NCBI RefSeq assembly: GCF_964204865.1
Contig: NC_135263.1
Coordinates: 5,456,001 to 5,520,000 of the forward strand
DNA length: 64,000 nt
Direction: 5' to 3'
DNA from: Styela clava
Lineage: Eukaryota
Shown here: in pieces, positions 1 through 64,000 of the stretch
How positions within the stretch are numbered: the first letter of the stretch is position 1
How the letters are laid out: each line of letters starts with the position of its first letter
Made by a program: the position numbers and the translations under genes
Notes under the pieces: model-generated
Seen by the model: the letters and a program-made list of their open reading frames with translations, nothing else
Database searches by the model: none
What the model was told of the DNA's origin: nothing

Positions 1-144
1 ATTGCACCTATGGAAATTTTTTTGTTTCACGGATAGTTAAACCCATACTCACCCTAACCCATGGGTTTTAGCACCCGCATATAGATTGAACCCGTGGATA
101 TACGCATGGGTTCAAATGTACATGGGTTCAAATGTACGGTCACC
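1..144 (-). mobile_element. Partial MITE, same family as 20714-20899, in opposite orientation
   Basis: Near-identical reverse complement of 20714-20860 (catgggttcaaatgtac repeats, accctaaccc motif); ends in ...cggtcacc. Confidence 0.8.
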
Positions 145-446
145 GTTCGAACGACCGCCTCTTTCCCCTCGTTCGTCAGGAATTTCTTTTCGACGCTGAT
201 CAAAGATAAACTTGAGATCAAATATGTTTTTATATGTTTACTTTAAGAAAGATCGTTCGCAATTCGTAGCGAATTAAGTAGCCAATTGTGAGCAATAAAC
301 AATACACAAAGTATGAAAAACATCCCAGCCGAGCCCAACCAACGAAGCAATAAAATCTTAAATTTTTTTTGGAAAATCTCGCCATCACCACAGATAGTAA
401 CACAAGACTTAACATATAATGTTAGCTTTTAATTAAATAATTTAAT

Positions 447-870
447 AAACAAGAGAGCTACGCACAAATATATGGACACGTTAGACCAGAGCGAATCAGT
501 CCTTACCGGTACCTTTTACGCTACCGGTACCTTCAAAAAAGTGAATTTCCAGTAGCAAGAATTTTGCAGAATCGAAACGTACAGCCAGAGATGACACTGA
601 CTAAAATCCGTGTTCCCATGGATAAAAAATAATACAGCAAAATTTTAGACGAAATATCAAATTTCATAGAATTCACGCAAAATTTTGAAATCAATAAAAG
701 TAATAGCCTTCTAGCAAAAAAAATTAATCTTTAACCACTGGAAATTTCAAAGCAATTGGTCCAGTATTCGAGAAAAGCGACTTTTTAAAAACGTGTCAAA
801 GAACAAGAACAACAACAACAACAACAACATAATATTGAAACCATCGTTATGTCCACTACGTGTCCAAAAA
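447..870 (+). mobile_element. HINE/DINE-like non-autonomous Helentron-type element
   Basis: Sub-terminal inverted repeat ggacacgt (~474) / acgtgtcc (~858), internal (AAC)n microsatellite, start in an A-rich tract. Confidence 0.55.
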
Positions 871-3163
871 CACGCCGAGAAAAATATGTGTAATAACGCA
901 AACTACAGCCCGGCATATTTCATATTCAGGCAACGAAAATGTGGAAAGTATTTGCTAGATAGTTGCAGCAAATTTGTTTGCAACCACAACAATTTAGCAA
1001 AACAAACCATGTGTAAACTTCATGTCCAATAAGCATCAATAATTTTGATATGGCGAAAAATAAATTTTTATTGTAGCCTATCCAGAACGGAGTAACATAC
1101 ATTCGGACCATTTTGCAGCGGTTATCACGAAAATCGTGTGTGACCGTCCTTCGTCCTTTATCAAACAAGCCGACGTTGTGCAGTTGTGTATGGGGAATGG
1201 GGGGACCCGCAGGATCTTGCTGATGTTTCGCTATTTTGATGTATGTGGCAGGTATGGCATAGGCTACTAGTACTAATGTATTGAAAAGAACAAATAATAC
1301 GTAATTCAAATCTTAGTGTAACTTGGAATAGTATTCATAATAAAATTTTGGCAAATGATATAAAAACATTCAACAATAAGTTACTACCGGTACCGGTATG
1401 GGGTATTTTACCATTGAAAACAAAACCAGAGATTAAAAGAGTAGCGGGAAATGAATTATGTTTATTATGCAATAATGAACGTGAGTTTGTGTCACATTTT
1501 TATGTCTTGTGAGTTTACCCAGAAAATTTATAATGATTTTGTTTACTTAATTATATTAAAATTGATTAGAATACATTTTGTTATAAATTATGATTTTTGT
1601 GTATTATTAAATTTTAATGAGCCTTTATTTAGTCATATAAGTAGTGTAGATTTAAATGCAATTATTCTTTTATTATCAATAGTTCAATATAAAATTTGGA
1701 TTGTAAATGGGAAATTGTACCATATTTTACTCTACTTAAAACTGTAAAAAGCCGATAAAAATGGCCCTAATGTCAGAATGTGTAGAAGAAGTATAGAAAG
1801 TTCCAGAGTAAACAAACCCGTTGAAAAGGAAATACAGAATTTATGTAAAGCGTTATTTTGAATAGTAAATTACGTAGGTTTATGATAAGTTTTTTACATT
1901 TGCTAATTTTTTATTTTTATTTTATTATATATAAAAAAAAATGAACTAAGATATTTCCTCAATATTAGTACAACAACGATTCTGTACGGTAAATACAATA
2001 GAGAGAGAGAGAGCGAATTTATTATTCTGTCAACCAGAAAACACATAATATAATTTTAACAAAATGAGTGGAACAAAAGTTATGAGGGAGGTAACGATAC
2101 GACCATTTACGGTCATCTTTTTTTTATTGAACTCTTATTTATAAAAAGCTATTTACACTATGTACAAAACGTACCGTAATCTGATTAGAACGAAAATAAA
2201 TTTGAGTTAGTCTGATCGGGATTAAGAATTTATCCCAAAAGTGACATATTTATAACCGTACTATAATTTATTTTTTCTCAATAAAGTTTATTGAATAAAA
2301 AGAAAAATACCTTTCCGAGATTTGAACATAAACGTGATTAAGCCTTCAAATGAGAATCAATCAACTCTATACTGCTTTACGAAAATAATCCTACAACAGT
2401 CAGATAGAACAGATATCAGGATATAGAATATAAAGTATAAACTATAAAGTTACCTGTATACCGGTTCCAATTAAAGCAGATATGAATTATTTACCAACTT
2501 TCGACAAAGATGGGACAAACTAATTTTCGATAATAATTCTATTCTTGCAATAATTTATCGAGCGCACCAAGCGTGAACTTTGGTGATAGGAGTATCAAAA
2601 ATTGCCAAATCTGTCCATCTATTTCACTATTGCGAATTAAAAATATTTATCACCCTCACAGTGAATTTTTAAAATTTTGGACTTTTATAATGTGCTTGCA
2701 GACTTAATTAATCATTGTCGAGATTCAGAGGGCTGGAGGGGTTCGCACGAAGCACACTGGACTCTTTATTGACTAATAAGATATTTTATTCTGAACTAAT
2801 ACCCCTATTTCTGTATTTTGTATATAAGTTTAATAAATTTAGTGATCTTTGCAACTACATTTTAAGTTGGTCTACTTATGGAAAGCTGCCGGGTCTAGGG
2901 CCATTATTTGGAATAAAGTATCTGAATATGGCGGTATGTTATCTTTTAAGAAAAAATTGATCTGGAAATGGATCATATTATGGTTTTTCCGCAGTGGCAA
3001 TGATCAAACATTCTGATATTGTGTTGATGATGAAACTTTTGAGTGTGGCATGGGTCGTACAAGTGTTTTAAATTGCAAAATTGATGTTGTGTTTCAGCAG
3101 GTTTACTGTTTACAGACCATTGGCCTCACAGACATCTCATCCCTGTGATTTTTTCAGTCATAT

Positions 3164-5577
3164 CGACGCATGAAATCCAAACTGGGCTAAGTCCATTTTT
3201 CTAGTTTTGAGAAAAACGCAAAAAACGTTTTTTTTTTGTTTCTTTTTTTTATTTCTCTAATACCTTACATCGAGGATGTCTAGTTTTTATGGTCCACCAA
3301 AGTTACAATGAAGGCCATATTTGAGTGGTATAAAAAAATTTGTGTTGCCCCCCAAATTTTTTTGGGGGGGAGTTTTTTGGACCTGGGCCATTTTTTGCTC
3401 TCGATTTTCTGAACCAGAATTTTTTTATTGGACTTAGGGCCCCTTTATTATGCTATTATAAAGGCAACTTGTCATTGATAAACGTCAATAATTCCCTTTT
3501 ACAATGTTTTTGACACTTTTTGTGAGCTTATCTCCACGTTAGAAAATATTTCTGCTCCTGAATCTTGCTGACAATAGTTATCTAGCATCCAATTTTTATC
3601 AGACTGCTATTGCTACTGATTACTGCATTTTTTATATTATATTCCTTCTCATAACCATTGCCAACTAAATTACTAAACAAAGTTAAGAAAGAAACTGTTG
3701 TAAATTCTCAATCAGGAATGGTCAAGAAAAATAAAAAAAAATTAAATCAAGCCCAATATGTAAAACTGTTTTAAATTATTTTAATTTTACAAAAGTTTGA
3801 GCTAGTGTTTCTGCTCATGAAATCTAACTTTCATCAATTACTGGAAGCAATTCGTAGAATGCCTTGTGGTTTGTAGGGATTAAATTCTTATTACATAATG
3901 TTGTCAAACTCTTGTATTTCTCCCTGCTGACTCTTTTATATTCTGTCTTTTTTGTGTTGCTGGTCTTGCTGACTTTAGAACCAAAGAGTTCTAAAAGAGC
4001 TCCTCACCGAATGGGCTGTGTCATTCTCATTTTGAGAATGACCTGTAATTAGAAAATTAAGTGTTATTTCATCGAAATGCAGCTCCTCTATAGCATAGAG
4101 TAACATCACAATCATAGCTCTGTTATTATTTTGTCCACTGCAGCGGTCACAGAAAAGTTGCACAGTCTTCACTGCTGTGGTGAGAGAGGACAGGTATCAA
4201 AACACTGCAGTCGCTATTTTACAAGAGCTTTTTCACCCTTATACTTCATTCCAAAGATAGCAACTCTTGTGCATGGACTGAATGTCAGTTACTGTAAAGT
4301 TGAAATTTTTCAGCATTTGTGTGTAGTAAAAGGAGGACACTTGTCCACAAAGACAAAGAAGAGTTTTCTGAAGGTCAAAAGCTGCCACATGAAGTGAAGA
4401 ATCTGTTGTGGTTTTTTCTTTCATTTCCCTCTTCATTGAACGCACCATGTCCTTTTCTTGGATATGCTTAGTTTGATTTTCGAAATCTTCGTCAGTCAAT
4501 AGAGATTTTTGCATTTTTTGAAAGCTGAAAGCATTGATCACACACATCTATTTTAGGTCGGTGAAATTTAAGATTGAATTTTTCATTGGATATGCGTAAA
4601 TAAAAATCATATGATTCAACTGCAGAGCTATTTTCTTCGCACCAAATCTCATATATTTCATACATTTGTCGTACAGTCAGATACTCATGAAGATATTCCC
4701 ACTGACTGTCTTTTCTCAAATAATGTGATTCAACAACTGGAAACAATTTTATATGAGTTATAAATGGCTCCTGCCTTTCCCTGGTGACTTTGTTGTGGTC
4801 ACCATATCTTCCTCACATATCTTTCTCCAGTGAACCAGTGATGTTTCCACCCTTTTCTTGCTTATATTCGGGGGAATCTAAAAAAAGTTATTACACACTT
4901 GCACCAACTCGTTGCTTTCTGGATTTAAAAAAGTGTAGACTCTGTTGACTTCCTGATTACGTTTTTGATCAGTCTTAGTATCTTTTCTCGGACTGCATCT
5001 CATTTTTTGTATGTACTGAGACAATCATATTCTGGTTAGATTTCTTATCAGATGGGATATCGTAACTGAGTAAAGTCTTCTGGCTGGTTCACACTTTGCT
5101 TGGCTTTGCTTGAAAGATATATTTCCGACTCGAAAATTCCATAATTATGTAAATTTTAATAATTTAAAAACAGCAGTTGGAAAGTGGTTATGGCAATGAA
5201 TAATAACTTTCTCATTCCCTCTACTGTAAACATAAAAAACAGCTAACACTGAGCTATGACTGAGAGCTGGTATGGACTTAGCGCTTTCTATTATATTTAA
5301 CTCAAATTTTTGGGAGGAGCTATGTCCAAAAAACGGACTTAGCACCGACTTACAATGCAGTTATCCAGAGCTAAGTCCACTATAGCAGACACAGCTCTGT
5401 TTAGTTCTCAAATGCCCTAAAAAAAGCAGGGTTATGTCCATAGCTATCTTGAGATCTAGAGCACCTAGAGATAAGGCAAATAGACCAAAATGTAGAGCTA
5501 AGTCCAGGAAAATCAGCAGTTGGAAAATGTCGTTTTTGGGAAAAGTGGACTTAGCACTGTTTGGTTTTGATGCGTCG
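3164..5577 (-). mobile_element. Sola1-type DNA transposon, both ends intact, transposase decayed
   Basis: ~37-bp imperfect TIRs (cgacgcatgaaatccaaactgggctaagtcca / reverse complement cgacgcatcaaaaccaaacagtgctaagtcca). ATAT TSD at 3160-3163 and 5578-5581 (AWWT). Repeated sub-terminal ggacttagc/gctaagtcc motifs. Confidence 0.85.
3975..4746 (-). pseudogene. Frameshifted Sola1-like DDD transposase
   Basis: Consecutive broken ORFs carry ESHYLRKDS..EYL, KFNLKFHRPKIDVCDQC, FDLQKTL..SSFYY..LKNFNFTV..CYLWNE, DRCSGQNNN and FLITGHSQNENDTAHS. Confidence 0.85.
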
Positions 5578-6017
5578 ATATGATGGTATGAGACTATTTA
5601 ATTTATGACTTCAATAATCTGTGACACCTATGTAACCCTAACTACAGAACTATGCACAAATGTTCTATAAATCCTTATGTATTTATATAATAATACATAT
5701 GAACAAAACTCAAAGTGAATGTGGAATAACTGAAATAAAGTCATAACATTGCAAAACATAGTGAATAGCTCAAAACAGAGGGCAGAGGGAAACAGCAAAT
5801 ACCTGTTACCAGTTTTGCACAGTTTCCCTTTGTTTCCCCCTTTTTCCGCAAATAGTAAGACCCAATATGAAACAAGTTTGCATATACCCATATAATCAGT
5901 CCCATATTTATTCGTACCATGTTTATTCATAATATTGTGGCATTATATACTTTAATACTTTTTCATTGCTTTTCTCTATACTAGTATAGTAAGGTTTAAA
6001 ATAGGAATCCAGTCAGA

Positions 6018-6398
6018 ATGTCTTCTTGTGGGACTTCAACTGGCAATATTGCAAAGGAGGGAGAAGAAAAATTTGGCTACTGGAAACAATTAGTTGAAAC
6101 TGGATTCGGAGGTCTTCAAAACTGGCCAAAAATGCGTCCACTGGAAAATGATTGGCAACGTCCTGGTTTAGCTTATGATAAGTGTGACATCGAAGTCATG
6201 GCTATGGAAATTTGTCGTCTGCACAATGCAGATAATCATAGACGTGTCCAGCAAGTGTGTGCGAAAGAACTTACAGACTTGATGGAATGCACATATCCTC
6301 TTAATCGATGTAAAAATGAAAAAAAGCTTATCAAAGCCAGTGCATTAGCTTTTGATCCTATACCTTCATTGCAAGCTGGATTTAATTGGAAATATTAA
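6018..6398 (+). CDS. Small twin-CX9C (CHCH-like) protein, putative mitochondrial; family unassigned
   Basis: 126-aa ORF with C56-X9-C66 and C81-X9-C91. Pyrimidine-rich acceptor just upstream (~5984) and AATAAA at 6548-6553. Confidence 0.7.
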   Translation: MSSCGTSTGNIAKEGEEKFGYWKQLVETGFGGLQNWPKMRPLENDWQRPGLAYDKCDIEVMAMEICRLHNADNHRRVQQVCAKELTDLMECTYPLNRCKNEKKLIKASALAFDPIPSLQAGFNWKY

Positions 6399-6771
6399 AT
6401 TTTGAACTATTGATTCAGAGTTTCATCTAGGACTGGTCATTTATCATTAATTTTTGATTTTGCTTTAGTGTTCATATTTGATCTTTTTGAAATATAGGAG
6501 ACTGTTGTAGTGTGTTTATATACCCTTGGCACGACATTTCAGATATGAATAAATATTCCTTCATTCACTTTGTAATAGTTTTTTTTGGGGTATCGTATCA
6601 TATTGAGTTTATATTATAGACCTAGCTGGATTTTCATTCAGCATAGAGTAAACTCTGAACATTTTTGTAGATATATATCAGTCCTACGATTTGTCTGATT
6701 ATTTTTTTTAAATTATTCTGGTTCCGATCACATTATAATATCCTTAAGTGTGTTTATCTCTAGATTTTATA

Positions 6772-8286
6772 ATGGAAACAGTTAAATCATTATTCGAAAG
6801 ACTTCAATATGATGAAAATCGTCTTGCTGCCCTTTTGGACGGAAAAACTTACTTAGTAAACGTTAAGCCCACTACTTTGAAGGGAATAATAACAGCTCCG
6901 GATATTGCTTTACTTTTTGCTTGTTTCGATACGCAAAATGTAGAACAAATTTCAGCTGTTATCTTCATATTGAAGCTATTATTGCCAATAGTTGATGTTG
7001 GGGCAAAATTGGAAGTTTTATCTCAGCATTTATGGAATGGTTTGAATCATTCCAACAGCTCCGTCCAACATTTATGTCTCGGTGAGCTTCGGGAATGCTG
7101 CGTAACAGATATAGGCAACCGTGCGTTAATGGAAGGCAAAAATGTCATTGCAAAAGTAATAGAACTCATTGGGGATGATGACATGTCAATAGCTCATTCT
7201 GCAGTCCAGTTTCTTTCTGATTTTGCGTCATATTCTATCAATGCAGCAAAATTTCTTCTTCAAGGAGAATTGCTGGAAAAGTTTCAGGCAGTGATGAGAA
7301 AGAATGATAACGTTCGTTACAGAGGATATGATGTTATTGTGAAAATTCAATCTAAATCTATTGAACATTTATCTGTTTGTGATTCTTCTGGTTTGCTTCG
7401 CAATCTTGTTAATGAGCTGATGGGAGATGATGTATTAATTAAAGTTGTCTGCGTGTCAACTTTGTCTGAAATGGCACTCAGGAAACACAGTTTGCAATAC
7501 TTGAATAAGAATGGAGTTGTCAACAAATTGATATCAATGATTACAAATGTTGCCTCTGATCCATTGGCCGATTTATATATGCCAGAAATTGTGAAGTTTT
7601 TTGGAAAAATGTCGTATCAAGAAGGACCACAGCATGTTATACAAATTTTTCCACAATTTTTGGACACCTTGTTTTCACTTGTTGATGAATTTGATTTGGT
7701 GAAGAAAAAAATTGGAATTGAAACTTTGGGATTCATTGGACAAAGCATGGAGGGCAAAAATGTTCTTGCAAAGGAGGGAAACCGCACCAAAGCGGCAATT
7801 ACTGAAATTGGAAAGATTATATGCACAGAGGGAAGCGATTTGAGACTGATATCTATAAATGCAATGTGCCAGTTATTGGATATAGCTCCCTTGGATCAGA
7901 CTGAAGATATTGTAGCTTTATTGGCACAATGGTTTCGTTGCATCTCATCATCTCCCATTGATGCAATTTTGTTTTTATGTCGCCAGCCTTTCACAAGTGT
8001 AAAATGTGCCGGATTTCATTTGATAAAAACTATAGCGAAATTAGAGTTTGGAATGGCTGCTATGGTTGAGTTCCCCACTTTTGTGGAATTCATCCTCGAT
8101 CGATCGTCTGATAATAATAAAGAATCTAAAGATGCAAGATTTGAAGCAGTAAAAGCAATTGCAGAATCTCCCCAATGCATGCATATCTTTGGCAACAATA
8201 ATTATTTAAAGTTTCGTTCTTATGTTCTTGAAGGACCATTATATGAAGAGATGGTCAGTCCTGAGGTCGCAATGGAAACATCTTAA
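6772..8286 (+). CDS. PSMD5: 26S proteasome non-ATPase regulatory subunit 5 (S5b assembly chaperone), intronless
   Basis: 504-aa ARM/HEAT-like ORF from ATG 6772 (acceptor ctctag at 6763). Motifs include VRYRGYD, CRQPF, FVEFILDRS, KESKDARFEAVK and YVLEGP. Confidence 0.9.
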   Translation: METVKSLFERLQYDENRLAALLDGKTYLVNVKPTTLKGIITAPDIALLFACFDTQNVEQISAVIFILKLLLPIVDVGAKLEVLSQHLWNGLNHSNSSVQHLCLGELRECCVTDIGNRALMEGKNVIAKVIELIGDDDMSIAHSAVQFLSDFASYSINAAKFLLQGELLEKFQAVMRKNDNVRYRGYDVIVKIQSKSIEHLSVCDSSGLLRNLVNELMGDDVLIKVVCVSTLSEMALRKHSLQYLNKNGVVNKLISMITNVASDPLADLYMPEIVKFFGKMSYQEGPQHVIQIFPQFLDTLFSLVDEFDLVKKKIGIETLGFIGQSMEGKNVLAKEGNRTKAAITEIGKIICTEGSDLRLISINAMCQLLDIAPLDQTEDIVALLAQWFRCISSSPIDAILFLCRQPFTSVKCAGFHLIKTIAKLEFGMAAMVEFPTFVEFILDRSSDNNKESKDARFEAVKAIAESPQCMHIFGNNNYLKFRSYVLEGPLYEEMVSPEVAMETS

Positions 8287-9306
8287 AAAATATGCTCAGT
8301 ACTAGCTTGAGCTTTAAGTACACCTCGCCCTTACGATAAGGAGCTAAAGTGAACTATAATTGAGATTGAGATAATTGAGCCCATCTGAAACATTATTTTT
8401 GTGATAATTCTGTGTTTGCTTTTACGTTTAATGACCGCCTGCTATAACACCTAATGTAGTAACATTAATAATACCTTGTTATAAGGTGTTTGCTCACTTA
8501 AACTCAAAACGGGATTCGTTGCAAATTGCAAGCAGCAATTGAATGCACTGATTGTCGTGTTTCGAAAGATCAAAAATTTTATGAATCAGCATATCTGAAA
8601 TGGTGACCACAGACTGCATATTTTTCATAAACTTGCTGGGAACCTGACAACTTGCAATGCTAAATCAAATATGACAGCAGGATCTATGTCATGACACTTT
8701 GGACAATAAAATATATGTTTGAAGTTTGGACATACCATGCATTATTTAATGATGGGTGATCAGTCTTATAGAAATATTGCAAATTTTGTATAAATTTTTT
8801 CGAATGTATTATCGAACACAAAGTTGATTTGAAAGTTATGTTTGGGACCAAAATTTATTTTCTTCCTATCTGCTGGATCACTCAATTTCAAATATTCGCA
8901 GTTGAAAACGAAAGTTTCTTCTTCAAAAATATCTCTTTCAATTTTGTCATATTTACTCTAGGCATTTTTTGATTTAATATGAACAGGTTTTAAAAAAAAT
9001 GATGCCATGTGGCTGTGTCTTTATATTTGAACATTGCTATTTGGCCATATTTTCAAAGCTATTTATTCTGATCTTTGCGCTATATTCCAAAAGATTTTGC
9101 GGTATAATTTGCTCAAGTCGCATATAATAAAATCATCATTATTTAAGTTGCTAATACACTGCGTTTTAATGCTGCCTTTAGTGTCATAATACAGAGAATG
9201 TCTTTTGTAGCAATACGTAATCTACCGTAACTTTTATTTTAACTTTCATTTTAGAACTCCTGTTTATATCTAATGTCACATTGAATGGTTTAAATTTTCA
9301 TCAGTC

Positions 9307-9936
9307 ATGCTTCTAATAATAAATCGTGGTTGTTTAACCAAATACTGTTCCATACTGAGGAGTAGTTCGTTTTGTACCTCTTCATGCACTCGTCAAGTTA
9401 AGGATGCACAAACCAAAGCTATGTATGATAGAATGATCAGAGTCGATCATGCAGGGGAACTTGGTGCCAATCGAATATATGCTGGACAGCTGGCTATTTT
9501 ACGTAAAACTGATGTCGGCCCAATCATTGAAGAAATGTGGGAACAAGAAAAAGTTCATTTAGCAAAATTTAATGAACTTATACCTAAGCATAGAGTGCGT
9601 CCCACTGTATTAACTCCAGTATGGAATGTTGCAGGATGGGTACTAGGTGCTGGAACTGCCCTTATGGGGAAAGAAGCTGCAATGGCTTGCACTGTAGCTG
9701 TTGAAGAAACTATTACGGAACATTATAATGATCAACTTCGAGAACTTTTAGCAAGAGAAGATTCCTCCGAGCATGAGGAACTTCTAAGCACAATCAAACA
9801 GTTTCGTGATGAGGAAATGGAACACCATGATATAGGAATTGACCATGATGCACTAAATGCACCTTTTTATTCAGTTTTGAAAAATGTAATACAAGCGGGA
9901 TGCAAGGTTGCAATATTTGCATCTGAAAGAATTTGA
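9307..9936 (+). CDS. COQ7: 5-demethoxyubiquinone hydroxylase (di-iron), mitochondrial, intronless
   Basis: IRVDHAGELGANRIYAGQ, EKVHL, AMACTVAVEE..TEHYNDQ and FRDEEMEHHD; basic/Ser-rich N-terminal presequence. Confidence 0.97.
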   Translation: MLLIINRGCLTKYCSILRSSSFCTSSCTRQVKDAQTKAMYDRMIRVDHAGELGANRIYAGQLAILRKTDVGPIIEEMWEQEKVHLAKFNELIPKHRVRPTVLTPVWNVAGWVLGAGTALMGKEAAMACTVAVEETITEHYNDQLRELLAREDSSEHEELLSTIKQFRDEEMEHHDIGIDHDALNAPFYSVLKNVIQAGCKVAIFASERI

Positions 9937-10592
9937 CATCCGTAAATGGAGATTTGAACTTATAGAAAATCAAAAGCGATAATTTATTTTTTTCGACTGC
10001 CTCCATGCTATATGCCAGACCAAAACTGAATTCTTTTTCAATTTCGTAAATTCACAAATAGTCAAATACATCGAAAAACACTGTGCAAGTTACTAATCAA
10101 TTATTCAGTTACCAATCTTGGATGCATGGCATAATAGTTAATGTTCTTTTTCTAAAGTGATGCCAATAGCGAAATACTTGAGCGGAAATTCTACGAAGTT
10201 GCGAAATTATTGTATCATGATTTTAAATGCTTATAGCGATGGTTTTGCTATTAGTTATTGAAACCTAGTGTTTATAATGTGACCAAGCTCGCAATTTTAA
10301 TTCAGGTAATACTTAATTGTAACCCTTTTCGATAAAAACAAACAGGAAAAGCAATTTCACTTTTTTGTCTTTATTCAAGGATGTTCCCTCAACAATCATG
10401 TAGTTAATAAATATGTTTTGAGAGTGCGAGGAATGGTAAAAAATTTGATATATAATATTTGAAGCTGATAAAATCATGCTTCTATACATCCAACAAAGTT
10501 ATATACTCAGTTGGCAGTTGGCGCATTACAAATAATGTAATACTGGTATTCAAATCTACTTCAATTATTTTATTAATTAATATAGTTTCTCG

Positions 10593-10653
10593 ATGTGAAG
10601 TAACACTGCGATCACTTTTATAAATGTGAAGTAACACTCCGATCACTTTTAAA
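10593..10653. repeat. Two-copy ~31-bp tandem duplication
   Basis: atgtgaagtaacactgcgatcactttta / atgtgaagtaacactccgatcactttta. Confidence 0.85.
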
Positions 10654-10720
10654 TTTCTTTTTGCTTTCCTTTTTAGCATATTATTTAAGATGGTTATATT
10701 TGTACGTATTGATATGAAAT

Positions 10721-13700
10721 ATGGAAGATTCTGTGGATTCTAATATTTTGTTGGTTGTTCCATCATCTATTGAGGACAGTGTTCCTGTTGGTGGAGACAA
10801 TCCACTAGGTATTTACTAAATATTTAGATCAATTTTATTTCTTGCTCTTGACTGAACAATGTTTTCATCCTGTCTACTAAATATTAAAATAGGGCATGAT
10901 TACTATGAGGTATACCTACTTTTGTCAAGGATATTATAGAACACAACCTTCAACATTAGCCAATCAATGTAGTTTGTCAATGTTTCGGATTTCCGTACAC
11001 AAAATTTCACTCTTTCAAGACGAGGACTAGAAATTCTCTCGCACATAATTATGGTGAATTAAAGCAGTTTGCCTAGATCTGTTTGTGGTTTCAATACGCT
11101 GTCTATTGTCAGCTGTGTCAATGACTTCTTTATGATTTATTCAAATATGATAAAATTTACTTGTCAGGAATTTCAAGCAAAACTCTTCATCCAGCAACTG
11201 CTTCTATCTCAATTGAAGCTGGAACAGACTCATTCTCCTGTTTCCAACTGTCTGGAAGAGAGACTCAGGTATAGCATCTTATTTTATTTGATCACAATTC
11301 GATAAAATTTTTCATCAATTACCTGGCCAGTTTCAAATGAAAAAACATGTTTCTGGTACTTTTTATGAATGACCGCATGGTTTCATGTTTTAAACCTCAG
11401 TCAAGGTTTTAGCCACACCTCATAAAGCTCCAAATTTTGTATCTTGTGCTTTTTTATATATTGTGTGATTTGAATCTTGGAAGCAAACATTATATATGTT
11501 TTGTCGTACAGCACTCGAGGAAGATTTATTATAAATACTTAAAAAATGTGTTTTGTACATGAGCTTTTTGTTTCAGTCGTTATTCCACTATGACAAATGT
11601 AATTTTGAGATAGAGATTTCATAAATTGTGAATATCATATTCCTATTTTTTTATCCAAGGATTCAAAGTCAGAATCTTCTGAAAGTTTACATATTGATGA
11701 AAGAGATGTAGACATTATACCTCAATCCCCTAAAGAATTGCATATCGAATTGAGTGATACTCCAAGTGCTCATTCGAATTCTAACACAGAACCTAACGAT
11801 TCTTATCAGAATTGCGACTGTCTCGACATGGTGGGTTATTTTTCTTATTTATATACGATTCCTGTTCAACCCAAATAAGGCCTAGTACTCACTGTTGTCT
11901 ACCAATATGTGAGGAGCTATTATTTGGAAAGACCAGAATCTTTTCGGTTCGGTCTACCCTATTCAGTCGAAGACTACTTCATCTTATGCTAGGGTTGTGC
12001 AATGAATCTAACCTAGCTTGCATATGTGATCACAGCTTCATTGGCCCGCCGCACATTCGGAGAGTAATCAAAAAATAGCATTTCATGTTGTTTTATGTCT
12101 TTTTACATATTGTTACATCACTAATGTCACTGAATTGACTAGTGTTATGGCTAGTTGAGGCAACTAGCGAAGTAGAATGATGTGCTTTGCTTGGAAGTCT
12201 AAATTATTATCTGGCTTTCTATCTTTTTGGTCGGGAATATATGCTAACAATAGAAAATCTAATGCGGATTCTATTAGCCTTGGATGGCTATATCTGATAA
12301 CTATGTGTTTGCACAATAAAAGTTTTGTTTTTTATTGCACTGTTTACCTATTCTTGGCACTATTGTGGCCCGCGAGCAATGCAAAAATAATTTTGTGGCC
12401 CGCGGAGCTGGCAGCCTTGACCACCCTGGTCTATCTTATTCAGTTGAAGACTACTTCATCTTATGATAGGGTTGTGCAATGAATCCTACCTAGCTTGTGC
12501 AAGGATATGATTTCAACTCCCACAGTAAATCTATAATTTGTTCATCACAAACAGGGGGTGGTTTTGGGGGTCGAAAACCCCCCTCACCCTTTTGAAATGT
12601 CAAGAAAAGTAAAAGCATGTTTCTGTATCATACATAGCAATTTTTCGTAGCTTGAAGCACTCAAGACTCATGTACTCGCACGTTTTTCGATGTTCGGCCG
12701 GACCCGCTAGTTGTTTCGATCTAACTAGGCAAATAGAAATAGAGTGTTTTGAACGATGAGACAATAAATGATACAGGCACGGTTTTATGTAATCGAAATG
12801 GCTTGTAAAAATTTATTTTTTTATTTTTAGGATTCGGGGAAAATGTCTCCTGATTTGATGGCATCGAGTGAAGGATCACTTTCTTCATCAAACCCTGTTA
12901 TCACGTCACAACCTGATGAGTATGTTCAACAAGCTTTTCCAAGCCTGGAATTTACGTCGCCAAAGTCACAGTCCCAGAGTCCTACTTTACAACCCAATAC
13001 TGTGAATCCTTATGAAGCGGACACAGAATCATACACACCATCTGACTTCCCTCCTCCAGCGAATCTGGAAGAACCGAGTCGCTTTTCAAACTTTTTAGGG
13101 ACTTGTGCAATTGAGGACAATGGTCCTTCCCCAATCATACTAACAGCCAATACAGAAACCAATTCTGAATTGAAAGACAATAATTCAGATTTCATCAACA
13201 AAGAACTTCAGGAAAAAGGTGACCAGTCTTGTGAAAAAATAAACAATTCAACAATGGAAAATGGGAAAATACCAGCAGAATATGATCTTGATTCGAATGA
13301 TATAATTATTGAAGATGTCAACATGAGAAAAATTGAAGATGATGAAGCAGTCAATAAGGAAACAGATGAGGAGACTGCTCATGATAATGTCTCTTCAATT
13401 CAGCACGAAGGTAAGATAATATACCTTGCAGTTGAATTTTACAAGACTTTATAAGTACCTTTCCTTCATGCATTTCGGCTAGTGATTCATATGCGTATAA
13501 GCCAAGGGTGCTGCAAGTCTTAGTAACTATCAGTTGGGGTTACGCAAGACTATGAACCTATCCTTCCTCTATGCCTTTGCACTAGTGGATGCGATCTGTA
13601 TGTAGAATGGAAGAACGCTGTAGCAGGGGTAAAATTGACTTTTCTAGTCGATTCGAGAGTCTTGCTGCAGACGAATGTATTACTGTTATGTTTATTCAGA

Positions 13701-16700
13701 AAAGCATTTTCCAACTGCTAAGTATTACTGTTAAAACTGTCAAATATGCTCAACGTAGTCTGTATTAGTGTGCAGACTCTTGAATCATATAAAGTAAGAT
13801 AATTTCTTTTATTAAATGTTCTTTTATTTTGATTGCAATCTTTATTGGATTGATTAATCCTCCTATTTATCTACATTTTCCCTTATTTTTATTCTATTTT
13901 GCAGGAGTGACACAGGAGTTCACACAGGATTTAAATCTGCATCTGACCATTGAATCTCAATTGTTCGATTCTTCAAGCTTTCCTCCTGCAGATGACAGTC
14001 AATGTCTGGTGATAGATGAAGAACTAGAATCTGTTGGGACATTGGGGCTTAAGAAATCTAAATCTGGTTTTCCTGATGTGATGGAGGATGAACAAAGGGG
14101 AATCACTGAAAATGCTCGCGATCACATTCACGACAGTATTACTGAACCAAAACTTCATTCAGACTCTGGAAATGATTGTTTGACTGGTAAAAAGCAAAAT
14201 AAAAGGCCAAAATCACCTAATAGCCCTTTCCAGTCATCTGAAAATGGTTTCGAAAATGCAAGCAGTTTAGAAACAATATCTGTTACTAAAAGTATAACCC
14301 CGGAAATAGTTGATAATATACATGAAAGTACTGTTCCAAAACAAAATTTGGAATCTCAAGCTGGTTCAAATGAGAATTCTTACGGCGAAATCAAGAATCG
14401 AAATGTGGATACTCGACAATCCACTTCAATTGAATTGGAACAAAACGTAGCAGATTCTTCTGGTGCAGAACGTATGGTCACTGCACCATCTCCACATATA
14501 TTTGAATCCTGTTCAATAACAGATCATCAGCTCGTTGTAGAGAGTTCTGATTCATCATCAAAGACTGGAGGAAATAATTCAAATCCTCCCGCAACCAATC
14601 ACATGAAACATGATATAAACATAACAGGTTCTAACCATAATGAAGTCCCTCAGTCAGAGTCTGACCGAAATCCTGTAGGGTCAATCTCGAAATCGACTGG
14701 AAGTCAAGATATATCTCCCTCTATGCAAAGCACCTATATTGATGAAAACAACAACAATAATTCTCTCCAAAAGAAGCAGATTGTAGATGACACATTGGAC
14801 TCCATGGATGGTTCATTGCCGATACAAACAGGAGAATCTTACGATGCCTCTGCTGAATATTCGTCACAAGATAGGGATGAGAATCTGGTGGATTCACAAA
14901 GTTTAATGATTGGAGATTTAGAAACTCAGCCTTTTTCAATGACTCCTTTGAGAGGTATGAAATTTTTTTACTTCTTTTTGAAATAAAATTTCAATGATGT
15001 TAAAATTAAGTGCATTAACACATTGCATTATGCTAAGCCTTAGGTAAAATTTGTGCGCATATACTTACATAAATGAAAGTTTGCTGATCACATTTTTTGC
15101 TTTGTGAACTCAAATTTTGCTGCTCTATTGTTCTTCTGTATTAGTATTTGTTTTTCTGTCCTCAGGTTCAAAAATTTCGACATATGAAGATTCTCAATCT
15201 CTTATTGCAAATGGGTAAGTAGCAGTTTGAACTAAATTTTGTTTCAGATTTGTTCTGCGAGGCAAAGAAGTTGCCTGGGTTCCGTGGTCCTCAAAGCTGA
15301 AAAAAAATAAAAATATTTGTCACATTTGGTTTTGCACGCCTTATTTTGTATATTTATATTTCTTTATTTTGGATTTTTGGAACATTTTTTGGTGCTCTTG
15401 AAGTATGCGAACCAAGATGGCGGACATCGGAACGTAACATGGGTAACAGGTTAAGGTTAGGCGATAATTTTTTTCCAATTTTCCTTATTTTAGTCCTATT
15501 ATCAGTTCGAAGACTAGCCAAGAGCCTCCCGTAGTATTTATACCTAAAATTATGGCCTAACCCTAACCTAGTACACATATTACATTCCGATGTCCGCCAT
15601 CTTGGTTCGCATACTTCGGAAGCCCCCATTTTTTTTTATAATGAAACTTTTGCCTCACTATCTGTTAGTTGTAGCTTATTATTGTTAGCTAGTTGTTTTT
15701 AAAGAGGGGCGCGAGACTTGTAAAATTCTAAAAAGAGGGCGCGGCTTAAAAAGTTTGAGAACCACTGCCTCAGATGGTTTGACTTTTGGATTATTAATGT
15801 TTAGGAATATTATCAAAAACTAAAGGTTTAAAACAGTGTCAATCTTTGAATTGTAGGCGAATAGGCCTTGCCTAAAAATATTTTCGTGATAAACAGAAAT
15901 AATGAAAACATAGAGTTGAGTTACAAGAGCTAAGAAAGTTTGGTAGGCAGATCATCAAACCAGGTTTAATTTTTACAGAATATTGATTTTTTTTTAATTA
16001 CCGTAGTGTCTACAAGGAACAAGTTTTGCTTCGTGGTGCATGTGTTTGAGTGGACATCTGAATATATTGTGCAATAATGGTGAACCGTGTTGTTGAAGCA
16101 GTAATTCAAAGTGATATGCTTTCATTTTATTGAATTTACTATTTCGTGGAAGTTCACCTAATATAAAGGAAATTATTGTTAATTTACAATTTCTGAAAGA
16201 TGTGCAGTATAGGTACACACAAATAAAAACGAGAAAATTGCGCTTTTTTTTCATAGTTTTGTTTTCTGTTAAAGAATTCACGAGGTTTTGTCGCTCCCAA
16301 CAGCGCCATGACACTTCGATAAATTAAAGATATTCATGGCTACCGCACTACTTAGTACATGAGTATGTCTTGAGTTCAGCGATTCCTTTCTATGACAGCG
16401 ATAATATTCAATCATTTTAATGTCCCGTTTTGACCATGGTCGCGATTTTAGACAAAATGTTTATATGAAGCAATAAATAATGAGATTTGGAACAACTAAT
16501 TCCAGACAATTAGTTTATCGTCAAATGTAAAATTAATAAAATGTGTATAGCTAGCAATAACATAATACTATACTATTATTGACTTTGTGTTCCACACAGG
16601 ATCGGTAAACTAAGACTATAGTGAGAATAGTGAAGTGGGCCGCATGACATTAAAATAAATAGTCGGCTATTTAGCATTTATCCAAAATTTTGACATCGTT

Positions 16701-19700
16701 ATCAAAAGAATTTTTACACTACTGGCATAGTGAAATGTAAATTAGTTCGAGTTGATATGATTCAAAATTACTGTTTTTTTTTTTTTTTATCTCCGGCAGC
16801 GGCGACGGTGCGATGCCCTGTCTGCCCTGTCGACTTACTGCTTATTGTAATTCTTGCACTTGTCAAGCATGGCGTTATGTATGCGGACTCGGCCTGTGGT
16901 GTAATTTGTAATTCATTTCTACGAGGAGATTGTTTTTAGTTTCGTTCCAAACACGTATGATTTGGGTTGTGATGAAAGCTCGCTATGCCACTAATGCCAG
17001 GATTATCGAAGCGGCCTCAATTTTTGATTTAAATGTGTGCTATTATCAGCTAATCAAGTAATTATTGACAGGTTGGCGTTAGGATAAGATTGTCATAATT
17101 ATCCCGCCCAATGAGACGGCTCGCAACCGATTCGTTTTAGATGCATGGACTTAATGATAATATATACCGTAATGTGTAATCAACCAGCGATTACATGAAC
17201 AACCAACCCTACGACGACGAGAAGTCCAGCAATCCGCTCGCACATAATTATATATAACATAATTGTTTTTTCATTATATCATAATTATCATGTAAATTTG
17301 GAATACACCCAAATTTTAAAATCTTTTGCTTTTCGAATCATTCTTTTGCTCAACATTCTTGTCCGTGGAAATCCACAATCGCTAATAATGTGATGTAACT
17401 TTATTAGCAAACCGCTGATGCCGAATTCTGACGACAAAATATCACGTGATTGGAGGCGAGTCCAGACTTGTTCTTGCCCTCTGCATCGAAGCGTCTCCGG
17501 ATCCTTAACCCGTGCATCGCATTGTGTAATTTTACATGGACAAATTTAAAGATATTCGACGCAACGTGCATAATGGGTTAATACTTCAGCAATCGTACGT
17601 CCTTTAGTAAAAAAAAAGAAATAAATTAACCCGCTTGTTTCCGACGCACGAATTATTGTGACGCAGCGCTTGCGTGATAGATAGTGTATTATGAGGTTGT
17701 ATTTATTAGTTGATTAAAACCTTGAAGTTGAAATACCAGCGGCCAGACATGCGACACGTTAATTGTTTTTGTGATAATTAAATATCCAGTGACGTTATAA
17801 AACTTGTAGTGACAAAATGCTATCTTTCGCGAAATTTTGGCCCTCATAATTTTTTTATTTCAAATTTTCCGAGTTGCTGAGATTTTTTGTTTATTTATAA
17901 GTGAAGGAATTGATGTTTTAATCAGTGTAATATAATATTATGTTCAACTAAGTCTGACGATTAAGTACATTAAATTCGAACTAAGCAATCCTATGACGCT
18001 AACCTGGCCATCGTTTTATAATAGGCATCGTAAATAAATTATTTCAAGAGTTATTGTTTATTACCATGGGTTAGCTGTGAGTGTGTTGTGTGATAACTAA
18101 GTTCGATGTTAGGTATTCCGGTGCCGAGAGAGAGAGAAATAGATCTTGTTAAACAGAATAAAATGCAATTCATTTGAGTTTACCTTTGGATATTATTTTC
18201 AAAGGCCATCGAATTCGGTTATCATGCACCCAGTCAAATAAAAAATAATTATAGAAAGAATATTTTTGACCGTCATACATATTGTAATAAGGAGCATGGT
18301 TCCAGAATACATGTGGCACGTTCCATTGTTGACAAATAACAATGTAATGGGAAAAGGATTGGCGGCAAGACATATTAGAAAGTTATTTCAAACGAAAATA
18401 AAAGACAATGTTTATATATATAAAATATAAATTCATATAAATAAATAAAATGGGTTATCGCGTAAACGGCGTTATTGAAGATTTATTTTACATTATTTCC
18501 ATCGCGCACATAGCCGTGATAAATAACGATTATCTTTTTTAATTTGATGAGTGGAGACAAGCCGATTACGTTATATTGTATATAAGCGTAATTGTCGCAG
18601 TGGGATGGCGTATCGGCAGTCAGACGTCACGTGATTCGAGGTCATATATCAAATGCGTTAAGTGTATTTTGAATTAGCGCGCTTTATTGGATATTTACCG
18701 GTGTAGGTGCTTCGCGTTAGTGATTGTTGAGAATTGATGTTGATTTATTTCTGAATTTATTATAATTAAAATTACCCATTGTAGTGAAAAAACAAGCATA
18801 AAAGTTATAATCGGAAAGCGGCAAGCAAGACTACATGCAGGCATGGTTGACTGACCCATAAGGGAAGTTTTGACTTATACAAATGATAAAAACACACACA
18901 AGTCTGCAAGTATGATAATGTGGGAAATGAAATTAATAGGACAAATAGATGAAAAGTGAGAAAAGAAGGGCTCCAGGCTAAATACCATTTTCAAAATCCA
19001 AATTCACTACTGATAAGCACAAATTAATTTCGCAATAATGAGGCAAAATACATGGTAATAGGATATCACAAATACCTTCTATAGAGGGCAGAAAAAAAAA
19101 ACATCTCCAAAGCAATATTTTGCATATTAATATCAATATAAATGATCTAAAATAATGTTTAGATTTCTCATACTACTGTACTATCTCATGGGGAAAGAAA
19201 GCATCTAAAAGGGTTTTGACTTAGATTGGTTGAGTTTTAAGATATCAGTGCTTTATGTAGTGACAATGCCAGTCCTAAATTGAATTTTTGAATATATATA
19301 TTTGTGTTTTATGCAAATTCTCTTTCAGTTTGAAACATTTTTTTTTCAAATGGTAACGAAAATTTGTCAACAGTTATTAATTAAATTATTACCTATGGAT
19401 AACTGTCATCCTACTTTAGGCCTACCATGTATATTAGGTATTATGTGAGATTTTAACTGAAAAGTATTCTCAAACAATATTTCTTGTGTATCATACTTTA
19501 ATAGCATGATTTGTTATTGCAGATCTGCAAGTCCACCAACACTAGATACAGATGCAAATCTAACCGAGGATAATAAAGTTAAACATACTGATGACACATT
19601 AGTGGAAGATATTAAGGATATACTAAATGGAATTATAAATGACGTTGAAAGTCAAAAAATCGTTTCCATCTCATCTCCCATTAATCCTGTCACGGATGAG

Positions 19701-22700
19701 CGATATGAAAGGTCAAAGATCACAAGATTTAATTCTGTAAATAAAGGAAATTTAAATGGACAACTAAACAATCAAAATGTTTTGAATGAGTCTGCTTTGA
19801 AATCTTACGACTATCTCTCCCAATCTCAACCGTCCCAGGATATTCATTTGAAAACACCATTCCTCAGTCCTGTAAGTCCAGTTGTTGCAAAAGAGAAGAA
19901 ATCGGTTCGACGACGAAGTAAAGATAAAAAACAAAGAAAGGATAAACCATCTCATATGGACATGGACAGTAATAATAATAATGTCAACAACAAAGACAAT
20001 GCGAATGAAGAGCATGATAAGAGTTCCGATACTTTACCATTGGATGATAATGGTAAGGTTTGTAATTGGTCACTCAGAAACTGACCCATCTATTTACGGT
20101 ATGATAGAAAATCTTCAAATTGTTGTAGGATATCTTTATCTAACTTGTGCACTTCTCGTGATATAGCATTGCTGGTCTTTTACTAGTAGTTAGTTGAGCG
20201 TTACCATGGTGTGGTTCTCGTTTCAACCATATTGGGTTCACACACCCAGGTTTGAATTTCATTTAATATGCATGCATGTGAGAGAGGATTGCTAAGCTTT
20301 TAGGGTGTTGAAGGGTGGTTTACAGCAGTGGTTCCCAACCGCTTTTTTGCCGGTCTGTGAGAAATTTCATTGTTCTGTTGTTTTTTGCCGTCTCAATCGC
20401 TTTACCGCAGCCGAAAAGATGAAGTTGCATTGGTTTATTACACAAATATATGTTATTATTTCACGTTCTTCGCATTTCAATTATTTGCCGTCAGCGAGTA
20501 CATTTTATTTAATTTTACCGTCCGCCAGGGTAGATAGGTTGGAAACCGCTGGTTTACAGCATCTTCCATCATATAATTTCATGTACATCTCGAATGATTA
20601 ACTGGTAGCTATTATCTTATTTATACCAGACACATTCGTTTGTCATATGAATAAATATTAATCATAACCTGTCCTACCATTCAATGTCACTTTAAATATT
20701 AATTATGTTGAAAGGTGACCGTACATTTGAACCCATGCGTATATCCACGGGTTTAATCTATATGCGGGTGCTAAAACCCATGGGTTAGGGTTAGTATGGG
20801 TTTAACTATCCGTGAAACAAAAAAAATTCCATGGTGCAATAGCATACAGGTGCTATTGTCATGGGTTCAAATGTACGTGGGTTCAAATGTAATGGAACCA
20901 TGTTGAAATAATACATCTGTTTGAAATAATTAATTCTTCGTTTATTTTTAGATCAATCTCCTGGACCAGATTCTGATCCACTGATATCACCAAACAAAAG
21001 TGGGAATCATATTTTATACAGAGTAACAAGGAATGCTGTTGTTGAAACCTTGGTGAATGGAGAAGTCGTTGAAACTAAAACTGTTCATGTGAGTATGGTC
21101 ATGCTAAATAGGATTGTAAAGGAAGTCTTTAGTTTTCATGTACTTGAACACGACTGCAAAATTCCATTGATAGAATTGGACTTTTTACAATTTTGCTCGT
21201 GAAATGTGTGATGCTTGTTTGCAAATGCATTTGTTGGTCATTATGTAGATTATTATATGATTTGTGCACTGTGCTATAGCGAGATGTGCAGAGAAATTTT
21301 TTCAATGGCCCATAAAACAAATTTAAACATTCAGATTTAAACTTCCAACTCTGTGTAGAGATTTATTTACATAGTTTTTTTATTCATGTATGGTTCTGTG
21401 TAATGAACAGGCCTATTTTGTAGAATTTTAAGATGAATAGTGTTGCTTCACTTGAAATCTTGAACAGTAAACACTTAGCAATAATTGCAAGCTTCAAAAA
21501 TAAATAAATTGTAAATTATGATCCTTTGTGTTTAGAGTAAGAATTTATGATTTTCGATTCTACTGTTTGCTTATGTATAATTTTGATGGAAATGTAATTT
21601 TATCCTTAAAGATAAAAGCACTCAGATTACTTATTCCAAAATGTTCATTTCTACCAGAAACGACCAAAATATTATAAAACAAATCCATACCATCACACAT
21701 CATCTCAATCTTCAAATGGATCGGGATATCTTGCAGACACAAGCTCCATATCAAGAACTTCATCTGATTCTTCCACACAGACTCAATTGAGCAATTCACC
21801 AGGTATCTGAAATGAAACGTAATACGACTATTCTTGGGTACATGTACTGCTCATTTAGTTTATATGAGGGTGGTCAATGGTTGCGAGATTGAAGGGCTGC
21901 AATGCCTTGCGGTGTTAGTAGGCCTAGTGCTATTATCAAAGAACAACCAAGTTCAGGCCAAAAAAACGGGATCACGCTGTGCGAAATCAGATCAGATAAC
22001 ATTTCGTCACTGCTATCATATGGCCCACATTTAGAGGTGTGTTTTTAAATACATACGAGTATCTGCCAATGGTTCAGTGTACTAAAAAAATATAGTGCAG
22101 GCCGCACGGAATGGGTCCAGGGTTTGGACCACTCTGGTTTAGATACATACATATTGGATCAGGAAAGTCTTCACATAACGCACCACTCTTGTTTGGCACT
22201 TACATGTCCTGTGTAGCCCAATATGCCCTCTATGGGAATGACATTTAGGACTGTATTCACATCCCTGGCTGTTTTTAAAGGTTCTATCAATGAAAGACAC
22301 AGTTTTCTTAACATCTTAACTCTTGACTTTTCTAACTGTCTAGATTTGAAGCCCAGATCTCAAGCATTTGTTTGAACTGGTTTATAAGGGCTTTTTTTCT
22401 TCATTTTTATTCATTATTTCATTGAAAAAATAATCATTTTGTGAAGACATTAAACTCTGAAAATGACAACTTTTGAAAAGAAATTGAATAATATTTTCTG
22501 CATTATATCTATATACTGGTAATATTTTCACTTCAGGTCGCCAAACAAGACGGACAAGCCATGACCCTGTGCCACTGACAACTGAGCTCAGTGGTGGAAG
22601 CAGCTCAAGTTCGAATTCATCCAGTGTCTTCCTGATTCCTGGATCCAGTGTTCACCCTCCAAGATCCACAAAATCATTAAGGGAACACCAGAATTTTTCA

Positions 22701-25700
22701 CCAGATACAAAGTCTACTGACAATTCAATTTCTCCTTTTGTGTCAAGTAGTAGCAGTAGTAGTTCAACTTCAAGTCCTTTGAAACTGACATCCACCAACA
22801 CTTTTAGTACAGTAACAAGTCCTGTTTCAGCAGTAAGTTATGTTCGGTTTAAAGCAAGATTTTTTATAAAATGCCTGAAAAGAGCTCTGTATAGGCAGCC
22901 CCTGATATCTAATGATATGTAAGTTAAGAACTACCTTTTTAGATAGATTTAATTCCTTTCGGTCTACTCAATTTATGAAAACTTGAGTGAGGTGTATGGC
23001 ATGTTATTTGAGTTCAACATTGCTGAACTGGAAATATTCCAGTCTTTGCAGAATTAATAGCTTTTTTCATATCATTAGATATCTGTTGTTTGTTTGCACA
23101 TGGCCTTGTCCATAGTGAAAAGCGAAAATAAGCTTGGTATAACATTAAAACAATTTTATTCTTTTTCAGGGATCTTCTCCAGTTTTGAAAGAGGGTCGAG
23201 TTGTTCTTACCCCACTTTCTACAGAATTAATTTCTTGCCAAATTGGGGCTCTGGGTAACAAAATGAGCGGGGACATCGCTACCCCACCAACAAGTAACAT
23301 CAATCCACCGCTATCAGGAAGCACTCCCATGATATTATCACAAAAAGATGATTCTGCTTCGGATATAACGACGTCAAATTCACCAGAAATTCCTTTCCCT
23401 GTTGATTCTCTTCATGGTACTGATATGACGTCGTTTCCTTTCGATAATAGTTCGGCTGTAAAAGGAGATGAAAGTGTGAATGGAAATAAAGAGTCGACTT
23501 CTGATCCTTCAAGAATTGATCTAAGTAAGGAAATTTATGATATAACAATCTTCAATTTGTTTTAACCATTATGTCCATGACTCAGATTTTGGTTTGAAGT
23601 AGACTTGCATATTAGTGACCAAATTCAGTTCCATAATGACGACCAAACCGCGTACATAATGACCTTGTAGGAAGGCATAAAATTATGCGCTATTCACCAG
23701 GCTCAAATCTGTGTAGTGATTACAGAAATTTGGCATTAGGATAACGCTGCACGAAACCTGTAAAAATTCCCATTTTGTTTTTCAATTTTGCTAACTAATT
23801 TTGTGGCACAGAATTGTAAGGAATACATATTCGGTCAATATTTATTACTTAATGTGACTCGATAACAAGTTAAAACAGCTTGACGACTTGTTTTCCGAGC
23901 AATTCTTGAAGCAATAGGCCACTTTCACAGTGAACTTACTATGCGCACTTGATAGTCAATGTTTCAATGGCCTATTGAATTGGCCAATTAAGTTTTAATG
24001 TCCGTATGGTACTCCTCAAGTATGCACACTAAGATGTCGCACAACCTGAACCATAACATGCTACACAGCCTGAGTTCAGGTTGTCCGCCATCTTGGCGCG
24101 CATACTTCAGGAGGTCCGGACGCATAATACTTTATTACCTCATTTATCCTTTTTTAGGTATACCTGTCCTTGCTCGACCAGCTAGGGAGTGCTACTATTA
24201 CCCTGGTCTGTTGCAAACAAAAGATTCTGAATCTGGGAAATACACTGTGTATTTTGAAGATGATGGACGAGACAGACAAATACGAGAAACTGATATTTTA
24301 TTAATCGATATGTTGCCTGTTGGGCAAGAAGTTTATGCTCAGAGTGACTCGGATGATTCTGCTGATTGGTGGTACAGTGCAGGTGATTACGATTACAATT
24401 GATGAGTTGAAATTTGTGATATCTGCCTTTTCAGGAATGTTCAGAATGATAACAGTACATTCGGAATTCAGATATTCCTGATGTTAGTAATTACTTCCTT
24501 TGGAAATTTGTCATCTTCGGCATTGGACATTCGAACAAAAAATGAACACAATTTTATTTGCCACACTGTGAAATAATATCAATAAAAACAATCTTTATCT
24601 TGAGCGTACTGCATTGCCAACATAATTTTTACAACAGTTATGTAAAATTGTCTGTTCAATATGACCCAATTTATTCCATATTCAACAATCTTCTCGTGTA
24701 CTTGGAATAGTAAATTGTACAGTTACTTGTACATTTATCATATCAATATTTATATTTCAGGCACAATAGTGAGTTACTGGAGAGATGATGATGATAAACG
24801 AGGATATGTCATAACTAAACCTGCAGCCGGAAATAATAAGACTAAAAGGTTGGTATTACAGTTATCGAAGAGTTCAATAACTGGATAAGTCCATGCTCCG
24901 AAAACAAATAACTGGCTAACTAATCCCATACTCGACATGGACTGGTAACCGGACAAGAGGTCGTGGTTCGCCATATTATGATTAAGTTAACTTTTCTGTG
25001 AATCCTATCTTAAATATGTAAATCTCATCCTATCCTACCTATTATTCGTGAGATAAAACTTTTATATAATTTTCGCGCAATTATAAAGAATTGGCATAAT
25101 AGGATGTTCACGAAGTCCTGTATTAAATTAGGTAAAAAGACATTTACTTCATGTACATGTAACTAGTTGTGGTCCTAAAAAGTGTATTAAAGGAAGTAAA
25201 AGAGCTCAAGTAAATGAGCATTGATTGAAATAAAAAAAAAAACTGGTTAAGATATATTGAGAACAGACTGCATGACAGAATTTGGAAATTTTTGAAACTT
25301 TATGAACACCTGCTGCACTGCCATTTTTAGACTGTGACTCTTTATATTAATTTATCTGTAGAAAAGAGATTTTTTGTCAATTTTATTTTCCATCATTGCT
25401 TTTATTTCCAATTTGCAGGTACACAAGGAAACAAGTTATTGTAAAACTTGAAAACTTGTCAAACGATTTGAAGTTATTGAAGCTGCAGCCTGCATCTGGT
25501 CTTACTACAGCAGATGTTAGTTTGGGTATGATGCCATTATTGATTTGGTAATAAGATGGGATTTTCATATTTATTCTGAGGGAGAGGAAAGTCAATAAGA
25601 TGGTATTATAATGTGGCAAACCATGTCCTCTCATGTATCCATAATAGTTAGCCAGCTGTTTGTTTCCGATGAGTGGACTTAATGGTGAATGGAGTCTTAC

Positions 25701-28700
25701 TCGACCTATGGTTTGGTTATGTAAACCACCCTATGATGGCGAAAAGTCCAGCAAACCTCTCGCACATAATTATTCTTGCCGGGTTCCTTGAACCTAAGAA
25801 GGTTAATCAGAGGTATAATGGCAAGCTTATTCCTAACGATTGACACAATGCACCAACCGCCTTTTAAACAGTATTCAAAAATTATTTGAATGACAGGCAG
25901 GATAATTAATGCAAAATAGAATATGGGTAAGAGATTAGATTTCGAGTCTTTTCCTTTCGACTCCTATCAGCATGATAAATATAAATGAATTAAAAATGCA
26001 GCTATTGACACGCAGTGGTTAAAACATTAGATAGAATCAAGTATGATGGCATAGCAGAAGTGAAAAGAGGATAATTATGTTGGATATTAATTAAAAAAGC
26101 TTAGCCAACTTCTTCCGTATCTAAAAGAGCGGTTTCCAACCGCTGGTCTGCGGACCGATGCCGGTCCGAGAAGCTTCTTTGCCGGTCCATGATAAGTTTT
26201 GTTGTTTTTCTGCTGTCTCAATCGTTTTACCAAAGTTGCGTTGTTTTATTAGGCAATTTCTCTTCTACCGTCATATTGCTGTTTGATAAGTGTGGTATTA
26301 TTAATGGCCCTATGACGTCTTGGCGCAGAGTAATTTCACAGCATGATTTTGAGCCTGGCACCTAGTTACAGACTACTTGGTTAATATATTTTTTCGTTTC
26401 AGCCATTTCAAAATTTTTGCTGGTTTGAGAGAACATTTTATTTGATTTTTCTGGTCTGCCAGGGTAGAAAGGTTGGGGAGCACTAATCTAAGCTAAGATC
26501 TGTTAAAAATTTTGCCCACTTTACAGTGTGTATTCTTTTAGTTCTAAAAATCACTGAATTTAATTTTTTCAAACAGATAACATCATGGATGGTAAGAGAC
26601 GTACACGTCGGTCAAGAGCAGCTGATTCTGCTGTGAGCAGCCCTGCCGCATCCAGACCAGGGACGCCATCTTCCACGACTTCTAAAACTCCTCGATCCTC
26701 AAGAAAACGTCGAGCAGATTCAGAATCTTCTGAGTCATCTTCCTGTGTACCTTTCCCAACAACTAAGAAATCAAAACGAGGGAAACTTAGTTACGGGAGT
26801 CCAAGAACTCCAGCAAAACGAAAATCTTCGAATACACCATCTAAAGGTGAGGTCAAATGTGAAAATATTTTCAGATGAATCAACCATTTTGTAATACTGT
26901 GAATTATGCGATATCATAAAACAATAACGAGAAACTGCGGTTTCGATTCATTTGCTCTTACTCCATAGTGACACCGTGTGTCCCATCACTAATTAATCAA
27001 TAACTCGCTAATTATACGACATAATTCATCCAAAATCAATAGGCTTCTGGTCCGACATATGATGAATGCACATGCATAATTTGGAGCAGATTCAACCTCG
27101 ATTTTGAGAGATATCGCGTGTATCTAACAGACAGACAGACAAACAAACAAACAGACAAATACCTATCAACATACTTACCGATCAAGATCGATAAGTAATG
27201 AGTAGGGATGGGCAATGTAGAATAATTTACTATTCTAGAATACTTAAATCAAATCTAAAATACCGAATCGTATTCTGTTTTTATAGTTATTTGAATAGCG
27301 GGAATTCCCCACCACATTGCTGGATTGGAAATTAAAGCAAAATTGTAAACGCATTACTTTCTTCGGTATCAATTGAAAATGTCCTAAACATTGGGAATTC
27401 AATACTTTGGGATTCGGATCCTCCGGATTTGGTATTCTAAATTGCCCATCTCTAATAATGACTGACATATTTCATTATTTTTTTAGGTGAACTAGGCGTC
27501 ATGCCGCACAAAAAAACAATTATTTGGATTATCTATATTTAGAAGGACTGTAATCTTTTCTGTTTGGCCCTGCCTACCCTAGTTATAACACCCTGAGTGA
27601 GGTGTTGCCTATGTTACAAAAGTACTTTCTTCATAACTTTGCTCTATTCAGATATTTTCAACTTGAATCATAAATAAGTGAATGCCTATAGTTGAATAAA
27701 TGGTAAATTACCATGAAATGTTGGTTTATTTGCTGTTTGGAAAAAGGATTTACAGAAGTTTTAAATTTTATAAATCTGACTGATTTGTATATATTTGGCT
27801 GCAATGTGCGCTAATTATTTTTTTTCCGGTACTTACAGTTGAGTTTTGAATCACTTCGAAAAAATAGATTAAATAAATAAATGTTGTTTTCTTAGCATCC
27901 ATGACATACAAAGAAAGCAAACTATTTGAGAAATGTGGATTTTTACTGACTTCAACAACAGGAAAAGATCATCCATCATCCGAGTTTGATTCACCTCCTT
28001 GCACCAATATTTATGGATATGACAGGTAATATATTATAAACCAGGGCGGGCAATTTTTTTTTGCGAAGGGCGGGGTTCATCAGAAAATATTCTTGGCAAA
28101 GGGCTGCATTGAGAAATTGATTGTAATGTCACAGTTATTAATTCTATTCGCTATGATATTGTCGAATACAGTTGTGGCTTGCATTGTTGAACATTAATAT
28201 TACTTAACAAATCATAGTTTAGATAATTTAAATGAAGTTAAAAAATAAATCCAAGTTTTGTATGTAGTTTTGAAAATGTTCACAACCCTTTTCCAAGAGC
28301 AGGGGGGGGGGGGTGCATAAATTCGTTGACGGGCAGTAGTTTGCACATTCTTGTAATAAACCATGATTAAGGTAGTTTACCAAAACTTTACATTCAAAAA
28401 TTGTTTCCTTTTGGAACTGATGAACTAGTGAAGATCAGTTTGCATGATTTTGATAAAATTGAACCAGCAACACTTGGTAATTATTTTTGAAGATATTGCA
28501 ATTTAGAGCAGGGTTTCTCAAATTGGGCCCTCGGCCCCCCTAGTGAGACACGGACAAGCCCTTCACTAGCTATCGTTCTCCATGACTAAATTAATTAAAA
28601 AAATTGGCTTCTTATTGTTAAATATGCTATAAATATCACTATTGAAAACTCTTTGGAACTCTTTGAAAGAAGGCCACAGGTATTGGAAGTTATTAATTTT

Positions 28701-31238
28701 CCTCACTTACATTGTACATAGCATGGCAATATTTTTCTGTTTTCCCTGAAGTTACAGGATCGTAACTCTCACGGTTCTTCACTAACCGAAGCATTTTTGC
28801 TTGCCCATTGTCACTATCTGTCGTGATCATCTGCGCAGCCAAAAGTCTAATTGACCGCTTTGGAGCTTTTTTGTTGCTGTGTGCTCAATTAGACTATACT
28901 GACACTCATGAGTTTCATATCAGTTTACATGCTCTGTACAGGGGGCTAAGTGGATACAAGACCATATATTGAGAGATGATAGTTGATTTTATATTTGTTT
29001 GGATGTGAACAACTTTTATTTCAATCTTTTACGCAGGGAAGTGTTGAAGAAACAAATCAATGCTGGGGATGGTGTTGTTGTCAAGGATTTCACGCAGTTG
29101 GTAAACTGATTTATATGCTCTGTCTCTGTGTAATTATGTCGACAAAACTTAGGCCTGATAATTAATACTTGTCTAGTCAACTTGACTGCCTGCATTTATT
29201 GGTAACAGGAAGTTGGGGTTGGATTAGAATTCCAAAATAGCTTTTGATTTTTGTTGAATCTATAGTTATTAAACAATATACTTGAGTTTTTAAATATCTT
29301 TTTCTCACCCGGTTGTCAGGTATGTGCTAAATAAAAAGAAGAATAGTTGGCGCTTAGAAGTGTGTGTACCAATATGGAGGTAACTAATTTTGGTCGCCTA
29401 CTTTACATCAAGTTGTGTAAAGGGACTGAAACCTATGGGCAGGGGGTATATTCACTTGGCTAACACAAACAGTCCCCAAACTCATAATATAACTAAAATA
29501 AGAAAAATCGGATAAGCATTTTGCCCTAACGTGGCAGCTGGTACACATACTACGGGAGTACCAAATAGTTATCGAATTGAGCATATTCTGAATATCTTGA
29601 AAAAACTCTTGTGTTGTCATTTGTGATATATTATTTTGTTCACAGATGTCATGTGATCGAAGTGAGCTTTACGTCGTATCAGATAATTTTTGTCGAACAA
29701 TGAATTATTTCAACGCACTAGCTGCGGGAATCCAATGCATATCTTATATCTGGATCAATGATTCAACAAATGCTGGGAGATTAAAAGCAATAAAATCCTA
29801 TGTTTTGCCCGCTGGATACAGTTTGCAACATATGGGGATTGTGGAAAGGTAATGGATAAATTTAGGAGTTGTAAACAATGTTTTAGTTAAAGTTCAACCT
29901 CAATTTCATTAACGTTCTTCCTCACCATCGAATCAAACTGTAATTTAAAATAGAATATTGATATTTGAAGATTTGGTATTCTTGATTCAATGTAAGTAAT
30001 CTAGAATAGTAAATTAAGCTGAGGGCGCCTCCCAATGTTTAAACTTTTGGAGCATTGTTTTAAGTCAACAATTGTCTTTTCGGTGATGAATTCCAATTAG
30101 GATTACCGGTAACCATAATTAGATTAACTGTTATCAGATGGTTAACGGTTGCAAGTTCTGTCATTCCAAGTATTATTCCCTTTTCTAATGTGTATTCGCA
30201 TGATAAGAATTGCACATATTTTTCTATCGTTTTTGAAAGTGTTTCACTGAAGTGTATCCCAGCCCAAATTCCAATATTTATATTTAAATCATAACTTTTC
30301 TAGACCAATATCTCCAATCCAACCACTGTCTGGTATTCGTGTCAGTTTACATATGAGAGATCTAGCAACATGGAATCCTTTACTGTGCATTGCTGGTTGT
30401 ATATCAGTTTCAACAAGGAAGGATAAATTGAAAACTGGTATGATAAAAGCATTAAAATTAAATATTGTTCAAATCGAGTCAAAAAGTTTGATTGATTTCA
30501 ATGCTCTGGCAATTTAGGTTCCAATGGCAATAGCTCATCAGTCCTATTAGAACTTACGATTTTTTTTATTTATCCCGGGGAGAGTTAATCTTATCAAATG
30601 ACAAACCACAATCTTTTGTTGGGTTGCTTGGGAATTTTAAAAAACCAACGCAGCAGCAAATAAAAAAAAATCGGAAAGAAGTGACTTGAAAGCATCTAGC
30701 GCCAAACCTCAATAGTCCAACCCTAAAAAATTGCCCAGTTAACCAGTTATTTGTTTCAGATGCTCGGGCCCTTATCTATAACCAGTCAGTAAATTACTGC
30801 AAGACATGTCTTTACAGGGAGGCAGAAGGTTCAATGCATTTTTGCTGTCATTGTCACTGTGTTATCTTTATTTCTCAGCTAAACTTAATGGCCCAGCATT
30901 CTCGCACCCCCATTGCACAGTTTTCGCACCTCTGGTAAATGAACCCAGTAACATAATCGAATCATTCTTTCTCCCTATTTGTTATTCACAACGCTTCTGC
31001 TCTTTTTAGTCACTGATAACACCAAATTAAGTGTTTTATAAAATCTCTCATGTTTTTTACAGATTGTTCTCTATCGTGTGACGTTGTGGTTGCTGATTCA
31101 TCATGTGATCAAAGTATCATGGAAAGAGCGGAGAAACTCAAGATTCCTGTCGTGTCAATAGAATGGGTCATCCAGTGTCTTATAAACAATAAAAAATTAC
31201 CTTTTATTGGTCATTCTCAATATTCTAGGTTTACTTGA
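10721..31238 (+). CDS. TP53BP1: TP53-binding protein 1 (~1632 aa, 20 coding exons)
   Basis: Phase-consistent GT-AG exons: 10721-10808, 11168-11268, 11660-11830, 12831-13410, 13905-14954, 15166-15214, 19523-20052, 20952-21088, 21658-21802, 22537-22832, 23170-23524, 24158-24382, 24761-24848, 25419-25525, 26577-26846, 27896-28025, 29037-29100, 29646-29848, 30304-30437, 31063-31238. Domains: SQ/TQ-rich acidic N-terminus, oligomerisation-like segment (YRVTRNAVVETLVNGEVVE), tandem Tudor, UDR (ADVSLDNIMDGKRRTRR), tandem BRCT (..IPVVSIEWVIQCLI). Confidence 0.9.
11951..12497 (+). repeat. ~70-bp direct repeats flanking a hAT-MITE end fragment
   Basis: ggtcta..ttcagt.gaagactacttcatcttatg.tagggttgtgcaatgaat..acctagcttg at 11951-12020 and 12428-12497; ggcccgc motifs and ttgaccaccctg lie between them. 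Confidence 0.7.
15391..15626. mobile_element. MITE with long GG-initiated TIRs (Merlin/MULE type)
   Basis: ~80-bp TIR (gaagtatgcgaaccaagatggcggacatcgga..), 8-bp TSD catttttt; homologous to 55547-55789. Confidence 0.8.
20190..20640 (+). mobile_element. tRNA-derived SINE copy interrupted by a hAT MITE
   Basis: Family core atgtgagagaggattgct..agggtggtttaca, also at 25608-25855 (minus strand) and as fragments at ~11030 and ~17210. Confidence 0.6.
20326..20551. mobile_element. hAT-type MITE
   Basis: TIR cagtggttcccaacc / ggttggaaaccgctg; exact 8-bp TSD gtttacag. Confidence 0.9.
20714..20899 (+). mobile_element. MITE with GG termini and 9-bp TSD (Merlin/MULE type)
   Basis: TIR ggtgaccgtacatttgaaccca / tgggttcaaatgtaatggaacc; exact TSD atgttgaaa at 20705-20713 and 20900-20908. 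Confidence 0.88.
24008..24117. mobile_element. Short palindromic MITE (family with 52131-52248 and 58403-58512)
   Basis: Near-complete hairpin: aagtatgc..aagatg.cgcacaacctgaac / gttcaggttgt.cgccatcttgg..gcatactt. Confidence 0.8.
24870..25040 (+). mobile_element. SINE 3' portion
   Basis: aagtccatgct..aaataact..cccatac..ggtaaccgg..gagg.cgtggtt.gccat..aaatatgtaaat..cctat tail, shared with 57100-57300. Confidence 0.65.
25608..25855 (-). mobile_element. tRNA-derived SINE
   Basis: Reverse complement has a tRNA-like head with ggttcaag, then the family core ataattatgtgcgagagg.ttgctggact. Confidence 0.65.
26127..26485. mobile_element. hAT-type MITE related to 20326-20551
   Basis: agcggtttccaacc..ggttggggagcact termini and shared internal sequence. 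Confidence 0.7.
26925..27198 (+). mobile_element. HINE/DINE-like element
   Basis: (AGAC)n/(AAAC)n microsatellite and 3' hairpin acttaccgatc-aa-gatcgataagt; inverted copy at 36168-36470. Confidence 0.75.
27203..27453. mobile_element. hAT-type MITE with TAG termini
   Basis: tagggatgggcaat / attgcccatctcta; imperfect 8-bp TSD gtaatgag/ataatgac. Confidence 0.75.
29349..29562. mobile_element. GG-terminal MITE (family also at ~41396-41570, ~42832-43065, ~54539-54730)
   Basis: agaagtgtgtgtaccaatatggagg..ttcacttggctaacaca shared by four copies; TSD gaatagtt/aaatagtt. Confidence 0.8.
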
Positions 31239-32711
31239 TCAACTTTTAATAATTTTCATTTTCTACGAGTTTGGTAAAAATACGTAAAACCTGTAACTAT
31301 CCAATTAATTCATTAATTAATTCAATTCAATAATAGGAATTAATGAATGATAGTAAAGGTGTTTAAGGCTTTATCAATGTTGCGAAGCTAATCCTATTTA
31401 ACTCTATTTCGAGTTGAAATTATCTGACTTACCTGACATAGTCAAGTTGCAAAAATACGACTCAAAAGACTTCATTTCGAACTGCATTTTAGGGTTTAGA
31501 AATGTTGCAAATCGATACAAGTTGATCTGAAATATATATGTTTTCTTCTGGTCCTCAGAAATAGATTTATTTAACAGTTTTGTTCAATCATTATTAGGTA
31601 AATTATTCATACAGTTTTTGTGTAAAATCATCAAAGCCATTGTTCTTGTTCTGCCAAATCGTGCAATATTTTATTCACTGCTGGTTCTGTACTCAACCAT
31701 TTCAAATTTGTTAAATTCTTGCTTATTTTAATGACGGTCAATGTTATAAATGAAATAGTTTGATTTGAAGTTGAAATGCATTTAAATATAACAATGGAGT
31801 TGTTCTGGAAATGTTTTTAATACAAAAATATGATTTTAAATCAATGCAAATGTGGTGCATTGGAATGTCTTACTGGTGCTTGTGCAGTGAATCTCATATC
31901 TCTGTTTCAAAAATATAATTATCACATTGTTTGATATGGGTCTAACAGATCGTTGCCATCATTTAATTTTTGTTTTGTTTCGTAATTGCTGTAATAAACA
32001 ACCCGCTGTCTTTTTTATATTGAAAAAATAAACCAAATGCCAAATTTTTGAATGAAAATTTGATAACGTATTGCTTAATTTCCCATGGTCACACAAAAAC
32101 GTTATCTGTAAGAAATATGGGATATCTCTATAATGACGCAGAGAGAGTAAGATTGTTTATCTGTTGGAACTTAGAGCTAGATGAAATATCCCATTTGTGT
32201 ACAGAATATCGGAATGTCATTTTACTGATTGGTGAGACGTGACTGGTGCCACTCATAAGTAAAACTTTATTTTGACTACATTACAGACGATGAAATAATT
32301 GATAAGAACAGAATAAACAGAATCGGGAGAGCAAACAAAACCTTTAGGTTTAAAACGTATGGATTGAAAGGTGTTGTCAAGAGGAGAGGTGCGCGTTCAC
32401 TAACCCAAAAGCATTAAATTAATTATTAATACGTGCACGCGTATATACAATCACGGTGTCGGAGATACAATAAAGTTGAAAGAGAAAAAACTATATATAT
32501 ATATATTACTTGGTGAAAGGGGAAAAAAATACGAATAAAGAAAGAAATTTGCCACACCACATCAATAATTTTGTAAAGATTGCCAGATTAGATTAGTTAA
32601 CAGGAGTGAGATGTATAGAAAAATCTTTCTGTGGTCAAGCTGACCGTTGTTGTGGATCAAGGAAGATGTATATATTCTCATTGGTTGGACGCATGAAGAG
32701 GTGGGCTATAC

Positions 32712-32903
32712 CGTGTCCGGAAAATTCGCCGCAAGAGCATTTTGCTGTTAAACAAGTATTTGGGATAAAAACGGTCAGGTTTATAGGGTTAGGGCATGCC
32801 CTTAGCAATTTTTTTTAAATGAAAAAGTACTTCAAAAACCTAACTTTTTATCACAAATACTTGTTTTACAGCAAAACGCTCTTGCGGCGAGATTTCCTAC
32901 GGC
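32712..32903. mobile_element. MITE with TIRs
   Basis: ggaaaattcgccgcaagagcattttgctgt / acagcaaaacgctcttgcggcgagatttcc. Confidence 0.75.
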
Positions 32904-33489
32904 GAATTTTTCTAGAACTGTGCCAGTCATGGACACGCTGTCTCCAAGCTAGTTCTCTATTTTCACTTGTCTCTCACGACAAAATGGGACTTCAAAGTCG
33001 AGTGACCGTCATTCGTCCAAAAATTTTTTATTGTCCTTGATACCGAGATTATAATCGCCCAAACGCACAGGTTTCAACCCCTGTTCCGTGGGCTGCGCAT
33101 GCCAAGTGTTTTCACGAAATCTAAATCCCAGAGTGAGTAAAAATAGTATCGTTCCATCATTAATGGTTGAGCGGAGAGTTGAGATGAGAATACAGCAATA
33201 GTGATTAAAAGCGTACGAAAATATTGAGTTGTAGTGGCAATTGAAAAAAGGATTATAACTTTATGAAAATATTAACGTGAAGAGAGGGCCTTCTCCAAAC
33301 ACGCCAACCAGAAAACAAAACAAAACGTATTTACATATAAAAAGTTAGAGTCGAATAAATGAACATTTTGGTTTGCCGTTACTCGGCTATGATTGGATCT
33401 TCAAATTTCCCGTTTGATTCTATCGTATTTTTAACAGCATAGCCCTATAATATTTATCATTTTATGCTTTTTGGTTTCAACTAAATAAG

Positions 33490-33612
33490 TTGATTTACCC
33501 AACTGGTAGCGCAGGCCCGATACCGGCAACCGGGCCGGACTCAAAAATTTGCAACAGCGTCTACTAGTGACAGAGACATAAAACACGTGTGTGCTGTGGG
33601 GAAATTCCCTTT
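33490..33612 (+). promoter_or_regulatory. Putative promoter of the NOP10(-TBL3) unit
   Basis: Local GC-rich patch, CACGTG E-box (~33583) and GGGAAATTCCC kappaB-type site (33599-33609) about 100 bp before the NOP10 ATG. Confidence 0.4.
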
Positions 33613-33706
33613 GACTTGTTGAAAATTTGCTCTGCTGATTATTGTCTGTTCATTCAAGCTACCGAAATCAATCTTTCAGCATTATCGTTTTACCGTGAAT
33701 AGAAAG

Positions 33707-33901
33707 ATGTTTCTGCAATATTATTTGGACGATAATGGTAAACGAGTTTACACCATGAAAAAGGTCGCTCCTGATGGTTCGCCAACCCAGTCTGCTCATC
33801 CGGCAAGGTTTTCTCCAGATGACAAGTTTTCGAAACAAAGAATCGCCTGCAAGAGACGTTTCGGACTATTATTAACCCAACAACCAAAGCCTGCGATGTG
33901 A
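33707..33901 (+). CDS. NOP10: H/ACA ribonucleoprotein subunit 3, intronless
   Basis: [48 protein letters not shown], 64 aa. Confidence 0.97.
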
Positions 33902-34689
33902 AAGAACATTTTTAAAACGGAATATGTAGGATAGTAAAAGCTCAACTAACAATTTCACTACTTTTATCGGGACAACCAAAAAGCTTTATGTGTGCATGTT
34001 ACAGTGTTGAGAAATCAGAATGAACTTTACTTGTCAATGTGTCTTGCTGACTTACCATCACAGAAACGGAAATTATAATCTTTTAATATTCAAAGTTTCA
34101 CTCAAACACTGAAAAAGGATGTTTCACTATAACCATGTGGTGTGTTTTATTGATAGATCAAATATCCCTTCTTTATCACAATGCTTTTAAACCCCAGTAA
34201 TGCCATTTTTTCGGCTTCCCAATTTGTGTTTAATTTAGTAGATTTTAATTGTTGCTTTATTTGTGTGATTATATATTCAGATATTGCAGCATTTTTATTC
34301 ACCTTTCATTAAATATTTGCTTACAACATATGCTGGGTTAATGCTGGATATTTTTCATTCAGAAAAGATTTCTAGACAAGCCACTTGTGTATGGAAACTA
34401 CGAGATCAATTCTTTGAGTTTAACTGAATATCTTTTGTACTTTATTGATTTGTAAAGTGGTGAATAATGGCTGACCATCTTTCTTTCGGAATTATTTTTA
34501 TTTGTGACTTATAGGCCTACTCGCACCAATGAGCATGCTGTTTGTGTAGAGTGGTGTAATGTGCTAACTACTTGAAATTTCAATCATATAATCTTCTGAA
34601 TGCATTTTTCCATAGACACATTCAAATCTATTTAATATTGCGAATCAATTTCCTATCCTGTATTTTGATTTTTGTGTCTGACATTGAAA

Positions 34690-37600
34690 ATGGACTCAAA
34701 GTTGTCTGGAAAACTGCTTCTCAAAACAAAGTAAGTTTTTTTCCTCTTATTTAAAAAATGATTTAAAACATGCAAAATTGTACTTTATTATCAACTAATG
34801 GTCCATAATTTAGGTGTTTAAAGATTGTTCTCTTTCTAGTTTTGCTTGCCCACCCAATCTATTGCACCTTGGGTTAGGTGGTGGGCATGGTATATGAACC
34901 CGAAATGTGTAACCCGCGATGTCATTATTCATTTCCTACTTTCTAATAACTAAATTGTTCTGTTATTTTTTAGCTTTGCAGTGAAGCATAAATGGGAGCC
35001 ATTTTACACTGGAGGATCAGTAGTTTGTCATAATGATGGTAAAACATTGTTATGTTCATGTGGAGATTCTGTCAAAGTCATTAATATTGAAACTGGAGAA
35101 GTAAAACACAGTTTGTCTCAGGTTGGGGTGATTTTTGTTCAATTTAAATATGAATAAAAATGAAAGACTATCATTGTTTCAGCAATATAATGTTGGAGAG
35201 GTCGAACTGAAAAAACTCGACAGGTTTCTGAATGATGATTAATCCTATATCATTGTGAACAAGCAAATTCATAATCACTATCATACCCAGATCTGTGGAG
35301 TTTGAGTTCATCTTATTTATTTTTCTTGATATTGAACATGAGTTGACATTCTAATTTTTTTGAGTCCAAGTCCCATTTTAGACCCTTATTAATGATGATA
35401 ATTGAGATACAAATTTTTAGGAAAACTCAAATTGCATTGAGTTAACTAAGCAGTCTCAATGGGCACTTTAAGAAGGAACGTGTACGGCATTGTGTCTTTT
35501 AACAAAATTAAGTTCGAAGCTGGAGAGTTGAAATTTCTTCTAATATGTGGCTAAAGTTGGATTCAAATGATTTGTCATTTCGGGAGTCATTTTTCAATAT
35601 CTCGTCGTTTGGAGTCGGGGCTGGGTGTGAATTTTTAGCTAATCCAAACTCCGAGAATATCAAATTTTATATGGAAGCCTTTGTATACACAAGCTGTCTT
35701 TTATAGGCCCCATTTGATAACACTGTTTTAGTTACTTTGAAAACTTCTTCTTTTATCGCCATTGAAAGTTTGAAAATTCTGATCCGCGACTAATGGGTTA
35801 TCCATATTGGACTCTGCCCCCCTAAATCCGACTCCACTGACTGCTATAGACTTGGTTTTAATCTGCTTTTCTATTTTTCAAATTTTTATGTTTTTTACCA
35901 GGAGGGAGATGATGTCACTTGTATTTTATCTAGTCCAGATAATAACATCATTGTTTCTGCCACAAGATCTTTGTTACTGAAAGAATGGAAAATTGAGAAT
36001 GAGGTGGCAAAATGTGTGAGAACATGGAAAGCAATTCATACTTCACCAATTCTGTGCATGGATTTTGATGCGACATCTACACTCCTTGCCACAGGTATGA
36101 GCACAGAAGTAATTGTAGTCAAATAAAAAGATTTGATAATACAGCTCATAAAAAACTCCCAAAATTGTTACTTATCGATCTTTAGATCGGTAAGCATGTT
36201 GATACCTATTTGTCTGTTTTTCTGTCTGTCTGTTTGTCTGTTAGACGCACACGATATCTCACGAATGCGTGGTTGAATCTGCTCCAAATTTTGCATTAGC
36301 ATTCATCATATCTCGGACCAGAAGCCTATTGATTTTGGATGAATTATGTCATAAAATTAGCGAGTTATTAATTAATTAGTGATGGGACACACGGTGTCAC
36401 TATAGAGTCATGAATCGAAACCGTAGTTTCGATTGATAAGTCTTCGGTCTCCTACCGATATTCTCGTTTACATTTCAAAGGAAATTTAGCAATGCAATAT
36501 ATAGTTTGCTCTCTACTTGAAAGAAGTTTTGCAAAGTAAATTTTACATTGGCAAACTTTATCAAAATCAAATTCATCAGTTTAATGAGAAGTTGAAATAT
36601 TTTTGAATTCAAAAAAAATGGAGAACGAATTTAAAACTGAAATGCACAAATTGGCAATTTCCTAAATTCAATTGGTCAAAGCGATGGATGAAGCACATTT
36701 CAAATGCAATCTGAAATTAGATTTATTTTGTGCAATCCTAATCACAAAATTCGCTTTATACATGAGTGTGAGTTTGGCTTGATTAATAATGGTTTTATGT
36801 TTGGATAATATTTTTGTCCACACTATGTACGTTTTCACGCTGCACCTTTATCCACATACTCTGAATCTAAATCTACTGAAATATCTAAATATCAACATGT
36901 AATTAGCTATTCTCTTATTCATTATTTAGGAAGCAGTGATAGTACCATTAAAATATGGGATATGTTGCATCAGTATTGCACTCATAATCTGAGAGGATCC
37001 CAAGGTGTAATATCAGTTGTGAAATTCCATCCACACGATTTACAATTGTTTTCTGCGTCTAATGATTATGTTATTAGAATATGGAATCTACACACGAGCA
37101 GGTATGATCTTTTATTCATTTGGTGATACTTTGTTTGATGAGTCTTGTGCAGGGGTGGGCATGGGCCGCGACGAGATTTTGACCAGCCCGCTGACTGTAC
37201 ATCAGTACATTATGATATTACATTATTACACTTTTAGTACATTATGATAAATTCATTATGAGTTTTTTGGTCTCTATTTTTTTCTAGTTTAATTTTCAAT
37301 TTAAACACGATTTATAATTTTCTTTCTTGCATTAGTTAATAAATATGTGATTAAGATATTGAATACTATTCATGTTATAATCCGGCCTGCTGGGAACTTC
37401 ATTTTCTAACATCTGGCCCGTCGACTAGAGAAGTTGGTACGACCACTGGTACAGAAGCTACTGAGACTTTACAGTAGAAGAATTACAGCATCGTATTATA
37501 CTTTCACATCGTTCGCTATGAATAACGCTCTGAACAAGCTTCCATTGATATAAATGTAATTTTTTTTTTAAAAAGCTGGAAATCTCTCCAGTTCTGCATG

Positions 37601-40600
37601 ATGTGGTGCGCAGAGGGTTATCCCGAGATATTTCATCTGATATGGCAACATTGCCAAAGATTGCACTTATTCTTAATTTTCATGTTTCAGTTTTTATTAA
37701 CTAGTTCTCTGTTTTCAGATGCATTTGTATGCTGAATGGACATGTTAGTGCAGTTACATCACTTTCATTCATTACAAAAACTGAATCTCAAATATCTTTA
37801 ATAAGTGGAGGAAGAGACAGTGTGTTGTGTGTCTGGGACTTGTCGCAATGTAAAGACAAAAACACTGTCGAACCAAATAAAACAATCCCTGTATATGAGA
37901 CTATTGAAGGATTATTAGTTTTGCCAAACCAACATATTACTAAACTTATAAAGACTGCAATTTCCGATGAATCTTCGCATGTTTTAACTGCTGGAAGTAG
38001 TGGAAATTTGAGAGTTTGGAATTTATCAACCGGGAAATGTATATACACACAAAAGGTAAATATGTAATTCAAGGTGATACCTCTGGGTTGGATAGTAGTT
38101 CTAAGTGTAGCGTTTAATAAGCATATTTATTGTTCAATTAATAATATTTTATCTGTCTTCTACCTCTATCTACCCTTCTCTCCAAGCCAATTGATCTACT
38201 AGGCCTATTCTGAATACATTCTAAAACATTGGTTCTCAAACCTTTTTTGTTGAGGCCCTTCCCTTTTTAGAATTGATCGAGTCTCGCGCCACACCTTAAA
38301 AATAACTAGCTAACAATAAGCTACAAATACCAGATAGTATTGCGAATGTTTTATTTGAATTTGTCCTTGAAGTTCAGAAATGTTGAGATTCAGTGATTTA
38401 GAAGTGCTTTTTTATTTTAACATTGTTCAGAAATTGAATCAAGAGCTTCTGGGTCGAACTCTGAGATATCAATTGATCGAAATGAAATTTTTTCAAATAA
38501 AAATAGCCCTTTCCTGAATTATTCGTAAAATCAAGAATTTAAATTTCAAAACTATTCAAATAATCTATCGGCTTCGAAATTTTTCCGAACGATGTGAAGA
38601 TATAGACAGGCCTTTTACTTTGTGGCCCTGCACAAGCAGTTATAGTAATGTGTATATGCTCAGGTGGCCATGCATTTAAGTATATTATATCTTTGTGCCC
38701 TTTCTTGCTCCTAACTTCGCATACTCTGTTTTTAGCGTTTAACTGAAACAGAAGAGACTAAATCAGACTCAGAACATGGAGCCATTGTTGATCTTCTTTA
38801 TCTTGAAAATATTGAAAAATATGCAACCGTGACTTTCGATCATAATATCAACATTTTTAATTACGATGACGGTTTTGTTGAAGATAGACATGTAAGTCTG
38901 TTGAGTAGAGATGTTTTAGACAGGTTCAATATAATAGTTGAGCATTAATTAGAGCCAAACTGAGATGCCTTCTGTTAAAACTATATAGCACTAGCTCTGC
39001 AAATATTCTTGATGATATTTTTTAAGTATTTTATAAGAATATCACTCAAACATTTTTTTTTAAGCCATCGATCAAAAGGAAAATTCGTACTAATTTACAA
39101 GAAACTACTGATTTTTGCTACTATTCTTCTTTAGCTCGTTGGTTATAACGATGAAGTTTTAGATGTTCGGTTCTTTGGTCCATCAGACAGTCATATTGTC
39201 GTTGCAACTAACAGTCCTCTTGTAAAAGTTTTCGATCGAAAAACATCTTCTTGCCAACTACTATCTGGACATCGAGACACTGTTCTATGCCTTGATGTGT
39301 TTAAAGATGGTTTGATCCTTGCAAGCGGATCAAAGGTACAAGATTATATGTATAGATGCTCTGAGATGTAGTGAAAAATTTTGAACAGTTTTTGGATTTG
39401 ACGAACATTCCTCATTTTGTCTGGATATGTCAACTTAATGGAAAATTTATATATACGGTATCTGTCGGAACTAAAATTAAATAAGAGACCCAAAGAACAT
39501 GGCAGTTATATTAGGAGCCAAAGCTTCTCTCGCATGGGTTTTATGATAACGTTTTGGGTAGACTCCATTTAGGATTAAATTATCAGAATTAAATTCAAAT
39601 TATGGCCAGATATTTTTTTTCATTATTAGGAGGTGTGTAATACAACTTTGTTAAATAAAACTTAACGGAATATATATCAGTTATGATAAGTTAGTTGCTT
39701 GCTACAAAATACGTTTTGCAGATTATCGCGTTTTCAAAATACGAAGTTAGTTTAGTTTCACAGTGTGTATCTTTAACAATGTGTCATTGTACCACTAGGT
39801 GCCAGCATTGGTTCATCAACACTTTCACATACATCTTGTCAACATTATGAAATCCAAACAAATGTTATCCCTAATGCTTGTATTTTTCAGTTATCAATGA
39901 TTTTTTCAGGACAACTCAATCCGTTTGTGGAGGATGAATCCAGAAACTTTTAAAACAACCTGTATTGCAGTAGGAAGAGGACATGCTCATGCTGTCAACA
40001 CAGTCGCTTGTTCAAGGTAGGAAATAAACTTGCTGTGGTGTTTAAGCCTGACACTAAAGGCAATGGGAAATTCTGTTATTAACAACCAACAAGATAGGCT
40101 TTCACCTCATCTACTGGTTGGAGTTGGAGTCTTACAAATTCATTCTGAAACACAGGAGACTTATCTCCAAGCAATAAAACAGCAATTATGAAGATCATGA
40201 TAATTGTTGGGCAAGTTTCTGTAATAGAATCGAGATAATGTAGGAATGTAACAATATGACTTGTCACATCAAGATGACTTTTTTATAATAACCTGAAAGA
40301 ACAAGTATTTTGACTTCCAGTTATATCTTGTTTAGGTCTGAATAAGTTAGACCATGATCTTATACAAGCTTACTAATACACATGCTATTTCTTAGAAATA
40401 GTTTATGCCACTCTTATAATACTATCTTATCAAGTATCACTGTGACAATGGTCACATACAGATCCAAGTTGGGAAACAGACAACAAGAAAATACTTACAG
40501 TTAATACATAATATCCTAGTACCTTGACCACATCGAAAAGTTGAATGCAGGTCTTCATCCGTTCAGATTATTGAGTTTATTTTTTAATATGAATTAGTTC

Positions 40601-43600
40601 GAAGCAAAGTAATATATAGTTTATAAATTTTATTAAGTAGTTGCAAAATATTTCAAATAAAAATGATAAATAGGCAACTAAATTGTTCAATATTGAAATG
40701 CTGAATCCAAGTTTCATTAAAGTTGCATGATACTTGCACGATCATGGATTGAAATATGTTTGCAAGTTATGAGTCATGGATTGAGGAATGGTTTGTAGCA
40801 ATCCCAAAACTTGTTGGCTTGGTATTACGAGTGTTTCCTCACATTGTGTTTTCCCACATACTCTTGTTAGACTGAAATTTTTTTTATTTTCAATATATTG
40901 ATGGGTTCCAAGCATTCCAACTTCCAAGCTCTTCTTTTCCCTCGAATAGTGGCAATTGTATACTGTCAATAAAATTTTTGAAAATTTTCAGGGTTTTCTC
41001 TTATATGATTGGATTGTTTTCTTCATAGTGTTCCCTGAATTCAGTTACACGGGTGTCACTTCTTCCAGATATCTTCTTAATAAAATACTTCTTCCCATGG
41101 CAAGCAATATTAAATTATATTTTCTACTATTGTATAGTTTGATCGAGATGACTTTGATCTTTGACCTCTTAGCCATTTTTAACTATGCTGAGTCTGCATT
41201 GTAGTCTGCTTTTGATGTATCATGTATTTCCCCATTGTACTGATTTCATTGAATTCAATGCAGTTTGTATATCATAGTCTGCTGATATGCCAGAGTAGTC
41301 CTGAGAAGAGAAGATTTTTGAATTAGTCGTACTATTTATTGATTGTAGCTGTAGTTTATTAGACAGATTATGTTTGCAACTATGTATGCTCTTTCTGTAC
41401 TCCTGTAGTGTGTGTACCAGGTTAGGGTTAGGCCATAATTTTATTCTGGCTTTCCTTATTTTAGTTCTATTACAAGTTCAGGGACTGTCTGTGTTAGCCA
41501 AGTGAATATACCTCCTGCCCATAGGCTTCCGTTTCTTTACACAACTTCATGTAAAGTAGGCGAACAAAAAAGAGAGATTTTCACAAAGTCGAGTGTCATT
41601 AACGTTTGAAATATATTATTTTGGAAGAAGATGCAAGTGCAAGAAAAGATTGAAAATGGGCATTATTGATCCTAAAAATTGATAGAAACTTGAAATTAAC
41701 ACAAAACCTGAATTTCTTTATGAATTATTTAACTGCAATTCTTGACATTTGTAGAATATTGTTTAACTTAACCAGATGAAAAATAAAATTCAAATTTAAA
41801 ATCATGTTTGAATGAATTCATACCAGTAGTAACCCTATTTATAAGTTAAATATTGAAATTCAAATTGAAGGGTATTTTGGATTTTGTTTTTTCGTAACTA
41901 TATCAATAATATTTTTAGCTAACACTTTTTGCTATACTTTTGCCTGCCATACGTGGTACCATCTTGATGCTAGTTGCAACCTTTCAGTTTTTAAAAGAAG
42001 TATGGACTCTTAGAATAAGATAAATACTCTCATATGGATAAGGCTGTTTAATGCCAGCATGAGTAATAGCATATTCATGTTGTACTAGTTTAGATTGAGC
42101 TGTAATAATAAGCTGCACATGACTCACTATAATGAGGTTTTAATATTATAAAGCGCTTGTGCTTTTAACAGTGTTATATCGATAATGTCACATAAGAGTA
42201 ATATCAATATTGGTCGGGCTAAGTCTTGAAACATTGCCAGCTTTAGTTTTATTTCTCCCTATTTGCAATAACAATAATTTTCTGTGAGTTGCTGCACACT
42301 AACACAAATGTATTCATGTAACGTTTTATCTGACCGAGTTCAAACTTCTCCAAACGAGAATATTTCAACTGGCAATAAAAGCAATAGCATGCACGTGAAT
42401 AATGGTCAAATTGTTAATTTTGTTTTCAATACAGAAAAATAGAATTATGGACACTTAAAAAAAAAAATAGGGAAATCAACTATGAATAAATAATACATGC
42501 AAACTTCTGCACTTTAGTGAGGAACAATTGAACGTAAATAAATTTAATCAGTTACACTCGCATTTTCACTGTATTTTACAACCTAGTCCTTCAGCAACTT
42601 CAATACTATTTTACTTATATACATAGCACTACCTTGATTGTTATTTGTTACTGCAAATATTTTACAAAAATGTTCTGAAGAGTAATGAGTAAGCCACATG
42701 TCAGTTGCGACATATTTTTTGTGTAATTATGCCCTCACCATTGCTCAGTTTCAGTTTTGTCACAATGCTTTTGTTTCTACTAGAAAGTTAATCGCTGGTC
42801 CTCGATATAGTTTCCTTCAAGCACTTCAGTGGGCGCTCTAGAAGTGTGTGTACCAATATGGAGGTAGCTAATTTTGTTTGTCTATTTCACATTCAGTAAG
42901 TTGTGTAAAAGGACTGAAACCTATGGCCAGTGGATATATTCACTTGGCTAACACAGAAAGTCCTTGAAATCGTAATAGAACTGAAAATAAGGAAAATCGG
43001 AATAAAATTATGGCCTAACCCTAATGTGGTACACATACTATGGGATTAACTTTAAGTGGTTACTCCAACGGCAAATTATGCTCGTTAATAATTATCCTAA
43101 TGTGTTGTTTTTTAATAAAAGCTTCAAGACAAATTTCATACATACTTGCATAGGGGGCGGAAAATCTCCATTAATTTTCAAAGAGTCGAGTGAAATCGGT
43201 GGAGGAAAGTTTTCATCTGGAGCTGGTATGTCAATATCTTCAAAGTTATACTCTCTGCTTGCTGATTCTCCATTCATTATCGAAGGGGGAGTCGGGGGTG
43301 GTGGCAGGAAATTTGTTTGGTTCGATGGTGGTATTTCCAAATTGCTTGTTCCACCTCAAAAAATTATAAAGAAACAATAAATAACAATGCTGTATGTAAG
43401 TTTTTCAATGCCAAGAATTATATTATAAAGGTACTAATGATTAGTGCCAGTAGTGAAAATTATCTAAAAATACACTATGAAAGCTCATATTTCGAGATTT
43501 TTAGTTTTTTAGGATGAAATATTGATGGTTATTAAGGGACAACTTACATTACATTCTACTCTACAGAGTAAACCAAGATACAGAACCCATAAATTTCTCA

Positions 43601-46600
43601 AATATTTTCATGAAAATGGAGGAAATTTGTTTATCACTCTAACATGATTGTACCCAAATTGAGTTTATGATTGTACCCAAAAGATTCAGTAATCTTTGCA
43701 CAAACGTTATGTTCTCTTTAGAATAAGTTATGAACATCCTGGGTTCTGTTTTTTGGGCCTTTTTATTTTGTCTCTTTTCTTCTCACCTGGTACATTTCCA
43801 TTCACAATTTTATCGTCGCATTCTCTTTCATCCTCACTGCTTGACCATTCTTCATCAGTAAAATACTCATCTTCCTCTTCTGTTGGATTCTTCTCTTGTG
43901 GGATGAATTCGACTCCCATCTTCAACTTTTGAGCGTTAATTATCCGACTTGCTTTTGCTCGCTTCACTCTTCGTAATTTTGTTTGTCGCACTGTTCGCTT
44001 GGCTTTCCTGTAGTGTATATGGTGTTTAGAGTATCTGTCATGTGACTTTGAGAAGATTCTGAATTCTCTTGCCCCATGGGTATTTATTGTCTAGAATTTT
44101 CCATTCAAATAAAAATTACCGGTAGGTAGCTGTTAGCCACTGTGCTTAGCTGGGGCGGTGAAGTCTGGGAGTTTTGCATGCTTCCATTGCTATTTTAATC
44201 GTAATTTCAAATTCTTTGTAGAGCTTATAATCGGTTATGGCAGGAACAATCAACTGCATACAATCAGAAATCAAACGAAATTCTTATGTTTCTGTTGGAA
44301 TTTGGGCATCTGCAAGAATGATTTTACTATAGTTGTAAAATTGTTCCAATAAATCGGTAAAAATTCTAATGGTAGCCTATTTAACTATTGCTTTTTTGTA
44401 CAGTGCTTTTCCATCTGTACATACAGCTTCTGCTTGGTAAGAAGCTATGTTTGTGAAAGAGGTTGGATCATTCCGGTTCCACAATACCTACCCAATTGAT
44501 TGCATCCTGAGTGAAGTGGTAGGCAATGGATTTTAACCCCAGATTTTGAATTATTTTCGAAAAATTTACTCACATGTCTGATTTATTTTGTTGCTCAGCT
44601 ATCATCTGTTGCAATGAATCTTGCCATGCCATGAAAAATAAGTCCGGATTCGAATAGATTTTACTGCCTTGTTTATTATCAGTTCGAAATTTATCAAGTT
44701 CATGTAACTTAGGCAATGCTTCGGCTGTTTCTCGTAAAGTAGTTACTTCAATGGGTTGCCCATTTTGCATAAATAATCCAGTTTCCATGTTCTGGTCAGA
44801 CTGCGAATTAGACACAAAATATGTATGTTGAATCAGTTTTAACAATATTTATTGCAATTTGATTGGGATAATGCAAAAGCAATGGCCTATTGTATATGAC
44901 TTTTTAATAAAAAATCTTCATTCATCAATCAAAAATTTCATCAATCTGTTGTTTGGTTGTATTACTTTATTAACCAGGTTTTCTAAAACTGGGTCCACTG
45001 TTAACTCTTTCACCAAACCATACAATTTGTCTTTCTTTGGTTGTTTATGAAGCCACAGAAAAAATATTTTTTTAGTTGCATCTGTATTAGGCCTATATAA
45101 TTATGATAAGTCAACTCACCTGATAAAACCTTCCTCGTTCGGTTATTAACTTATAAACAACTCTTTTATCTCTTCCAAAAGCTACACCAACTTCTTCTTT
45201 AAGTGAATCCAGTTCATTAACTTTTTGTTCAACATTATCCAAACGAGATTTTACGTCCTTCAAACGCGTAGTTAAATTTGCGCTTTCATTTAATAGTGTC
45301 CCGAATATTTGGTCTACTTGACCAGAGAGTGTAGCAAGCTGTCTGATGAAGTTGGCTAGAATCAAGTTACTATATTCATGTAAAGTTACTCGTTCATTTT
45401 GTCCCTTTCTTTGTAATCCTTGGCAAAGGTGTTTTGGTTCAACTAAATGCCTTGGAAATGGCATTTTGATAAACAAAGAATTTCTGTTTCAAATATTTTT
45501 TTTGTATATAACAGTATTAGTATTGCTTCTGGAAGAAAGTTTTGTGAAATTTGCACAGATTAAAAACAGACAATGCAAGTATATAATTAAAATATTTCAA
45601 AAATGTGTAGTTTTCATTTGAAAATTGCAACCAATAAGAATGATAATATGGAACCATAAGATAATCAGAAGAAATACTTTACTGTCTAACATTTTGATTC
45701 AAATTGTGCAACACTGTCACAGAGAATGAATGGTGTGTGGGTCGTCCTTCTTTTTGCACATTGTAATAAGTCAGTGGCTGCTTGTATAGGGCCTTGTTCA
45801 GAGCTAACATTATGAATATGTGGCATATTGTAATAATTTTTTATTCCTTGTAGGCCTGAGTATAAATCTAAATTTTGAAGATATCAAGCTTGGGCTTGCA
45901 CCCAATTTCTGCAATGTTCAACACCAACATTCTCAGACCAGTTAGTGACTTACCTAACTTTTCTGTCTGCCAACAATCCAACAATAATCCCACTTATATC
46001 ACAAACTCACAATGCTTGAAAGGCTCTTCATAGTTGCTCACTACTCCTATTCTGTGATTGTCTGAATGAAAGAAACTAGACTATTTCACACTCAAACAAC
46101 CTGATTTATTAATCATAGCAAGGTTTAATCTGTCAACCCAACCCTACTACATCCCATAGCCATACATAATCATCAATCTAAACCAGACATGGGCAAATTA
46201 CGGCCTGTGGGACAAATCCTGCCCGTTGGGTAATTCAATCTGGCCCGCCTGATGCTGCCACAACCAAACTGAAACCAAATTTTGATGTTTTAGCTAAAAA
46301 TAGCTCAAGGAATTTGTTGAGATTGCGGTTAAATTTAGTTTTGGCACGGGGCCTATTGTTTTCCACTGTTGCTTCTGTAACACTGTATACATTGTTCATA
46401 GAAAGTAACTTTTCACGTCATACTTGTGTTCAGATTGACGATATTAAAAACCTGTAAAAGTATTCATACCCCAACCTTTCATTGATCAAATGCATAATAA
46501 GATTTCATGCAAGCCACTCGAGTCGTTGCACAGTTGGACTCTCAATTTCGTTATTGTGCGCTAACAATTTCCTTATTGAACTCATACTGAGAAGAAAAAC

Positions 46601-49600
46601 CTAATTCTTTTCCGTATCACACATGATCCTTTATTAACATTATAAAGAATTCATACATATTGCCATTAAGGCTTCATATGTACTCATTGTTTTGTACGTT
46701 GGCGGTTTTTTTCTTGATTAGTCCGCCTTCTGACCTCTTTAAATGAATCTTGCTTGAACCTACTACGATATATAGTTAATCAACTACAAGTCACAAAAGC
46801 TGGATTATCCAGATTTGTACTAAGTTGGCATTACTAAACAAGTTTAATATTAGTTAATGGATTTTTGAATATGCATGTGTTTCTAAAGTTAGAATTACAT
46901 TTTTGTTATGAAGATAGTTGTAAATGTATATTAATCAGGTTTGTTTTATTTTATTCAAGTTTTTTATTTTTTATTTAATACACCTTTATAGGCCTGAAAC
47001 ATGTGAAAGTTCTTTGAACCTAATTGAATACAGGACTTTACGAACACTATGTATATATTTAACCAGAACATTGAAATTCTCCCATGTTTGAAGCTTTTTT
47101 GTTGTTATATTCCAATACAATTATGAAACCTTGTCTTATGATTAGCATTTTCCGAACATTGCACTTTTGAAATTGAAACTGAAGTTAGTGAAATCATCGG
47201 TAATATCAGCAATACATCAGTAATATTTACACTTACATGCCACTTGTAGCAGTGATATAATCAATTAGATTATAAAGTGAGTTAATAACAATGAAAAGCC
47301 AGTCAAATAGGATTGAATAAAACAGACAACTAAAATTTTCTCCCAACAATTCACTGAAAAAGTTTGATAAATTTTGCAATTAAATAGTTGCATCAAGATT
47401 TGTTGTCAATTTTGTATCAATAACCTCTACTGTGCACTGTTATGTACTGATTATGCTCGTTTTATGAAAGTGATTCAAGAGTCTTGCAACACACTAACAC
47501 AAAATATTGTGTAATGTTTCGTCTGACCAAATCAGATCTCGTTGTAGTTCAATTATGCATGTCAGAGGAAGTCTGACCTCGGTCAGACGAAACGTTACAA
47601 TAATATATCTGTTAGCGTGCAGCATAATTCTTGAATCACTTTCATTATAGCCTACTGTTCATGAACCAGCCTAATTAGTATATAACAGTACATAATGGTT
47701 ATCTTAACTTAAATATGTATAAGGAAGTTAGTCCAGCAGAAAGCCAAGCGATTGCAGAAGTGTAATAAAATGCAAATTTTTTCTATTCTATGCAAGCAGT
47801 GGCGTATCTACGTGAAATAGCGCCCATGGCGAAGTTTAAAAATACGCCCCCTTGATAGGCTAATTGTTCGACAATTTAAAATGAATATTATTGAATTGAG
47901 AAACTTGTACGTTATTATTTGAGTAAAAACAAGAGTTTATGTTATTTCCAATTGAAATTATTCTATTGAAACTTTGTATGATTAATAATACTTTTCGTCG
48001 TTTTTGCGCCCCTGTTCAAACAGCGCCCAATGGCACAGGCCATATTTGCCACACCCTAGATACGCCACTGTATGCAAACAACATATACATATTTTACATT
48101 ACTCAATGACATAGTGATTGTGCCACTATTGGATAACCCCCTCTTTAAGTTGTGACATCATAATGCCTATTTCCAACTAGAAACAACTCAAAACTACCCA
48201 ATCTGCTTTTGACAAAGTTTAATGCACTGACTTACTTCACTTAATCTTTGCCTAAGAATTTGATTTAACCAAGATTTCAAATTTTTGCCTATACAGAATA
48301 CCGAACTATTCAGACATACACATATCCCAGTGGTTCTAGCAACTAAATATCTGGCCTTTGTATATTCAAATATATTTTCAAGTGTGTATTAAGATGTACT
48401 ACTATAATACTAGATAAGTTAAGAATATAAATGATACTACTCACAAACACAAAGTTACATTTTCTTCCCTCAAAAACAATTAAATTCTCTGGTGAGGGAT
48501 TCCTCCTCTATTGGGAAATACTGACGTATCCAATCCAAAAAATCCCTTCCCGATTTCATAGATTTCTTTATTTTCATTATGACGTTAAATTTTTTTTTCT
48601 GCAGTTTTAAATATCGTGCTAAAGTTTAGTCCACTCTGCGACTGAACCTAGAATAGCATTTCATGGCTGCCACAGTTATTGCTTTAAAATAAATTCTCCT
48701 TTTCCAAAGCCTCGCACTGCTTTCCAATTGTTAAATTCAACGGTCGATTTAGTCATGACACACCACACCTACTACTAGTTAGCGTTATTGTATTCATGCA
48801 TTATGTTCTATATCAGTGTTTCCATGCATTGCATCATGACCGTTCTCCCAACTTGTGTTACCGTGCACATCTACTTTCTATTTATATAACATTAATCTTG
48901 AAACATATTGGTTTCGTTGTCATCTTTTATAGTAACCTCATGAAAGCAGACTGTTGTTTCGATCTTAGATTGCAATTAAAGAGAATTTCAATGCTGTTTA
49001 TACGGTAGAAAACGAATGAATATAAATTGGTTTACATACTCGCATTTATAAATATGAATTTCATTTTATCAAAATTCAACATTTATTATGAATGGAAAAT
49101 GCACAAATGTAAATTCATTCGCGCCTGTAAGTGTAAGATTGCAAAGTACGGTTGTTAAATTGATTAAAATTCAACATTACGTTTTTTTTTTTGAGTTATC
49201 AGGTAATCAAAAGTACAGTTTCTGTCGAATTTTATCATTTAGTAAAATTAGTACATAAATATCATTACATAGATATTAATATAATTAGGTATTGGAATTT
49301 TGAATATAATTACAAAACTTTCCAAATACCAAAATAATCCATATACAGCTTTTCATTGCCACAATAACTACTTAAGCTCAGTCTTATTATGTCCATCACA
49401 ATATACTATTAATATCTAGTCTAGAAAATTTATTCTATTACGAGAATATTATTCATTTTACTATGCTATTACAAGCTTTCCTACTGGTTAAACGTCACAG
49501 GAAATTGTTCCATACTCGTGCTGCTTGCATAAGAACGAGTCACTACACGCTTTTGAGCGTAAGATCATAGATGCCTCACAAATCTATGAAATATTTCTAA

Positions 49601-52600
49601 GTTTACAATATCAGTGAAATACTTATCAATTTGAAAGCTCTTTTGGGGAAGCTCACTAGATAATTTAATTAATATTTAAATTTATTTTGAAATTGATTAC
49701 CGTAATTTGATTTTGATTAATCTAAGCGAAATTAAAATACATGCACAAATGTAGGCCATTTCACCTTGAAAATGGCAAATTCTTTGGGAAAAAATAATTT
49801 TAAATATTTATAATTCTAAAAATCAGGTCTTCAAACAGCAAAATTTCTAATTATATTGGATTCTATGCACAACCACACTTTCTGTTGTTCTAACTGTGGT
49901 TATCAAACTTTCCTGATCCATGCCTCTTTCCAAAGACTCAACACTCCGTCGACTCCCACACTCTGCTTTTAACGAGTTTTCCATCTGTTATTTTATCTGC
50001 CATGACAGGTTTCAAAATGCAATTCCAACATACGAAAAATGAATGCATTATATTCGAAGAATTAACAAATGGCAGTAAATCTACTTTAGATTAATGTAGT
50101 CACCACGAATGGGACCTTGTGGAGCCCAGATGAGTGCTCTAAGAAGTATCTCACAACTCAATTTAGGAATACAGGTACAACAATAACGCGATAAATCACT
50201 CTCTCATTTTTAATTTGTTATCGCTACAAACATGTTAGTGTATATTTTAACCTACATTTCCTCTGTTTTCCTTATCACAATATTAAAATGTACCAACCAA
50301 GTGTATAGTGGGAGAACAAAAATAAATAAAATCTCTTAAACAGCTTAGCATCGTGGAACGAAAACAATTTTCTCTTACAGTATTCGACCTAACGTTAAAA
50401 AACATGTTTAAGTACTGGTAATTTGACTATTGAACACAGCAGTTTTGGTTTAGCTGACACAATGACTTTATAGCAGGGGTTCCCAAACCGCGGCCCGCGG
50501 GCCTAATCCGGCCCGCGTAACGATTTAAAATGGCCCGCCGAGCTTGAGTGAAATAGTGTGCAACCGATTTTGTTTCACCTTTTTGCATACTAGATAGCGC
50601 CAAGTGTTACGCCATTATTACACTTTAAGCACGAGTTTATCGTAACAATTCGATTAAAGCGTTTTCTGAGTTATTCGTACCGGTATTATGATTACATAGG
50701 GCAGTAATTTAGTTATGAACCATAATAGCTTAGACATGTCACGCACTTTCGGGCGCTACACTCTTCCGGCCCGCGAACATGACTCCGATTCAGATTTGGC
50801 CCGCGGCCAATGAAGTTTGGGAACCCCTGCCTCATAGTCTTCAGCGACTCATTGCCAATTGCAGTCAAAATGTTGTATGTCTGTTATTCTTTTTCTTTTG
50901 TTTAATTGTATAATTTTTCATGCAAAACGGAAATAAATATCTGAATCTAACTAGATTTCTGTTCTCAATTTACTGCTTTCTACTTTTTATTCAGAGTTTT
51001 TGATTCCCATCTATTTTTTAACTGAGGGTTTTTCTGAATCATTTTTTGGAATTTTCTTCAATTCCAAACTGCTTCACCTCTCATTTTATTAAATCTCTGA
51101 AAGAACCCTCAACACAGACTTCTTCATCTTAAAATATTCTTATTAATTTTGTATCGATTTCTATCAACATTCTAATTATAAAAGCAGACACTCAAGATTT
51201 CGTAACTTATTAAGACTTAGCAGTTCAAACATCTGTAGCATTGCAGTGCCGAAGATATAATGACTTTTGGAATGCAATCTGTCTTGATACTTGAATGAAG
51301 ATTTCTGAGTATTTGCATAAACAGATAGAAAATGCTAGTTTCTGCATAACCTATCGAAACAAGTAATTTTACAAATTTTCTCATTGTCACTAAGTTATAT
51401 TTTGCTTAAATGAATTTGTCTACAATTGAAGTGAAACTATAACATCCTATTAATACATTTCCTATTATACTTCATACCTGTGTTGTCTGTTAGTTGATAC
51501 TATGGTATGACATTCTCAGGAAATCTCTCGTACTTTTGTATCTAAAGACAGGAAGTGAGGTCATTACGCTTCCCTTCCCTCGTATGTGAGTCAAAAATTT
51601 CTCAAGAAACCGTGGTTTGCTTGATTTATCACTGTTTGTTGTATTGATCTGTCTTCCGAATTTATCTTTCTTACATCACGTGTCTACTGTGTTGTGTCGC
51701 GAAATTCACGTGATTATGATAGATAGTCAAATTTTGACAAAATAAATCATGCTGACATTTTATTGCCTGTTTGATTAATGGGAATTATTGTATATTTTGT
51801 CTGATGAATTTAGCTCATCATTGTTTGTTAAGACTGGAACAATCGATTATGAATTGGTTTATTGTATGTTTTACTTAATATCAGTGGACTCGAGAGTATA
51901 ATTGTTAAAGTGTTAACTATGATAGGATCGAAGGTTAAAATGAAATCCCTGGTTCAAATCCCATGCCTACTATCTCACTCAAGGAATGAATTGGGTAAGC
52001 AATGCCGAAACGAAAAGATTTCCAAAGCACAGTAGCTTAGCAGAGCCTTCCACGGTACAAAAAATGTTGTATTAAAAATCTACTTCATTGAAAATGCGTA
52101 CATCACATAAGCTGCAGATAAACAATTTTTGTACCTCCTGAAGTATGCGCTCCAAGATGGCGCACAACCTGAACATAGTATGTGTGTATTGTGTACCAGT
52201 TAGGATTCAGATTGTGCGACATCATGGTGTGCATACTTCTGGAGCACCACAATTTTTAATCTGTCAACTTACAGCAATGTGCTAATTTATAGATTTTCTT
52301 TGCTCGTTCATCAGTGATAGCAAAAGTTCATCTTTTCTGATATCTAAATTCTTCCATTCTTCGGCAAATTGTCTGTTTGAGAAAACTTTCTATACTGAAG
52401 ATACTGTTGTTAATGTTCTGTCACAAACTTATGAAGTATTACTACTAGATTCTATAGCCAGCACACAAACTTGAATTGCTCAATAAAAGATAAATCATTG
52501 ACTAAGCTGAATTCTCTGATAACACCAGTTTTGTTTCAAGCCTAGTTATTTGTTTGCTAATGAATATGATACTGTCAGAGCATAGTTGTGAATTGTTATA

Positions 52601-55600
52601 TGGATTGATTTATGGTTGCTAAATAACCAGTCTGTAACTATGTTTAATAATAAGCATGCTCATATCAAAGTTATTAGACACATCATAGAAACTATTTATG
52701 AGCAGTTCTGGGTATAGAGATATCATTGAAAAGGCAGCATCCTATCAATATGGCATTTGTTTTCTTGGCATTCTTTATTCTGTAAAAATATAGACTTACG
52801 GTCACTGATTATACCAATCCTTTTTAAACTAGAATGTTTCAATGCTACTGATTTTTTGCACACCTATAAATTGTTAGCTATATGTGACGACTGATGGTAA
52901 CTACTAGACCTACCAAGTTTTGAATATATAGTGGATAATGGGTATCATGCTTTGCTTCGTTATATTTTCAGAATCAAGCAAAACTTTGTTGTTTCTGGAA
53001 GTCAAGACCAAACATTGAAAATCTGGGCAATTTTGGAAACAGTGGATGAGGATGGGAAGCAACTTACTAGTCTGAAATCAAAACACTCCATAAAGGCTCA
53101 TGATAAAGTAGGTTTTGTGTGTTCAAATTTTGTAATCATTCTTGAGTTTTATATTGTGGAAGATGTCACAAATTATCATATTGGAGTATCTAAATTTTAA
53201 GTTGAACTAAATTTTAAGTCAAATTGTTTGTGAATCAAGGATTTTTTATTATTACTGCTTTTTATAATTACGAAATTGCTTTAGTCACTTTGCCACCTTC
53301 CAGCCTTATAAATATGATCATATAATTGTGATCTTTGAGCAATTTCAATTTTCATTGTTTCAACACTTTCTAATTCACAAAAAAATAGTTTTGATATTTG
53401 ATTTTTTACAAGTTAATCTGACAAGTTAATTCGAAATCCCTGTTATGTGGTTGCTTTACATTATGAATTGCAAATTTAAATTCCGGAAACCATGTTTCAT
53501 TTTTTTCCGAAATCAAAAATTGGTCTACACTAATTTGAGATACTAATTCAGACTTCAAGCAGCCTATAAAAGTGAGTCAAGATTTGTTTCACAATATTTC
53601 TATTTGACAATGCTCTTGTAATTTCCTTCGATCAGCATTATGTCACATTGCTCATACTTTTTTCAGGATATCAATTCAGTCTCTGTTTCTCCAAATGATA
53701 AATTAGTTGCGACTGGATCACAGGATAAAACTGCAAAAGTGAGTTTTTTTCATATAACATATTTATATACCCTTTGCTCCAAACAAAGCTCTGCACAAGC
53801 TGTCATTGCTAGGTAAAAACCAGCAATATTTTGAAAAAAAAGGTTCAGCATTGCCTACCCAAGTTATTATAGCATGGGTGAAGTTGGTGGTCATGGGGAT
53901 TGGGCCCCAGTTTTTGACCTGCAAAGAGAAACTCTAGATGTGTAATGCCAATTAAGTTGAATGGTTAGGTAAAGTACTTTTATTAATGTGCTGGGCTTTA
54001 AAGGTTTTGTTTAATTGAGTAATTTCAAAAAAGGCTTTGTTTGCTATATTATATACTTTGAATGATTATATGTTAACTTATTTTATAATCAGTTATTGAA
54101 TTTGATCACATATTTTTGCAAATTGGATAGGCTGTGTCATATTGAGACATGGTATGTTTTCAATAATAGGAATTTCATATTCTTGTCCAAAGTTAAATTC
54201 ACAACAAACATTCTGAAATTTTTTACAGCTATGGAATGTAGCTGATGGTCTTCAACTTGGAACATTCCATGGTCACAAGAGGGGGATATGGAGCACACAG
54301 TTTTCTTCAACAGATCAGGTTCTTGGTACGTCATCAGCAGATGGAACATTGAAACTATGGGCTTTATCAGACTTCACATGTCTAAAGGTATCCTATATTA
54401 TCATACTTATAATAAGCCAGTCTTACAGAAATTATGCCACCATCTTATAATGCATTTTTATATTTTTACATCTTTGCTCAAAACAAGATTGTGTGGGCTT
54501 TTTTAAAGCAAAGCACGGTGTCGCAAATGCCCAATAATGGGTGCTCCAGAAGTGTGTGTACCAATATGGAGGAAAGTAATTTTGTTCATCTACATCAAGT
54601 TGTGTAAAAGAACTGAAACCGAGGGACGGGGGTATATTCACTTGGCTAACACAAACAGCCCCCAAACTGGGTAATAGAACTAAAATAAGGATAATTGGAA
54701 TAAAATTATGGCCTGACCTTAACCTGGTACTGTATTATGAAGATATCAACACTGTCAAGGTTATATGGGAAGAAGAATCATGAATTATACCAATTGTTCT
54801 TATCAAACAAAGCTAAACTAATGCATTTGAGTTATTTCATAGATAGGAAATTATGTAGTTGTTTAGCTACTGATGACCGTTGTTACCTCCATCGTCTTCT
54901 ATATTGATTTGCAGACATTTGAAGGCCATGACTGTTCTGTACTGAAACTTCTATTCATCTCGAAAGGCTCGCAAATAGTGTCTAGGTGAGATTTTGTGCA
55001 TTTTTTTTTCTACAAATACCTCCGAATGGTAATTCAAATAGTGAAAATGACTTTGTAATGTAAAATTGTCGATATTGATGTTCAAAATTTATTGGGTTGA
55101 CTGTTGAGTCTACATACCCGTCATTAAATTATTCCAATATGCGTCACAGTGAGACTATGACTTTTCATATCCTTACATCACTATTCAATAGATGAAATAT
55201 TCCGACCTTCTAATCGAATCAATTTCATTCAACAGTGGCTCAAACGGTCTGATCAAATTATGGAATATCAAAAGTTCAGAATGTGTTAAAACATTTGATG
55301 AACACGATGATAAAGTTTGGGGATTGACTGTTAATTCTGGAGATAACATTGTACTGTCTGGTGCTGCAGATTCCAAGATCATACAATGGGAGGTTTGTAT
55401 ATCATATTTACTTTCCCAGTTAATCAGAAACTGATCTCAGATCTCTACTTGCATCGATCATACTGCATTTTATCCGACTTTTTTCAGAACGACTCGTGAT
55501 TAGGTGTTGTAATGATTCTGAAAATTTTTGCTGCATTAACATTTTTGTTACTCCCGAGTCCCGATGTATGTGAACCAAGATGGCTGACACCGGAACGTAG

Positions 55601-58600
55601 TGTGTGTACCAGGTTAGGGTTAGACCATAATTTCAGGTACAAATACTACAGGAGTCACTAGGCTAGTCCGCGAACTCGTAATGGAACTAAAATCAGGAAA
55701 ATTGGAATCAAATTATGGCACAATCCTAACCTGGTACACTGACTATGTTCCAGTGTCCGTCATCTTGGTTCACATACTTCGGGAATACCACATTTTTTTG
55801 CTTAAATTTGCAGTTTTTAAGCGCTCACACTCATCTGACTCATTTACATGTTTGTAACGCAGGACATTACACAGAAAGAACGTGAAGAACTGAAAGTCAC
55901 TGAAGAAACAACAATATTAAGGTTTGCTTTTGTTCCAATCATAAGCCAATCACACGGCTCGCACCTTTGTGATAAAAATACCTCGCACTCATAATCTTGT
56001 AGTAATAAAGCTACCTTGAACTAAATTTTTGTCAGATATGCCTGTTTGATCGAAGGGTTGTAAAAATTTTCAATAGACTCTTTCAAACACACCCAAAACA
56101 CAAATGTTGATAATAAAAACTTGCAAATGCGAACCTACTTTAATAGAATGATCAAAATGCTTCATCAATTTTTATGGTTGTGATTCTGTAGAAAATTTTG
56201 ATTGTGCTCATCACTATTAAAAGTTCCAACTCCTAACTCGAGTGAATTTAAAATTCCTACTCCAGAAATCGTGAAATTTAAGTTGACCACAACTCCAAAG
56301 AAAACATGCCTTTTGACTCATGACTGTACAGATTTATTGTGTTTTCCGTGTTTGGACATCTTTGAATGAATTATAGTTTCAAAATCATGCAGTCCCATCA
56401 ATTATCATCAAATATTATAACTATTAAAAAAATTTTATTTTATTAATTCACAAGACATTTGTTACATTATCACCTTTAAACCCATTAATTTATTTGATAT
56501 CAATCCCTTTGCCTTACTTCAGACAACAAGAGCTGAATAATCTTGTCCATGAGAAGAGGTTCGCAAAAGCTTTCAGACTGGCAATAACATTGGAACAACC
56601 TTTCACAGCGCTAAAAGTTTTAAAAGGTAATCTTTTCATCTAGATAGATGTTTGTGTTATCATATTGTCCAGCCATAATAAGAAAGTTCTTAACTACTAT
56701 GGCCGCCCAAATTTCTTTCTTTTATTAAATTTATTAATTAAATTTATTAATCAAAGCTTCCTAATAATTATAGATCGGAAATATACTGTGAAAATTAAAC
56801 CTAATATTGTGACTTTCTATTATAGAAATCAGATGGGAGGCAAATGGTGATGAAGTATTAGAAGCAACTATTTCAAAACTCAGACCTGATCAAAAAGGTA
56901 TGCTACATTGACCTTTTCATTCTGATTTTAACTTTGAAGTCTCTGTACAAGCAATTCTGATTGATAAGAAGCTTCTATTTTTGAAAGCACTGGAATCCCT
57001 GGGTTCAGGCAGTGGCTGCCTAGTTTTTTTTACACCCTTGGGAAGGTGGTGGACATACGGTCGTTTTAAACTTGAGAGTGTAAATGTTATGCCAATGGTG
57101 CTGTCACTACAAGACCCGGGATTCTTGCGGAACACTCACAAGAAAATGAAAAGATCTTGTCCCACTTACTATCAAGTCCATGCTTCCGAAATAAATAACT
57201 AACTGATCCCATACCTGACATAGAATGGTAACCGGTCGAGAGGCCGTGGTTTGCCATATCATTTCCTCTCCCTCGGGATAAATATGTAAATCCTATCCTT
57301 ACTACAAAATAAAGTACTTAAGTCTGAAAACAAATGCTTACATATGATCCAAAATATTTCGCAGCACTGAGAATCTAAAATGACACACTTATAAGCCGTG
57401 GCACTTGCAAACCACCGCACACTGCCATTGTGCCCACACCATTTTTACTCTGAGCTCGCTATGACCACAGGAAAATACAAAGCATGCACAATGCAAATAG
57501 TGTATTTAATTGAGATACAAGGTAACCAGTACAGTTTTGATAAGTTTACTAACTCGATATTCAATCTCCTTAGATACCCTTCTTAAATTTGTAATGAGCT
57601 GGAACACGAATTCAAGGAACTGCCACGAGGCTCAGAAAGTATTGAACCTAATTTTGCGGCAAACGCATCCTCATGAATTAATGGAATTCTCTAATGCACA
57701 GACAGCAATTGAAGCACTATTACCATACACAGGTTATTATTACTATTACCATACACAGTAATGACTTACACATATTATTAGCCATGCAACTACCAGCATT
57801 TTGGGTAAGAAAATTTGCCCTAAGCAAGGTCACACGTACTTCCTCAGGAGAAAAAGAGACTGGTCCCTTCGCAAAGTCGTGTGCTAAAAGCCACTGAGAC
57901 TATGAATAAGCAAATATTTATTGATTTTCTAATTTCAATGATTTTTGTTTGAAAAATTACAATCTTGAATAGTAAACTGGATTCATTCCAGGTTTGCAAT
58001 TTAATGTATTCATCATAACGAATTATTCCTTATTTGGTACTCTTGTATTTTCTGTGCAGTCAGTTTATGATGCCATATGAAGTTTTCTGTTGTGTTTCCC
58101 ATCTGTGACGAAGTTTGAATTTTAAATGTTCAAGATTTTGGTCAATTTGATTGCCAATAGTTTTCCAACATAATTAATTGAAAGAATAGCCAATATACAG
58201 CCTTAGACTCCACTGTGTTGAAGATGGCATCGCAGGTTACCCATCTCATGTGAGAAGTTTATTTGCCTCAAAGCAGATACACATTTACAGGTCCATGAGC
58301 TTGTTGCAAACTTTGTTTCCCTATCACCAAAGCAGCACCTTCACACAAACATGTAAACAAATACCGTAATAATCACTAAGTGAAAATAAGTAATGGCAAA
58401 ATGGACCTCCAGAAGTATGTGCATCAAGATGGCGCACAACCTGAACATAGTAGTTGTTCCAGTTCAGGGTTCAGGTTGTGCGCCATCTTGGTGCAAATAC
58501 TTCTGGAGCACCGGCAGAATAATTACAAGTGTCTGGTAAAGTAATCAGACATTCACATCCTGATTAAATCCGACTCCCACCACCTCACCCAGTGTGTACC

Positions 58601-59952
58601 AAATTGGGTAGGCAATTTCGAACCAGAAAGATCTCAGTCTATCCAATAATAATAATAGCTCCTTAAATGTCGTTGGATACCAATGGCCTTGCTTGGAGCG
58701 TAAGACATGAAGGAACGCCATATATAAATAAAATAATAATTTAATGACATAACTCAAATAACCTTCAAATATTTAACAGAACGTCATTATCAAAGAATGT
58801 CTCGTCTTATGCAACAAACAACATTTGTTGATTATATCTGGCAAATTATGAAGTTAAAACCAGTCAGGTAATACTCGGTGAATATTGTTATTCATTAAAG
58901 TATTTCATTTTCTAAGTTGTTCATTTGTTCTTTCATTTGTTTATTTTTTGGCTTATCTTGTTTCAAATTATAATATCTCTTCATTCCAGAGTGAAAATTT
59001 ACTTGACATTAGGGTAGCGAGTTACCTTTGTGGTGTTAGATTATTAGTTAAGATGGATCAGACTACTTACTACCTGGGTGGTATGGTAGTCATATCGTGA
59101 TATGAATGAGCCATATCATCAGTTATTCTCTCTCTTAGGATATTAAAAAAAATTTAATTTGTAATTGAATTTATATGACTGTCATCATCTGATGATTGCA
59201 TACAGCTTCATCTGTTATTTAAGTCGTCACTTTTTGTGAAACTTTTAATCTTAAAACTCTTAAATTAAAACAATATCGTGGTCCACTAACAAAATTTTAA
59301 TTTTTAGTCTGCCTGACACGAACGAGATCACTGAAACCAACGCAGAACTAAATAAGACTCTGAAAGAAGCGAATCAATCTTCGACCCATATTCATCCTTT
59401 AAAAGCAGTTGCTGATTCAATCGTTCAAAAACCACAAAAAAGGATAAGAAAGCCTGATAATAAAGATGATGGAATTGGAGATAAGAGTGAGACTGAAGAA
59501 GAAGATAAACAAGAAATTATTCCAATTATTTCACCAAAAAGAATGAGACTTAGAAGTGCAAAAAAAGGCAAAAAAGTTAGTATAATAAAATCTCAAAATT
59601 GTGCCTACTAATGGATGCTCATGCCAATGTAAACCGATGTTTTAGACTCATGCCAATGTGAATAGATTACACATTATAGCACACTGATATATAGGTCACG
59701 TCCAGCCATCAATTTCAAACAGTTAAACAATTTTTACTGTTGTGTTTTGGATAAAAATTCCGTATCCTCGTTCAAGATTTCTTATCCAATCACCATCTTT
59801 TATTTTTAAAAAATAAACTCTCTCTGAGCTTGTTCTCAAAGTATAAATATGCGCAGAGGAAGTTGAGTTACTGTATTCATCACATCAGACTTAACAAAAT
59901 TTATTTTTTTTAACAGATAAGGAATCCTTCCACAAAAACTGCTTCATCATGA
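34690..59952 (+). CDS. TBL3: Transducin beta-like protein 3 (UTP13), WD40 SSU-processome subunit, ~20 exons
   Basis: Exons: 34690-34730, 34974-35121, 35902-36094, 36930-37101, 37719-38055, 38736-38891, 39135-39335, 39910-40016, 52972-53107, 53667-53738, ~54230-54387, ~54914-54985, ~55235-55392, ~55863-55921, ~56523-56626, ~56826-56897, ~57574-57732, ~58780-58867, ~59308-59575, probably 59917-59952 (otherwise stop at 59611). Motifs LKTNF..EPFYTGG, GYNDEVLDVRF, ATNSP, SPNDKLVATGSQDKTAK, WNTNSRNCHEAQ, LLPYTERHYQR. Confidence 0.93.
36168..36470 (-). mobile_element. HINE/DINE-like element (copy of 26925-27198)
   Basis: Reverse-complement near-identity, including the hairpin and (GTCT)n. Confidence 0.75.
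37149..37449. mobile_element. hAT-type MITE remnant
   Basis: caggggtgggca..ggcccg repeats..gaccactg. Confidence 0.55.
41220..45464 (-). CDS. WAVE/SCAR-family (WASF-like) protein, ~360 aa, nested antisense in TBL3 intron 8, with no canonical terminal VCA
   Basis: Phase-consistent exons 45464-45120, 44800-44574, 44007-43787, 43354-43146, 41300-41220. WHD motifs MPFPRHLVEPKHLC, NLILANFIRQLATLS and LDKFRTDNKQGSKIYSNPDLFFMAW; basic region ending KMGVEF; polyproline region; minus-strand AATAAA at ~40630. Confidence 0.85.
47465..47646. mobile_element. Fold-back MITE
   Basis: ~60-bp inverted arms atgaaagtgattcaaga..cgtctgacc / ggtcagacg..tcttgaatcactttcat; related fragment at ~42285-42345. Confidence 0.7.
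47797..48070. mobile_element. hAT-type MITE
   Basis: cagtggcgtatcta / tagatacgccactg; TSD tatgcaag/tatgcaaa. Confidence 0.88.
50474..50829. mobile_element. hAT (Charlie-like) MITE
   Basis: caggggttcccaaac / gtttgggaacccctg, sub-terminal ggcccgc repeats, TSD ctttatag/cctcatag. Confidence 0.88.
52131..52248. mobile_element. Short palindromic MITE
   Basis: Hairpin family of 24008-24117; exact 9-bp TSD acaattttt. Confidence 0.85.
55547..55789. mobile_element. MITE, copy of the 15391-15626 family
   Basis: Long TIRs, 8-bp TSD acattttt, internal ggttagggttag. Confidence 0.8.
57100..57300 (+). mobile_element. SINE 3' portion
   Basis: Homologous to 24870-25040. Confidence 0.6.
58403..58512. mobile_element. 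Short palindromic MITE
   Basis: Hairpin family of 24008-24117; TSD ggcaaaat/ggcagaat. Confidence 0.85.
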
Positions 59953-60411
59953 CGAGAAAATCATTTATCTGCTTTTGTGATGATATTTAATGTAAAATAA
60001 ACAAAATGAATCTGACACAATTTTGCTTTGTAGCATCTAAACGTGCATAAGAATAGTGATGCTGAAAAATCTCAATGTAACATAACAGTGGTTTTCTGCC
60101 TTCAATCTCTCACCTAATGGCCAATCTCATGAGTAGAATTGACTACGCAGCCAATGTTTTGTTATGGAAATATAGAGATAGTATTTTCCTAGTGAGAGTT
60201 GAATAATATTTACTATACAACAGAAGGGCTTTTTAAAATTAATCCTTGGAAGTTGAGTCAAATTTTTCTGGTGTTGAGAGCCCTTATTCACAGCCAATCA
60301 ATGACAATCTTGTACAAGCACTCAATAATAGTTTACTCTGTGACTGGTAAATTTAACAGATGCTGTATAGTGTATGGTAAGGTAAAAAAAAAAGATGTTC
60401 AAACAGCGGAA

Positions 60412-61335
60412 ATGAACACTTTCAGGAACTCGGCACCGGTATTGGTGTTTATATTAATTACTTCGATAGTTCATTGTTCTTCGAAACGAATGTTTCTTAC
60501 ATTATTTAATTCTGCATAAGTTAATTTCATGACAAAGTCTTTTTTATAGGATTCTCCAATATGAAGTTTTACCTATAATTATGAGCAAGGCGATTTTGAA
60601 ATAATTTTACGCTTCTATGCTGTTTGCCATTTGTTTAATCGGTCTTAACCGGAATAAATTTATGTGTGGGGAAAACGCAACATCATTCAACACTGGGTAG
60701 TTCATGAAACCGTTTAACTACGGTACCTCGGCATTTTACGTTCAATCATCCGGAACGGTTGTCTGGACGACTGTTCAATCCTGGATACCCCAGGAGTGGA
60801 ATAGTAACCATTTTCTCTATCCCACCCGATGAATAAGAGCAATTTAATACAGATGTTATACTGGCATTTTTGTACCGGATCGAGATTACAATTATTTGAG
60901 TTATAAATTATTCCTTGGACATTATTTCTTGAACTCTGGCCCATTTCCCAACCATTACATGCGTTTACGCTTCGCCGTGCAACCTGCTCTGATATTGGCA
61001 ATGTTTTAAACAATACGAAAACGAGGGCATGGACAATTATTTATTTCAGTGGTTTCCGGTAAATTGGTCTTCGTCTATTTGCATTCAACAATACCAGCAT
61101 TTGCTTAAAGTAGCTGGGCTGTCAACTAGTATAGTTCCATCCTACACTGTGAGTTGGCAATCATTTTTACTCCGACTTTACCAGCTCCCGACCACCTACA
61201 ATTTCACCTCAAAACTACTGTTTGAAATTTTCAAGTCTATTATACGTGTCCATTTGGGAAGAATCGCATACACAATCTCGATTTTTTCTTTGTGGTACAG
61301 GTGTATACAGAAAGAAAGAAGCAGTCGTGAGCTAA
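60412..61335 (+). pseudogene. Possible decayed secreted CUB-domain gene
   Basis: Signal-peptide-like start (MNTFRNSAPVLVFILITSIVHC), then stop-broken fragments SGRLFNPGYP, AWTIIYFSGFR*IGL and YVSIWEESHTQSRFFLCG. Confidence 0.25.
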
Positions 61336-61535
61336 TGATTCTAGTTTTGCCAAACACAACTCCATTATCAAGAAACCAAAAGTTTAATAATATTGCCGAA
61401 AATTGAGCTTTCAAGTAATTTATGATTAAAAAGAATTGTAAATACAGTACTATAATACAATACGAAATACGTACAAAAAACAAATTGGCCAAAAAGAGTT
61501 GAAGTGCATATCTATTTAGTTCAGACGACTCTTTA

Positions 61536-62027
61536 TCAACCAAACATTGAATCATGATATTCCTTGACCCGATCTTCTCGTGCTTTTTCCTCTTGCTCTT
61601 TCTTTTTCCTATTTTCATAATTTTTATCATCTGTCGGTAATTCATGTCGACAGTTCGGACATGAATTTGTTTTATTTAACCAAGGTAAGATACATTGTCC
61701 ATGATATATATGTTCACAGGGCATTTCTAATGCAGTTTCTGATTCATCAAATGGAACAAGACATACCGGACATTTTAGTTCATTTCTAAGTTCCTCTTCT
61801 GTTATTTGGCGTCGTTCTAAACTTTCAATTGCTGCCTTTGAAGCAGGAGGTGCCAGACCATAATCTTCTGCCCCTCCCATTAAGATAGTATCAAGTCCGT
61901 CAATTCCTGATGAATCTCCATTAGATAAAAGAACACGAACTAATTCCATTAAATCAACTTGAGACAATCTTCCACTATTAATCGGTGTGTCAGTGTCACA
62001 ATCATGTTCATCATAATATGAAGCCAT
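61536..62027 (-). CDS. RNF181: RING-H2 E3 ubiquitin ligase RNF181, intronless
   Basis: MASYYDEHDC N-terminus, PPASK, CPVC..CEHIYH..CILPWLNKTNSCPNCRHELPTDD, C-terminal HDSMF. Confidence 0.93.
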   Translation of the reverse strand: MASYYDEHDCDTDTPINSGRLSQVDLMELVRVLLSNGDSSGIDGLDTILMGGAEDYGLAPPASKAAIESLERRQITEEELRNELKCPVCLVPFDESETALEMPCEHIYHGQCILPWLNKTNSCPNCRHELPTDDKNYENRKKKEQEEKAREDRVKEYHDSMFG

Positions 62028-62423
62028 ATTAGATTTCCTATGATCTATTTTGAGAAAAAATAGTAGAATTAAACAATTATTTTCTAGTTATATGCAAAAT
62101 AATATTTGACTGAAACATAATGAAAACTACACATAAATATACCTAGATCAGAAGGACTTATCGGAACATATTAAGTCACTTATATTGAAACCTAATTAAC
62201 TATACCATCATTACATTTCAAGAAAACTGTAATTTGATTCCTCACACTAGCAAATTTTGAACACCATTACGAATGCAGTCTCCCAAATTCAAATCACATT
62301 TTCTAGTAAAGAACCTATTCCACCTTGGAATATTCGCCCCTATAAACTTGTCCAAATAAATAAAAATAATCAATTAAACTGAATGTCTATGCATATAAAT
62401 AGAAGTCAGAAACAATATGAATT

Positions 62424-63408
62424 TAGAGCTCGACCGATATCACTTTTTGACGCCGATACCGATATAACGGCCAACTGGTGGCCAATTACCGATATCGTAA
62501 TGCCGATATTAATATAAATCATATTTTGAGCCACGCTTTTATGATGCACCTTGTGAGTCTGTAGTTTCATTTTGATATTTATTATCATGGCAGTAAGACT
62601 TATTTAACTAACTTCAGTTAATGCTCGAACAAATGTTATTCTGTAACTTTTCCTGCTACTTCAATATCAGTCTAGCTATTTTCAGGAAAAAGAATTGTTA
62701 ATCAGACGTTTTTAAATATACCTATGGACATATGTTAAGGGTATTAGAAAATTATAAATTGATATATTTTAAAGTGAATCGTGATAATGATCCTCCGATA
62801 TTGTGATAGCATATGTGCAGTTACATGTTAAATTTTTAATAGCTTTGTTTCCAGAGATTCTCAATACCTTATTTAGTCATTAATAATGGATTAAGTTTTT
62901 ATTTTGTAATTTTCAGCAAAATGATAAACAACCATCAATATAGACAAAACTATTACCCCAGAAATTCAAAATTGAATTTGGGGAGGTCAAAAATTCGGAA
63001 CTGACATTATTGCTTTGAGCTACCTGTACTATGTTTCTATGATTACTAACTCACCAGCTTCCAATCGATTTTATTTATAGAACCATCGTTTAATGTTGTT
63101 ACTAAATTTGCCTTTTTCGCATTGTGTACTCTCTTAAAAAAGTCACCTTATAAAACGTCATTGTTACTCTAGATAATAACTTTTCAGTTATGACCATGCA
63201 TGAAATGGCTAATCATATAACACCGGGAATTAAGAGAGACACCGTTATAACGGCAAAATGAAAGCGAGAGAAATATACGAAGGGACGAGAGCCGTTGCAG
63301 CACGCAGCCAGGCGCTTGCCGAGTATGGTCGATATATATCGGCGATTTACGGCCGATATGATATATCGGCTTGATATATCAGTTGGCCGATATATCGATT
63401 GAGCTCTA
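62424..63408. mobile_element. Non-autonomous hAT-like element with TAG termini
   Basis: tagagctcgaccgatat / atatcgattgagctcta with arrays of ccgata/tatcgg sub-terminal repeats; no clear TSD. Confidence 0.7.
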
Positions 63409-63437
63409 AACATGATTGAACATAGAAACACGATTCA

Positions 63438-64000
63438 CTACTTTGTTGTTTCAAACACTTCTTTTTCAATTTCATCATTTTCAGCATAATCTGTTCTTTT
63501 ATTTTGACTTTCCCAAAGTTTTGAATAAAGAGAGTCAGAACTAGCAATAAGTTGTTCATGTGTACCACGTTGCACTACTTTCCCATTTTCTAGAACAATT
63601 ATCTCGTCACAATCCATCACTGTTGAAAGTCGATGTGCGATAAAAATAGAAGTCCTGTTGATTGTGACTCGCCTTAATGCTTTAAGTATGTTTTGCTCAG
63701 TTATGGAATCTAAGGAAGACGTTGCTTCGTCATACAAAATAATGCAAGGTTGTTTTAGCACCGCTCGAGCAATCGCAACTCTTTGCTTTTCCCCACCAGA
63801 TAACTTTAATCCTCGTTCTCCAACCGGGGTTTCATATTGCTTTGGCATTGCAAGAATAGAATCATGAATATCTGCCATTCGTGCTGCATCAAGTACTTGG
63901 TCTTTTTCTGCTGATAAATCACCATAAGCAATATTGTGATAAATTGTATCATGAAACAATACAGTTTCTTGCGGGACAATTCCAATCAACCGACGAAGGC
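63438..64000 (-). CDS. ABCB7: Mitochondrial ABC transporter, C-terminal nucleotide-binding domain (gene continues beyond the window)
   Basis: [46 protein letters not shown] and [13 protein letters not shown] match ABCB7/Atm1. Confidence 0.92.

What the first reader, a model, noticed from the sequence alone, without database searches (positions are those of the whole stretch)
41220..45464. Nested WAVE/SCAR-like protein without a terminal VCA but with an internal acidic-Trp motif: candidate WRC decoy or Arp2/3 modulator
Seen: the five spliced exons give a WHD, a basic stretch (KRTVRQTKLRRVKRAK..KMGVEF), an acidic EEEDEYFTDEEWSSSEDE motif, a short polyproline region and the tail DYSGISADYDIQTALNSMKSVQWGNT*, about 360 aa in total. 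I found no exon encoding a WH2-C-A module after the prolines. Known: canonical WAVE has the order WHD-basic-PRD-VCA and ends in an acidic F..W motif that binds Arp2/3; acidic-Trp motifs without WH2 act as inhibitors in Arpin and Gadkin; NHS-family proteins use a WHD to form alternative WAVE-shell complexes. Inference: this protein could assemble with Abi/Brk1/Nap/Cyfip yet inhibit or rewire Arp2/3. Exon 3 can also be read as a degenerate V-C-A (SD..RQ..LRRV, ..GVEF, acidic W) placed before the PRD, which would mean a permuted domain order. KMGVEF fits the end of the WAVE2 basic region equally well, so this is unresolved.
Basis: partly seen in the sequence, partly recalled or inferred. Interest (0 to 1): 0.8.

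Follow-up and report, generated by a model that had tools for sequence, protein, structure and literature searches.

The report
Sea-squirt WAVE paralogue lacking its VCA
The sea squirt Styela clava expresses a second, fast-evolving copy of the actin regulator WAVE that keeps the part that builds the WAVE complex but has truly lost the tail that switches on Arp2/3, so it is probably a natural "output-less" or rewired WAVE.

Summary
The five minus-strand exons (45464-45120, 44800-44574, 44007-43787, 43354-43146, 41300-41220) give an intact 360-aa protein. It is identical to public XP_039264609, "WASF2-like", of Styela clava.

- **Expression:** all four splice junctions, including 43146->41300, appear in spliced contigs of four runs from three studies. 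The last exon carries the stop, about 600 nt of 3'UTR and an AATAAA.
- **Homology:** residues 1-180 match the WAVE WHD plus meander (WAVE1 in PDB 3P8C, E 8e-12 and 4e-6; hhalign 99.6%).
- **No VCA:** neither the protein nor any frame of the 64-kb window has a WH2 or C/A module. The same tests find both in a canonical WAVE gene on contig C13.
- **Constraint:** the 21 listed variants are 13 synonymous and 8 non-synonymous (pN/pS about 0.16).
- **Relatives:** three orthologue fragments exist elsewhere (47, 33 and 27% identity).
- **Exon 3:** KMGVEF is the end of the basic region. The "permuted VCA" reading is not supported.
- **Acidic motif:** the acidic-Trp cluster (234-251, W245) looks like a WAVE A region, but its conservation and function could not be tested.

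Best reading: a probably tunicate-lineage VCA-less WAVE paralogue that takes WAVE's seat in the complex, analogous to NHS-family shell complexes. It is a new variant of a known kind.

The parts
45120..45464 (-). Exon 1 (ATG at 45464; codons 1-115): WAVE homology domain, with the N-terminal MPF...EP motif and the long coiled-coil helix
   Evidence: phmmer against PDB WAVE1 (3p8c_D), residues 1-92, E 7.7e-12. hhalign against 17 WAVEs gives 99.6%. AF2 helix 28-85 has pLDDT 80-95. The exon 1/2 joint is seen in 4 runs.
44574..44800 (-). Exon 2 (codons 116-191, last codon split): meander region ending in ...KIYSNPDLFFMAWQD
   Evidence: phmmer against WAVE1 residues 110-170, E 4.1e-6. The R154, D156, K158, K162, Y164 and F170 columns that are near-invariant in canonical WAVEs are kept. 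Joints seen.
43905..44007 (-). Exon 3, first part (residues 192-225): basic region KAKRTVRQTKLRRVKRAK...KLKMGVEF
   Evidence: 13 K/R and 0 D/E in residues 192-221. Co-linear with the canonical Styela basic-end exon, shuffle p 0.023. Five synonymous and no non-synonymous listed variants fall here. It is part of AF2 helix 167-220.
43830..43883 (-). Exon 3, acidic-Trp cluster (residues 233-250; W245 at 43847-43845), with CK2-type Ser/Thr sites; the rest of exon 3 runs to 43787
   Evidence: The sequence is read directly. A Trp-anchored PSSM of 15 WAVE A regions ranks it 2nd of 774 at 9.1 bits, behind only the canonical Styela tail. AF2 shows the region as disordered. It gives no hit to the VCA profile.
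43146..43354 (-). Exon 4 (residues 263-334): short proline-rich region with FLPPPPTPP, FPPPI and FPPPM
   Evidence: It has 17 Pro in 71 residues. Joints 43787/43354 and 43146/41300 are seen in 4 runs.
41220..41300 (-). Exon 5 coding part (residues 335-360 plus stop TGA at 41222-41220): tail DYSGISADYDIQTALNSMKSVQWGNT
   Evidence: The joint 43146->41300 is seen in X1, X2, X5 and X8. AF2 gives a low-confidence helix at 345-356. There is no significant similarity to the canonical C/A exon (p 0.81).
40610..41219 (-). 3'UTR of the terminal exon with AATAAA at 40634-40629
   Evidence: RNA contigs cover 41268 down to 40629. The sequence is shown. The 40610 end is approximate.
41398..43048 (.). Inside intron 4: an inverted pair of a high-copy interspersed repeat (41398-41547 and 42898-43048); not part of the protein

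Best explanation
This is a bona fide, transcribed, selectively constrained paralogue of WAVE/SCAR in the ascidian Styela clava. It belongs to a fast-evolving paralogue group seen in at least three other organisms, probably also tunicates.

**Shown**
- It keeps the N-terminal WAVE homology domain, most of the meander and the basic region.
- It has lost the WH2, C and terminal acidic elements.
- Its transcript ends in exon 5.
- A canonical WAVE with a full VCA is encoded elsewhere in the genome (contig C13).

**Inferred**
- Through its WHD and meander it occupies WAVE's seat with Abi, Brk1/HSPC300, Nap1 and CYFIP/Sra1, as NHSL1's WHD does in the WAVE Shell Complex.
- Its basic region would keep the complex membrane-directed.
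- Because it has no VCA, such a complex cannot activate Arp2/3 in the classical way.
- It would therefore either compete with canonical WAVE for the shell subunits (damping) or give the shell a different output.
- That different output would come from the disordered C-terminal half: an A-region-like acidic Trp/Phe cluster with CK2-type serines, acid-flanked FPPP/LPPPP motifs, and a short terminal helix with Trp.
For: **Gene model and transcription**
- Spliced contigs with all four GT..AG junctions appear in 4 runs from 3 studies, with 3'UTR cover to an AATAAA.
- The assembly holds no intronless copy.
- The ORF is intact and identical to the public 360-aa protein.

**Constraint**
- There are 13 synonymous and 8 non-synonymous listed variants, pN/pS about 0.16.

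**WAVE homology**
- phmmer against PDB WAVE1 gives E 7.7e-12 and 4.1e-6.
- hhalign aligns profile columns 1-167 to protein residues 1-180 at 99.6%.
- 32 of 51 near-invariant canonical N-terminal columns are kept.

**No VCA**
- Pfam WH2 is absent from P0001 at E <= 1, while the canonical C13 exon hits it at 2.4e-6.
- The VCA profile finds nothing in 4040 frames of the window and control locus, except the C13 controls at 1.8e-13 and 1.6e-6.
- The motif and tblastn scan is also blank.

**Canonical WAVE on C13**
- It has a PRD, a WH2 and a ...DDDWD tail.

**Orthologue fragments**
- P0002, P0003 and P0043 share paralogue-specific features and the same exon-1 boundary. With P0001 they form one group at 100/98 support.

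**Precedent**
- A WHD alone can build a WAVE-less shell complex: NHSL1 residues 1-123 exclude WAVE2 (PMC10272187).
Against: - No biochemical or interaction data exist. Assembly into the complex is inferred from homology only.
- The first half of the meander is strongly diverged: the PPPL motif is partly lost, and there is a 10-residue insert, AFGRDKRVVY. This could weaken CYFIP binding.
- The paralogue branches are very long (1.5-3.6 changes per column), so part of the ancestral function may be gone.
- Only N-terminal orthologue pieces were available. VCA loss in the other species, and conservation of the C-terminal motifs, are therefore unknown.
- The runs are only guessed to be RNA by their record, although spliced contigs argue that they are.
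- The variant list is the best-supported subset (88 more were not shown), so pN/pS is rough.
Confidence: 0.6

Rival explanations
1. The internal acidic-Trp cluster (EEEDEYFTDEEWSSSEDE, W245) is a working Arp2/3-binding A motif. The protein, alone or inside a WAVE-type shell, would then recruit or sequester Arp2/3 without activating it. That would be Arpin-like or cortactin-NtA-like behaviour, possibly switched by CK2 phosphorylation. This adds to the best explanation rather than excluding it.
For: - The motif has Phe at -5 and acidic residues at -3 to -1 relative to Trp, then Ser. Vertebrate WAVE tails show the same pattern (...SEFDEDDWSD...SEFDEVDWLE).
- A Trp-anchored PSSM of 15 WAVE A regions ranks it 2nd of 774, behind only the canonical Styela tail.
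- It lies in a predicted disordered stretch, as short linear motifs do.
- Five S/T-x-x-D/E sites flank it.
- A preprint reports an internal, Ser-phosphorylated WCA-like segment in the WHD protein NHSL1 that pulls down Arp2/3 (PMC11952547).
Against: - The PSSM mainly measures acidity and serine content next to a Trp, and acidic clusters are common in disordered regions.
- There is no match to the VCA profile at E 50 and no local alignment above chance to the canonical C/A exon (p 0.67).
- No C helix is adjacent to the motif.
Confidence: 0.25
2. The protein is a positive, VCA-independent effector. It would sit in a WAVE-type complex and drive actin assembly through its proline motifs by recruiting profilin-actin or Ena/VASP, rather than acting as a decoy.
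For: - Acid-flanked FPPP and LPPPP motifs are present: NFLPPPPTPP, DENFPPPISLD and NGDFPPPMQD.
- From my own knowledge, there is published work that Scar/WAVE can drive protrusions independently of its VCA using proline-rich domains. That title phrase occurs in the reference lists of papers found, but I did not read the paper itself.
Against: - The proline region is very short (17 Pro in 71 residues) compared with canonical WAVE PRDs, such as the C13 paralogue's runs of 5-7 prolines.
- The motifs are not full FPPPP EVH1 cores.
- Nothing was tested.
Confidence: 0.2
3. Exon 3 is a degenerate V-C-A placed before the proline region (permuted domain order), so the protein is still a class I nucleation-promoting factor.
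Against: - Pfam WH2 gives no hit at E <= 1.
- The VCA profile gives no hit at E 50, with positive controls at 1e-13 and 1e-6.
- Smith-Waterman against the WH2 and C/A exons is at chance.
- The LRRV stretch lies in a 13-K/R basic segment that AF2 predicts as one continuous helix, 167-220.
- That segment aligns co-linearly with the canonical basic-region exon (p 0.023).
Confidence: 0.03
4. It is a truncated or decaying gene copy, or a mis-modelled gene whose VCA exon was missed.
For: - Branches are very long.
- No full-length orthologue was found among annotated proteins.
Against: - The ORF is intact.
- Identical splicing appears in three studies, with a terminal exon carrying 3'UTR and AATAAA.
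- pN/pS is about 0.16.
- Orthologue fragments at 27-47% identity keep the frame and the exon boundary.
- No VCA-like frame exists anywhere in the 64-kb window.
Confidence: 0.05

Closest known systems
Canonical WAVE/SCAR (WASF1-3); in this genome the gene on G000:C13 at about 22,305,900-22,310,000
   Same: - N-terminal WHD and meander are homologous (E 8e-12 and 4e-6; hhalign 99.6%).
- The basic region ends in G-x-EF-I.
- A proline-containing region follows.
- The intron after the WHD/meander pieces and the exon starting the basic region are broadly co-linear.
   Different: - It has no WH2, no C helix and no terminal acidic-Trp tail.
- It is 360 aa against roughly 450-650 aa.
- It carries a 10-residue insert after the coiled-coil helix.
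- The first half of the meander is diverged.
- It has an internal acidic-Trp cluster directly after the basic region.
- It evolves much faster.
NHS family (NHS, NHSL1-3): WHD proteins that replace WAVE in the WAVE Shell Complex (PMC10272187; PMC11952547; PMC2876887)
   Same: - It is a WHD-bearing protein without a C-terminal VCA, so it could form a WAVE-less shell.
- NHSL1 is reported (preprint) to carry an internal, Ser-phosphorylated WCA-like segment, which parallels the internal acidic-Trp cluster here.
   Different: - The Styela protein is a true WAVE paralogue. It keeps the meander (YS.PD.FF..W) and the basic region. The published NHSL1 shell model and the WAVE2-excluding fragment need only residues 1-95 and 1-123; I did not align an NHS sequence over the meander.
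- It is 360 aa rather than more than 1000 aa.
- It has no Pfam NHS domain (the precomputed list shows only PF27560).
Engineered WAVE delta-VCA / delta-V mutants (own knowledge: classical dominant-negative constructs) and short WASP paralogues such as basidiomycete S-WASP (PMC3298513)
   Same: The regulatory, complex-forming N-terminus is retained and the Arp2/3-activating end is missing.
   Different: This is a natural, conserved, expressed gene with its own C-terminal motifs. It is not a laboratory truncation.
Arpin / cortactin NtA / Gadkin-type acidic-Trp Arp2/3 ligands (own knowledge)
   Same: An acidic cluster with a Trp but no WH2.
   Different: The motif here is internal and embedded in a WAVE scaffold. 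No homology to those proteins was detected, and binding was not tested.

Membership tests
WAVE/SCAR family (by descent) | N-terminal WAVE/SCAR homology domain (coiled-coil helix that pairs with Abi and Brk1) | tested here: met
   Exon 1 matches WAVE1 residues 1-92 at E 7.7e-12. hhalign gives 99.6%. The precomputed Pfam assignment is PF27560, shared with named WASF proteins.
WAVE/SCAR family (by descent) | Meander region ending in the Y-[TS]-x-P-x-x-F-F-x-x-W motif | tested here: met
   Exon 2 matches WAVE1 residues 110-170 at E 4.1e-6. R154, D156, K158, K162, Y164 and F170 are kept, while the first half is diverged.
WAVE/SCAR family (by descent) | Basic region after the meander | tested here: met
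   There are 13 K/R and 0 D/E in residues 192-221. It is co-linear with the canonical Styela exon, p 0.023.
WAVE/SCAR as class I nucleation-promoting factor | WH2 (V) motif | tested here: not met
   Pfam PF02205 gives no hit at E <= 1 in P0001, while the control exon L009:8840-9037 hits at 2.4e-6. The VCA profile is blank.
WAVE/SCAR as class I nucleation-promoting factor | C helix followed by a C-terminal acidic region with Trp | tested here: not met
   The VCA profile finds the control C/A exon at 1.8e-13 but nothing in the window. The tail ends ...SVQWGNT with no acidic run. Exon 5 against the C/A exon gives p 0.81.
WAVE/SCAR as class I nucleation-promoting factor | Long proline-rich domain | tested here: inconclusive
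   Only three short motifs are present, with 17 Pro in 71 residues. The C13 paralogue has long poly-Pro runs.
NHS family | Pfam NHS domain (PF15273) and a long (>1000 aa) protein | tested here: not met
   Pfam scans of the exons and of P0001 give no NHS hit. The protein is 360 aa.
WAVE regulatory complex subunit (functional membership) | Physical assembly with Abi, Brk1, Nap1 and CYFIP | not testable with these tools
   No multimer prediction or interaction data are available. It is inferred from WHD/meander homology and from the NHSL1 precedent.
Arp2/3 acidic-Trp ligands (A motif) | Acidic stretch with a Trp that binds Arp2/3 | tested here: inconclusive
   The composition is A-like: rank 2 of 774, 9.1 bits. 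There is no profile match. Binding and conservation were not testable.

The most novel reading that the evidence does not exclude
Tunicates evolved, from a WAVE duplicate, their own 'shell-complex' subunit. It would be a VCA-less WAVE that still docks into the Abi/Brk1/Nap1/CYFIP shell through an almost complete WHD and meander. It would present a phospho-regulated internal acidic-Trp/Phe motif that holds or inhibits Arp2/3. That would make it an Arpin-like brake built into the WAVE complex itself. It might stand in for the NHS family, for which no Pfam match was found in this genome (no positive control).
Probability: 0.15. Interest if true: 0.8.

Novelty: new variant of a known kind. Interest (0 to 1): 0.55.

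Why it matters
**VCA-independent roles.** How much of what the WAVE complex does depends on its VCA is an open question. NHS-family shell complexes, and reports of VCA-independent protrusion, have reopened it.

**A natural experiment.** This is a natural, conserved and expressed delta-VCA WAVE. It keeps the meander and basic region and sits beside a canonical WAVE in a genetically tractable chordate group, since ascidian embryos can be electroporated and imaged. It lets one ask three things:
- what a WAVE shell does without its Arp2/3-activating tail;
- whether an internal acidic-Trp cluster can act as a brake or a tether for Arp2/3;
- which meander residues are needed only to cage the VCA, since those appear to be the ones that have drifted here.

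**Annotation.** The automatic name "WASF2-like / actin-binding protein" hides the loss of the actin- and Arp2/3-binding module.

Tried and rejected
- **Local Pfam copy:** it has no WHD model, so exon scans gave only coiled-coil noise. The PDB sequence search and hhalign were used instead.
- **BLASTP of exon 3 against the canonical basic exon:** it gave no alignment. Smith-Waterman with shuffles gave p 0.023.
- **My own idea that exon 5 is a relic of the C helix plus terminal Trp:** D-I-x-T-A-L...V-x-W against D-V-x-S-I-L...V...W. The score is at chance (p 0.81) and there is no VCA-profile hit. I kept it only as an unsupported lead; AF2 does draw a weak helix at 345-356.
- **A 15-column HMM of the A region alone:** it had no power, because it missed even the positive control. 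I replaced it with a Trp-anchored PSSM.
- **Word-index search with exon 3:** blank. Searches with the whole public protein and with a paralogue alignment found no full-length orthologue, only canonical WAVEs at 28-30% identity.
- **Tree:** the paralogue group attaches next to the Styela canonical exon (87/84), but long-branch attraction cannot be excluded, so the age of the duplication is left open.
- **NHS family search of the genome:** blank but without a positive control, so no claim of absence is made.
- **Rfam on 40300-46200:** nothing.
- **Earlier scan notes:** nothing relevant.

Full report
**What is there.**

The gene lies on the minus strand. I read five exons with GT..AG introns:

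| Exon | Window coordinates | Notes |
|---|---|---|
| E1 | 45464-45120 | ATG at 45464, preceded by an in-frame stop at 45491-45489 |
| E2 | 44800-44574 | |
| E3 | 44007-43787 | |
| E4 | 43354-43146 | |
| E5 | 41300-41220 | TGA at 41222-41220 |

Codon bookkeeping in a script gave 1083 nt, 360 codons plus stop, with no internal stop. The exon coordinates were chained in memory only. No joined sequence was printed, typed or sent anywhere.

The exhaustive phmmer search with exon 1 alone then returned a public 360-aa protein, P0001. It is XP_039264609, "actin-binding protein WASF2-like", of the ascidian Styela clava. From that point I used this stored database protein by its id for whole-protein steps: Pfam, hhalign, the word-index search and AlphaFold. 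The window is G000:C18:5456001-5520000 of a 377-Mb assembly.

**Is it transcribed as modelled?**

Nine runs held about 0.13-0.20 of the words of the 4.6-kb stretch, which is roughly the exonic share. I laid four of them, from three studies, on 40300-46200.

- Each run showed exactly the four predicted joints, with CT..AC ends on the + strand. The disputed 43146->41300 joint was among them.
- One contig (X1 record 1) runs from exon 4 through exon 5 and past the stop to 41110.
- Other contigs cover 41268 down to 40629, where an AATAAA sits at 40634-40629 on the minus strand. Exon 5 is therefore the terminal exon, with a 3'UTR of about 600 nt.
- The runs are only guessed to be RNA by their record. 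However, intron-less contigs, together with the absence of any intron-less copy in the assembly, argue for mRNA.
- Among the listed joints, the only others are among copies of an abundant repeat inside intron 4; 35 further joints were not shown.
- Of the 21 best-supported differences between these contigs and the assembly inside the CDS, 13 are synonymous and 8 are not. That gives pN/pS of about 0.16, and 5 of 5 in the basic region are synonymous. This is a partial list, because 88 more were not shown, so the figure is rough. It does point to purifying selection.

**What family?**

- Exon 1 matches WAVE1 of the solved WAVE regulatory complex (3P8C chain D) over residues 1-92, E 7.7e-12. Exon 2 matches residues 110-170, E 4.1e-6.
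- A profile of 17 canonical WAVEs aligns its columns 1-167 to residues 1-180 of P0001 at 99.6% probability. There is a 10-residue insert (AFGRDKRVVY) after the coiled-coil helix, and nothing aligns beyond residue 180.
- 32 of 51 near-invariant canonical columns are kept. The losses cluster in the first half of the meander, where the PPPL motif is partly lost and the conserved Tyr and Cys are replaced. The R-x-D-x-K...K-x-Y-[ST]...F-F..W end is retained.
- The AF2 monomer has mean pLDDT 58 and is confident only for the helices. It gives helix 28-85, three short meander helices, one long helix 167-220 that includes the basic region, disorder across 221-344, and a weak helix at 345-356.

**Is the VCA really missing?**

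The same genome has a second WAVE locus on C13. That locus carries long poly-proline runs, a WH2 (...NLLAAIRIGINLKKV) and a C/A tail ending ...DDDWD. It served as a positive control for three tests.

| Test | Result on C13 control | Result on P0001 or window |
|---|---|---|
| Pfam WH2 | E 2.4e-6 | nothing in P0001 at E <= 1 |
| HMM of 16 WAVE VCAs | 1.8e-13 (C/A exon), 1.6e-6 (WH2 exon) | nothing in any of about 4000 open frames of the whole window, both strands, best E 1.9; no hit to exon 3 or exon 5 even at E 50 |
| Regex and tblastn scans | | blank |

Together with the terminal-exon evidence, the protein is VCA-less. Among WHD proteins of 300 aa or more returned by the search, most with complete ends finish in an acidic-Trp tail. 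P0001 lacks one, and it is the only such protein whose end I could check against transcripts.

**Exon 3.**

- It aligns co-linearly with the canonical Styela exon that ends its basic region: RVKRAK...KMGVEFI against QVRQAV...RHGAEFI, shuffle p 0.023. Exon 3 against the WH2 and C/A exons is at chance, p 0.14 and 0.67.
- Vertebrate WAVE2 has KMGQEF at the same place (P0010).
- The stretch is 13 K/R with no acidic residue, and it is predicted to lie in one continuous helix.

So exon 3 is a basic region followed by a new acidic cluster, not a permuted VCA.

The cluster EEEDEYFTDEEWSSSEDE (234-251, W245) does resemble a WAVE A region at motif level.

- It has Phe at -5, acidic residues at -3 to -1, Trp, then Ser, as in ...SEFDEDDWSD.
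- A Trp-anchored PSSM from 15 canonical tails ranks it second of 774 Trp-centred 15-mers, at 9.1 bits. Only the canonical Styela tail ranks higher, at 12.8 bits.
- That score mostly reflects acidity and serines. It shows that the motif is unusual, not that it binds Arp2/3.

**Relatives and age.**

The exhaustive search found three closer relatives than any canonical WAVE.

- P0002 (118 aa, 47% identity) and P0003 (121 aa, 33%) both stop just past the same exon-1 boundary (...F[FY]Q|V).
- P0043 (198 aa, 27%) covers exons 1 and 2 and ends like exon 2.
- They share paralogue-specific features: MPF at the start, the G-x-[AG]-F-G...Y insert region, and F-[FY]-[MI]-A-W.
- In a tree they form one group with P0001 at 100/98 support, on very long branches. 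The group attaches next to the Styela canonical exon (87/84). This fits a duplication within tunicates but may be long-branch attraction.
- Their source organisms are not given.
- No full-length orthologue exists among annotated proteins reachable by the word index.

**Setting.**

The gene is antisense inside a large intron of a TBL3/UTP13 gene. That gene has WD40 exons up to 39368 and again from 52901, and a Utp13 domain at 56428-57758 on the + strand.

**How it most likely works.**

*Shown:* the protein has a WHD, meander and basic region; it has no VCA; it is expressed and constrained; a canonical paralogue is present.

*Inferred:* it takes WAVE's place with Abi, Brk1, Nap1 and CYFIP.

- The precedent is direct. 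NHSL1's WHD (residues 1-123) is sufficient to form a WAVE Shell Complex that excludes WAVE2 (PMC10272187). The Styela protein is far closer to WAVE than NHSL1 is.
- Such a complex cannot activate Arp2/3 through a VCA. It would therefore either titrate shell subunits away from canonical WAVE or provide another output.
- Candidate outputs are the acidic-Trp/CK2 cluster and the acid-flanked FPPP/LPPPP motifs. For the first, compare the internal, phospho-enhanced WCA-like segment reported for NHSL1 in a preprint (PMC11952547).
- The drift of the first half of the meander is what one might expect if that surface were partly conserved to cage the VCA. This is speculation.

**Comparison and novelty.**

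By descent this is a WAVE-family member. As a class I nucleation-promoting factor it fails the defining test, because it has no V, C or terminal A.

- Functionally, its nearest analogues are the NHS-family shell subunits and laboratory delta-VCA WAVE constructs.
- A broad survey of WASP-family evolution (PMC3298513) describes short WASPs and pseudogenised WAVE5 copies, but a term search of it (Ciona, tunicat-, urochordat-) turned up no VCA-less tunicate WAVE.
- The paper library holds nothing on Styela WASF.
- I rate it a new variant of a known kind. It is of moderate interest as it stands, and of higher interest if the internal motif proves to be an Arp2/3 ligand.

**Limits.**

- The reads tool was used once and made no refusals.
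- The organism's name comes from the database record of the identical protein.

Noticed in passing
window 41398-41547 and 42898-43048 (intron 4 of the WAVE-like gene): This is an inverted pair (84-86% complementary, about 1.35 kb apart) of a roughly 150-nt interspersed repeat. The first look found at least 3335 candidate copies in the genome, and the 39 other scored copies are 91-94% identical. Summed contig depth in the probable RNA runs is about 10^4 or more across the two copies. No Rfam family matches. The pair could fold the last intron into a long hairpin.
   Followed up: partly
window about 34950-39368 and 52901-57758, + strand: The host gene is a TBL3/UTP13 orthologue, with WD40 exons and a Utp13 domain. 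The gap of about 13.5 kb between its recognisable exons holds the WAVE-like gene on the opposite strand.
   Followed up: partly
G000:C13 about 22,305,900-22,310,000 (loci L002, L005, L009), minus strand: This is the canonical Styela WAVE, with WHD, meander, basic region, long PRD, WH2 and a ...DDDWD tail. Its introns carry the same interspersed repeat. Downstream, a 793-aa open frame with SNF2-type helicase motifs (L009 3113-735) follows on the same strand.
   Followed up: partly
G000:C4 19661905-19662030, 19671700-19671825, 19682281-19682406 (L006-L008): Three copies, spaced about 10 kb apart, of a piece resembling the end of exon 2 (RFRTDEKESSKIYQQ...QAW), with in-frame TGA stops. No exon-1-like piece lies nearby. 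This is either a captured gene fragment inside a tandem repeat or a chance match (genome-level E 0.13).
   Followed up: partly
whole genome G000: The Pfam NHS family (PF15273) finds nothing at E <= 1 in a six-frame search. No positive control rang, so this does not show that Styela lacks an NHS-family gene. It would be worth a proper check, given the VCA-less WAVE paralogue.
   Followed up: partly
window 45489-46200: Contig cover in runs X2 and X8 continues upstream of the start codon to about 46200 at exon-like depth, with no joint reported. This is either a long 5'UTR of the WAVE-like gene or host pre-mRNA.
   Followed up: no
window 61539-62087 (-) and 63441-63998 (-): An open frame with a RING-H2 finger (...CPVCLVPFDE...CPNCRHELP) and, at the window's edge, the C-terminal ATP-binding cassette of an ABC transporter (...[14 protein letters not shown]...).
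   Followed up: no
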